From: Gemmatimonadota bacterium
Lineage (GTDB): Bacteria > 4572-55 > J002
Length of the DNA: 51,145 bases
Direction: 5' to 3'
Assembly (NCBI GenBank): GCA_003697105.1
Contig: RFFQ01000186.1
Span: forward strand, 1 to 51,145
The notes under the pieces were generated by a model. It was not told the DNA's origin. It saw only the letters and a list, made by a program, of their open reading frames with translations, and did no database searches. Every line of letters begins with the position of its first letter. Position 1 is the first letter of the stretch. Below are positions 1 to 51,145 of the stretch, piece after piece. The translations under genes and the position numbers were made by a program.

Positions 1-329
1 CTTGAAAGCCCTAAAATTGCGACATATCCTCCGGCTTGCTGACCTATCCCAGATCCCCATATGACAAAAAAACCACCTATTGCAACGATAGTCCACCCAA
101 ATACAATAATAAACTTCCCAAACCCGAGAAGAGCTTGGTAACTATAATCGCTCTTTGGGGTTATAGGGTTCGATTTATATTTAAGTTGCTATGGGCGGAT
201 TACCAAGAGAAATACTACTGCAAATATAACAAAAAATGGCATTAATTGCAGGATCATCCCTATAAAATTTGGCGTCCCACCGTTGTAATCTGGCGGCGGT
301 GCGAATAGCATCAATTCTAAAATCTGCAT
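1..329 (-). pseudogene. YajC-N-terminus-like membrane protein gene with an in-frame TAG at 189-191; the frame stays open to the window edge
   Basis: AGGAGG RBS before ATG at 329. Translation ...MPFFVIFAVVFLLVIRP*Q resembles the YajC TM-IRPQ motif. 62 further stop-free, hydrophobic codons follow the TAG. Confidence 0.5.
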
Positions 330-553
330 AATAACCTCCTGTAATTTCGCGCATGAAGTGCGTTCTTCCAAGAAACTAGGGTTATATAAGCCCTAAAACA
401 TTTTATTACCAATAAGATACAGCGTTTTCATTTTTGTGACGAGGTGTCCTTTTTGACCGCTGGATAGACCTCACCGGGGCGATTTTCCTTCATTTTTGAA
501 AAACCACAGATGTTGAACAAGCCCGATCGCTTCGTACAAACAAATCTTCCAAG

Positions 554-627
554 CGGGGTCTGTGCCACCAATCTATAAACCTACCATCGCTCGGAACCAA
601 GCTAACTATCGGGGTCTATGCCACCAA
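554..627 (+). repeat. Two-copy 18-bp direct repeat CGGGGTCT(G/A)TGCCACCAA
   Basis: Copies at 554-571 and 610-627, one mismatch, 38-bp spacer; no third copy found. Confidence 0.7.
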
Positions 628-925
628 GATGCTGACGGTCTGGACGGCTTAACCACAACTCTATCTTCAAAAAGAACGATGAACGGTGAAAGAGGATTTC
701 GGATTCCAACACAAAACGATGGGACAGCTAACGGATGATACCGGTGCTGCCCGTGCCTTCGGGGCTGAATCAGACCATACATGACATGAAAGTAAAGGAA
801 AGCCGGAAGGATTGAATCGCGGACAGCGCGCTTCTCAAAAAAAAACAGAGATTTGCCCTCAGGGGATCGTCTGCCCTGAAAACAGGGGAAAAAGGGACAA
901 AAAGGCTCTTTTTTCAGTAAAAACC

Positions 926-2620
926 GGGATGGTTCATAAACCGCTAGAAATTAGTAGACACTTTTTTGTACCTTGAAAAAAGAATAGGCCGCTGTTCAAG
1001 CAGAAGCGGGGACGGCAAACAGGGCGTCAAATGCGCCGGCCAGAGAATGGGCCTCTTTGACCCCGGCTAACTGCAACGGGCTGGAACCGGCCCGCTTGCC
1101 TCGGGAAAAGACGTGATGGTTCCAGAACAACTGCAGCAGGGGGAGCAGCCAATCCGGCGTGCCGCGATGAATGGACAGGTAAGGACGCAGCCAACTATGC
1201 AATGATTCGGCCAGAGATGAACTGCGGTGGAAAAGAGCAAGAGCATCCCAGATGGCGGTTGCCGTTCTCTGCCACTGCGGGGGGATGGTTTCCAGTGACC
1301 GGATACCGTTTTGCCAGGCGGCCAGAATCCAGGCTAGCAAATCGGGGGGAAGATTTTGGCACCAGGGTGTCAGGGTTTCATGAAGCCAGCGCAGGGGGGC
1401 GAGCAGTTCATCGAGGTGATTCTGCAGGTACCGGACAAAATCAGCGATGCGTTCGCCGGGCAAGGTTTGGAGTAACTCAATGGCGACTTCCGAAGTTTGC
1501 CGTGCCTGATGCGGGTCTTGCAGGCGGTGAAATTTGGTAATCGGCTCCAGCGCCTGACGGACTTCGGCCAGCAACCAGGAGAAGTGCTCGTAGGTGGCAA
1601 TCGCCTGGGTCTCCTGCTCAATGGCTTCTTCTGCAGTCAAATCGACTTTCAGGGGACGGCCTCGCCGCCTGGTGGGTTGGCTGGCTTCTCGCTCGGCTCG
1701 AATAGCCTTTTCGGCCATGCCGATGGCTTTGTAGCCCGCCTTTTCCAGCCGACTTTCCAGTTTCTTGCCATCCCGCAGCAGGTGAAACAAGTCCGGGCGC
1801 AGGGGGACGGCCAGATCCGCTTCTTGCAGCCCCGCACGAATGCCGCGGGCGCCATCAGCCGCCACGTCTTGAAAGACCACGCCCCGGGCATCCAAATCCA
1901 GAAACGTCAATCCCCAATGGGTGGCATCTCGGCTCTCAGCAGCGGCCAGGTTGAGCGCCAGAAATGAGCGGCCATCCACCACCGTCAAGCAAGGCTGACG
2001 TCCGGCGAAGATTTCGTCCGCTTCGCCCAACACCGGCAGCGGCACGCGCACCCCCTCATTGTGTGCTTTCGCCGCTTCACCGGCTGCCTGCAGGGTTTGG
2101 CTGATATAGCCGACCGACCGGTGGACACCGAACAGCAATTCCAGGCCAATCTGAATATTGCGCACCGACCCGGTCAGCACAGGCATCACCGCAATCGCTT
2201 TGCGCACTGTATCCCGGTCAACCCGCAGAAATTTCTCTTCCGCTGGCCGTCCAACCGCTTTCGGCTTCAAGGCTTCTTCCAGCGCTGCTTGCACTCGATC
2301 CTTGAAACGGTACAGCAGGGCGCGGGAGATGCCATATTTATCTGCTAATTCACTCGCCCGGCCCCAGCCTCGTACTTCGGCTGGCAATAACATCTCTATC
2401 CCAATCGCAATCCGGGTTGACAAATCCAGGTCTTTTCTACGATACTCTGACATGGGGAGCCTCCTTTTGGTTCGACACGTTTTCTCAACCCCTATTTTGC
2501 CAGATAAGGGGGCTCCCTGCAACCTATTCTTTTGGTAACGTTCTGTTGACGAGGCATTCTATATGGCCGCTGCCCGTTCTGTTTGGACACCAATGTGTCT
2601 ACTTATTTGTGAACCATCCC
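926..2620 (-). mobile_element. Complete insertion sequence (~1.7 kb), Mutator/IS256-superfamily-like
   Basis: Terminal IR GGGATGGTTCA(T/C)AAA at 926-940 and 2606-2620. 8-bp target duplication TAAAAACC at 918-925 and 2621-2628. Single transposase ORF; visibly GC-richer than flanks. Confidence 0.9.
996..2453 (-). CDS. DDE transposase (485 aa)
   Basis: AGGAGG before ATG at 2453. N-terminal HTH (ELADKYGISRALLY). Candidate catalytic motifs EADEIF, VAADGARG, PDLFH (D-x2-H) and SSLAES. Lies inside the IRs. Confidence 0.85.
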   Translation of the reverse strand: MSEYRRKDLDLSTRIAIGIEMLLPAEVRGWGRASELADKYGISRALLYRFKDRVQAALEEALKPKAVGRPAEEKFLRVDRDTVRKAIAVMPVLTGSVRNIQIGLELLFGVHRSVGYISQTLQAAGEAAKAHNEGVRVPLPVLGEADEIFAGRQPCLTVVDGRSFLALNLAAAESRDATHWGLTFLDLDARGVVFQDVAADGARGIRAGLQEADLAVPLRPDLFHLLRDGKKLESRLEKAGYKAIGMAEKAIRAEREASQPTRRRGRPLKVDLTAEEAIEQETQAIATYEHFSWLLAEVRQALEPITKFHRLQDPHQARQTSEVAIELLQTLPGERIADFVRYLQNHLDELLAPLRWLHETLTPWCQNLPPDLLAWILAAWQNGIRSLETIPPQWQRTATAIWDALALFHRSSSLAESLHSWLRPYLSIHRGTPDWLLPLLQLFWNHHVFSRGKRAGSSPLQLAGVKEAHSLAGAFDALFAVPASA

Positions 2621-2887
2621 TAAAAACCGGCTCTTTTTCATAAAAAAATGAAGAAACAGATCAAAGAACTCTTATTTTTTTATTGACAAGCGGGAAGTGT
2701 ATATACATCATTCGCAAGAATAAAACAAGGTACAATTTGACAGAACACGTGTTGTTGCTCACCGTGAAATCGCTATCCGGTGCTTCCGATTCACCGGTTG
2801 AGCAACTTCGATGTCGCTTGTTTTTAACTAGCGAAAATTTGAAAAGTTGTTTATCTTGAACTCGCTAGATTAATAAAGAGGCAGATT

Positions 2888-4354
2888 ATGGAAGCGAAAA
2901 TCAAGCGATTGGAGCACCAGCTACAAGATGCTGTTCCCGCGGATCAGGTGAATATTTTGCGCCAATTGGTAGAGGCGTACCGCGAGCGAGAATCCAACTT
3001 AACCGCCACCTATCAAGCCCAAATTGACCATCTAAAAAATGTTGAGCTGGCGGCGGTCAAAGCGTTTGCCCAGTTTAATGAAAAACAACTGCGTGACCTT
3101 ATCGAACACACGATTGATGGTATTATTATCCTCGACGAGCAAACCCGTATTATTTTTATCAATCCGGCGGGTGAACGCTTACTCAATCGTGCCGCAAAAA
3201 CATTGCTCAACCGGCCGTTTGAGTTTCCACTCGTGATTGGGGATCAAATGATGGAAATTACCATTGACCGTGGAGATGATGCCCCGACATTCGCCGAACT
3301 ACGGATGGCAACGATTACTTGGCAAGGCAAACCCGCCTTTCTTGCCTCGTTGCGGGATATTACCGACCGGAAACGGGTTGAGGCAGAACTGCGGGAAAAA
3401 AACCGTATCATCACCGAACAAAAGGAAGAGATCGAAATTCAAAACCGCTATCTTACTCGGGCTTTGCAAGAACTGGAGGATATTCAGGTCGAACTGGTGC
3501 GGAAAAACAGCCTCATTTTTGACCAAAAAGAGGTACTCGCCCACCAAAATGAGCAACTTCGGCAGACCCTTTCGGAATTGGAACGGACACGCCAGCAATT
3601 GGTCGATTCTGAGAAAATTGCCTCGCTAAGTGTGTTGGTGGCGGGTGTTGCCCATGAGGTCAATACACCCGTGGGGATTGGTGTTACCGCCGCCTCCACC
3701 TTGGTGGAATTGACCCGCTCCTTTGTCGAACGCTATAATGCGGATCAGATTAATAGCTCGGACTTGGAATCCTATGTGCAGGAGGTCTATCGTGCTGGAC
3801 AGCTTATTCTGACCAATCTCCAGCGTGCCGCGGCGCTGGTGCAAAACTTCAAACAGATTTCAGTGGATCATGTTACCGAAGAACGTCGCCATTTCGCCTT
3901 AAAACCGTATTTGGAAACGGTTATCGCCAGCCTGAAACCTAAATTTAAGCATAAAGCGATCACTATTGAAATTGATTGTCCGCCGGAGATTGAACTGGAA
4001 AGTTATCCCGGCATTTTCGCCCAGATTTTGACTAATTTACTTATTAACTCGCTCATTCATGGTTTTGAAGACCGCCAGCAGGGGTATATCCGAATTGGGG
4101 CAACACAACAAGATGACCAGTTGGTACTAACCTATCAAGATGACGGGCAGGGTATCCCCCCGGACATTCGACCCAACGTGTTTGATCCCTTTTTCACCAC
4201 CAATAAAACCGTCGGTACCGGTTTAGGATTGTATCTCATCCATAATTTGGTGGTGCAACAGTTGAAAGGTACCATTTCTTTGGAAAGCCCGCCGGAGGGC
4301 GGTGTACTTGTGACCCTCAATTTACCCCTCAATCCGGAGGAAGACGCCGCATGA
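2888..4354 (+). CDS. Cytoplasmic PAS-domain sensor histidine kinase
   Basis: PAS (DGIIILD...[10 protein letters not shown]...RDITDRK), H-box [10 protein letters not shown]-box [11 protein letters not shown]1 DDGQG, F-box FDPFFTT, G2 GTGLGL; no TM segment. Confidence 0.9.
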
Positions 4355-6372
4355 GCCAAACGGATGAAAATTCCCTAAATGTGCCTCCGCAAAACAAGCG
4401 CCTGACCAAAACACGGAAAATTACGTTAGATGATGCCTTACCCTCCTCTGAGAAGACACCGGAAAAGGAGTGTAAAACTGGCTGGAAAGTGCTGATCGTC
4501 GATGATGAAAAAGACGTACATGAAGTGACACGTTTGGCGCTCAATTCCTTTGTCTATCACGAAAAACCCATCACCTTTTTGGATGCCTATTCGGCTCAAG
4601 AAGCCAAAGGTTTGATCCGGCAACATCCCGATACCGCGATCATTTTACTGGATGTGGTGATGGAGACCCCCCATGCCGGTTTGGATTTTGTAAAATTTGT
4701 GCGGCAGGATTTGCAAAATACCGTTTCACGCATCATTCTGCGCACCGGACAGCCGGGTCAAGCTCCCGAAAAAGAGGTCATCCAGCAGTATGAAATTGAT
4801 GACTATAAAACCAAAACGGAATTAACCCTTGATAAGCTCTTCACCGCCACTACCGCCAGCCTGCGCACCTATGATGCGATGCTTTCGTTGGAAACTCACC
4901 GGCAAAAGCTGGAACAAGAGGTGAAAGCCCGGACTCGTGAACTGGAGTCCCAAAACCAAAAGCTCTCCGAGACCCTCAAAGCGCTGGAAATTGCCAAAGC
5001 GGCGGCAGAAGCGGCAAATCAAGCAAAAAGTGAATTTTTGGCAAACATGAGCCACGAACTCCGTACCCCGCTGCACGGGATTTTAGGATACGCCCAAATT
5101 CTGCGCCGAGACCGCACCCTTGGCGAGCGACAACGGCACAATGTGGCGGTTATTGAGCAGAGTGGGGAGCATCTCTTGGCACTCATTAACGATATTTTGG
5201 ATCATTCCAAAATCGAGGCGGATAAATTTGACTTGGAACCCTCGGAGTTTCATTTGGGAGAAATGTTAAAAAGCGTGGCGGAGATCATCCGCATTCGAGC
5301 CGAAGAAAAAGGATTGGTGTTTACCTTTCGGGATTCCCCAGAAGCACATCAAATTGTGTACACCGATGAGAAACGACTCCGGCAGATTTTGCTCAACCTG
5401 TTGAGTAATGCCGTCAAATTTACGACCACCGGTGAAGTCCGGTTGATCGTACAGCCGGAGCCAAATGGCAATCGAATGCGGTTTCAGGTGGAAGATACCG
5501 GTATCGGCATCCCGCCGGATCAGCTTAATGTGATTTTCCAGCCCTTTCAACAGGTCAAAAATCCACAATTACCCCGTCCGGATGGCACGGGGTTAGGGCT
5601 TTCCATCAGTTATCGCTTGGTGGAAAAAATGCAGAGCCAATTGGCCGTGAAAAGTACACCCGGTGTCGGCACAACCTTTTGGTTTGACCTCCCATTGGTA
5701 CACGTTTCTGTTCCCATCCGCCCACCCGCCACCGATGGCGTTACCGTGACCGGCTATGAAGGTCACCGTAAAACCATTTTAATTGCCGATGATAAGGAAC
5801 AAAATCGAGCCGTGTTCAAGGAGTTCTTACTCAACCTTGGGTTTGAGGTGTTGGAAGCCGCCAACGGGCGAGAAGCGATACAACGTGCCCTTGCCCATAC
5901 ACCCGACCTTATTTTAATTGATTATGTCATGCCGGAACTAAATGGGATCGAAGCAACCCGCCAACTGCGCCAACACGAATCCTTAAAAGAGACGGTCGTG
6001 ATTATGATGTCTGCTAGTGTGTTTGATGACAACCGTGAGGAGAGTCTTCACGCCGGTTGTAATGATTTTATTAGTAAACCCGTCCGCTTTGAACATCTGC
6101 TCAATCTCATCCGAAAATATTTGCATCTCGAGTGGAAATATGACAATGTCAGTACCTCACAAGAGATAGAACTCATTTATCCACCTTATGAATATCTGAA
6201 AAAAATATACGATCTGGCAAGTATGGGAAATCCCGCCCGAATTATCTCCTTACTGGATAGTATTGAGCAGTTAGATGATGCGTACCATCCATTTACCCAA
6301 TATGTTCGCCATTTAGCGCGTTCCTTCCAGATGAACCACATCTGTGAGTTGATTGCTCCTCACCTCAATTGA
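4351..6372 (+). CDS. Hybrid histidine kinase REC-HisKA-HATPase-REC
   Basis: REC1 [48 protein letters not shown]2 LIADD/LIDYVMP/FISKP. ATGA overlap with the upstream kinase. Confidence 0.92.
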
Positions 6373-6398
6373 ATGACACCTCTTTGATTTTAAACCCC

Positions 6399-6426
6399 TT
6401 GACTTTCCGGAATTATTGTATAAAAT
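6399..6426 (+). promoter_or_regulatory. Putative sigma70 promoter
   Basis: TTGACT-16 bp-TAAAAT upstream of the 6548 ORF. Confidence 0.5.
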
Positions 6427-6547
6427 GAGGGATCATCTGGTGTTGTGCCGCCAGACCATATACCTCATTTTTTGGATGGACAAGATACCATTTATGACTA
6501 AATCCATCCTATTTTCAGCTTCGGGAGTATTCACCGTTACCTAGAGG

Positions 6548-7678
6548 ATGCGCATGTCTTCCACGATATATCATGCCGTCGTGCTTATCGTTGATGACAA
6601 CCCGACCAATTTGGGGGTATTGTATGATTATCTAGTTGAATTAGGGTTTGATGTCTATGTGGCTATGAGTGGTGAAAAAGCACTCGAACAAGCGAAACGC
6701 ATCCAACCCGATATTATTTTGCTCGATGTTCTGATGCCCGGAATTGATGGCTTTGAAACGTGCCGTCTATTGAAAGAAGACCCCGCTTTCACGGAGGTTC
6801 CGGTCATTTTTATGACCGCACTTTCCGATACTGTCGATAAAATGCGCGGATTTGAGGTGGGCGCCGTTGATTATGTCACCAAGCCCTTTCACCATGAAGA
6901 GGTTTTGGCGCGGGTAAATGCTCACTTGACAATTCAATTGCAAAAACGGAAAATTCGTGAACTGAGTGAAAAGCGGTTGCGTGACTTACGGTTCAACATT
7001 GCATATTCCTTACCGCATGAACTCCGGACGCCACTCACCGTCATTTCCGGTTATGCCGAATTGCTGGCGCGCGGAATGGGTATTCATGACGCGAATCATG
7101 TGCAGAGCATTGGGGCCAAAATCGACTCTGCCGCCCAACGCCTACGTCGCCTGATCGAAAATTACCGGTTTTACGCCGAACTGGAATTGATGGCAACCCA
7201 ACAGGATGAAAATGCACGCCACCGGTTAGAAACCATTAGCTACCCCGCCAGTCTGATCGGTACGGTAGCCGCGGCGAAAGCAGAAGAATACCAACGAGCG
7301 GCTGACTTGCAAGTGATTTCGGAAGATGAGGTACTGCAAATTTCTCCAGAGCACCTGACCAAAATCTTGGAAGAACTGATCGATAATGCCTTTCATTTTT
7401 CGGTGGCAGGCACGCCGGTGGTGATCACCACCGATAGTAGTAGCGATGAGCACTTCTTCGGGATTTCCATCACCAATCATGGTATCGGGATGTACCCCGA
7501 GCAGATTGAAAATATTGCGGCATTCATGCAATTTGACCGGCAAATGCACGAACAACAAGGCTCCGGGTTGGGGTTAGTCATTGCTAAAAGTTTGGTGGAA
7601 TTTCACCAAGGCATGTTTACCATTGAGAGTACGCCGGGGGAACAGATTACCGTTACCGTAAAATTGCGCCGCAAATAA
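6548..7678 (+). CDS. Response regulator receiver-histidine kinase hybrid (REC-HisKA-HATPase)
   Basis: VLIVDD, LLDVLMP, DYVTKPF, LPHELRTP, ELIDNAF, GSGLGL. Confidence 0.9.
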   Translation: MRMSSTIYHAVVLIVDDNPTNLGVLYDYLVELGFDVYVAMSGEKALEQAKRIQPDIILLDVLMPGIDGFETCRLLKEDPAFTEVPVIFMTALSDTVDKMRGFEVGAVDYVTKPFHHEEVLARVNAHLTIQLQKRKIRELSEKRLRDLRFNIAYSLPHELRTPLTVISGYAELLARGMGIHDANHVQSIGAKIDSAAQRLRRLIENYRFYAELELMATQQDENARHRLETISYPASLIGTVAAAKAEEYQRAADLQVISEDEVLQISPEHLTKILEELIDNAFHFSVAGTPVVITTDSSSDEHFFGISITNHGIGMYPEQIENIAAFMQFDRQMHEQQGSGLGLVIAKSLVEFHQGMFTIESTPGEQITVTVKLRRK

Positions 7679-7755
7679 CCATTGACCGCCGCACCTCCTT
7701 GCTATATTCTAAGCGACCCATATCGTTTTTGTCTCACTTTGTACAGGATGTTAGA

Positions 7756-8748
7756 ATGAATCGAACCACTGCGCAGCGTATTTTAGCTGAATTCAAACAG
7801 AAAAAGGTTATTGTCATCGGAGATGTGATGATCGATGAGTATATTTGGGGCGATGTTCACCGCATTTCGCCAGAAGCGCCCGTACCGGTGATCGAGATGC
7901 AAGGTACGACCGTACGGCTCGGCGGGGCGGCAAATGTTGCCCATAATATCGCGGCGTTGGGCGCCACGCCTATTTTGATCGGCATTATCGGTGATGATGA
8001 TGGTGCCCGCATGTTGATCGATTGTGTCACGGAAAATCAGATGAGTGCCGCTTATCTCATCTCGGATGCTTCCCGTCCCACGACCCGAAAAACCCGCGTG
8101 ATTGCCCACCAACAGCAAGTGGTACGCATCGACCGGGAAAGTACGAACCCTATTTCCGAAACAGTCCGGCAGGATGTTTTGGCACAATTTGAAGCACAAA
8201 TTCAAGATGCCGATGCCGTGTTGATTCAGGACTACAACAAAGGCTTACTCACCCCCGATTTGATCGCATCCATTATCCAGAAAGCACGGGACGCTGGGTG
8301 TTTTATCTCCGTTGACCCCAAATTTGAGAATTTTTTCGCTTATAAAGGGGTGAATCTTTTCAAACCGAATCTACGGGAAGCGGAAACCATGCTCGGTATG
8401 AAAATCCGTGAAAATCAGGATGTCAACCAGATGGGGCGGCGGTTGCTGGAGCAGTTGGAGTGCGATATGGTACTCTTAACTCAAGGTCCCAATGGAATGA
8501 CCCTTTTTGAGGGGGAAAATTTCATTACTTATATCCCCACTGTCGCGCGGGAAGTCTTTGATGTCTCTGGGGCGGGTGATACGGTCATTGCCACCACAAC
8601 GCTGGGGTTGACCACCCACGCTACCCCCGTGGAAGCGGCGGTTCTCGCCACCCATGCGGCAGGGATTGTCATTGGCAAAGTGGGTATTGCGCCGATCCAG
8701 TGGGAAGAGTTGCAACAAACCTTTAGCGAGGACGACAATGGTGATTGA
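7756..8748 (+). CDS. rfaE1: D-glycero-beta-D-manno-heptose-7-phosphate kinase (RfaE domain I)
   Basis: [34 protein letters not shown] PfkB motifs. Confidence 0.92.
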
Positions 8749-10741
8749 TTTGCCTGCACTGCTAAATATCCGGCAAGAACTCGCTACCGCCGGTAAAACG
8801 GTCGTGTTTACCAATGGATGTTTTGATATTTTGCACCGGGGGCATGTGGACTATTTACAAGCCGCTAAAGCCCTGGGTGATGTGCTAATCGTGGGCGTCA
8901 ACAGTGATGCCTCTGTCCGGCGTCTCAAAGGTGAATATCGTCCCATCGTCCCGCAAGCGGACCGGGCTTTCATTTTGGCGGCACTTAAACCGGTTGATTA
9001 CGTGATCCTTTTTGAGGAAGATACCCCAGCAGAGTTGATCCGGAATATCGTACCGGATGTTTTGGTCAAGGGTGGTGATTATCCCATTGATCAGATCGTT
9101 GGGCGAGAGATTGTTTGGCAACACGGTGGGGAAGTAAAAACAATCCCACTCACGGCGGGTCGTGCCACAACCAATATCATTGAAAAAATTCGCCATATCT
9201 ACCATTCAACAGAGGGAGGTCGCATGTCTTATTTCGCCACTATCGAGAGTCTCGTTAAACAGGGCACCATTGAATCCGTGCTAAAACGTGGCTCGACTAA
9301 CAAAGAGGCTATCAAAGCCTTGCAGCAACTGCTTTTCCAACTTGGGTTTGGAAATGAATTGAACTGGGATAAATATGGTGCTGATGGTGATTACGGTGGC
9401 AGTTCCACGGCGGCGGTCAAAGCGTTTGCCGCTAAAAATGGAATTTCTGCTTCTGGTGAAGTGGTAACCACCACCATTGGACAAAAACTTTTGGATCGAT
9501 ATGCCATTTTAGATGACCTGCGCCACCTGAAAAGTGCGATTGACAAAGGCAAAGTGGAAGCCTTTCTGTATCGCGGTTCACCCCACAAAGAGGCGGTCGT
9601 TGCGTTGCAGACGTTGCTGAATGAGTTGGGTTATGGTGAGGAACTTAACTGGGATAAATACGGTGCTGATGGCAGTTATGGTGGCAGTTCCACGGCGGCG
9701 GTCAAGGCGTTTGCCGCTAAAGAAGGTTTTAGCAGTGATGGTACGAAGGTCACGGCGGCAATGGCACAGCGTATTGTCGATAAGCTTAGCACCTATTATG
9801 GCGATGGTTGGGAGGGTAGTGAGGTGGCGGTTCGTAGCGGTTCCGGTGACCTGACCATCAAGGAATATACCCGGCGGGGTCGCCAGCGCGTCTGTATCTC
9901 TGATGGTTCGGTGGAAAAAGAGTTTGTTAAATTTAAAAAGGGTGTTTACACCTATGGTAATCAAAAGGCGATTGATGTGGTCAATGCCAATCGGTCGCAA
10001 TTGACCCAACTGGGGCTAACGGATTCTGCCCTCAATGTGATGGTGGCTGTTTCGGAAAATGAAGGTAATCTCGATGCAATTAACACTTGGGATAACTCGT
10101 TCATGACGTTTGGTATGTTTCAATGGACGGTTGGCGCCCGAAATGACCCGGGTGAGCTGCCGGCACTTGTCAAAAAGATAAAAGATAAAGATGCGGCAGT
10201 TTTTCAAACCTATTTTGGCCAACATGGCTTGGATGTCGTCAACACGGATGCCATTTCTGGCTATTTTACCTTGAACGGTCACAAAATTGGCTCCGCGAGT
10301 GAAAAAGAGCGTTTTCGCACCTATGAATGGGCGTTTTACTTTTGGAAGTCCGGGCAAGACCCGCTGGTGCAAATGATCGAAATTCAACATGCCATGTCCC
10401 GGATTGATACCTTTTACCGTGCCCCTGCTTATAAAGTAAAAGGGTATTTTATCGCCGATTTGGTCACCTCCGAATATGGTGTTGGGTTGCTTCTGGATAA
10501 TCACGTCAACCGTCCCGGCTATGTGAAAGGGTGTCTGGAAGAGGCTCTGAAGCAAACCGGTTTGAGTAATCCGGCGGGATGGGGTACTGCCGAAGAGCGG
10601 CAGTTGATTGAAGCCTATCTTAAGATTCGCGAAACCTACGGACGTTATCCCATGACGCACGCCAGTAAACGGGCGGCGGTTACGAAAAAATATCTGGATA
10701 ACGGCACGATTTCAGATGAACGACATTCCTTTCAGTGGTAA
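8738..10741 (+). CDS. rfaE2: RfaE2 heptose-1-phosphate adenylyltransferase fused in frame to two peptidoglycan-binding repeats and a lysozyme-like domain; internal RBS and ATG at 9224
   Basis: [30 protein letters not shown] in the first ~160 aa. No stop before GGAGGTCGC-ATG at 9224. Then two LQxLLxxLG...DGxYGxxSxAAVKAF repeats and an [13 protein letters not shown]...FGMFQWT domain. Confidence 0.8.
9362..9721 (+). repeat. Intragenic ~75-bp direct repeat encoding the duplicated PG-binding modules
   Basis: 9362-9436 vs 9647-9721, offset 285 bp (95 codons), encoding [25 protein letters not shown]. Confidence 0.85.
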
Positions 10742-10765
10742 ATGAAACGGGTCAGATTTGGTAAC

Positions 10766-10805
10766 GCGGCGGCAAGATGATACCGTATAACGTCGCCGCT
10801 TTTTT
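10766..10805 (+). terminator. Putative intrinsic terminator
   Basis: GCGGCGGC...GTCGCCGC stem with a large loop, followed by T6. Confidence 0.5.
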
Positions 10806-10817
10806 ATCGGGTTGGAT

Positions 10818-11513
10818 ATGGCAAAAAAAGCATGGCGCAAGCGCCAACATACTGAGAAGTACTTCAAACGGGCTAAAGCGGAGGGCTACCGTGCCCGTTC
10901 GGTCTATAAATTTGATGAGATTAACAAGAAATTTCGTCTGATCAAATCCGGTGATGTGGTATTAGACCTTGGCGCCGCACCGGGTAGTTGGAGCCAGATC
11001 GCGCAGAAAATTGTCGGAAAAACCGGTAAAGTGATTGCGGTTGACATCCAACCCATGTCACCAATCTCCGGTGTTACTATCATTCAAGGCGATGTTCGTG
11101 ATCCAGAAGTCCAGCAACATATCCGGCAACAGGCGGAACACCATTATTTTGATGCGGTTATTTCGGATATAGCGCCCAACACGACAGGCATTCCGCTGGC
11201 GGATCATGCACGATCCATTGAGCTAAGCCTGTTTGCTCTGGCAACTGCCATCCGGTGGCTGCGCCCGGGTGGGAATTTTATCACTAAAGTGTTTCAAGGC
11301 GAGGATTTCCCGCACTTGTTTAAGTTGACCCGGCGCTATTTTCGCCAAGTAAAATCGGTATCTCCTGCCGCCACTCGTAAGGAGAGTAAAGAGATTTTTA
11401 TGGTCGCTCATGGACTCCGTGCTCGGGCTGACCTGGACCCGCATCACGGTCTTATGGCACTACTCGCGCTTTCGCCCCAACCGGTTTCCGGCGACGAATC
11501 AAAAGGATGTTGA
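10818..11513 (+). CDS. rlmE: 23S rRNA (U2552-2'-O)-methyltransferase RlmE/FtsJ
   Basis: YRARSVYK, DLGAAPGSWSQ, SDIAPNTTG, KVFQG, RKESKE. Confidence 0.92.
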   Translation: MAKKAWRKRQHTEKYFKRAKAEGYRARSVYKFDEINKKFRLIKSGDVVLDLGAAPGSWSQIAQKIVGKTGKVIAVDIQPMSPISGVTIIQGDVRDPEVQQHIRQQAEHHYFDAVISDIAPNTTGIPLADHARSIELSLFALATAIRWLRPGGNFITKVFQGEDFPHLFKLTRRYFRQVKSVSPAATRKESKEIFMVAHGLRARADLDPHHGLMALLALSPQPVSGDESKGC

Positions 11514-11649
11514 AAAAAAGTCATTGCAAATTTGCCCCTAAAGGGTTATTTTCCCCTGCTATCTCAACTTTTTTGGAGACGCCTAACGTGTTTATTTTGT
11601 GTACGTTAGGTATTACTTTGTTCAAATTTATTGAGGAGGTATCCATGCG

Positions 11650-12063
11650 ATGGCAAATCCGTCCACGACAAATGCGTTTGGTCCCCACCTGATGTTGGAC
11701 CTGAATGGGTGTAACCCCGAAAAATTGAAGGATTTCGACTTGATTTTTGATATTTTGAATGAATTACCAGACAAAATCGGCATGACCAAAATTACCCAAC
11801 CGTATGTTTTTAAATATTCCGGGCTTGTTCCTGAAGATAAAGGGATTACCGGCTTTGTAGTCATTGCCGAGAGCCACATTTCCATTCACACATTTCAGGA
11901 GAAAGATTACGTGTTTATCGATTTATTTTCCTGTAAAGATTTTGACTATGAGTACGCGAAAGAATATTTGATTAACGTTTTTGAATCCAAAAATCCGATG
12001 GTTTATACGACGATGCGCGGGCTTGATTTTCCCCGTCACAACGCCCCTACAAAAGATACTTGA
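11650..12063 (+). CDS. speD: S-adenosylmethionine decarboxylase proenzyme (SpeD/SpeH family)
   Basis: GPHLMLDL; self-cleavage motif IAESHISIHT; DLFSCK; GAGGAGG upstream. Confidence 0.88.
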   Translation: MANPSTTNAFGPHLMLDLNGCNPEKLKDFDLIFDILNELPDKIGMTKITQPYVFKYSGLVPEDKGITGFVVIAESHISIHTFQEKDYVFIDLFSCKDFDYEYAKEYLINVFESKNPMVYTTMRGLDFPRHNAPTKDT

Positions 12064-12150
12064 CTGGCGGCATCCCGTTATGTTCAACTACCTTCATTTA
12101 AAGAACATTATGGTTGACTGACGGCGAACAGATTCCGGTTATATCCACTA

Positions 12151-12188
12151 AAAAAGGAGTGCTAAACATCATGTTCAGCACTCCTTTT
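12151..12188. terminator. Bidirectional intrinsic terminator between convergent speD and GT4
   Basis: AAAAGGAGTGCTAAACAT / ATGTTCAGCACTCCTTTT inverted repeat. Confidence 0.8.
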
Positions 12189-12233
12189 GCGTATGTCCCG
12201 GCTCCCTCGCACAGCCGGGGTTATCCCGTATAG

Positions 12234-13481
12234 TTAATCTAACATGCCATGATTTTTTTCGATGGCGAGTTCATATACACCGAGTAGCATTTCTGCCTGT
12301 TTTACCGGATCGTACAAATTTTTTACCCGCTGGTACCCTTTTTCGGCGTATGTCGCGGCGAACGTTTCGGATCGCAACACCTCCATGATCTGTTTTGCCG
12401 CTCCTTGAGCATCTTTAGGCTCAAAATAGATGGCGGTATCCCCCATTGCCTCCTCGAAAGGTTCGATTCGAGAGGCAACTACCGGTTTTTTCATAATCTG
12501 GGCTTCAATTGATGAAATCCCGAAACCTTCTTGTGTACTCGGCATCAAGACCACGTCTGCGGCGCTATAAAGTTGGGGCATCTGTTCATCCGTGATTTGA
12601 TTTAGTAATAAATGCACCCGGTGGTACAGGTCGAGTTCTCCCAATCGATCATTGTATAGGCGTAACGCCTCGTTAATCCCTGCCGGATTTGCCGAGGAGC
12701 CGCCACTAATGACCAGATGCGCATTGGGAAACTCTTTTAGAATCAACGGCATTGCCATCATCGCTGTTTCAAATCCTTTACGGCGTTGGAGCCGGATGGG
12801 TGCCAAAATAACCTGATCGGAATCGGTTAAGCCTAACCGTTTACGGAACATGTCTCCCGGTATATTTTGATTAAATTTAACCGGACTGGCACTCGGGTTC
12901 ACGATGGTAATCAGTTTTTCAGGGATACCACCTTCAATGCAATGATTTGCCACATAATTACTTAAGACCACCACTTGAGCGACATTAGAGTTGGTATAAA
13001 AATTTTCGGCAGCTTGGGACATCTCCCGGCTGGGGAAATAGTCGGTAAAAAAGCCGTGAATGGAGTCCACATACGGGATATTATGGTATAAATTTAAGAT
13101 TTCCCCCGCGAATGTGGCTGTAAAATGGGTATGGATTACATCAATTTTATACTTTTTGATGAGAGGCAAGGCATCCATTACCAGTTGTAGGTTTTGCGCT
13201 CCCCAACCGGCGTGGTCATCGTTAGTACGCCACCCGCCAATTGCGTTATCTTCCACCGGATAGCTCCAAAAAATATCTTTAACGCTGGTACGGTGTACCT
13301 GTACCCCATCAATGATTTCATCCGGTGGTAAATCCAACCCATTGTTCGGTACAATCACGTGTACCCGGTGCCCTAAATTACATAATTCTCTGGCATTACT
13401 ATGGATATAGGTTTGAATTCCACCCGAAACCGGCAGGTAACTATGGGCTAATACGGCAATATTCAAAGAGACATCCGACAT
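12234..13481 (-). CDS. Glycosyltransferase family 4 (GT-B)
   Basis: YLPVSGGIQ, RLQRRKG, EGFGISSIEA (E-x7-E), KPVVAS. Confidence 0.9.
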   Translation of the reverse strand: MSDVSLNIAVLAHSYLPVSGGIQTYIHSNARELCNLGHRVHVIVPNNGLDLPPDEIIDGVQVHRTSVKDIFWSYPVEDNAIGGWRTNDDHAGWGAQNLQLVMDALPLIKKYKIDVIHTHFTATFAGEILNLYHNIPYVDSIHGFFTDYFPSREMSQAAENFYTNSNVAQVVVLSNYVANHCIEGGIPEKLITIVNPSASPVKFNQNIPGDMFRKRLGLTDSDQVILAPIRLQRRKGFETAMMAMPLILKEFPNAHLVISGGSSANPAGINEALRLYNDRLGELDLYHRVHLLLNQITDEQMPQLYSAADVVLMPSTQEGFGISSIEAQIMKKPVVASRIEPFEEAMGDTAIYFEPKDAQGAAKQIMEVLRSETFAATYAEKGYQRVKNLYDPVKQAEMLLGVYELAIEKNHGMLD

Positions 13482-13511
13482 GAATAAATCCCCCTACGTT
13501 GGGTGTGTACT

Positions 13512-13542
13512 AAAAAACCAGCGTGCTTCCACACTGGTTTTT
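13512..13542 (-). terminator. Intrinsic terminator after lon
   Basis: AAAAAACCAGCGTG / CACACTGGTTTTT hairpin. Confidence 0.65.
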
Positions 13543-13582
13543 CATCAAAAACAAAACGACAGATACAATGGATAGTTGCGCT

Positions 13583-16030
13583 TCAATGGGCATAACGACC
13601 GGTATTTTCATGGAGCAATTCCCGATCATTTACTTCTGTTGTTGCCAGAGGGAAGACCTGTTCTGCATCTGTTGCCAACGCGATATTCAGCACCTCGTCC
13701 GCGGTGCTAGCCAAATGAATAATCAACCGTTTCCGGATCATTGCCGGAATTTCTTTGAGGTCTTTTTCATTTCGTTTGGGAATGATCACGGTTTTCAGAT
13801 CGGAACGCAAGGCGGCAACCAGTTTTTCATTCAATCCGCCAATTGGTAAAACATGACCCCGCAGGGTCATTTCCCCCGTCATCGCGATGTCATGGCGCAC
13901 CGGAATGTTGGTCAACGCGGAGACCAACGCCGTGGTGATCGTAATGCCGGCAGAGGGACCATCCTTTGGCACGGCGCCTTCCGGGATGTGGATATGGAGG
14001 TCTGTTGTTTCATGGAAATTGGGGTCAATCTTCAAAAATTCGGCGCGACTTCGAACATAACTAACTGCCGCTTTCGCCGATTCTTGCATGACTTCCCCTA
14101 GTTTACCGGTCAAGACGAGATTTCCTTTGCCTTTCAGCACGACCACTTCAATCGTGAGTACATCACCACCGACTTCGGTCCATGCCAAACCGGTTGCCGC
14201 TCCTACCCGATCCACTTTATCCACATCTGCCTCAAGAAATTTAGGGACACCCAAATACTGCTCCAAATTATTGGGTTGAATGCGATACCGTTTAGACCTT
14301 TTTTTGCCGGCAACTTTCCGTGCCGTTTTGCGACAAATATGCGCAATCTCCCGTTCCAGATTTCGCACACCAGCTTCTCGGGTGTAGGCATGAATTAATT
14401 GGTGAATGGCTTTGTCCGAAAAGGTGAGTACCTTCTCGGATAACCCATGCTCTTTCAACTGCTTTGGTATTAAAAAGTGTTTGGCAATTGCAATTTTTTC
14501 GTGATCCAGATAGCCCGGTAACCGGATAATCTCCATCCGGTCCTGGAGCGGTAGGGGGATGCCGTACAAGGAATTAGCCGTGGTGATAAACATCACTTCG
14601 GATAAGTCGAAGTCCACATCTAGGTAGTGGTCATTAAAGGTTTTATTCTGTTCGGGGTCAAGCACTTCCAATAGGGCGGAGGTGGGGTCTCCCCGAAAGT
14701 CAGCCCCCATTTTGTCCACTTCGTCCAGTAAGAAGACCGGATTTTTAGAGCCGGCTCGTTTCAAGGATTGAATGATCCGCCCGGGCATTGAGCCAATGTA
14801 GGTGCGGCGGTGACCGCGAATTTCCGCTTCGTCTCGCACCCCTCCTAGTGAAATTCGGACAAATTCACGTCCTAGCGCCCGAGCGATGGAGCGCCCTAAA
14901 GATGTCTTCCCCACGCCAGGGGGACCAACCAAGCACAAAATAGGACCCTTCATGTGATCCACTAATTTCAGTACCGCCAGATATTCCAAAATGCGTTCTT
15001 TGACCTTTTCTAAGCCATAATGATCTTCATTGAGGATTGTCTCTGCCCGTTCCAAATCCAGATTATCGGGAGTCCGAATTGCCCACGGCATGGAGATCAA
15101 CCAATCCAAATAGTTTCGTATGACGGTACTTTCCGGGGACATCGGTGGTGTCTTTTTGAATTTATCCAGTTCTTTGAGGGCTTTTTCTTCCGCTTCTGGA
15201 CTCATTTTGGCGTTCTGGATGGCTTGTCTTAGCTCATTTACTTCATCAGCGACTTCTTCGTAGCCATCTTCGCGTCCTAATTCGCGGTTGATTACCTTCA
15301 ATTGCTCTTGAAGATAAAACTCCTTTTGGCTTTTTTGCATTCGGTCTCGAACTTCATCTTCAATCTGCTTTTCCAGTTCCAAAATTTCAATCTCTTTGGA
15401 AAGTGCTAGCATCAGGGATTCAAGTTGCTCGGAAATATCATTCATCTCTAAAATCTTTTGTTTTTCAGCAACGCCGATAGCGGTATAAGCCGAGATCAAA
15501 TTAACCAGATGGTTGGCATCATGTAGGTTTCCGACTGAAATTAGAATTTCATCGGGGATGCGGGGATTGAGTTTAACATACTGGACAAATTGCCCCATGG
15601 CACTGCGCAACAATGCCGATACGCGTTTATCGGAGGGGGATGGGGGAGTGTCTTCAATCAATTCAATCCGTGCCATGAGGTATTCTGGATGGGGTAAAAA
15701 TCGCTGAATGCGGGCACGTTTGATACCTTCGATAAGGACTTTCAACGTACCGTCTGGCAAGCGGAGAATTTGAACGACTTTGGCAACGGTACCAATACGA
15801 TACATATCGACCCGGGACGGGTTCATGACCTCGGAGTTTTTTTGGGTTACTAGCAAAATCAACCGGGGGTCTTCATTTTCCATCACTTTTTCCAAAGCAA
15901 GGACTGAGGAATCTCGCCCGACCAACAGGGGCATTACCATATTCGGGAAGATCACAATGTCTCGCAAAGGTAAGATGGGTAATCGATCTGGGATATGTTG
16001 CATGTTTTCAAATTGATTTAAGAAATCCAT
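13583..16030 (-). CDS. lon: Lon (La) ATP-dependent protease
   Basis: LPILPLRD, Walker [25 protein letters not shown] catalytic Ser. Confidence 0.97.
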
Positions 16031-16059
16031 GTAAATCCTTAATTGTTATTTTTTTGATG

Positions 16060-16087
16060 AAAAACCCAGTGATTGTCTCACTGGGTT
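16060..16087 (-). terminator. Hairpin/terminator between clpX and lon
   Basis: AACCCAGTGA-5 nt-TCACTGGGTT perfect stem, T-run on the minus strand. Confidence 0.65.
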
Positions 16088-16124
16088 ATCGAAACAGAAT
16101 CATACTTATGACGGATAGCGGTGG

Positions 16125-17402
16125 TTACGCGAGTTTTTTCTCTGCTTCCTCGCCACGGAATAAGTATAATGGGTCGCTTTTGCGAAAGATAACATCTTTG
16201 GAAATCAGGCACTCTTCGATATTTTTGCGGGAAGGTAATTCATACATAATATCGATCATCACGCTTTCCATAATGGATCGCAAGCCGCGGGCGCCGGTGC
16301 CGCGTTTGATGGCGGATTGGGCGACGGCTTTCAGGGCATCCTCGGCAAAATTCAAGCGAACCCCTTCCATTTCAAACATCTTTTTGTACTGTTTGGTCAG
16401 TGCATTTTTGGGGCGCGTCAGAATATCCACCAAGGCGGCTTCGTCGAGTTCATCAAGAGTGGCAATCACCGGTAACCGTCCGATAAGTTCAGGTATCAAG
16501 CCGAAAGCCAGCAGGTCTTCCGCTTCCAGATGGACTAAAATCTCACTAAGGGGTTTACCTTCAAACGATTCGGGTTTTGCATTAAATCCGACCGCATTGC
16601 GTCCTAAGCGGTGTGCGACGTGGTCTTCCAGATGTACAAAAGCGCCACCGCAAATAAAAAGGATGTTCCGCGTATCAATTTGGACATATTCCTGATGCGG
16701 GTGTTTCCGTCCCCCTTTGGGCGGAACATTGACGACGGTGCCCTCTAGCATTTTTAAGAGGGCTTGTTGGACACCTTCTCCGGAAACATCGCGCGTAATT
16801 GAGGGGCTATCACTTTTCCGGCTAATTTTATCGATTTCATCGATGTACACCACGCCAATTTGAGCTTTTTCCACGTCATAGTCCGCAACTTGAAGCAAGC
16901 GCACCAAAATATTTTCCACATCTTCGCCGACATATCCGGCTTCAGTCAAGGTGGTGGCATCTACGATGGTAAACGGTACTTCCAGCATTTTTGCCAATGT
17001 TTGCGCCAGCAGGGTTTTGCCGGTACCGGTGGGTCCGATCAGCAGGATATTACTTTTTTCGAGTTCCACGTCTTCGGTATCATCAATCCGGTTGGTATAT
17101 TTGGCTGAAAGGCTGATGCGTTTGTAGTGGTTATACACCGCAACAGATAAGACCCGTTTTGCGCGATCCTGCCCGATGATGTATTCATCCAACATTTGCT
17201 TGATAGCGGTGGGTGTCGGTAATTCTCGCCGGTCGAGGGGTTTTTCCATGCCCAATTCTTCGTTCAGAATCTCATTACAGAGCGTGACACACTCATTGCA
17301 AATATACACATCTGGTCCGGAGACCATTCGTTCCACTTCATTCTCTTTTCGCCCACAAAACGAGCATTTGACATTTCGAACCTGGCGGTGGTAACGTGCC
17401 AC
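16125..17402 (-). CDS. clpX: ClpX ATPase (GTG start)
   Basis: CSFC...CNEC zinc finger, [25 protein letters not shown] loop. Confidence 0.97.
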
Positions 17403-17416
17403 GTTAAACCTCCCTT

Positions 17417-18004
17417 TTATTTTTCGGGCTTCAAAATTTGGTCAACAATACCGTAATCCATGGCTTCTTGAGCTTGCATAAAGAAATTTCGTTCGGTGTC
17501 TTTCTCGATTTGCTCAATTGATTGTCCGGTGTGTTCTGACAAGATTTCGTTTAAGCGGTTACGAATATTGAGGATTTCTTTGGCATGGATTTCAATATCG
17601 GATGCTTGTCCCTGAACACCACCCCATGGTTGGTGGATCATGACCCGAGAGTGGGGCAAGGCAAAACGTTTGCCTTTTGTACCGGCGGCGAGTAGTACGG
17701 CACCCATACTTGCACATTGTCCAACGCAGATGGTGGAGACATCGGCTTTAATCACTTGCATTGTGTCATAAATCGCCAATCCGGCAGTGACGCTACCTCC
17801 GGGGCTGCTGATATACAAGTGAATATCTTTTTCAGGGTTTTCGGCTTCAAGGTGAAGTAGTTGGGCGACCACTAAGCTTGCCGTTGTATCTTCAATGACG
17901 GTATTCAGAAAGACAATCCGTTCTTTCAGGAGACGGGAGAAAATGTCAAATGCGCGTTCGCCTCGTCCAGTTTGTTCCAGAACCATGGGTACATAAAAGC
18001 TCAT
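17417..18004 (-). CDS. clpP: ClpP protease subunit
   Basis: [25 protein letters not shown]. Confidence 0.97.
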
Positions 18005-19431
18005 GCGGTTACCTCTTTTTCAGGGGAGGGTTCAATAGTTTCCGGGGTTGATGAGGTGGTGTCTTGGGTTTCTTCTTCAGCGGAGATAGAGATTGGTGAA
18101 TCTAAGAAATTCTTCATAAATTCGTCATGCTCTTCTTTTGTTGAAATTTTTTTGAGTTGGATGTCAGCCTTATCCATCAGGAGATCTACGATTTTTTCCT
18201 CAAGGATAATATCTTCAAGTTGTCTGATTTGGTCGCCTTCTTTTCGCAGTTTTTTGATGTATTTTTGGGGGTCTTGGTTCTGAGAAAGAGCTTCCTCTTC
18301 TAGGATGGTGTCCACTTCTCTGTCGGTGACCTTAATTCCTTCACGTTTGGTAATTTCGCCATATACAAAGTATTCTTTAAGCTGGCGTAACGCATGAGCT
18401 TTTGAGACATTTTCCAATATATCTTCTTTTTCCTCGTCGGTTATGTTTTCATCTCTGAGAAAGATATTTTCCCAGCGTTCTTTCACCGTTTGAGTATATT
18501 CAGCCAGCATTTTTTCCGGTAATTTGACCTCCACTTCTTTAACTAGCTTTCCCAAAACGTGGGTTTTGATAAACTGGCGCTTATAGGATTCCTGTATTCG
18601 CAAAGCCTGGTCATAAAGCTCTTTTTTGAGGTCTTCTAAGGTGTCATGCTGGCTCACTGTTCTGGCGAAGGTATCATCCAATTCAGGGAGTTCAAACCGT
18701 TTAATATCCAACACTTCTATATCAAAATGGAATGTTTTCCCTTGTAATTCTTCGCTTTCATAATCCTCATCATAGGTGATTTCAACGGTTTTGGTGTCAT
18801 TTATTTTTGCACCAATGAGTTGCTTATCAAATTCGGGATGCACATCGCCGCTACCGAGGATAAATTCATATTCTTCTTTTTCTTCAATCACATTACCTTC
18901 GCCATCTTTCAAGATATAGCGAATAACCATCTCATCCTCTTCTAGCGCTCCTTCATCGTCTTCCAAGGGTACCATTTCGCCAATGTCTTCACGCATGCGA
19001 TTGAGCATATCTTCTACGATGCTATCCTCATGATAAAGCGGCACTTCAATGGTCATACTGTCAAACGGGGGGATTTCAAATTCGGGAACAACTTCGACAC
19101 TCACTGAAAATTTCATCGGCTGATCGTCGTTCACTACCACATCGGTTACTTCAGGTGTGCTGACAATCATCAGTTTAGATTCCCCAAATATCACCTCACG
19201 GATAGCATCTTCAATCAGTTCATTGATTGCTTCTGTTTTTACTTCGTTTCCCAATCGTTTTTTCAGGACCGCTACCGGAACTTTTCCCTTCCGAAACCCG
19301 GGAAAATGGATGTTTTTTCTCACTTCGTTATAGATTTTATTGATCTTCCGGTCAAACTCTTTCTGTGGAATCTCAAATTCAAACACGCGTTGGTTCGGTG
19401 CGGTTTCTTTTAGTTCATAATTATAATTCAC
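18001..19431 (-). CDS. tig: Trigger factor (GTG start)
   Basis: GFRKGKVP ribosome-binding signature; tig-clpP-clpX-lon order. Confidence 0.93.
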
Positions 19432-19479
19432 GTGGTTTACCTCACTTTGTCAAATCCATAAAAATAGATAAGGTTAGGC

Positions 19480-19564
19480 TGGTGCACGAGGGGGGACTCG
19501 AACCCCCACACCTTGCGGTACTAGATCCTAAGTCTAGCGCGTCTGCCAATTCCGCCACTCGTGC
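19480..19564 (-). tRNA. tRNA-Leu (anticodon TAG)
   Basis: GCACGAG acceptor stem, CTAGA-CTTAGGA-TCTAG anticodon arm, long variable arm, GGTTCGAGT T-loop, encoded CCA. Confidence 0.97.
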
Positions 19565-19597
19565 TAAAATGGTAGCACCTACCGCTCTATGCGGGTG

Positions 19598-19626
19598 AAA
19601 ATACGCCATTTGGGGTGGAAAGTCAA
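19598..19626 (-). promoter_or_regulatory. Putative sigma70 promoter for tRNA-Leu/tig
   Basis: TTGACT-17 bp-TATTTT on the minus strand. Confidence 0.55.
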
Positions 19627-19728
19627 GCCCCAAATCCCAGCCAGAGGCGCTACGTTGTTTATCATAAACAAAAAACGCCCGGTACTCTCACCGAACGTTT
19701 TATCGATTCATATTCAGGATATTAGGGG

Positions 19729-19959
19729 TTAGGCGGTAACGTCTTCAGTGTTTTCGGGTTCCGCTAAGCCATAGCGTTTGCGGAATTTATCCACCCGGCC
19801 GGCGGTATCCACCAATTTTTGTTTTCCGGTGAAAAAGGGATGGCATTCTGAGCAAATTTCTACCCGGATTTCGGCTGCGGTCGAGCGGGTTTTAAACGTG
19901 TGACCACAGGCGCATGTGACGGTGGCTTCTTGGTAGTTTGGATGAATATTCGGTTTCAC
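19729..19959 (-). CDS. rpmE: 50S ribosomal protein L31 (Zn-binding type)
   Basis: [37 protein letters not shown] overlap with the ftsH stop. Confidence 0.95.
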
Positions 19960-21950
19960 GCGACTGCTCCTTCCTCTTCGGTGATAGAGTCCGATGAAAA
20001 TGATGAAATAGGGTTGGTCCCATTCTCGGGATTTTCAGATTTATGGTTTGCTAACAAGTGATCAATATCTTCGCTATCGATGGTTTCACGTTCCAGCAAT
20101 GCTTGTGCGATCCCATGGAGCACATCAATATGCTCTTTCAATAAGTTGATCGCCAAATCGTGTGCTTGGGTTACTATCCGGCGGACTTCTTTATCGATGG
20201 CGATTGCGGTCGATTCACTGTAATCGCGATGGGTGGCGATTTCACGACCTAAAAAGATTTCTTCTTCTTTTTTGCCAAAGGTCAAGGGGCCTAATTCGTC
20301 ACTCATACCCCATTCACAGACCATTTTACGAGCGATTTCGGTTGCCCGCTCGATGTCGTTACTGGCGCCGGTCGTTAATTGATTAAATACGATCAATTCT
20401 GCGGCACGTCCTCCCATCATGGATGCCAGCATGTATTCTACATATTCTTTTGAATAGGTGTGGCGTTCATCAATTGGTAAATAATGGGTGACACCCAATG
20501 CGCGTCCGCGCGGGATGATTGTCACTTTATGCACGGGGTCCATCCCCGGCAGGAGTTTTGCCACAAGGGCATGTCCTGCTTCATGATAGGCGGTGGTTTT
20601 CTTTTCTTCATCACTGATGACCAAACTTTTACGTTCCAAGCCCATCATAATTTTATCTTTGGCATCTTCCATATCTGCCATTGTGACGACATCATGGTCT
20701 CGGCGGGCGGCTAATAGTGCAGCTTCATTGACCATATTTGCCAGTTCTGCTCCAGAAAACCCCGGTGTCCCTTTTGCCAGTGTTTTCAAATCCACATCTT
20801 TAGATAGTGGAATTTTGCGGGTGTGGACTTCTAAAATCCCTTCACGTCCTTTCACATCCGGTCGATCCACCACGACCTGCCGATCAAACCGTCCGGGACG
20901 GAGTAGTGCTGGGTCTAGCACATCGGGGCGGTTAGTCGCGGCAACGATAATCACCCCATCGCTGGATTCAAATCCATCCATTTCGGTCAACAATTGGTTC
21001 AGTGTTTGTTCCCGTTCGTCGTGTCCGCCGCCTAATCCCGCGCCACGGTGGCGTCCGACGGCATCCAACTCATCGATAAAAATAATACAGGGTGCATTCT
21101 TTTTACCTTGTTCAAATAAATCTCGCACCCGGGAAGCTCCCACACCCACAAACATTTCCAAAAAGTCGGAACCACTGGTACTAAAAAACGGAACACCGGC
21201 TTCCCCGGCAACGGCTTTGGCGAGCAAGGTTTTGCCTGTACCGGGAGGACCCAGCAACAACGCTCCTTTGGGTATCCGGCCGCCCAAGCGCCGAAACTTC
21301 TCTGGTGCTTTCAGAAAATCAATAATTTCTTGTAGTTCTTGTTTGGCTTCTGTGGCGCCGGCAACATCATTGAACGTGACGCGTGGCTGATTTTCATTAA
21401 ATAACTTTGCCCGGCTTTTACCAAACGAAAATACGCCCCGACCCCCTCCTTGCATTTGGCGCATGAAGAATATCCAAAAAAGCACCAGAAGCAACAATGG
21501 TGACCACGAGATTAACACGCCGGTCCACCAACTGCGTGTCTCCGGTTTAGCATGAATCTTTACCTTATTTTCCCGCAGACGTTCAACAATGTCTGGGATC
21601 ACATCTTGGCTCGGCACGTAAGACTTGAATTCGGTGGGGGTAGTCGTGTCGGCACTATTCTGCGCCTGTTCTAACAGTATGGAATCGGCCCATTTACCGT
21701 GAACTTCATTCTCAATAAAGGTGACTTCCTTAATTTTGCCGGCATCGACATCATCCAGAAATTCACTGTAGGTGATTTCTTGCACATGAGCTTCATTAGA
21801 CTTCCGAACAATTTGGTATAAGCCGATGGAGAGCAAAAAAATTAACAGCCATGCGGAAACTGTTTTGACAATTTGTGACCCTTTGGCATTGGGGTCTGGT
21901 TTTTTTGATGATGTTTGCTTTTTTTCTTCAGGACTGTTTGAATCCGCCAT
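19956..21950 (-). CDS. ftsH: ATP-dependent Zn metalloprotease FtsH
   Basis: Two TM helices, [24 protein letters not shown]. Confidence 0.97.
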
Positions 21951-21970
21951 GCCGCGATAATCCCCTTTCT

Positions 21971-22498
21971 CTAGTCTTCCTCTAACACACCAATATACGG
22001 TAGATTCCGGTATTGCTGTGCATAATCTAACCCATAACCCACGACAAAGCGATCCGGTACTGAAAAACCCACATAATCTGGCTCAATATCGATCTTCCGG
22101 CACTCATCTTTACTCAGCAAGGAGCATATTTTCAATGTCTTAGGGCTACGGAGTTCAAGTTCGCGGCTAATATAATGTAAAGTCAAACCAGTGTCAACAA
22201 TATCTTCCACCAAGATGACGTCTCGATTGACGATGTCCACTTGCAAGTCATACAGCATTCGCACCACTCCAGAAGACTTAGTGGCGTCGCCGTAACTTGA
22301 AAGAATCAGAAAGTCCATTTGGGTGGGCACCGTAATATGACGCACCAAATCTGCCATGAAAATAAATGCGCCTTTGAGCATTCCAACAAAAATCAGGGGT
22401 TGTTCCACCGTTTGATAGTCTCTGGAAATCTCGGCGGCTAATGCTTTTACCCGTGTTTCGATTTGCTCGGGGGTAATTAGGATGTCTCCAATTTTCAT
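21971..22498 (-). CDS. hpt: Hypoxanthine phosphoribosyltransferase
   Basis: [33 protein letters not shown]. Confidence 0.96.
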
Positions 22499-22517
22499 GC
22501 TACACTTTACCTTTTTA

Positions 22518-23498
22518 CTAAAGAAGCTGGTGATCGATATACCACCGGATTGTTTCTCGCAAGGTTTCGTCCCGATCTGAGGGTTGAAACCCTAATTCGT
22601 AGATTGCTTTTGCCGGACTGCAAATCCAGTATTTATAACTCATTTCCGTAACCTTTTGTGGGCGAAGCGGGAACGGTTTACCAGTCTGTTGTGTTAAAAA
22701 TTCGGAACCGATTGCCATTAATTTCATTAGTGGTATCGGTAATATCACCGGAATCACAATTGATTTGTGGAGTTCCTCCCGTACTAGCCGGGCGAATTGT
22801 TGCCAACTTAACCCGTCAGGATGGCACAGAAAGTAGGTCTGTCCACGTGCCACTTCTTTTGTAGCGGCGTCCCACAATCCCACCAGCAAATCATCGATAA
22901 AACAGACACTAAAAAATTTCTCCGTTAGCCCCATCAGAGGCATCAATCCGCGTTTAACCACCCGCGCATACTTGAGCATCTCAGGGTCATAGGGTCCATA
23001 AACCGCCGGAGGCCGTACGATCGTGACCGGTAATTGATTCAAGTAATGATGGACAGCCTGTTCACCCTGCCACTTACTATAACCATAATGGGAAATTGGT
23101 TTGGGGTCATCTGTTTCGGTGACGGGAACGGCACTTGAACTGCCACCTGCCGCTGCTTGACTACTGATATAGACGAACCGCTGCAGGTGCGGATTCTCTT
23201 CTAAACATGTCACGACGAGATTTTCTGTACCTTGAGCGTTTATCCGCTCGAACTCCGCTAACGTGATTGCACGAGTGACCGCCGCCGCATGAAATATGAT
23301 GTCTATTTGGCGTACGGCAGATCGTAAAGACTCCCGTTCGGTCACGTCCCCGTAATGATACCGGACCGGCAACCCTTGCAATCGAGTCCGATCACTGGAT
23401 TTGCGGACAAAACAGATGACCTCATGTCCTTGTTTGACCAACCAGGTTGCCAGATGACTACCGATAAAACCGTTCGCTCCTGTGATTAGAATCCGCAC
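22518..23498 (-). CDS. NAD-dependent epimerase/dehydratase (extended SDR)
   Basis: TGANGFIG, YGYSK (YxxxK), RPPAVYGP. Confidence 0.9.
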   Translation of the reverse strand: MRILITGANGFIGSHLATWLVKQGHEVICFVRKSSDRTRLQGLPVRYHYGDVTERESLRSAVRQIDIIFHAAAVTRAITLAEFERINAQGTENLVVTCLEENPHLQRFVYISSQAAAGGSSSAVPVTETDDPKPISHYGYSKWQGEQAVHHYLNQLPVTIVRPPAVYGPYDPEMLKYARVVKRGLMPLMGLTEKFFSVCFIDDLLVGLWDAATKEVARGQTYFLCHPDGLSWQQFARLVREELHKSIVIPVILPIPLMKLMAIGSEFLTQQTGKPFPLRPQKVTEMSYKYWICSPAKAIYELGFQPSDRDETLRETIRWYIDHQLL

Positions 23499-23598
23499 CG
23501 CACCACACCACTTTGGTTATCCATACCAAACATGAAAAAGATGAGCGCCGAATATACAACATCACTTTCTGACAGACAAGGTTTTTTCAGCACGAAAC

Positions 23599-24693
23599 TC
23601 ATTGCCCAGATTGAACGGTAAGGGAGGTAAGGTGTGCTACCAGTTGGGGGATGAATTTGCGATTCGCGGTGGGAAACGGGAAATCCGTGATCTGATCCAA
23701 CGTGACCCAACGAAAATCTACCGGAGAATGGAGGGTCACCTCCCCGGAACGGTAGGTGCATAAAAACACATCCAACTTAATGCGGAAATGGCTGTATGCA
23801 TGTTTAACGGTTGCCAAGTGGTGCTGGACATCCACAATAAGCTCTGTTTCTTCTTGAATTTCTCGCCGGCAAGCAGCTTCGGCAGTTTCACCTTTTTTAA
23901 CCTTTCCCCCGGGAAATTCCCACAACCCCCCTAGCAAACCATCCGGTTTGCGTTGGGTGATCAAAATTTTATCTGCTTTCTGAACCACACCAACGGCGAT
24001 ATGGTAGGTCGGTGTTCTTCGCAAAGGCTTACGTTTGGGGAACTCCATTTGCCGGGCAGATTGAGCCGCGGCACAATGCGCCCGTACCGGGCAAATCAGG
24101 CATTGCGGTGTTTGGGGGCGGCAGACCAACGCGCCGAGTTCCATCAGAGCTTGATTATGATTACCGGGACGGTGTGGATCGAGCAATCGATCTGCTTCAC
24201 GTTGAAAGTGCACTTTATGCTGGGAGTCGTTCGCCAGCGCCTCTAAGGTGAGCAACCGCGCTAATACCCGCTTGACATTACCATCAACAACGGCGTAAGG
24301 TTGATTAAACGCAATGCTTTGAACTGCTGCGGCAATGTAGTCGCCCACACCCGGTAACGTCCGGAACGTGGCATAATCTGCCGGAACATGCCCCCCGTAC
24401 TGCGTTACGACTATCTTTGCCGCTTTATGCAGATTGCGGGCGCGGGCATAATAGCCCATGCCTTCCCACTGCTTGAGCAAATCCGTTAAATCCGCCTGAG
24501 CGAGGGCTTCCACGGTTGGAAACCGTTCTAAAAACGAGGGGTAATATCTCAAAATAGTCGCCACTTGCGTCTGTTGGAGCATGACCTCTGAAACCCAGAT
24601 TTTATAGGGATCGGTGGTCTCCCGCCAAGGTAATTGTCGTTGCTCATGCGCGTACCATTGATGTAAATCCGTTTGAAATTGAAGAATATCCAT
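23599..24693 (-). CDS. mutY: A/G-specific adenine glycosylase MutY with a C-terminal MutT/Nudix domain
   Basis: SEVMLQQT, HhH LPGVG, VDGNVKRV, C-x6-C-x2-C-x5-C Fe-S motif, WEFPGGK Nudix box. Confidence 0.95.
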   Translation of the reverse strand: MDILQFQTDLHQWYAHEQRQLPWRETTDPYKIWVSEVMLQQTQVATILRYYPSFLERFPTVEALAQADLTDLLKQWEGMGYYARARNLHKAAKIVVTQYGGHVPADYATFRTLPGVGDYIAAAVQSIAFNQPYAVVDGNVKRVLARLLTLEALANDSQHKVHFQREADRLLDPHRPGNHNQALMELGALVCRPQTPQCLICPVRAHCAAAQSARQMEFPKRKPLRRTPTYHIAVGVVQKADKILITQRKPDGLLGGLWEFPGGKVKKGETAEAACRREIQEETELIVDVQHHLATVKHAYSHFRIKLDVFLCTYRSGEVTLHSPVDFRWVTLDQITDFPFPTANRKFIPQLVAHLTSLTVQSGQ

Positions 24694-24696
24694 ATA

Positions 24697-24720
24697 GAGT
24701 TTGATGAGTTTGTGAGTTTT
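24697..24720. repeat. Three GAGTTT-core tandem units just upstream of mutY
   Basis: GAGTTTGAT GAGTTTGT GAGTTTT. Confidence 0.7.
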
Positions 24721-25189
24721 ATCGTTTCAATGGTGGAGGCATCTCTTTCAGCCAGCCCACATCAAGCACACCCCATAATCCTACTAAAATCGCTTCTGCG
24801 GCATCATGACGGAGCGAGGTGGGGCGTGGCGCACCCGACCAATCGATAACTTTACGTGCCATTTCATCAGCGTGTCGCTTTGCCAGAACGGCACTACGTT
24901 GTTCACGCGGGTAGAAAAAATGTTTGCGCCAGACCTCCGCCGGCACTTGCCGTACATTCAGATGCCGTTTTTCTGCTTCTCGCACCCAAACTTCTGCTAA
25001 TGTGCCGCTTCCTTCCAACACCACCCAAACCATGTCGGGAATCTCTGCCAGAATAACGGGAACTCCCCGCCGTAATCGTGAGGATTTCCCAAAATTATGA
25101 GAGCGATACCAGATCAATTTTCCATCAAAACCATAAAGCGCCAAGCCGGTACGGACGCCCACATCCACTGCCAGGAGCGTATCTTTCAT
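24719..25189 (-). CDS. Hypothetical RNase H-fold (RuvC-like) protein
   Basis: LLAVDVGVRTGLA...VVLEG...HDAAEAILVG acidic pattern; ATGA overlap with mazG. Confidence 0.6.
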   Translation of the reverse strand: MKDTLLAVDVGVRTGLALYGFDGKLIWYRSHNFGKSSRLRRGVPVILAEIPDMVWVVLEGSGTLAEVWVREAEKRHLNVRQVPAEVWRKHFFYPREQRSAVLAKRHADEMARKVIDWSGAPRPTSLRHDAAEAILVGLWGVLDVGWLKEMPPPLKR

Positions 25190-25989
25190 GCGGATACCGT
25201 TTCCAGTTGTTTAGCGGCTTCCCAAATTTCATCCATTTCTTCTAAGGTTGCATTGTGCAGGTCTTCGCCGCGTTCGTGCAATATCTGTTCGATATAGTAA
25301 AAACGACGCATAAATTTATCTGTTGTACGGCGAAGGGAGTCCTCTGGGTCAATCTCTAAAAAGCGTGATATATTGACCAACGAAAATAGAATATCCCCGA
25401 TTTCTTCCCGAATTTTGTCCCGGTTTTCCGCGGTTAAGGCGGCTTTAAATTCGTCAATTTCCTCGTGTAATTTGCCAATCACAGGTTCGATTTCTTTCCA
25501 ATCAAACCCCACATGAGAAGCTTTATCTTGAATGCGTTGTGCCCGTAAGAGCGCTGGTAAATTTTTGGGGACACCATCCAAAATTGATTGGCGACCATCT
25601 TTCTTCTTTTCCGCTTTTTTGATTTGTTCCCAACTGGTGAGTACCTGTTCGGCGGTGTCCAACTTTTTCTCCCCGAACACATGGGGATGACGCCGCACCA
25701 TCTTCTCCGAAATGGCTTGAATTACATCATCAATTGTAAATCGATTTGCCTCGTGTGCCATTTGGGCGTGAAAAACTATCTGCAACAGTAAATCTCCGAG
25801 TTCTTCTTTCAAATGGGTGAAGTCATTGTGTTCGATGGCTTCAATCGCTTCATAAGCCTCTTCTAGCAGATACGGTGTAATGCTCTGGTGCGTTTGCTTG
25901 CGATCCCAAGGACAACCGTCCCGTCCTCGTAAACGGGACATGATTTCAACGAGTTCTTCAAATAAATTTCCAGTGGTTTGTGCTGCCAT
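25186..25989 (-). CDS. mazG: Nucleoside triphosphate pyrophosphohydrolase MazG
   Basis: GCPWDRKQT, EELGDLLLQIVFHA, RRHPHVF, second EEIGDILF. Confidence 0.95.
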   Translation of the reverse strand: MAAQTTGNLFEELVEIMSRLRGRDGCPWDRKQTHQSITPYLLEEAYEAIEAIEHNDFTHLKEELGDLLLQIVFHAQMAHEANRFTIDDVIQAISEKMVRRHPHVFGEKKLDTAEQVLTSWEQIKKAEKKKDGRQSILDGVPKNLPALLRAQRIQDKASHVGFDWKEIEPVIGKLHEEIDEFKAALTAENRDKIREEIGDILFSLVNISRFLEIDPEDSLRRTTDKFMRRFYYIEQILHERGEDLHNATLEEMDEIWEAAKQLETVSA

Positions 25990-26001
25990 GTTCCGCCTCA
26001 A

Positions 26002-26077
26002 GAGTTTTGTGAGTTTGTGAGTTTTACGAGTTTGTGAGTTTTACGAGTTTGTGAGTTTGATGAGTTTGGGAGTTTGG
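26002..26077. repeat. Nine 8-9 bp GAGTTT-core tandem repeats upstream of mazG
   Basis: GAGTTTTGT GAGTTTGT GAGTTTTAC GAGTTTGT GAGTTTTAC GAGTTTGT GAGTTTGAT GAGTTTGG GAGTTTGG. Confidence 0.9.
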
Positions 26078-26189
26078 GATGTATATTCCTCACTCATCAT
26101 TAAATAGTATTTTGCATTGCCAATAAAGCAAAAAACAACTGGAAAATAAAGAGTTTTATGTATATTGAAAAAGTCAAATTAAATTTTAG

Positions 26190-26218
26190 TTGACATCACT
26201 TATTGTATCATCTATTTT
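26190..26218 (+). promoter_or_regulatory. Putative sigma70 promoter for tRNA-Arg
   Basis: TTGACA-17 bp-TATTTT ending 11 bp before the tRNA. Confidence 0.65.
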
Positions 26219-26229
26219 CACAGCAACAC

Positions 26230-26306
26230 GCGCTCTTAGCTCAGTCGGATAGAGCAACAGCCTTCTAAGCTGTGGGTCGAAGGTTCGAATCCTTCAGGGC
26301 GCGCCA
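26230..26306 (+). tRNA. tRNA-Arg (anticodon TCT)
   Basis: GCGCTCT acceptor, CAGC-CTTCTAA-GCTG anticodon arm, GGTTCGAATCC, encoded CCA. Confidence 0.97.
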
Positions 26307-26331
26307 AGGATTTATTTTTTCGGTTGATAAG

Positions 26332-26374
26332 TAAAGCCGGTATGACGCAATCATACCGGCTTTATCGCTTTTTT
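26332..26374 (+). terminator. Intrinsic terminator after tRNA-Arg
   Basis: TAAAGCCGGTATGA / TCATACCGGCTTTA perfect stem, then a T-tract. Confidence 0.8.
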
Positions 26375-26699
26375 GTTATATCAAAAATAGTATTTGGTGT
26401 ACCTCCAGTCAAGCCTGTTCAGAACAAAAAACCGAAAGGTTTCAAACCATTTCAAGCATAATCCATGTTTGAGGCACCAGCCATTGGGGGCATTCCCACC
26501 CAAATGGCTCTTCTCTGAAAATCAAATTTGTTGTTCGTGGTCTGGTTTTGTGGGAAAATCCGCAGGGATGGCTGAGCGTTGCCGTTTGGTCGTGATTTTC
26601 TCTTGCGGTTTGGGCACAGGCGTATTATACTGGCACTGAATTTCTAACTGTCGGGTATATGCAAGCGTATTTTCACACCGAACAGAAAGCGAGGCAAGC

Positions 26700-27236
26700 A
26701 TGGAGTGCGAATTAACCGTTTTTGGTTTAGCGTTAGATAGCAACAACAGCCCCATTGTCTTGTTGAAAGAGCGTGATGGAGACCGGATTTTACCGATTTG
26801 GATCGGGCATTTTGAAGCCCATTCTATTGCGTGGGGGCTAGAAAATACACCGATGCATCGCCCCATGACGCATGACCTGATGCTGCAAATAGTGGAAGCA
26901 ATGGAAGCCCGAATCGAAAAGATTGTCGTACATGACCTGAAAGATAATACCTTCTTTGCCAAGATTCATCTCTGGTTTGAAAATAATACCATGGAAATTG
27001 ATGCACGACCGAGTGACTCCATTGCGCTAGCCGTGCGGTGCAAATGTCCGATTTATGCCCATGAAAAGGTGATGAAAGAATCCAGCATTGATAGTTCGGC
27101 GATTGAAGGGATTGTGCAACCGCTTTCCACCTCTGGAAAACCGCCTAAGGCGAGCGAAGAAACCCCACAAGTGGATATTAAGCGTTTTTTGCAAAATATC
27201 AAACCTGAGGATTTCGGTAATTACGACATCAAATAG
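26700..27236 (+). CDS. Bifunctional nuclease family protein (DUF151)
   Basis: LPIWIGHFEA, RPMTHDL, IDARPSDSIALA. Confidence 0.92.
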   Translation: MECELTVFGLALDSNNSPIVLLKERDGDRILPIWIGHFEAHSIAWGLENTPMHRPMTHDLMLQIVEAMEARIEKIVVHDLKDNTFFAKIHLWFENNTMEIDARPSDSIALAVRCKCPIYAHEKVMKESSIDSSAIEGIVQPLSTSGKPPKASEETPQVDIKRFLQNIKPEDFGNYDIK

Positions 27237-27249
27237 TAATAAGGGTTTT

Positions 27250-27780
27250 ATGCTGTATACATATCACGGCATCGCGCCTAAAATTGGTAAAAATGTGTAT
27301 CTTGCGCCCGGCAGTCATGTGCTGGGCGATGTGGTTTTGGGGGATGAGGTGAGCATCTGGTTCAATACGGTGGTTCGGGGGGATGTCCATTATATCCGTA
27401 TTGGCGCCCGCACCAATATTCAGGATAATTCGATGGTGCATGTGGAAAATGGGCGTTATCCCGCGATTATTGGAGCGGATGTGACGGTCGGGCATAATGC
27501 GGTGATTCATGGATGTACCATCGAAGATGTCTGTCTGATCGGCATGGGTGCGATCATCCTAAACAATGCCACTATCGGTACCGGTTCGATTGTTGCCGCC
27601 GGTGCGCTGGTTAAAGAACATCAAATTATCCCACCACGGAGTTTGGTGGCAGGTGTTCCAGCAACGATCAAACGCACTGTCACGGATAACGAATACCAAC
27701 GCATTCAAGCCTCCGCCAAAAAATATGTCGAGTACAAAACGATTTATATTCAACACGTGGAACCATTGCCGGGGTTGTAA
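27250..27780 (+). CDS. Gamma-carbonic anhydrase family (YrdA-like) hexapeptide-repeat protein
   Basis: VVRGDV, NIQDNSMVH, VGHNAVIHGC. Confidence 0.92.
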   Translation: MLYTYHGIAPKIGKNVYLAPGSHVLGDVVLGDEVSIWFNTVVRGDVHYIRIGARTNIQDNSMVHVENGRYPAIIGADVTVGHNAVIHGCTIEDVCLIGMGAIILNNATIGTGSIVAAGALVKEHQIIPPRSLVAGVPATIKRTVTDNEYQRIQASAKKYVEYKTIYIQHVEPLPGL

Positions 27781-29588
27781 TGAATCATAAACTTCTTTTT
27801 GTTCTGTCTCAAGTTGTGTTGCTGGGGGTACTGTTCAGTTGTACTTCAACGACCCCAACGCGCCCATCAGATATGCCAGACCGGCAGTATCTGGAAATGG
27901 AAGCGGAATTGGTTTTTGATGAAGCTCTTAAAAACTATCGGGAAAATCGGTTGCAACTGGCTATTGAGAATTTTGAAGACCTGATTCGTTCCTATCCGAA
28001 CAGCCGGAAACGCGCCGAATCCTACTATTTGATGGGAGATGCACAATACCGCCTCCGGCAATATCCCCAAGCGATCCATACCTTAAACACACTGATTACT
28101 ACTTATCCTCAGAATGAATTTTCGACGAAAGCACTGTTGCTGATCGCCCAAACCTATTTTTCCGGTGAGGATTACCTTCAAGCGGCGGCGTTTTCTATTC
28201 GTTTTCTAGACCGCGTTCAGGATAACCCCCTTGCTCAGGAAGCACACCAGTTGCTGGAAGAATTAGTCTATTCCTACTTAACGGTAGGTGAACTGGATCA
28301 GTTGGCGGAAACCTACCAGCAAGCCACGGTACGGGATAAACTGCTATATGTGTTAGCGCGCCGATATAGTCAAAAAAATGAGTTTTCCAAGGCGCGCCGT
28401 GTCTTGATTGATTTGTTACAACATTATCCAGATAGTGCCTATTATGTTGCTGCTCGAACGCTGTATGAACAAATTCGTATTTCTGGGGGATATGACCTCT
28501 CCGAAATTCGCCGGACAGAGCAAGATTCAAGTTATCATCGTCCCGTTTTGCCGGCAAAAGCCCTTTCTATCGGTTTGATTTGTCCACTGACTGGGCGTTA
28601 CGCGGTTTACGGGCAGGCGGTGCAAGCTGGAATCAAATTGGCTATAAAAAAATTTGAATCCCGCGAGGGTATTCAGATAAATTTGGTTACCCGAGATTCA
28701 CAAGCCGACCCCATTGTGGCGCTTCAAGCCGTCAATCAGTTGATCGAAGCCGAAGAAGTGGTCGCGATTTTAGGTCCGGTGATGAGTGATCCGACGGTTG
28801 TGGTTGCCGGTGTTGCTCAGGGACATCATATTCCACTGATCACGCCAACGGCAACCGACCGCGACATTAGTTCCATCGGCTCATATATTTTTCGGCTCAA
28901 TGCGACCACCGCCACGCAAGGGGTGGAAATGGCAGATTACGCGGTGAATGAGTTAGGATACCGTAAATTCGGCTTGCTGTATTCCACCAATCCCGGCGCG
29001 ATTCAACTGGCGCGGAGTTTTGAAAATCGAGTTTTACAATACGGCGGCTTTATTGTCTCGGATCAACAGTTTGTGGAGGGTACCACAGATTTTCGGGAGC
29101 AGATGGAAGCTCTCAAAGCCGCAGAACCGGAAGCGATTTATATCCCAGCGACGCCCGCCGAGGCTGTGTTAATCGCTCCCCAACTGGCATACCACCACAT
29201 TGATGCCCAGATTCTTGGTTCGGAGGGGTGGGGCGATGAGAGTGTGATCCGGCTCGGAGAACGATATGTGAATCATGCGATTTTCACGGCACAGTTTTAC
29301 AGTTCGACCGACTCTCCGGTGGGGACACAATTTCAGAGCACATTTCAATATGAGTATGGTTACAAACCAGACCGTACCGCCGCTTTAGGCTATGATGCTG
29401 TAAATCTGATTTTATCCTGTGTGGCTCAGGGAAATACAACTCCTACCGCCATTCAGCAATGCCTTGCCCGTACGCGTGATTATGAAGGGGCCTCTGGAAA
29501 AATCACCTTTCTGGAGAGTGGTGATGCCAAACGAGATGTGGTATTGTTGACTATCATTGATGGCAATTTTGTGGAGGTTCACGATTAA
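27780..29588 (+). CDS. Lipoprotein with TPR (BamD/CpoB-like) repeats and a periplasmic-binding (LppC/LpoA-like) domain; putative PBP activator
   Basis: Lipobox LFSC; YP-turn TPR repeats; IGLICPLTG...AILGP...ALGYDAV type I PBP fold. Confidence 0.75.
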   Translation: MNHKLLFVLSQVVLLGVLFSCTSTTPTRPSDMPDRQYLEMEAELVFDEALKNYRENRLQLAIENFEDLIRSYPNSRKRAESYYLMGDAQYRLRQYPQAIHTLNTLITTYPQNEFSTKALLLIAQTYFSGEDYLQAAAFSIRFLDRVQDNPLAQEAHQLLEELVYSYLTVGELDQLAETYQQATVRDKLLYVLARRYSQKNEFSKARRVLIDLLQHYPDSAYYVAARTLYEQIRISGGYDLSEIRRTEQDSSYHRPVLPAKALSIGLICPLTGRYAVYGQAVQAGIKLAIKKFESREGIQINLVTRDSQADPIVALQAVNQLIEAEEVVAILGPVMSDPTVVVAGVAQGHHIPLITPTATDRDISSIGSYIFRLNATTATQGVEMADYAVNELGYRKFGLLYSTNPGAIQLARSFENRVLQYGGFIVSDQQFVEGTTDFREQMEALKAAEPEAIYIPATPAEAVLIAPQLAYHHIDAQILGSEGWGDESVIRLGERYVNHAIFTAQFYSSTDSPVGTQFQSTFQYEYGYKPDRTAALGYDAVNLILSCVAQGNTTPTAIQQCLARTRDYEGASGKITFLESGDAKRDVVLLTIIDGNFVEVHD

Positions 29589-30438
29589 CGTTGGGATTGT
29601 TGGCGCAGGACGGGTGGGTTGTGCCCTTGCCGTTGCGCTAGGGCGATGTGGTTACCGGATTACAGGGATTTCCAGCCGGCGGCGGGCATCGGCTCAGATA
29701 TGTGCCGGATGCGTACCCGGTCAAGCCCCGCCCCCTGTTGTGGAGCTATCCGAACTACCGGTACTGGCAGAGACGATCTTTTTAGCCGTCCCAGATGACC
29801 AACTGCAGGCGGTTAGCCAATCATTGCAACCGGTGCTACAGCCGCACCATGTGCTGATTCATCTGAGTGGGGTATTGGGGGCGGCAGAGGTGATCGCGCA
29901 TCCAAATGCACTCTCCTTTCATCCCATCAAAAGTTTTTCGCGCCGGAAAACCCAAACCAATGAATTTGAGGGGATTTTTATCACCTTAGAAGGGACGCCA
30001 ACCGCGTTACCGGTGGGGAGGGCAATTGCCCAGCGCCTTGGTGCCAACGTTCTGTATGTGGATTCGGCGCAAAAAGCGGTGTACCATGCCGCTTTGTGTC
30101 TCGCATCCAATTATTTGGTGACCCTTTTTGACCTCGCACGGGGGTTGTGCCATACCAGTGGACTTCCAGAAGACGTTATACCCCAACTGCTTTTCACATT
30201 AATGAGTGGCACTCTGGAGAATTTGCAGCGCGACCCGGTGGAAAATGCCCTGACTGGCCCGATCGCCCGCGGAGATGTCCAAACAATACGTAAACATCTG
30301 GATGCGTTAGCCGCTACCACACCGGATCAATTGCCCATCTATAAAATGCTGGGACGTTACACGCTTGACATTGTCCGGCGTAAACAACAGGTATCTTTGG
30401 ATCGTCTTATTGCACTCACCGATTTATTGAAGGATTGA
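29560..30438 (+). CDS. Rossmann-like DUF2520 oxidoreductase (PanG-like); true start may be ATT at 29584
   Basis: GIVGAGRVG, LAVPDD, HLSG, FHP, YHAA, ALTGPIARGD. Confidence 0.85.
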   Translation: MAILWRFTINVGIVGAGRVGCALAVALGRCGYRITGISSRRRASAQICAGCVPGQAPPPVVELSELPVLAETIFLAVPDDQLQAVSQSLQPVLQPHHVLIHLSGVLGAAEVIAHPNALSFHPIKSFSRRKTQTNEFEGIFITLEGTPTALPVGRAIAQRLGANVLYVDSAQKAVYHAALCLASNYLVTLFDLARGLCHTSGLPEDVIPQLLFTLMSGTLENLQRDPVENALTGPIARGDVQTIRKHLDALAATTPDQLPIYKMLGRYTLDIVRRKQQVSLDRLIALTDLLKD

Positions 30439-30442
30439 TGTG

Positions 30443-30976
30443 ATGCCATATTTTATTGAAGGTGTCGAAGTCAAATTGGTCTTAGGTGATTTGACGGAAG
30501 CGGATGTCGAGGCTATTGTTAATTCAGAGTGTGACCAATTAACGATGGCGCGAGGGGTAAGCGGAGCAATTCGTATGCGTGGCGGTGAAACCATTTACCA
30601 AGCTCTTCAAGAGCATGGCAAGGGGACCGTCGGCGAGGCGATTTTAACGAGCGGTGGCGACTTAAACGCGCAACACGTGATACACGCCATTATCATGGAT
30701 ACGGATTTTACCACCGATATGATCAAAATCCGTGAATGTACCCAGAATTGTCTGAACTTAGCAAATGAACACCGGTATATTTCAATAGCGTTTCCGGCAT
30801 TTGGCACCGGTGTCGGGGATTATCCCCCGGATTTGTGCGCTCAAAACATGCTTAGCGAAATTCGGTCTGTTTTGCAAACACACCGTGAGGCAATCTCTAT
30901 TAAAGAAATTCGCTTTTATCTCCATAATCAAGCTGTGTACGACGCGTTTGAAGAAGAATTGAAAAAACAGTTGTAA
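30443..30976 (+). CDS. Macrodomain (ADP-ribose-binding) protein
   Basis: GDLT, EAIVN, GVSGAI, HVIHA, SIAFPAFGTG. Confidence 0.85.
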   Translation: MPYFIEGVEVKLVLGDLTEADVEAIVNSECDQLTMARGVSGAIRMRGGETIYQALQEHGKGTVGEAILTSGGDLNAQHVIHAIIMDTDFTTDMIKIRECTQNCLNLANEHRYISIAFPAFGTGVGDYPPDLCAQNMLSEIRSVLQTHREAISIKEIRFYLHNQAVYDAFEEELKKQL

Positions 30977-31005
30977 TTCACTATAAACGTAATGAAGGAG
31001 CTTTC

Positions 31006-32586
31006 ATGAAGCTAAGAATCGCACTGGTTCTTGGGGTCTGTTTACTGGCAAATTCGGCGCTGTTTTCCCAACCGGTCTCTGCGGACTATGCCGAGCAAAT
31101 GCGGGCTTTTCAAGGTGCACTTCGTACCATCAAAATGTACTATGTCCAAGATGTGGATTCTGAAGACCTGATTTACCGGGCGATTGATTCCATGCTGGAA
31201 CAACTCGACCCTCATAGTAACTTTTTGGATGCCGCCGCGGCAAAAAGACTGGCGGAGGAGCATCGCGGTAGTTTTGGGGGTTTGGGCATTGTGATCACGA
31301 TTCGGAATGACGTCTTAACGGTTTCCGCCCTGATCAATGATCGGACTCCGGGGGCGCTTGCCGGCCTGCTACCGGGGGATCAGATCATCAAAATTGAAGG
31401 AGAATCAACTGAAGGCATTACCACCAGCGAAGCTGCCCAAAAAATGCGCGGTCCCATTGGTACAAAAGTGACCATTACCGTCAAGCGCGCCGGTGTGGAC
31501 GAGCCGATTGATTTTACCATCACGCGCGGTAATATTCCGGTGGATACCGTACCGTACGCGTTTATGGTCGCACCGGGGATTGGTTATCTCCGGTTGGAGC
31601 GCTTTACCCAAAAGGCCATCCATGAATTCAATAAATACGTCAAAGAATTAGAAGATGCCGGGATGGAAAGCCTCATTTTAGATTTGCGGGGAAATCCCGG
31701 TGGCTATTTAGAACAGGCGTTTGGTATTGCGGAGCAGTTTATCGGTGATCAGGGTGTTATTGTTGAAACACGAGGGCGAATCCCGCGATCCACCCGGAAA
31801 TACCGCTCCCGGCGCGCACAACCCTTGCGGAAGTATCCGGTGGTGGTGCTGGTGAATGAAGGTAGTGCGAGTGCCTCCGAAATTGTAGCCGGTGCATTGC
31901 AAGACTGGGATCGCGGTTTAGTGGTCGGTGAAACGACATTTGGCAAAGGTTTAGTGCAACGCGTGTTTACCGCTCGAACGCCACCCTACCCCATTACTGC
32001 CTGTGACGGTTGCCAGTTGAAATTGACGACCGCGCGGTATTACACCCCAAGCGGGCGGTGTATTCAAAAACCATACGAAGGACTTGACATCTTCAACTAC
32101 CGCCATGAGCGGATTACGGACACCAAAGACCGCCCAAAATATCAAACCATGCACGGGCGTACCGTTTACGGCGGGGGAGGAATTTCCCCAGATGTGGAAG
32201 TGAAAATGGATAAGTTGAGTAAAGTCAGCTCCATTTTGCGTAGCCGTAATGCGTTCCGGCTGTTTGTCCAATACTATTATGAGCATATTCAACCGTTAGC
32301 GAACCTAACGGAAGTCCCTTCGGTGGATTCTACGCTCCAACAGCATTTTCTGACCTATCTGGAAACAGAAGCGATCCGCGTTGAACCGGAGGATGTGAAA
32401 GAAGATTGGGATTACATCCAACATGCCTTGAGCTACGAACTCACTTTAGAATATTGGAGCAAAAAGGGAACAGATTACCACCATGCCCGGCAAGAAGCGT
32501 ACAAACAACTGATTCCCGTAGATACCCAATTAGCGAAAGCAATTGAACTGGCACCTAACGCCGAAGATTTGTTGGCACAGTGGTAA
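31006..32586 (+). CDS. S41 family C-terminal processing peptidase (CtpA-like) with PDZ domain
   Basis: Signal peptide, LDPHS, DLRGNPGG, SASASEI, TFGKGLVQ, YYTPSGR. Confidence 0.93.
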   Translation: MKLRIALVLGVCLLANSALFSQPVSADYAEQMRAFQGALRTIKMYYVQDVDSEDLIYRAIDSMLEQLDPHSNFLDAAAAKRLAEEHRGSFGGLGIVITIRNDVLTVSALINDRTPGALAGLLPGDQIIKIEGESTEGITTSEAAQKMRGPIGTKVTITVKRAGVDEPIDFTITRGNIPVDTVPYAFMVAPGIGYLRLERFTQKAIHEFNKYVKELEDAGMESLILDLRGNPGGYLEQAFGIAEQFIGDQGVIVETRGRIPRSTRKYRSRRAQPLRKYPVVVLVNEGSASASEIVAGALQDWDRGLVVGETTFGKGLVQRVFTARTPPYPITACDGCQLKLTTARYYTPSGRCIQKPYEGLDIFNYRHERITDTKDRPKYQTMHGRTVYGGGGISPDVEVKMDKLSKVSSILRSRNAFRLFVQYYYEHIQPLANLTEVPSVDSTLQQHFLTYLETEAIRVEPEDVKEDWDYIQHALSYELTLEYWSKKGTDYHHARQEAYKQLIPVDTQLAKAIELAPNAEDLLAQW

Positions 32587-32630
32587 TCGACCACAGAGGA
32601 GGTCTCAAACAAGGGGATTTCAATCGGTTC

Positions 32631-32664
32631 AAAAAGCGGGGATGTTGGGTCTCCGCTTTTCTTT
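32631..32664 (+). terminator. Putative intrinsic terminator
   Basis: AAAAGCGGGGA / TCTCCGCTTTT stem followed by T-rich sequence. Confidence 0.55.
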
Positions 32665-32676
32665 ATGGAGGTAGGC

Positions 32677-33657
32677 GTGAAGTTTCGGCGTTTAGAACGA
32701 GACCTTTTTGGCACATGGCTGTATGCCACCGTGCCGGAGGATCAAAAAAAAGCGATAAAAATACTCGGTACCGCCACCGATGGTGATGATGTGAGCCACG
32801 CCCGGCGGTTGCTCCTAGAATGCCTTGCCCGCAACATCCACACCGAAATGGCTGTTACCAGTCTGCTAAACCTTGGATTGGTAGGTTACGAACTCCCGCA
32901 ACTAACCGATTTTTTGCTCCGTCCTGACCGGGACAGCAGCCGTACGCGGGGACAAACCATAGATGCTATTGCCGCTCTTCCCATTAGAGACGCCATGTTG
33001 TTTTTGCGCGATCTCTACCAGCACCCGGATGCCTCCATATCACTCAAAGTGATGATCATCATTGCCGTGATAAATACGGGTGACCCCGCCCGGTTGGAAC
33101 CGCTGATCAACTGGATCGACATTACCTCCGAGGTTGTGGAAATTGAGCGACTCCACCAGATCATACGTAAAACCGGTGATACCCCGACCCCGACAGATAG
33201 TTTACTTCCGGTATTCTTAGTGGCGCTACTGAAAAAATTTCAAAATGACGCGCCGGATGCGTTACAATATCGCTATCAAACCTATTTTATCCTCAGTTGG
33301 TTTCGTGACCATCCCCACCACATTGATGAAGCTGTCATTGACCGGTTCGTGCCGTTGCTTCATGACCCTCCGCTGTTTCCTCATGTCAAGGCTGCCCTCG
33401 ATCAGGTGGCACAACAGACACCATCCCATCCGTTGAAGAAAATCTTGCAAGAAAAAGAGTGGGAGAGTATTCGGCACCGGGTGGAAACACGGCTTGCCGC
33501 AGGAGATTTTACAGATGCCGCTACCGTGGATCACATTACTGATGAGGTTCTGAAAACGATTATCCGGCAACGGGTGGTGGAAATGCCGGAGACAGAACCT
33601 TCCGATGTCGTCGGAAATGTGATTCAAAATGTCCTGCGTACTTTGGGGTTAGATTAG
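32677..33657 (+). CDS. Hypothetical alpha-helical (HEAT-repeat-like) protein
   Basis: GGAGG before GTG at 32677; amphipathic helical repeats such as RGQTIDAIAALP...AMLFLRDL. Confidence 0.55.
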   Translation: MKFRRLERDLFGTWLYATVPEDQKKAIKILGTATDGDDVSHARRLLLECLARNIHTEMAVTSLLNLGLVGYELPQLTDFLLRPDRDSSRTRGQTIDAIAALPIRDAMLFLRDLYQHPDASISLKVMIIIAVINTGDPARLEPLINWIDITSEVVEIERLHQIIRKTGDTPTPTDSLLPVFLVALLKKFQNDAPDALQYRYQTYFILSWFRDHPHHIDEAVIDRFVPLLHDPPLFPHVKAALDQVAQQTPSHPLKKILQEKEWESIRHRVETRLAAGDFTDAATVDHITDEVLKTIIRQRVVEMPETEPSDVVGNVIQNVLRTLGLD

Positions 33658-33658
33658 C

Positions 33659-34468
33659 TCAAAATTCAATTTCTGCCAGTGCTATAAAATCGATAGTCTC
33701 TATATCGTCTTCCACGTCAATGCCATGTCCTACCTCGCCCTGCCGGCAATATGACCGGTACTGGCATTGGGGGCATTCTTTATCTTTCTTTTCCGTCTTT
33801 GTAAAGTCAGCTTCTGTGCGCAACTGGGTGATCTTCTGGATAGCGTTTTGCAATTTTGCTTTAACGTGCTGGTGGAACGTTTCATGGTATGCGATCACGA
33901 CAGGTTGCGCCGGATATTCGGCATACCAGTACACAAATGATATTTGTGCCGGAGAGATGGCTGTTTCTCCGTACAAATGTTGGCTACCTTCTGCCAACAC
34001 ATAGCAATAAACGGCAGTTTGCCAACTTTCTTTAAGCTGATTATACTTCGGTGGAGACTCGCTAGTTTTCCAGTCCACAATGACCGCCTCTCCACTGGGG
34101 GTGAAAATGAGCCGGTCATATTTTGCCGTTAGCCGGTAGCCTTCAAATGGTACTGAAAGTTCCACCTCAGAGAGATGCTCTCCGGCGGGTAAATCCGGTG
34201 GGGTGACCGTGTAGTTTACCCACCACTGCTTCAACTTTTCATCCTGTTGCAAAAGCGGGGAGACCTCCAGTCCCAGAGCCTCTTGGTAGACCAACTGGTG
34301 GAATGCCTGCCCCCGACGAATTTTGGCATCTTGTTCGGTTAGTTGGTGGGTCACCGGGGCGGGCCACGCCAGTTTTTTCACATCCCGCAGATAAAATTTG
34401 CGCGGACACTGGTCAAATAAGGTTAAACAACTCTGGCTAAACTGAAATTGATCGGGGATTAAAGACAT
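33659..34468 (-). CDS. PD-(D/E)XK nuclease, RecB/AddB/Cas4-like, with four conserved Cys
   Basis: FSQS...CPRKF, RGQAFH, E...KYDRL...IVDWKT, QTAVY, CPQCQYRSYC. Confidence 0.85.
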   Translation of the reverse strand: MSLIPDQFQFSQSCLTLFDQCPRKFYLRDVKKLAWPAPVTHQLTEQDAKIRRGQAFHQLVYQEALGLEVSPLLQQDEKLKQWWVNYTVTPPDLPAGEHLSEVELSVPFEGYRLTAKYDRLIFTPSGEAVIVDWKTSESPPKYNQLKESWQTAVYCYVLAEGSQHLYGETAISPAQISFVYWYAEYPAQPVVIAYHETFHQHVKAKLQNAIQKITQLRTEADFTKTEKKDKECPQCQYRSYCRQGEVGHGIDVEDDIETIDFIALAEIEF

Positions 34469-34477
34469 GAGGATTCC

Positions 34478-34781
34478 TTACGTTAAACTCATCCAATTGC
34501 GATCCTGACGGTAAAATGCCACCCGTAGGTTGGCAATTACATCATGGGGGGAGCTTGCCTTTTTCTATTGCCGCCGGTGAGCCAAATATTTACCGATGCG
34601 TTCCTCCGATAGTCCATAGCTACGTGCCGTATCGATCAAATTGATACCCGCGTCTAGTATCGTGTTTAATTAAGGTTTCTGCTTCTTTTTCTGTGATCTG
34701 ATTGTCGCCAATCTGCGCGGCGCCAAAGCCGAGTGCAGAGACCGTTATGCCAGTTGTGCCAAAATTTCGGGGTTGGATCAT
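34478..34781 (-). pseudogene. Aldo/keto reductase remnant (frameshift plus large internal deletion)
   Basis: MIQPRNFGTTGITVSALGFGAAQIG, then a frameshift near 34670 into [22 protein letters not shown], then TAG, then a C-terminal-like piece VIANLRVAFYRQDRNWMSLT*. Confidence 0.85.
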
Positions 34782-34876
34782 GAGCTATGGTTTATGGGGA
34801 CGCGTTAAACCGGGGGGTGTGTCTGAAAAAACCAGCTAAATACAAATAAATATTGTTTTATTTTTAGAGGTACCGG

Positions 34877-35278
34877 TCACGCCTTTGTTGCGGGGTTTGT
34901 TTCCCGATATTTGTAAAATGCTCGTATTGCGTAGTACGTGGCTATGGCGACGATCACTACGAAAAGCAGTGGTTGATGCCGTAATGGAAATGCGGGCATT
35001 TCTGCCAAATTCACGAAGACGAACAACGAGACGGGGTAGGATACAAATACCAGCAGATATAATTTTCGTTTCCACTCTCCCACGCCGATCATGGTGAGGG
35101 CTGCCCCTACTGTCGAGATGAAGGCAGAAAGTACCGGATGTGGCAGTTCTGGGGTGGGAGCCGTAGCTGCATCCAACAATAAGATTGAGAAGATCAGGCA
35201 GAGAAAAACGCCCGGAATTCCCACTAAAATAAACAGGAGTGTTTTTTGAAGATTTTCTTTGCTGAGAACAGATTCCAT
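34877..35278 (-). CDS. Small membrane protein (about 4 TM)
   Basis: GAGG upstream; four hydrophobic segments. Confidence 0.65.
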   Translation of the reverse strand: MESVLSKENLQKTLLFILVGIPGVFLCLIFSILLLDAATAPTPELPHPVLSAFISTVGAALTMIGVGEWKRKLYLLVFVSYPVSLFVFVNLAEMPAFPLRHQPLLFVVIVAIATYYAIRAFYKYRETNPATKA

Positions 35279-35295
35279 GGTGTGTTTTCCTCAAA

Positions 35296-36507
35296 TTAAG
35301 TGCAACGGGGCTTATTCCCCCGGCGATGGGGAGGATGAATATCGTATTTCCGGCGACTGACTACCAGCATACCATTGATCAGACGCTTTTTCCGGAAACC
35401 GAGCAAATGAAAAATTTGGATGGTGTACAGGCGAGCAATTCGGGTATTTACAATAAACGTATCGGATTGGTGCGGATGGCGGGTGACGCCCGGCAAAAGG
35501 TGTACCCACCGGCACGTCCGGAGCCGGCGCAAAAAGGATGAGACATACAACCAAAACGGCTGGATTCGTCGGGCTAGAAAGAAACCATCATCTCCCTGTC
35601 CTTGGTACAGCGGTAAAAATACGCGGCCGCTTTCTGGAGCGCGGATGTCTCCCTTACGGTCGGTTGCCAATAGTTGGTGCTTGTGGACGGGGGTCAAATT
35701 TTCAAAGCCGGGTTTCATGCGGAAGCGGTCTGCTGGCGTGATCCCATGACGGTAGCGGACTTCCAAAGTCCGGGGTAAGCCGCGGGTGGCGCGGGCAAGT
35801 TTGTGATGATACTGCCGGACTTCCGGAAAGTGCTTTGCCGAAAGGCAACCTGCCGAAACTAAGGATATCCAAATCGCCGCTTCCTGATAATCAATTGAAG
35901 AGGGGTCATCATGTTGACCGGCTTCAAATCCGTAGGAGACACAGCCCAAATCATTGACCCAACCCAACATCACGCCCTCAAGCGCTTCTTCAATGCCTAA
36001 AATCAAGGGGACGGGCAACCGGGACGCAAACCGCCGGTTCCGCAGGGTGTCTCCAAACAATACAAACGGGGCACTCCGGGCAGAAGAGGTGTGCAGGTCA
36101 ATAACGAAAAAATCCTCAAAAGGATGTTGCAGGGCATCATCCAAAACGGCGATTAATTCCTGTTGTTCTTGGTATTCAATCCCCGGTGGGAGATAAGGGC
36201 TTCTGGTACGGGCAATGATTTCATTGGTCCAGATACGGTTTAAATCTTTATCGACATAACGTTTTCCCAAGCGGAGCGCTGTTAAATTGCCGATCACCGC
36301 CATGAATTTGCCTCGAAAGGGCACTTTTTCATGTTCTAAACGTTGGAGCACTCGCCACAGGGCGATAACCCCGGAGCGCTCATTCCCGTGCATTGCTCCG
36401 ACACAAAAGACGATGGGTCCACCGTCAAACGTGCCGTATGTACCCAAAAGCCGGTTTTCAAAAGAGGTTTCGTGTAGTTCATCGTGCAGAATCAATGGTG
36501 CTGACAA
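35296..36507 (-). CDS. Succinylglutamate desuccinylase/aspartoacylase (AstE/AspA, M14-like) amidohydrolase; TTG start
   Basis: MHGNE, DLNRIW, IDLHTSS, FEAG Zn/catalytic motifs; GGAG RBS overlapping the end of the upstream gene. Confidence 0.88.
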   Translation of the reverse strand: MSAPLILHDELHETSFENRLLGTYGTFDGGPIVFCVGAMHGNERSGVIALWRVLQRLEHEKVPFRGKFMAVIGNLTALRLGKRYVDKDLNRIWTNEIIARTRSPYLPPGIEYQEQQELIAVLDDALQHPFEDFFVIDLHTSSARSAPFVLFGDTLRNRRFASRLPVPLILGIEEALEGVMLGWVNDLGCVSYGFEAGQHDDPSSIDYQEAAIWISLVSAGCLSAKHFPEVRQYHHKLARATRGLPRTLEVRYRHGITPADRFRMKPGFENLTPVHKHQLLATDRKGDIRAPESGRVFLPLYQGQGDDGFFLARRIQPFWLYVSSFLRRLRTCRWVHLLPGVTRHPHQSDTFIVNTRIARLYTIQIFHLLGFRKKRLINGMLVVSRRKYDIHPPHRRGNKPRCT

Positions 36508-36513
36508 TCTGAT

Positions 36514-38445
36514 TTACTCCTTTTTTAATTTTTCTTCGATTAAGTAGCCCGCGATTTTCATAAAGTCATGCTGGGTCACAATGCCCACCAGTCGCCCGTC
36601 GGAAACAACCGGTAGGCAGGAGACCCGTTCTTGTTTCATCAGGTCAATTGCATCTAAGGTGTGGGTTTCTGGGGAGACGGTGGGCATATCGCGCCGCATC
36701 ACTTCGCCCACCGTGACAGAAAGGAAATTCTCGCATTCAAAATCTCGTTGCAAAATATAGCGGATCAGTGTTCGGAACGAGATTAGCCCGACGAAATTGT
36801 GGTTATCATCTTCTACGGGGACATGCCGGATGTGATGCCACTTCATCAGGCTAATGACCATTTCGAGCAGGTCATCTTCATGCACGGTGAACAAATCCCG
36901 CGTCATATACTGTTCAACCTGAGCATAATGGTATTTCCAACTCTCATCTGAAGGTTCTAACTCTGCCAATTTCCACTCATGAACGGGTATTCCCTGTTTT
37001 TGGTATTTGATCATGGCTTGGGTCAGGGTTGCTAGACATTCTTCGGTAGTCCCTTCATCTTTCATTTGTCCGAACGAGTGAATTTGCCATTTGCAGCCGG
37101 TTTGAAAGGCATTAACGCGCTTTTCAATAACGCCCAAATAGCGATCAATATCCGCTTGATCAATCTCGGCACTTTCCAATCCCTTTTGCGCTAAGGGTAG
37201 GAGCTGGTTGATCAGCTCTTTTGCCGGTATAATCTTTTGGTCGAACCACACAAATTGCGAGTCCAACCCCCGCCGGGCGGCGGCGACAAAATTCCCTTTT
37301 ACATCATCAAAATCCATAAGGTCTTTTACCTTATCGCCGTATTTCCAGTCGATTCCGTTGATCAATCCAAACCAGAACGCGGCATTTGCGACTTCGTCCA
37401 GCACGGTGGGTCCGGCGGGCAACACGCGGTTTTCAATCCGCAGGTGGGCTTTACCATTGGTGATGCCGTAGCAGGGGCGGTTCCAGCGATAAACCGTGCC
37501 GTTATACAATGATAACGCTTTGAATTTGGGTAATTCTCCCCGCTTTAAAATATCAAACGGATTATCTTCCAGATCGCCATGTAAGATGGCGCGGCGGCGC
37601 GAAATATCCTCTTGGAAAATTTCCAATACCGATGTTTCCACCCAGCGGTCACCAAAATTAACCCGTGGATTTTGCTCCCGGAACGGCGTTTGAGGGAAGT
37701 TGCGTTTATCAACCGATTGTTGGAAGACGGCGATACGGGTTTCACACCACAACCGTTTACGGAACAAAAACGGGGAATTGGTGGCAACCGCCATCACCGG
37801 CGCCGTGACCAATTGGGTGATGTTGTACAACCGGGCAAATTTTGCCGGTGATACCTGAAAATGGACTTGAAAACTGGTATTGCAGGCTTCCAGCATCAGG
37901 GAATCATGACGGATGTGCAGTTCGTCAATCCCTTTTAAGAAGAACTCGAAGTCCGAGCCGCCACGCAAACGGTTTAGGGCGTTGTTGAGTTCAAAGTAGC
38001 GCGGATTATCGGTCATATTTTCAAGGGTTAAATCGGATTTACGCACCGTGGGTAGCGTGCCACTCAATACAATATCTGCTCCGAATTTTTGGGCGGCTTG
38101 CCGGGCGTTATCAATGTAGGTATTTAAGTTGGTTTCCAGTTGTCGCAAGCAGTCTCCCCCAAAGTCGATCGGGTCTAAGTTGAATTCAATATTGAACTTA
38201 CCGAGTTCGGTGGTAAAGTGGGGGTCACTTAATTCCGCGAGTACTTCCCGGTTAATCATGGCGGGGCGTGCCGCCTGATCGACTAAAAATAATTCTTGTT
38301 CGGCACCAATCCGGTGGACATCCGATTCAATCAGACCGGCGTTTAACATGTATTCAAATGCCCGAACATCCTCCAATAAGGCTCGGGTAAAATCGCGCAG
38401 ACCTTCTTGATTCTCAGAACTCGTCTTGATATTATGATCGCCCAT
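36514..38445 (-). CDS. Glutamate-cysteine ligase family (GCS2-like) carboxylate-amine ligase with C-terminal tandem CBS domains
   Basis: IGAEQELFLVD, TELGKFNIEFN, SFQVHFQV, YRWNRPCY, LRIENRVLPAGPT. CBS pair VEQYMTRD...IRHVPV...VGEVMRR...LPVV...LVGIVT. Confidence 0.88.
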   Translation of the reverse strand: MGDHNIKTSSENQEGLRDFTRALLEDVRAFEYMLNAGLIESDVHRIGAEQELFLVDQAARPAMINREVLAELSDPHFTTELGKFNIEFNLDPIDFGGDCLRQLETNLNTYIDNARQAAQKFGADIVLSGTLPTVRKSDLTLENMTDNPRYFELNNALNRLRGGSDFEFFLKGIDELHIRHDSLMLEACNTSFQVHFQVSPAKFARLYNITQLVTAPVMAVATNSPFLFRKRLWCETRIAVFQQSVDKRNFPQTPFREQNPRVNFGDRWVETSVLEIFQEDISRRRAILHGDLEDNPFDILKRGELPKFKALSLYNGTVYRWNRPCYGITNGKAHLRIENRVLPAGPTVLDEVANAAFWFGLINGIDWKYGDKVKDLMDFDDVKGNFVAAARRGLDSQFVWFDQKIIPAKELINQLLPLAQKGLESAEIDQADIDRYLGVIEKRVNAFQTGCKWQIHSFGQMKDEGTTEECLATLTQAMIKYQKQGIPVHEWKLAELEPSDESWKYHYAQVEQYMTRDLFTVHEDDLLEMVISLMKWHHIRHVPVEDDNHNFVGLISFRTLIRYILQRDFECENFLSVTVGEVMRRDMPTVSPETHTLDAIDLMKQERVSCLPVVSDGRLVGIVTQHDFMKIAGYLIEEKLKKE

Positions 38446-38657
38446 AACGGTTACTCCTTAATACCCAAAGATGGTGAAGGGTGCTATAGCAACCCGAAAT
38501 GACGGCGCCGTGGACGGGTCGTGCTACCTCGCGGTGCTGGAGGTATTGAATTGCTACAGATTTGGCGGGTTGATCCGGTAGATTATCAGTTTTAACATAT
38601 TCAAAATCAAAAAGCAAGAAGAATTTACGGGGGTAACTCCTGAACACCGGTTTGACC

Positions 38658-38686
38658 TTGACAGCCAATCCAGAGGGGGATATATT
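38658..38686 (+). promoter_or_regulatory. Putative sigma70 promoter for the USP gene
   Basis: TTGACA-17 bp-TATATT. Confidence 0.65.
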
Positions 38687-38752
38687 CCGTCACGAATGAG
38701 CGAAATGAGCGTTTTACCCCCAATACGCAATTCCAATAGAGGATACCTCATC

Positions 38753-39670
38753 ATGGAACGGTATGAACGTCTGTTAGTTTGTCTGGAATTGGCTGTTGAA
38801 CCGGTGGACCAAGCCATTATTGAATACACTGCCAAAATTACCCGGATGGCAAAATCAAAAACGGTTTATTTTATTCATGTCGTGCCTACCTTTGATCTTC
38901 CGGCAGACTTGATCGAAACGTATCCCAACTTGATGCCGGTCGATGAAATGGAAATCGCCCTGCTTCAAGACCGGGTAAACGCCTTTTTCGGGACGGCTTA
39001 TCCCGAAACAGACATCCAATTCGATGTGTTAGAAGGGGAAACTGTGACAGAAATTCTCCGCTATGCCAAAAACAAGTTGATCGACCTCGTTGTGCTGGGC
39101 AAGAAAAAAGCGGATCATCATGTGATTGTCACGGAAAAAGTGACACGGAAATCTCCTTGTTCGGTGTTGATCATCCCGGAAGGGTGCGGTACGGCACTCC
39201 AACAGATTTTAGTACCGGTTGATTTTTCACGTTATTCAGAAATTGCCTTAAATGTTGCCATTGAATTTGCCGCGGCGGTACATCCCCCTGCCCAAATTCA
39301 GGTCGCGCATACCTACGATGTGCCGGCAGGATACTACAAAACGGGAAAAACGTATGATGAATTTGCTGCAATCATGGCAGAACATGCTCGGGAAAAATAC
39401 CAGCAATTGATTCAGCGGGTTGACGTGCAGGGTATCGCGGTACAACCGGTATTCAAGTTGGATTCCAATGTGGTCAACAGCATCGAAGCCCTACTCACCC
39501 AAGAAAAGAGCGACCTGCTGGTGCTCGGTGCGCGAGGTCAAACCGATCCGGCATCATTGATACTCGGTAGTAAAACCACCAAGTTGATCCGGCAAATTGA
39601 AATCCCAATGCTGGTGGTGCGGGAAAAAGGAGATCGGGTGCATTTACTAGAAGCCCTGCTTCAAATCTAA
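38753..39670 (+). CDS. Tandem universal stress protein (2x USP)
   Basis: DLVVLGK...SPCSVLIIP; ILVPVDFS; DLLVLGARG...LILGS...IPMLVV. Confidence 0.9.
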   Translation: MERYERLLVCLELAVEPVDQAIIEYTAKITRMAKSKTVYFIHVVPTFDLPADLIETYPNLMPVDEMEIALLQDRVNAFFGTAYPETDIQFDVLEGETVTEILRYAKNKLIDLVVLGKKKADHHVIVTEKVTRKSPCSVLIIPEGCGTALQQILVPVDFSRYSEIALNVAIEFAAAVHPPAQIQVAHTYDVPAGYYKTGKTYDEFAAIMAEHAREKYQQLIQRVDVQGIAVQPVFKLDSNVVNSIEALLTQEKSDLLVLGARGQTDPASLILGSKTTKLIRQIEIPMLVVREKGDRVHLLEALLQI

Positions 39671-39715
39671 AGGTGACGGGACCCAGCACAGACCTTATTG
39701 GCACTAACTTTTACA

Positions 39716-39744
39716 TTGACACTGGCAAGTGCCTTTCATATAAT
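39716..39744 (+). promoter_or_regulatory. Perfect-consensus sigma70 promoter
   Basis: TTGACA-17 bp-TATAAT, with a GGCA-AG-TGCC dyad in the spacer. Confidence 0.85.
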
Positions 39745-39761
39745 CCCCCCACGGAGTACTC

Positions 39762-40619
39762 ATGAAAACCGAAGTGGCGTATTTCAACAGCCGTGAAGCC
39801 GCTCAAATTTTAGGCGTTAATGTTTCATCCGTAAAGCGTTGGACGGATGAAGGTAAACTGGAATGTATCCGCACTCTAGGCGGCCACCGCAAATTTATGG
39901 TGCGGCATCTATTAGACTTTTTGAAAAAGCACCGCCGCAAAACCTCCCAAGTTAATCTAACACCTATTGAGAGTGAAGCCGATCTGGAACTCCGGTACCA
40001 TATGTTTCGCCGGAATTATGAAGCCCTGATTCCACCTATTTATGAGCACGCATTTGAATGTCATCGGGATCAGCTTCAGCAAATATTGAATGAGCTTTAC
40101 CTGAGCCAATGTCCCTTGGCGGAAATTTACGGGGATATTCTAACGCCAGTATTGCACAAAATCGGTCATGAATGGGAGCAGGGGCGGATTTCGATCACGG
40201 AAGAACACATTGCCACCCAGACCATTCGGGATAGTATTATTCGGTTGCGGGGAATTATTCAGATACCCACTGCGAAAATTGGTAAAGTCCTCTCCCTCAA
40301 TTTATCCCATGAATTGCATGATATTGCCCTAAAGATGACCGAACATCTTTTGGAAACCAAAGGATTTGAGGTCTTTTACTCCGGTCAAATAACACCAACG
40401 ATCCACCTAGCACACGTTTTTGAGCGATACCAACCGGATCGATTGTATATTTCAAGTACGGTGGCGAAGGCAGATACGACCCAACAAGAACTAGACCGTC
40501 TATTTGCGTTATGTGAGGCGCACCATTGTGAAGTTTATGTCGGGGGGACCGGCTTTGACGCCCTTCAATACGATCATCCGGCAGTGATCCGACGAATTTA
40601 TCGCTTTCAGGATATTTAA
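39762..40619 (+). CDS. MerR/excisionase-type HTH plus cobalamin-binding regulator (CarH/LitR-like)
   Basis: EAAQILGVNVSSVKRW...RTLGGHRKF HTH; W-x9-EH (WEQGRISITEEH); E-x-H (ELH). Confidence 0.85.
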   Translation: MKTEVAYFNSREAAQILGVNVSSVKRWTDEGKLECIRTLGGHRKFMVRHLLDFLKKHRRKTSQVNLTPIESEADLELRYHMFRRNYEALIPPIYEHAFECHRDQLQQILNELYLSQCPLAEIYGDILTPVLHKIGHEWEQGRISITEEHIATQTIRDSIIRLRGIIQIPTAKIGKVLSLNLSHELHDIALKMTEHLLETKGFEVFYSGQITPTIHLAHVFERYQPDRLYISSTVAKADTTQQELDRLFALCEAHHCEVYVGGTGFDALQYDHPAVIRRIYRFQDI

Positions 40620-40645
40620 CCATTACTTAGGATAAACCAATTATT

Positions 40646-42655
40646 ATGCCGCGATTGACCGTCAATTTAAGTGATGGACTTCAAAAAGTTTACGAGCTTC
40701 GGCAGGGAACAACGACGCTGGGTCGCGGAGCATCCAATGACATTATTTTGAGTGACCCCACCGTCTCCCGCCGGCACGCCCGGATCGAATTAGATAATAA
40801 TCAGGCCGTTCTGGTGGATCAGGGTAGTACAAGTGGGACGTACCGGAACGGTGTTCGGATTGAGCGCGAATCGCTTGCCCATGGGGACATCATCAAATTG
40901 GGGAGTGTGACCGCCCAGTATGACTCCGAACTGATGAAAGTAGTGGAATTAACCACCCGTACCTATACCGCTTCTGGATTAACCCATTTCGCCATTGATC
41001 GCCCCTCGTCCCTTGATGATTCCCGCTCCACATGGGGCGCCACGGCTTCTACCCACCTTGACCCCAATTCCCGCAATTACCAGCGAAAGCTGGGTATCCT
41101 CCTAGATGTCAGCCGTACCTTGAGTTCTGGATATTATAAAGTAGATGACCTGTTGCATCACATTATTGATCTACTCTTCCAGATCATGAGGATTGATCGT
41201 GCCGTGATTTTGCTCCACGATAAAACCACCGATGAATTAATACCCCGAATCTGTCACCCCGAGTTGGTAAGTAAGGAAGACGTCCATTCGGAATTGATCA
41301 TCAGCCGTACCATTACCCGCAAAGTTTTGGAAGAAGGGGTCGCGATCTTGACCTCCGATGCCAGAGCCGATGAGCGGTTTGATGACGCTCAAAGTATCGT
41401 CTCGCAGGCGGTTCGCTCAGCGATGTGTGTCCCGTTGCAGGCAAAAGAGACTGTGGTCGGGGTGCTCTATGTGGATAATCTGGGTGACCCTGATTGTTAT
41501 AATGATGACGATCTGGAGTTCCTAGCGGCATTTGCCAGTCATGCTGCTATCGCGCTGGAAAATGCCAATCTCTACGAAGCTACCGTCAATATGAAAAACT
41601 ACGTAGAGAACATTCTGCAAAGTATTACCAACGCCATTATCGCCATTGACTTGAATGGGATAATTACCCAAGTCAATCTGGAAGCCGAGCGAATCCTAAA
41701 AATGAAAAGCGATGCCTTGGTTGGGACCCAGTACGCCCAAGTTCCCCATCTGGATCAGTTACAACCCTTTTTGGAGCAAGCTTTGCAAGAAGGTCAGTTT
41801 GTCAACCACGTGGAAAGCAAATTTGTATTAGGTCTCGATCTCGAATTGATTCTGGACTTGGGAACACACCCCTTACGTGACCGGAACGAGCAAACCATTG
41901 GTGTGTTGCTGGTGTTTCGAGATGTAACGAAATTGAAATTGATGGAAGAGGGACTCCGCCGGGCAGACCGGCTGGCTACGATTGGACAGATGGCGGCGGG
42001 GATTTCCCACGAAATCCGCAACCCGCTAACCTCAATCAAAGCTTTTAGTGAGCTTATCTATCGTGATGCTGCTGAAGAGAGCCGCCAACGCCGGTTTGCC
42101 AGTATCGTGGTTGAGGAGGTTGACCGCCTGAACGGTATTGTAGAAGGGTTGCTCTCTTTCGCCAAAGAGGGGAAAGGTACTTTTGAGCCTCAGGATGTGA
42201 AAACCATTCTGGAAGAGACCTTGCGGTTGGCAAAAGAACCAATCATGAAAAGCCGGATTGAAGTCATCAAGCACTACGAAGATGACTTACCACTGATTCC
42301 GGCCGATAAAAACAAATTAAAACAAGTACTCCTTAATCTGATCCTCAATGCGGTGCAAGCGATGAAACCCAATGGGACACTAACACTCTCGCTCTCTGCG
42401 GAAAACCTGAATCCCCGCCTCAACACTGCCGCCGTCATTATCGCTATTACCGACACGGGACCGGGTATCTCTCACCAACAACAGGAAAAGATTTTCGACC
42501 CCTTCTTTACAACCAAGCGGGAAGGTACCGGTTTAGGGCTTGCCATTACCCAACAAATTGTAAAGAGTCATGACGGTTTCCTCGAACTGGAAAGCGAAAT
42601 GGGCGTTGGGACAACCTTCCGGGTGATTTTACCACAAATGAATCCCTCAGAATAA
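40646..42655 (+). CDS. FHA-GAF-PAS histidine kinase
   Basis: FHA LGR...VSRRHA...STSGT; GAF SAMCVPL...GVLYVDN; PAS; SHEIRNP; NLILNAVQA; GTGLGL. Confidence 0.9.
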   Translation: MPRLTVNLSDGLQKVYELRQGTTTLGRGASNDIILSDPTVSRRHARIELDNNQAVLVDQGSTSGTYRNGVRIERESLAHGDIIKLGSVTAQYDSELMKVVELTTRTYTASGLTHFAIDRPSSLDDSRSTWGATASTHLDPNSRNYQRKLGILLDVSRTLSSGYYKVDDLLHHIIDLLFQIMRIDRAVILLHDKTTDELIPRICHPELVSKEDVHSELIISRTITRKVLEEGVAILTSDARADERFDDAQSIVSQAVRSAMCVPLQAKETVVGVLYVDNLGDPDCYNDDDLEFLAAFASHAAIALENANLYEATVNMKNYVENILQSITNAIIAIDLNGIITQVNLEAERILKMKSDALVGTQYAQVPHLDQLQPFLEQALQEGQFVNHVESKFVLGLDLELILDLGTHPLRDRNEQTIGVLLVFRDVTKLKLMEEGLRRADRLATIGQMAAGISHEIRNPLTSIKAFSELIYRDAAEESRQRRFASIVVEEVDRLNGIVEGLLSFAKEGKGTFEPQDVKTILEETLRLAKEPIMKSRIEVIKHYEDDLPLIPADKNKLKQVLLNLILNAVQAMKPNGTLTLSLSAENLNPRLNTAAVIIAITDTGPGISHQQQEKIFDPFFTTKREGTGLGLAITQQIVKSHDGFLELESEMGVGTTFRVILPQMNPSE

Positions 42656-42748
42656 CCTTGCTTCGCTTCTTGACATCCCCACGATAGCGGTTTTTACGGT
42701 TGCACCGCAATTCTGTTACCCAACACTACCGGTAAATGTGTATCAGAC

Positions 42749-44260
42749 TTACCAGACTCGCTGTAAATACCCACGTTGATTGAACGTAAGCCGAAATTTT
42801 TCTAATGACCGGTCGGATTTAAATTCGGGATGCTGAGACAGAAATGCTTTCACCGCTTCCATGGGCCCAGGACCAAAATCCGGTAAGACAGGGTGCCCAT
42901 TTACGATCGTATCTTCCACAATCAAATATGAACCCACTGTGACCCATTTGCTGTATGTCTCCATTTCTTGCAACACATGGTCTTTAGTGTGATCACTGTC
43001 CAATATCACCAAAATGGACTTTTTGCCACGTACTTGTTCATAAACCTGATTCACGACCTGTTTGTCTGTGGATGACCCTTCAATATATTGGATACGTGGG
43101 TGGGAGGGTTGCGTCTCTCTCTGTTTGATATCAATACTGATAATTTTTCCCTTGCCACATAGTTCAAGAATAGAAGCAATAAAGAGGGTTGAGCCGCCGT
43201 CGTAGGTACCGGTTTCGATAACCAAATCGGGTTTGAGTCGATAGATGAGTTCCTGATAAATCCACATATCCATGGGGCATTTTTTAGCGGAAACCCCCAA
43301 CCATTTTGTCTCTTCAAACCAGACCCAACTGTTATAATAATCACACAGAAAATCTTCTGCGGTTTTTTGTGGTGAACGCCGGATGGTGTCTCTTAGCCTT
43401 CCCAACCACGAGCGGGTTTGCGCCGGTTTGGTTTGCATGTGTTCAATTTGGGTCTGTAGCGCCCCTAATTTTTGCCATAGGAGTTGGTTTTTGTGCATCA
43501 TTTCGCCGAATTCAATGGCGCGTAACCGTTCGGTTTCTTCCAATAACTCTAGGCTGAATGTGTGACTTTGAAAGCGTTGCCAGCACGCATTTAAGGCTTT
43601 ATTCTGATCAAGTACCGCCGCCGAAACCAAGATACCCAAGCCATAAAATATTGGGAATTGGAGTAACTCAAACGTGATCTGACTCTGCGCGATGAAATCT
43701 TCCAACGCCGTTAGAACACCGTTTCGGGACCCTCCCTCCCCCGTGGCATTGTGTAAATGATGGTTAAACTTGTAATCTTCCCATAGTTCTTTTTCACCGT
43801 ATCGAATCCCAGACTGTTGGTGCGGATGGCGGAATTCAGCAGGAATGATGTCCGGTTGGTAATAAAGGTCGCGGTGACCATAGGGCCAATTCAAATCATG
43901 AAGCAATATCACCGGGAACGTCTCCGCTTGCGGGTGATTTTTTTCAATCGCCTGTAATTCATGGTAGACCGTGTACCAATTATGGTCACCATCAATAAGA
44001 ACCGCGGTAAGGTCTGTCAATTCGGGCAAAATATCTAAACTGTTTTGTTGGTATAATGTGAAGTGTCCACCTATCTCTTGTTCGAGAGTCGCTTTATCAA
44101 ACTGAGGGTACGGTTCGATTACGATCAATGAATTTCCCTTTTTGGTGCAGTGCCGGAGCAACTTTCGGGTGTTTTTTCCACGGTCTGCCCCGATTTCCAC
44201 GATCTGCCCGGAAAGGCAATCGAGTACATCCTCAATAATAATTTCCCAAAAGCGATACAT
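42749..44260 (-). CDS. Fusion of a class I SAM methyltransferase (Methyltransf_24-like) and a CmcI/rhamnosyl O-methyltransferase domain
   Basis: N-part VEIGADRG, IDGDHNWY. C-part KCPMDMWIYQE, IETGTYDGGS, ILDSDH, IVEDT. Confidence 0.85.
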   Translation of the reverse strand: MYRFWEIIIEDVLDCLSGQIVEIGADRGKNTRKLLRHCTKKGNSLIVIEPYPQFDKATLEQEIGGHFTLYQQNSLDILPELTDLTAVLIDGDHNWYTVYHELQAIEKNHPQAETFPVILLHDLNWPYGHRDLYYQPDIIPAEFRHPHQQSGIRYGEKELWEDYKFNHHLHNATGEGGSRNGVLTALEDFIAQSQITFELLQFPIFYGLGILVSAAVLDQNKALNACWQRFQSHTFSLELLEETERLRAIEFGEMMHKNQLLWQKLGALQTQIEHMQTKPAQTRSWLGRLRDTIRRSPQKTAEDFLCDYYNSWVWFEETKWLGVSAKKCPMDMWIYQELIYRLKPDLVIETGTYDGGSTLFIASILELCGKGKIISIDIKQRETQPSHPRIQYIEGSSTDKQVVNQVYEQVRGKKSILVILDSDHTKDHVLQEMETYSKWVTVGSYLIVEDTIVNGHPVLPDFGPGPMEAVKAFLSQHPEFKSDRSLEKFRLTFNQRGYLQRVW

Positions 44261-44262
44261 GA

Positions 44263-45105
44263 CTAATCCTTTTGCCAGTAAACCCCAGTCCAGTCAATCG
44301 GGTGTAAGGGTGCGGTAATGGTGTGGGTTTGGCGGAATTTCTGCACGGCACTTTTGCATTGAGGTACAGCCCCGTAATCATCAATAATGACGAATCCACC
44401 GGCGCTGACTTTTTCGTACAGTGCTGTCAGAACTTGCCAGGTGGAACCGAACAGGTCACCATCTACCCGGAGGAGTGCCAATTGTTGTACGGATACGGTG
44501 GGGAGAGTATCCTTAAACCAGCCTTTCACAAATTTCACTTGAGAATCCAACAAATCGTAACGGCGGAAATTCTCTTGGACAGTTTGCAAGCTGACCGAGA
44601 GTCCGGGAACGTTTTCTTTGTGTAGTTGCAGGGGTTCATCTTCGGGTCGTTCGGGAAGGGGAAGCCCCTCAAAGGAGTCTGCCACCCATACGGTCCGGTC
44701 GGAAATCTCGTGAACCGCCAGAACGCCTCGCATGAAAATGCAAACTCCACCGTGCCATACGCCACATTCAATCAGGTCACCCGGAATATCATTTTTGATA
44801 ATCTCATTCAAACAATATTCGACATTTTCCAGCCGCTTACGCCCAATCATGGTATGGGCATAGACCAGATGTTGCAGGTCATTATGGATATGTTCTCCAA
44901 CTTGCCGTCCGGTATATAATTCCTCGAACATGGTCGGATGCATCTGCCGGATATTGTGTAGCTCCTCAAAGCTGACAGAGGGTTTCCTGAAAAATGGTGA
45001 TTTTTCTTGTAATTTCGTATGCAGGTAGTAAATCCGCAGTTCATTTTCCAGATAAATTTCATTCAATAAGGCGCTTTTGAGGAGATTGAGATAACGTTTT
45101 TTCAT
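44263..45105 (-). CDS. TylF/MycF/NovP family sugar O-methyltransferase
   Basis: PGDLIECGVWHGG, DSFEGLP, GWFKDTLP, LRVDGD, IIDDY. Confidence 0.92.
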   Translation of the reverse strand: MKKRYLNLLKSALLNEIYLENELRIYYLHTKLQEKSPFFRKPSVSFEELHNIRQMHPTMFEELYTGRQVGEHIHNDLQHLVYAHTMIGRKRLENVEYCLNEIIKNDIPGDLIECGVWHGGVCIFMRGVLAVHEISDRTVWVADSFEGLPLPERPEDEPLQLHKENVPGLSVSLQTVQENFRRYDLLDSQVKFVKGWFKDTLPTVSVQQLALLRVDGDLFGSTWQVLTALYEKVSAGGFVIIDDYGAVPQCKSAVQKFRQTHTITAPLHPIDWTGVYWQKD

Positions 45106-45881
45106 TATTTGCCTTTGGTTGGGGGGGTTGAAGTCTTTCCAACAGGGAATTTAATAAAATGGTCCCACCTTCGCTGGTCATAGTTCACCTTTTGAAATAC
45201 AGCAATATTAGACGGTGTTGCGGGTACTTCTTCAAAATCGTTCCGGTTTTTGCGGATAAAATGGATTACAGACTGGATGCTACTCATCCACATATCATCA
45301 AAAATAAGGTAACCGCCTTTTTTACAAAGGGGAGCATACATGTAAAAATCTACCAGAGCGGCGTCAAACAGATGATTCCCATCAATAAAAATTAGGTCAA
45401 ACGTGCGGTTTTGCCGAGCCATATCCACTGCTACCCGGTTTGATGAGTCCTCATAAAACTCAAACGCACTTTTTTCACCCCATTGCGGGGCATGAGTTGT
45501 GGCATGGACGTGACCAATACCCTTCCATGCTCGGGTTTGGTAGGGGTCTGTCGCGGTTAAGTATCCCATTTGATTTTTGGTGATGGCGGCGAGGAAAAAG
45601 AGCGTACTAAATCCATACGCCAAACCGATTTCAATGATGGAGATTGGCTTTTTCGCGAGACAAAATTCATATAACCACATGCCCTGACCGGGACTAATGC
45701 GGGTGAATTCCTCAAGTGGATATAATTGTCCGTCAGCCCCTTTTTGCTTTTCACCCTTATACATGGAGATAAGCGTGGATCTGAAGGGTTCGTTGAGATT
45801 CTCCAATAGGTTTTCTACTGGGGGAACCGTAAGGGGGGACACTGGTTTACCGAATATGTTTCTGAAAATATTTGTCATCAT
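45105..45881 (-). CDS. Class I SAM-dependent methyltransferase (Methyltransf_24-like)
   Basis: IEIGLAYGFS, FIDGNH, IFDD; ATGA overlap with the GT2 stop. Confidence 0.85.
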   Translation of the reverse strand: MMTNIFRNIFGKPVSPLTVPPVENLLENLNEPFRSTLISMYKGEKQKGADGQLYPLEEFTRISPGQGMWLYEFCLAKKPISIIEIGLAYGFSTLFFLAAITKNQMGYLTATDPYQTRAWKGIGHVHATTHAPQWGEKSAFEFYEDSSNRVAVDMARQNRTFDLIFIDGNHLFDAALVDFYMYAPLCKKGGYLIFDDMWMSSIQSVIHFIRKNRNDFEEVPATPSNIAVFQKVNYDQRRWDHFIKFPVGKTSTPPTKGK

Positions 45882-46741
45882 CCGAATCTCCGTTGGATGT
45901 AGGCGGATATATATCCCAAGAAATGGGCTACTTGGGAGAGTCCTAGCAACCCGATTAATTTCATTTTTTGAATCCATCCATATTTTTTTAATCGGAGCGG
46001 GTAGGTTACTAAATTCCGGTAAAAGTAGCGTTCCCCAAGTTGAATATCGGTTTCATATTCTTTTATTTTTTCGTGATAAACAATCGTTGCTGTACCGTAT
46101 TTAAAGTGCATGTTCCAGAAGGTTCGCAGGGTGTGGTTGTGGATATGATGGAGACGGGCATTTTCCACAAATTTCAGATGGTAACCGGTATGCAAGGCTC
46201 TTACACAAAATTCGCGGTCTTCTCCGGCGGAGGTGGGGAAAGATTCATCAAATTGACCGATGGCATAAAATGTGTCGCGATATAACGCAAAATTGTTGGA
46301 GGTAAAAAAGTAGAACAGACTGCCTTCAAAAAAGTGGTACAAGATGTCAATCAATAGTTGCGAAGCTTCAGAGTAACTGTTTGGTAAGATATTGATAGTT
46401 TTCCCCCCAACTATCGCTTTTTCTTCCCGATGCTCCCACAGGACTTGCAACCAATCCGGCTCAGGAATGCAATCATCATCGGTAAAGGCAATAAATTCAC
46501 CCTGAGCCAGTCTGACACCCGTGTTCCGAGCATGAGCGGGTCCCTGATTTTTTTGTTTGTGATACCGGACCCGGTTGTGCAAGTCGAATGACCGGATGAG
46601 GGGTTGAAGATCGATCTTGCTACCATCATCGATTATGATAATTTCCCATTCTCGATCAATCTGCTGGGCGAATAACCCGTTTAAACATTGGAGAAGCATT
46701 CCGGGGCGGTTATATGTTGGAACGATGACGGAAATATCCAC
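45878..46741 (-). CDS. Glycosyltransferase family 2 (GTG start)
   Basis: SVIVPTYNR, IDDGS, GPAHARN, FTDDDC, FDESF...GEDRE. Confidence 0.92.
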   Translation of the reverse strand: MDISVIVPTYNRPGMLLQCLNGLFAQQIDREWEIIIIDDGSKIDLQPLIRSFDLHNRVRYHKQKNQGPAHARNTGVRLAQGEFIAFTDDDCIPEPDWLQVLWEHREEKAIVGGKTINILPNSYSEASQLLIDILYHFFEGSLFYFFTSNNFALYRDTFYAIGQFDESFPTSAGEDREFCVRALHTGYHLKFVENARLHHIHNHTLRTFWNMHFKYGTATIVYHEKIKEYETDIQLGERYFYRNLVTYPLRLKKYGWIQKMKLIGLLGLSQVAHFLGYISAYIQRRFG

Positions 46742-46887
46742 TATACCGGCTTACTCGTAAAACCTAGGAGGGAAATAAAGTTATCATCTATTGAAATCTG
46801 CGAATTGGGGTGTTGCCATGCGAGTTGTACGGCGCTCCTGGGGGCAGTTTCTGCTGTATTTTCTAGTTTCGCTTGCGCTACAACAGG

Positions 46888-47013
46888 TTACTTTTTATAT
46901 TTTTTGAGTCGTTTTTTACGTTCTTTTTTACTCAAGGTGTCCCGTTTGGGGCATTTTTTGCAGAACTTACCTTTTTCTTTGTATTTTTTACAACATTTAC
47001 TGGACGTTGCCAT
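46888..47013 (-). CDS. Small Lys/Cys-rich protein (41 aa from ATG 47013; alternative ATG 47055)
   Basis: MATSSKCCKKYKEKGKFCKKCPKRDTLSKKERKKRLKKYKK; candidate promoter upstream; no clear SD. Confidence 0.55.
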   Translation of the reverse strand: MATSSKCCKKYKEKGKFCKKCPKRDTLSKKERKKRLKKYKK

Positions 47014-47068
47014 CTGTGATTTGCTTGTAGGACTTCGAGCGTTTTTTGACTGCATTTCAAAGAGACCC

Positions 47069-47097
47069 AACGTAAGTAATTCCAGTTATTTTGTCAA
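47069..47097 (-). promoter_or_regulatory. Putative sigma70 promoter for the small ORF and possibly the GT2 operon
   Basis: TTGACA-17 bp-TACGTT on the minus strand. Confidence 0.5.
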
Positions 47098-47123
47098 TAG
47101 CGTAGGACTTTTGAGGTCAGGTC

Positions 47124-49472
47124 ATGGCCCACACGCCCGTATTCTCCTTTATTCGACCGCATCACTTGGCGGTGCTGGTCTTGGTATTTCCACCCCTGAT
47201 CGTTTTCTTTCTGAATCTGGTATTTCCGCTTCCGATAGAGAATCTCACTCCGGAACCTTCGGTGAGGGTCTTTGACCGGAATCATCACTTAATGCGGGCA
47301 TATACCACCTCTGCTGGGCGCTGGCATTTTCCAGAATCATTGGATGAGGTTTCCCCCAATCTGGTTTTAGCCACACTTGCCTACGAAGATCGTTGGTTTT
47401 ACCGGCATTGGGGCATCAATCCTTTTGCCCTGATGCGGGCGTTAACGGTCAATGTTCAGGCGGGGAAAATCGTCATGGGCGGTTCAACCCTGACGATGCA
47501 GATCGCCCGGATGGTGGAACCCAAAGAGCGAACGGTACCCAATAAACTGATCGAAATGTTCCGGGCATTGCAGTTGGAGTGGCACTTTTCCAAGCCGGAA
47601 CTTTTGCGACTGTATTTCAATTTAGCCCCTTATGGCGGCAATTTGGTAGGGTCGGGGGCCGCCGCTCGCTTCTATTTTGGCAAACCGCAAGCACAACTTA
47701 GCCTTGGCGAGGCGGCACTGTTGGCAATTATACCCAATTCACCGAATCAATGGCGGCCAGACCGGTTTCCGCAGGAGAGCCAAGCGCGCCGGGATCTGTT
47801 GCTCCACCAACTGCACACCCGGCGAAAAATTACCACCAAACAATTAAACGAGGCCCTGAGTGAATCGGTGCCCGCCACCCGGCAGAACCTCCCCTTTTTT
47901 GCCCCCCATCTGGCAGATTATCTGCGCCAAACGTTCCCCCGGGAACACACATTTCAAACGACGATTGACCCCCAGATGCAACACCTTGCCCAATCAACCT
48001 TAAACCGCTATTTATTGCCTCTCCGGGCAAAAGAGATTTATCAAGGTGCGGTGGTGATCATCGATGTGCCTTCGCGGGAGGTGCGGGCATTGGTCGGATC
48101 GTTCGATTTTTTTGAGACGGCGCATGAGGGGCAAGTCAATGGTGCCCTTGCACCCCGTTCCCCAGGCTCAACCCTCAAACCCTTTTTGTATGGCTTAGCA
48201 TTGCATCAAGGACGCATCACGCCGGAGACACGTTTAGCCGATGTGCCGGTGGATTATGCCGGTTATTCGCCGGTTAATTATGATGAACAGTTTAGCGGTT
48301 GGGTGCCGGTGCATCAAGCGTTAGCCCGATCATTGAATGTTCCAGCAGTTAACCTTTATGCCCAAATGCGCGGTGGGGATGGGCTTTATTCATTCCTTAA
48401 AGCCGCTGGCATCCGTACCTTGACCGAACCCGAAACGCATTATGGTTTATCTCTGATTTTGGGTGCGTGTGAGGTCAATTTGCTTGAAATGACCAATTTG
48501 TATGCCGGTTTAGCGCATCAAGGGCAGTTTGGAGAGTATCACCTGCTTAAAAAAGACCCTACAGATGTTCAGCGACCCCTTACGGCTGGGGTAGAACTTG
48601 ATCCGGGGGCGTGTTTTATCCTGACAGAGATGTTGACGGAGCTAGAGCGCCCTGATATGCCCGCGACGTGGCAAAAGACCGTCGATTTGCCCAAAGTGGC
48701 ATGGAAAACCGGCACGTCTTATGGTCACAAAGATGCGTGGAGCATCGGCTATTCACCGCGATACGCTATTGGGGTATGGGTCGGCAATTTCGATGGGCAG
48801 GGTGCGCCGGAACTCACCGGTGGGGAAGCCGCCGCTCCCATACTGTTCGCGCTGTTCAATGCCGTCGCGCAGGAGGATCAAATCGATTGGTTTGAAGCAC
48901 CGCCCGCGGTCGCCCAGCGGCAGGTGTGTAGTCTCAGCGGGATGGTGCCGCATGAATACTGCCCGACCACCCAAACCGAATTTTATTTACCCGCGGTCTC
49001 GCCCCGTAAACCGTGTACCGTTCATCTGGGCATTTCGGTGGATGATCAGACCGGATACCGGCTTTGCTCCGTCTGCCGGGTGAATCGAGCCTATCACCGC
49101 GAAACCCGTATTGAATTGCCACCGGAGGTTGCCACGTGGCTGGAACGCCGAGGATATCCTCTTGAACCGCTCCCGGAACACCTCCCCATCTGTACTGCGA
49201 TTCCGGCGGGACAGGCACCGATTATCCGTTCTCCTTCGGCAGATGTGGACTATATTATCCGGCAGGGGGTGGATCGGAAATACCAGCAAATTTTGCTAGA
49301 AGCCAGTGTTTCCAATCGAACCCGAAAAATTTATTGGTTTTTAGACCAAGAATTGATTTTTAGCGGCTTACCCACCGAACCGGTATTTATCACTCCTGAA
49401 AAGGGCATTCATACGTTGGTTTGTATGGATGATGAGAGCCGGCGCACCACAATGACCTTCCGGGTAAAATGA
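47124..49472 (+). CDS. pbpC: Penicillin-binding protein 1C
   Basis: EDRWFYRHWG, GGSTLTMQ, SPGSTLKPF, SLN, KTGTSYG, C-terminal IYWFLD domain. Confidence 0.92.
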   Translation: MAHTPVFSFIRPHHLAVLVLVFPPLIVFFLNLVFPLPIENLTPEPSVRVFDRNHHLMRAYTTSAGRWHFPESLDEVSPNLVLATLAYEDRWFYRHWGINPFALMRALTVNVQAGKIVMGGSTLTMQIARMVEPKERTVPNKLIEMFRALQLEWHFSKPELLRLYFNLAPYGGNLVGSGAAARFYFGKPQAQLSLGEAALLAIIPNSPNQWRPDRFPQESQARRDLLLHQLHTRRKITTKQLNEALSESVPATRQNLPFFAPHLADYLRQTFPREHTFQTTIDPQMQHLAQSTLNRYLLPLRAKEIYQGAVVIIDVPSREVRALVGSFDFFETAHEGQVNGALAPRSPGSTLKPFLYGLALHQGRITPETRLADVPVDYAGYSPVNYDEQFSGWVPVHQALARSLNVPAVNLYAQMRGGDGLYSFLKAAGIRTLTEPETHYGLSLILGACEVNLLEMTNLYAGLAHQGQFGEYHLLKKDPTDVQRPLTAGVELDPGACFILTEMLTELERPDMPATWQKTVDLPKVAWKTGTSYGHKDAWSIGYSPRYAIGVWVGNFDGQGAPELTGGEAAAPILFALFNAVAQEDQIDWFEAPPAVAQRQVCSLSGMVPHEYCPTTQTEFYLPAVSPRKPCTVHLGISVDDQTGYRLCSVCRVNRAYHRETRIELPPEVATWLERRGYPLEPLPEHLPICTAIPAGQAPIIRSPSADVDYIIRQGVDRKYQQILLEASVSNRTRKIYWFLDQELIFSGLPTEPVFITPEKGIHTLVCMDDESRRTTMTFRVK

Positions 49473-49558
49473 GAATCCTTGCGTGATTTGCCCCGATGAT
49501 GTATGTTGGCGCGTGTTCATGACCGGTATCGCTTCTCGGGAAGGAGGTATGTTTTGTT

Positions 49559-50245
49559 ATGAAACCCGTTATCTGCCCGCGGGTGAAAATCTGTTGCATC
49601 ACCTCGATAGAAGAAGCTCAACTTGCCATTGAGGCGGGTGCCGCCGCGTTAGGTCTCGTCTCGGAGATGCCCAGTGGTCCCGGCGTGATTTCCGAAGACC
49701 TTATTGCGGAAATTGCCGCCACCGTACCGCCCCCGATCGCCACGTTTTTACTGACCTGCAAAACGTCGGCCGCAGAGATTATCGCCCAACAGCGCCGCTG
49801 CCGGGTAAATACGGTGCAATTGGTGGATCGGGTACAAGAGGGTACTTACCCACAGTTACGCAAATCGTTACCGGGGATTCATATTGTGCAGGTGATTCAT
49901 GTGGTGGATGAGACCTCCGTATCGGAGGCGGTAGAAATTGCACCGCAAGTAGATGCCTTATTGCTGGATTCCGGTAATCCCAATTTACCGGTCAAAGTGC
50001 TCGGCGGTACCGGCAAAACCCATAATTGGGACTTGAGTCACCGAATTCGGGAGCGGGTAAATGTGCCCGTCTTTCTTGCCGGCGGATTGAAACCCGAAAA
50101 TGTGCCAGACGCTATCCGGCAAGTGGGAGCGTTTGGGGTCGATGTCTGCAGTGGTCTTCGCACCGCGGGTAAACTGGACCCGTCAAAAGTGGAACGCTTT
50201 TTTACCGCAATCCGCCGTACCCATTCCCGGATATTGGCGGCATAA
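49559..50245 (+). CDS. trpF: Phosphoribosylanthranilate isomerase family protein
   Basis: VKICCIT, LLDSG, GGTGKTHNW, FLAGGL, GVDVCSG. Confidence 0.85.
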   Translation: MKPVICPRVKICCITSIEEAQLAIEAGAAALGLVSEMPSGPGVISEDLIAEIAATVPPPIATFLLTCKTSAAEIIAQQRRCRVNTVQLVDRVQEGTYPQLRKSLPGIHIVQVIHVVDETSVSEAVEIAPQVDALLLDSGNPNLPVKVLGGTGKTHNWDLSHRIRERVNVPVFLAGGLKPENVPDAIRQVGAFGVDVCSGLRTAGKLDPSKVERFFTAIRRTHSRILAA

Positions 50246-50288
50246 GTGATGCGGTTCAATCCTTTTTTTAGAATAGAAAGCTCAAAAT

Positions 50289-51029
50289 ATGGTGGCTCAG
50301 GGGAATGCTTTTGATTACATCACGCATTACCACCAAGATGGCGAAGTATTTGATTATGTAGAAGATGTTGCCTATCGTCCCGATGATGAGCGACGAAAGC
50401 AGTCGGTGCTTTCACTTTGTGGAGCAAAAAGGGGTCAATGGTTGCTGGATGTGGGTAGCGGTAGCGGCTGGTTTTCGCAAGCGATGGTCCGGCGGGGTGT
50501 CCAGGTGATTGCACTAGACCTCTCCCGCCGGAATTTGAAGCGGTTGCAGAACGAGACACCGGCAGTGTTCCCCTTGTTCGCCGATAGTAACCGCTTGCCC
50601 TTGAAAAATGAATCGCTGGACTGGGTCGCCGCCATTGAGGTGATCGAACATCTGGTGCACCCGCTGGCGGCACTGAATGAATTCCGGCGGGTGCTCAAAC
50701 CCGGCGGGTATCTCCTCATTTGTGTGCCTTACCGGGAGCGCTTGGTGTACAATTTGTGCATCCATTGCAATCAATTAACGCCTAAAAATGCCCATTTACA
50801 CAGTTTTGATCTGGCAAAACTAATAGATTTATTGCAAGAAAGCGGATTTACCTATCACCATCACCGGTTGTTCTTAAATAAAGGGATTTCGCTTTTGCGT
50901 CTGAATTCGCTGTGGGGCTGGTTGCCGTTTCCATTGTGGCGCGGAATCGATGGTCTGGCAAATCGCTGGACTGACAAAGCCATGTATATCGGGGTCGTTG
51001 CGCGTAACGTATCCGAACACAGACCGTAA
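50289..51029 (+). CDS. Class I SAM-dependent methyltransferase (Methyltransf_11-like)
   Basis: LLDVGSGSG, LPL, EVIEHL, RVLKPGG. Confidence 0.88.
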   Translation: MVAQGNAFDYITHYHQDGEVFDYVEDVAYRPDDERRKQSVLSLCGAKRGQWLLDVGSGSGWFSQAMVRRGVQVIALDLSRRNLKRLQNETPAVFPLFADSNRLPLKNESLDWVAAIEVIEHLVHPLAALNEFRRVLKPGGYLLICVPYRERLVYNLCIHCNQLTPKNAHLHSFDLAKLIDLLQESGFTYHHHRLFLNKGISLLRLNSLWGWLPFPLWRGIDGLANRWTDKAMYIGVVARNVSEHRP

Positions 51030-51145
51030 TTGCCCGCTAAAGGACGGTTTTCGTATGAGGTACGACTACCGCTCATGCGACCAAAGGATTTCTGTACTAT
51101 GTGATTTTGCCTGTGGCAAGACCCCATCAAAAAATGGTGGAGACC

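Follow-up and report, generated by a model that had tools for sequence, protein, structure and literature searches.

The ligase-hydrolase locus

The window, i.e., the whole analysed stretch of 51,145 nucleotides, carries a ligase gene, present as a single copy in the host genome, followed by a gene for a zinc amidohydrolase (Table 1). Both open reading frames were found with the spacing of 6 bp given in the earlier note, and the catalytic sites of both are apparently intact. The ribosome-binding site that the note had placed within the last codons of the ligase is present as well, its GGAG lying 9 nt upstream of the TTG start of the hydrolase. Promoter and terminator scans of the locus gave results no better than chance. 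On reading the ORF lists for window positions 1-48000, no ergothioneine genes were seen, in line with the note. A relative of the 133-aa ORF behind the hydrolase was absent from all 18 loci compared. A divergent Usp gene in the window was taken as a mere neighbor. The host phylum is represented by three genomes in the set, the other two of which contained no match, and only one partial match was obtained in the viral contigs searched.

Table 1. Features of the ligase-hydrolase locus (positions in the window)
Feature	Position	Strand	Description
Ligase gene	36514..38445	-	643 aa, ATG start; glutamate-cysteine-ligase (carboxylate-amine ligase) fold and C-terminal CBS pair
Ligase catalytic domain (residues 1-490)	36976..38445	-	E49, E51, E80, E87, R149, Q193, H195, R237, W321, R323, R336, E338, R340
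CBS pair (about residues 508-636)	36538..36924	-	Second repeat with G621-x-x-T624-x-x-D627
AAGGAG ribosome-binding site of the hydrolase	36517..36522	-	Inside the last ligase codons, directly before the ligase TAA (sequence)
AstE/AspA-family (M14-type) zinc amidohydrolase	35296..36507	-	403 aa, TTG start; H40, E43, H139 (Zn), R83, N90, R91, E195
Optional C-terminal extension of the hydrolase (about residues 317-390)	35338..35559	-	No Pfam match; many homologues without it

Folds, catalytic residues and the CBS pair

In Pfam, the ligase matches GCS2 (28.7 bits; cut-off 21) and two CBS repeats (104.8 bits). The AlphaFold2 models of ligase and hydrolase have pLDDT values of 91.5 and 93.0, respectively. 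The proposal of a ligase of the GCS2/glutamate-cysteine ligase (GCL) type with a CBS pair is borne out by the model, which matches the GCL and YbdK folds plus a CBS pair, with Z scores of 36.2 for the YbdK-like 1tt4, 31.0 for plant GCL (2gwc) and 27.9 for yeast GCL (3ig5). GhExE is a motif of GS/GCL-fold carboxylate-amine ligases (PMC2588565), and the assignment of the ligase to this superfamily is based on G47-A-E49-Q-E51, the fold Z scores and the invariant residues. E49, E51, E80 and E87 were kept in all diverse ligase sequences with a residue there (116/116), as were R149 (120/120), R237 (121/121), and W321, R323, R336, E338 and R340 (125/125), with Q193 and H195 kept in 120/122. It was reported that E50/E52, E96/E103 and E470/R472 of yeast GCL serve Mg, ATP and Glu, and W445 the acceptor carboxyl (PMC5613772); E49/E51, E80/E87, E338/R340 and W321 of the ligase fall on these sites when mapped by motif order and spacing, without residue-level structural alignment. 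A weak profile alignment (E 1.5) sets R149, Q193 and R237 opposite R196, Q268 and R313 of the yeast enzyme. Based on these features, the ligase very probably catalyzes gamma-glutamyl amide formation. Its scores stay below the cut-offs of the GCL families (NF010043, 33.9 vs 409; NF010041, 33.5 vs 332; PF03074, 14 vs 25) and of the YbdK families, whose proteins have about 370 aa (TIGR02050, 23.5 vs 176.4; NF010039, 24.9 vs 371). The host genome also has a separate YbdK-type gene.

The hydrolase had been described as an AstE/AspA enzyme of the M14 type, with which its match to AstE_AspA_cat (PF24827; 60 bits vs a cut-off of 25), the AstE/AspA fold, the HxxE...H zinc ligands, the R...NR motif and the catalytic Glu all agree. 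H40, E43, H139, R83, N90, R91 and E195 do not vary among 120 close homologues, nor among 29 sequences drawn from both partner subfamilies. In CphZ, R102, N112 and R113 were reported to hold the isopeptide beta-Asp-Arg by its C-terminal carboxyl, with E251 as the catalytic residue and gamma-Glu-Arg barely cleaved (PMC9974463); mapped by motif, R83, N90, R91 and E195 are the respective counterparts. That the binding residues for a C-terminal carboxylate are kept points to a gamma-glutamyl-amino acid as the putative ligase product, and not to a simple amine or a protein tag. By sequence, the nearest solved relatives of the hydrolase are AstE (E 4e-21) and aspartoacylase (E 5e-12), with CphZ at E 0.009, and it stays under the equivalog cut-offs for AstE (TIGR03242, 41.7 vs 305.65) and aspartoacylase (NF002601, 53.3 vs 180). 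The motif of the C-terminal extension occurs in 38 of the 91 hydrolase ORFs from the loci, some of which are incomplete. Complex prediction with ligase residues 1-600 and hydrolase residues 12-392 gave no verdict, at a score of 0.00.

The ribose-phosphate motif of adenyl-nucleotide-sensing CBS pairs is G-h-h-T/S-x-x-D. It is carried by the second CBS repeat of the ligase (D627 in 69/87 and T/S624 in 71/88 diverse sequences) and is mostly missing from the first repeat across homologues, where the equivalent Asp is found in merely 24/88. From these residues, the CBS pair is likely to bind an adenyl nucleotide; control of the ligase by energy charge is a more tentative suggestion, which we rate somewhat short of even.

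Linkage of ligase and hydrolase across genomes

Among 440 sampled genomes of Bacteroidota, Acidobacteriota and Planctomycetota, the CBS-ligase was found in 109. It was present in 82 of the 91 genomes with the hydrolase (within 3 kb in 62), vs 27 of the 349 without it, a contrast that is not a statistical test because the genomes are kin. The pairing is far above chance. The comparison of homologues across genomes suggested in the earlier note thus established frequent co-occurrence but not obligatory pairing, since 27 of the 109 CBS-ligase genomes lacked the hydrolase and only 4 of 15 co-occurring pairs in Acidobacteriota were adjacent. Conversely, 9 of the 91 hydrolase genomes lacked the ligase, and its absence was rechecked with a second query in the five of Acidobacteriota. 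Adjacency was seen in 16 of 18 GTDB loci, with both gene orders; of the 50 metagenome loci that were informative, only 21 showed it.

The ligases without CBS domains show a related arrangement. In Bacteroidota, a second AstE/AspA subfamily lies directly downstream of them in 18/20 loci. Among the best 150 cluster representatives, six full ligase-hydrolase fusions and one partial fusion were found, involving both hydrolase subfamilies and containing ligase, CBS and hydrolase domains only. Energy gating is not the defining feature of the pair, because CBS-less ligases also pair and fuse with AstE/AspA enzymes. Adjacency in three phyla, the occurrence of both gene orders, the fusions, and the second subfamily with its CBS-less clade give good support to the idea of a dedicated ligase-hydrolase module. 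For three actinobacterial and haloarchaeal CBS-less homologues, no annotated M14 gene was present within 6 kb. In the two Bacteroidota genomes with the hydrolase but no ligase of this family, the hydrolase stands behind an unrelated GshB-like ATP-grasp ligase.

A search for longer hydrolase forms returned just two long proteins, neither of them a fusion with the ligase. In GC-rich Planctomycetota genomes, long open frames that overlie the hydrolase were rejected as fusions, their frame differing from that of the ligase where it was checked by arithmetic. A Usp-linked gene set for low oxygen or stress was also considered; Usp occurs in 22 of 212 loci, mostly of Acidobacteriota, and such a set is therefore not general.

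Predicted function and comparison with known systems

The best explanation, to which we give close to an even chance, is that the two enzymes, with functions as predicted, make and break a gamma-glutamyl-amino-acid compound. Its observed basis is the folds, the intact catalytic residues, the conserved linkage and the fusions. The ligase would use ATP to link glutamate with a second amino acid, the zinc hydrolase would cut the same amide bond again, and the compound would serve as a reversible store or as a stress solute; in the clade of the host gene, the added CBS pair with its one conserved nucleotide site would likely tune the ligase via an adenyl nucleotide. It is reasonably probable that the hydrolase acts on the ligase product. 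Several points argue against this explanation: a simple reverse reaction would waste ATP unless regulated, and CBS-less pairs exist; linkage is loose in places; and the hydrolase is nearer to the deacylases AstE and aspartoacylase than to CphZ, which hardly acts on gamma-Glu-Arg.

It is unlikely that the ligase is a true GCL whose product, gamma-Glu-Cys, is a minor thiol or stores cysteine, with the hydrolase releasing cysteine from it. The nearest characterized folds are all GCLs or YbdK, R149 and W321 are invariant and, by motif-based mapping, near the acceptor site, and the catalytic domain matches yeast GCL over 469 residues. However, the NCBIfam scores are far below the GCL and YbdK cut-offs, and the ligase has a conserved E186 (108/122) and A187 where yeast GCL has G261 and M262. 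The thiol context also speaks against a GCL. The absence of glutathione synthetase nearby, as claimed earlier, extends to the 96.85% complete host genome, in which no GshB exceeded the cut-off (TIGR01380, best 33.4 vs 299 bits). GshB was over the cut-off in 0/121 Planctomycetota, and a GshB-like gene was found in 0/71 Bacteroidota ligase genomes. BshC, of bacillithiol, was over the cut-off in the host and, among four other ligase genomes, in two. Use of N-methyl-bacillithiol has been reported for strains of Chlorobiaceae and Polaribacter (PMC6282198), which may or may not carry this ligase.

Kinship with the yeast/animal (group 2) GCLs is a separate matter. Yeast GCL aligns over ligase residues 1-490 (469 aligned, rmsd 2.9), the longest structural overlap, and the highest query TM of the ligase model (0.54) also speaks for this group. 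Yeast GCL is the only GCL seen by the ligase profile, at the weak E value above, and a chordate GCL cluster (0.92) ranks within the 30 nearest Atlas clusters. The ligase core is alignable end to end with the yeast enzyme and may be related, on the bacterial side, to the animal/fungal one. Against this, the Z score to yeast GCL is lower than those to YbdK and plant GCL; and of 48 family members, 42 match PF04107 and 11 match PF03074. No GCL was retrieved from the PDB with a 21-row catalytic profile, and all matches were < 0.9 in an Atlas search leaving out PF04107 clusters. A joint reading, which we consider doubtful, would make the widespread bacterial and archaeal ligase family the prokaryotic sister of animal/fungal GCL; in bacteria without glutathione, it would run, together with a zinc isopeptidase of its own, a cycle gated by nucleotides around a gamma-glutamyl-amino-acid metabolite not yet described. 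If true, this reading would offer an origin for the group-2 enzyme of eukaryotes as well as a new metabolite, and the link to yeast/animal GCL, should it hold, would bear on the origin of the eukaryotic glutathione enzyme.

A low probability is also given to the two enzymes acting in one pathway at steps that are not opposite: the ligase would glutamylate a compound to protect or activate it, unlinked enzymes would act on it, and the hydrolase would remove the group or cleave another N-acyl bond, with net synthesis or breakdown. Glutamylation followed by removal is known from PuuA/PuuD and EgtA/EgtC. Consistent with such a route, seven metagenome loci share genes for esterases or ATP-grasp-like proteins that lie upstream of the ligase (one with the hydrolase behind), deacylases are the closest relatives of the hydrolase, and each gene is also found alone; but the clustered loci show no third gene that recurs from phylum to phylum, and the fusions hold no further domain.

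A protein writer/eraser, in which the ligase would attach or lengthen a glutamyl tag and the hydrolase would remove it, as in PafA or tubulin glutamylases with M14 deglutamylases, is very improbable. In its favor, the fold is shared by PafA/Dop (Z 18-20), the M14 enzymes include CCP5, and in the two genomes with a GshB-like ligase the hydrolase also adjoins a MATCAP carboxypeptidase. Against it, the scores of GCL and YbdK are well above that of PafA, and the "peptide tag" option raised earlier finds no support in a recurrent small partner gene (among clustered ORFs of at least 80-100 aa) or in the C-terminal Glu of the ligase, which falls from 52/120 close ligases to 10/66 diverse representatives and was rejected as a carrier motif, being a clade-specific tail.

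Returning to the make-and-break cycle, a literature search, which did not take in the 2009 amidoligase survey, found no publications on the pair. The ligase family is labeled in databases only as "CBS domain-containing protein" or "glutamate-cysteine ligase family protein", and no characterized member appears to exist among CBS-ligases (109/440 genomes) or their CBS-less relatives in actinobacteria and haloarchaea. The pair could yield a new common metabolite, and current annotation as glutathione synthesis is likely a misannotation.

Among known systems, GCLs of the yeast/animal type (PF03074; 3ig5) and the plant type (2gwc, aligned over ligase residues 25-482 with 379 aligned) share the fold and the metal, ATP and Glu residues of the ligase. 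At 14-18% identity, they differ from it by the CBS pair and the changed residues around 186-191, and the ligase is paired with a zinc hydrolase, not glutathione synthetase, most carriers having no GshB. The YbdK/GCS2 ligases (PF04107; 1r8g, 1tt4) give the best Z (rmsd 2.4) and the weak GCS2 match, which covers N-terminal strands, but the catalytic domain of the ligase is about 130 residues longer and its score is far below the YbdK cut-off. AstE, aspartoacylase, EutE/DoeB and CphZ (PF24827) share with the hydrolase the fold, the Zn ligands, the carboxylate-binding Arg/Asn/Arg and the catalytic Glu, at 11-20% structural identity and apart from the optional extension; CphZ, as described in PMC9974463, indicates that this family is able to cleave an isopeptide dipeptide. 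No ast, ectoine or cyanophycin genes were noted in the ligase-hydrolase loci. FluG combines a glutamine-synthetase-type ligase with another type of amidohydrolase. As predicted for the present pair, a gamma-glutamyl ligase is joined to an amidohydrolase, and the FluG product is given as unknown (PMC6478659). PuuA/PuuD and EgtA/EgtC are similar pairs. From FluG, the pair described here is distinguished by its GCL-type ligase, its M14-type hydrolase and its CBS pair.

Genes of the pair and their co-occurrence

The ligase, a 643-aa protein of the glutamate-cysteine ligase (GCL) fold with a C-terminal CBS pair, is separated by 6 bp from the gene of an AstE/AspA zinc amidohydrolase, and an AAGGAG motif lies inside its final codons. 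In Pfam, the ligase matched GCS2 (28.7 bits against a cut-off of 21) as well as two CBS repeats, and the hydrolase matched AstE_AspA_cat (60 bits); the gene arrangement, domains and ribosome-binding site proposed in the earlier note were borne out. An NCBIfam scan of both proteins reached no family with a defined function. The host genome (96.85% complete) holds one ligase copy, a separate YbdK-type gene and a match to the bacillithiol enzyme BshC over the cut-off; no glutathione synthetase (GshB) exceeded the cut-off in it, and the earlier note had seen none in the neighborhood.

Features of the window and of homologous loci (L, locus; G, genome; C, contig)
Feature	Location	Strand	Remark
Ligase ORF	36514..38445	minus	643 aa
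Hydrolase ORF	35296..36507	minus	403 aa, TTG start
Hydrolase C-terminal extension	35338-35559	minus	Optional, well folded in the model, without Pfam match
Second promoter match	38658-38686		Near-perfect; precedes divergent two-domain Usp (universal-stress-type) gene
Promoter match and MerR/B12-binding CarH-like regulator	39716-40619	plus	Perfect TTGACA-17-TATAAT match, ahead of the regulator
695-aa ORF	8654-10741	plus	By eye, presumably an RfaE-like nucleotidyltransferase part and repeated peptidoglycan-binding-like segments; possibly two separate genes that share a reading frame
508-aa ORF	996-2522	plus	Transposase-like by eye
Two divergent CBS-ligase genes in tandem before one hydrolase	G178:C2:174871-179873; G206:C78:9577-14546; L118; L142
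CBS-fused ligase, with a hydrolase of the second subfamily (that of the CBS-less clade) directly upstream	L148:3-2871		Intermediate state
Hydrolase directly behind GshB-like ATP-grasp gene and MATCAP carboxypeptidase gene	L202:6017-10175 (G097); L203:2879-6786 (G121)
274-aa partial ligase ORF	L184:5130-5954		End of viral contig; host DNA bordering a prophage is the probable source
CBS-ligase behind esterase and/or ATP-grasp-like genes	L155, L161, L166, L170, L176, L177, L180		L155: hydrolase follows

Adjacency of homologs was surveyed in even samples of Bacteroidota, Acidobacteriota and Planctomycetota (440 genomes after removal of three seed genomes; 20 CBS-less Bacteroidota genomes were left out of the tally). 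The CBS-type ligase was present in 109 genomes and the hydrolase in 91, with both in 82 and both within 3 kb in 62, these genomes being related rather than independent and many of them fragmented; the ligase was found in 27 of the 349 genomes without hydrolase. Adjacent among co-occurring pairs were 34/37 in Bacteroidota, 24/30 in Planctomycetota and 4/15 in Acidobacteriota, where the profile searches scored part of the candidates. The hydrolase adjoins the ligase in 16 of 18 GTDB loci (both misses near contig ends), upstream in Acidobacteriota and downstream elsewhere. In metagenomes, an AstE/AspA gene was adjacent in 27 of 80 loci; among the 50 loci flanked sufficiently at both ends, the number was 21.

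Several cases suggest that the pairing is not obligatory: three ligase homologs from actinobacteria and haloarchaea stand alone, and in five hydrolase-only Acidobacteriota no ligase was found on recheck. In 13 Bacteroidota ligase regions from genomes that gave no hydrolase match, none turned up near the ligase either. No third gene recurred across phyla in the clustered loci; Usp genes occurred in 22 of 212, mainly in Acidobacteriota. Shared esterase or ATP-grasp-like genes precede the ligase in seven metagenome loci, an operon type that usually carries YbdK.

CBS-less ligases and possible changes of partner

The 20 Bacteroidota ligases without a CBS pair are about 477 aa long and probably come from green sulfur bacteria; 18 of them have, directly downstream, a member of a different AstE/AspA subfamily, about 18% identical to the window hydrolase. 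Six ligase-hydrolase fusions, three with each subfamily, and one partial fusion were detected in the best 150 of 1647 clusters (E up to 1e-30, with a profile that includes CBS). One ligase each was also seen fused to a HIT domain (protein P0246), to a pyridoxamine-oxidase-like domain (P0363) and to four CBS repeats (P0244).

A FastTree phylogeny was built from 224 catalytic domains, left from 308 after removal of near-duplicates. In it, CBS-fused ligases, scored by tail length, form one clade (support 0.978) apart from the CBS-less groups. Read with its single haloarchaeal root, the tree suggests that the pairing would be older than the CBS sensor. The only two Bacteroidota genomes with a window-type hydrolase and no GCL-fold ligase carry it behind GshB-like ATP-grasp and MATCAP genes, possibly a swap of ligase partner, and both cases may go back to a single event. 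The GshB-like gene occurred in 6 of 201 genomes and was absent from all 71 that carry the ligase.

Predicted structures and conserved residues

The ligase model (pLDDT 91.5) matched YbdK-like 1tt4 (Z 36.2, 345 aligned), plant GCL 2gwc (Z 31.0, 379 aligned) and yeast GCL 3ig5 (Z 27.9, 469 aligned, spanning residues 1-490), followed by GshF, GshA, Dop and PafA. Possible kinship with the yeast/animal-type GCL is a lead: the structural match between the catalytic domain and the yeast enzyme runs from one end to the other, the highest query TM is to yeast GCL (0.54), a chordate GCL cluster stood at rank 28 of 30 Atlas matches (0.92), and in five genomes, YbdK-type genes included, PF03074 matched nothing but a ligase of the window family (E 0.005). 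Against it, Z and Foldseek E favor YbdK and plant GCL, and PF04107 matched 42 of 48 family members versus 11 of 48 for PF03074. Yeast, human and trypanosome enzymes form the non-plant eukaryotic group in PMC5613772.

Residues E49, E51, E80, E87, R149, R237, W321, R323, R336, E338 and R340 are invariant in 125 diverse ligases at every position that is covered. By motif order and spacing they would match E50, E52, E96, E103, W445, E470 and R472 of yeast GCL, where Mg, ATP, Glu and the carboxyl group of the acceptor are bound (PMC5613772, in part). In a weak profile alignment (E 1.5), R149, Q193 and R237 pair with R196, Q268 and R313 of the yeast enzyme, and the conserved E186 and A187 with its G261 and M262. 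The CBS nucleotide motif is G-h-h-T/S-x-x-D; because the second repeat retains it (D627 in 69/87) and the first mostly lacks it (24/88), the pair likely has one putative nucleotide site.

The hydrolase model (pLDDT 93.0) matched AstE, EutE/DoeB, aspartoacylase and CphZ, the nearest solved enzymes by sequence being the deacylases AstE and aspartoacylase. All of 120 close homologs, and all of 29 sequences from both partner subfamilies, keep H40, E43, H139, R83, N90, R91 and E195. CphZ, which cleaves the isopeptide beta-Asp-Arg but hardly gamma-Glu-Arg, binds its substrate's C-terminal carboxyl through corresponding Arg/Asn/Arg residues (PMC9974463, in part). By this analogy, should the ligase product be the hydrolase's substrate, its acceptor part would have a free carboxyl, as an amino acid or peptide and not a plain amine.

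Proposed activity and known systems

In the most likely reading, held tentatively at slightly below an even chance, the ligase would phosphorylate the gamma-carboxyl of glutamate and couple it to an amino acid, as in established GCL chemistry; the hydrolase would cleave this bond; and, as the weakest step, an adenyl nucleotide bound by the CBS domains may tune the ligase in the CBS clade. A true gamma-Glu-Cys ligase and a protect-and-release or net pathway are equally unlikely alternatives, and protein tagging is very doubtful. A role in glutathione synthesis is unlikely because none of 121 Planctomycetota had GshB over the cut-off and Chlorobiaceae and Polaribacter are reported to use N-methyl-bacillithiol (PMC6282198, in part).

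The pair is real, widespread, uncharacterised and directly testable, and no publication on it was found in mainly non-subscription literature. Ligase-hydrolase pairs in general are already known, as had been pointed out: PMC2588565 names, in passages that mention neither CBS nor AstE, two different families of ligases that have peptidases as partners, and FluG is a gamma-glutamyl ligase fused to an amidohydrolase.
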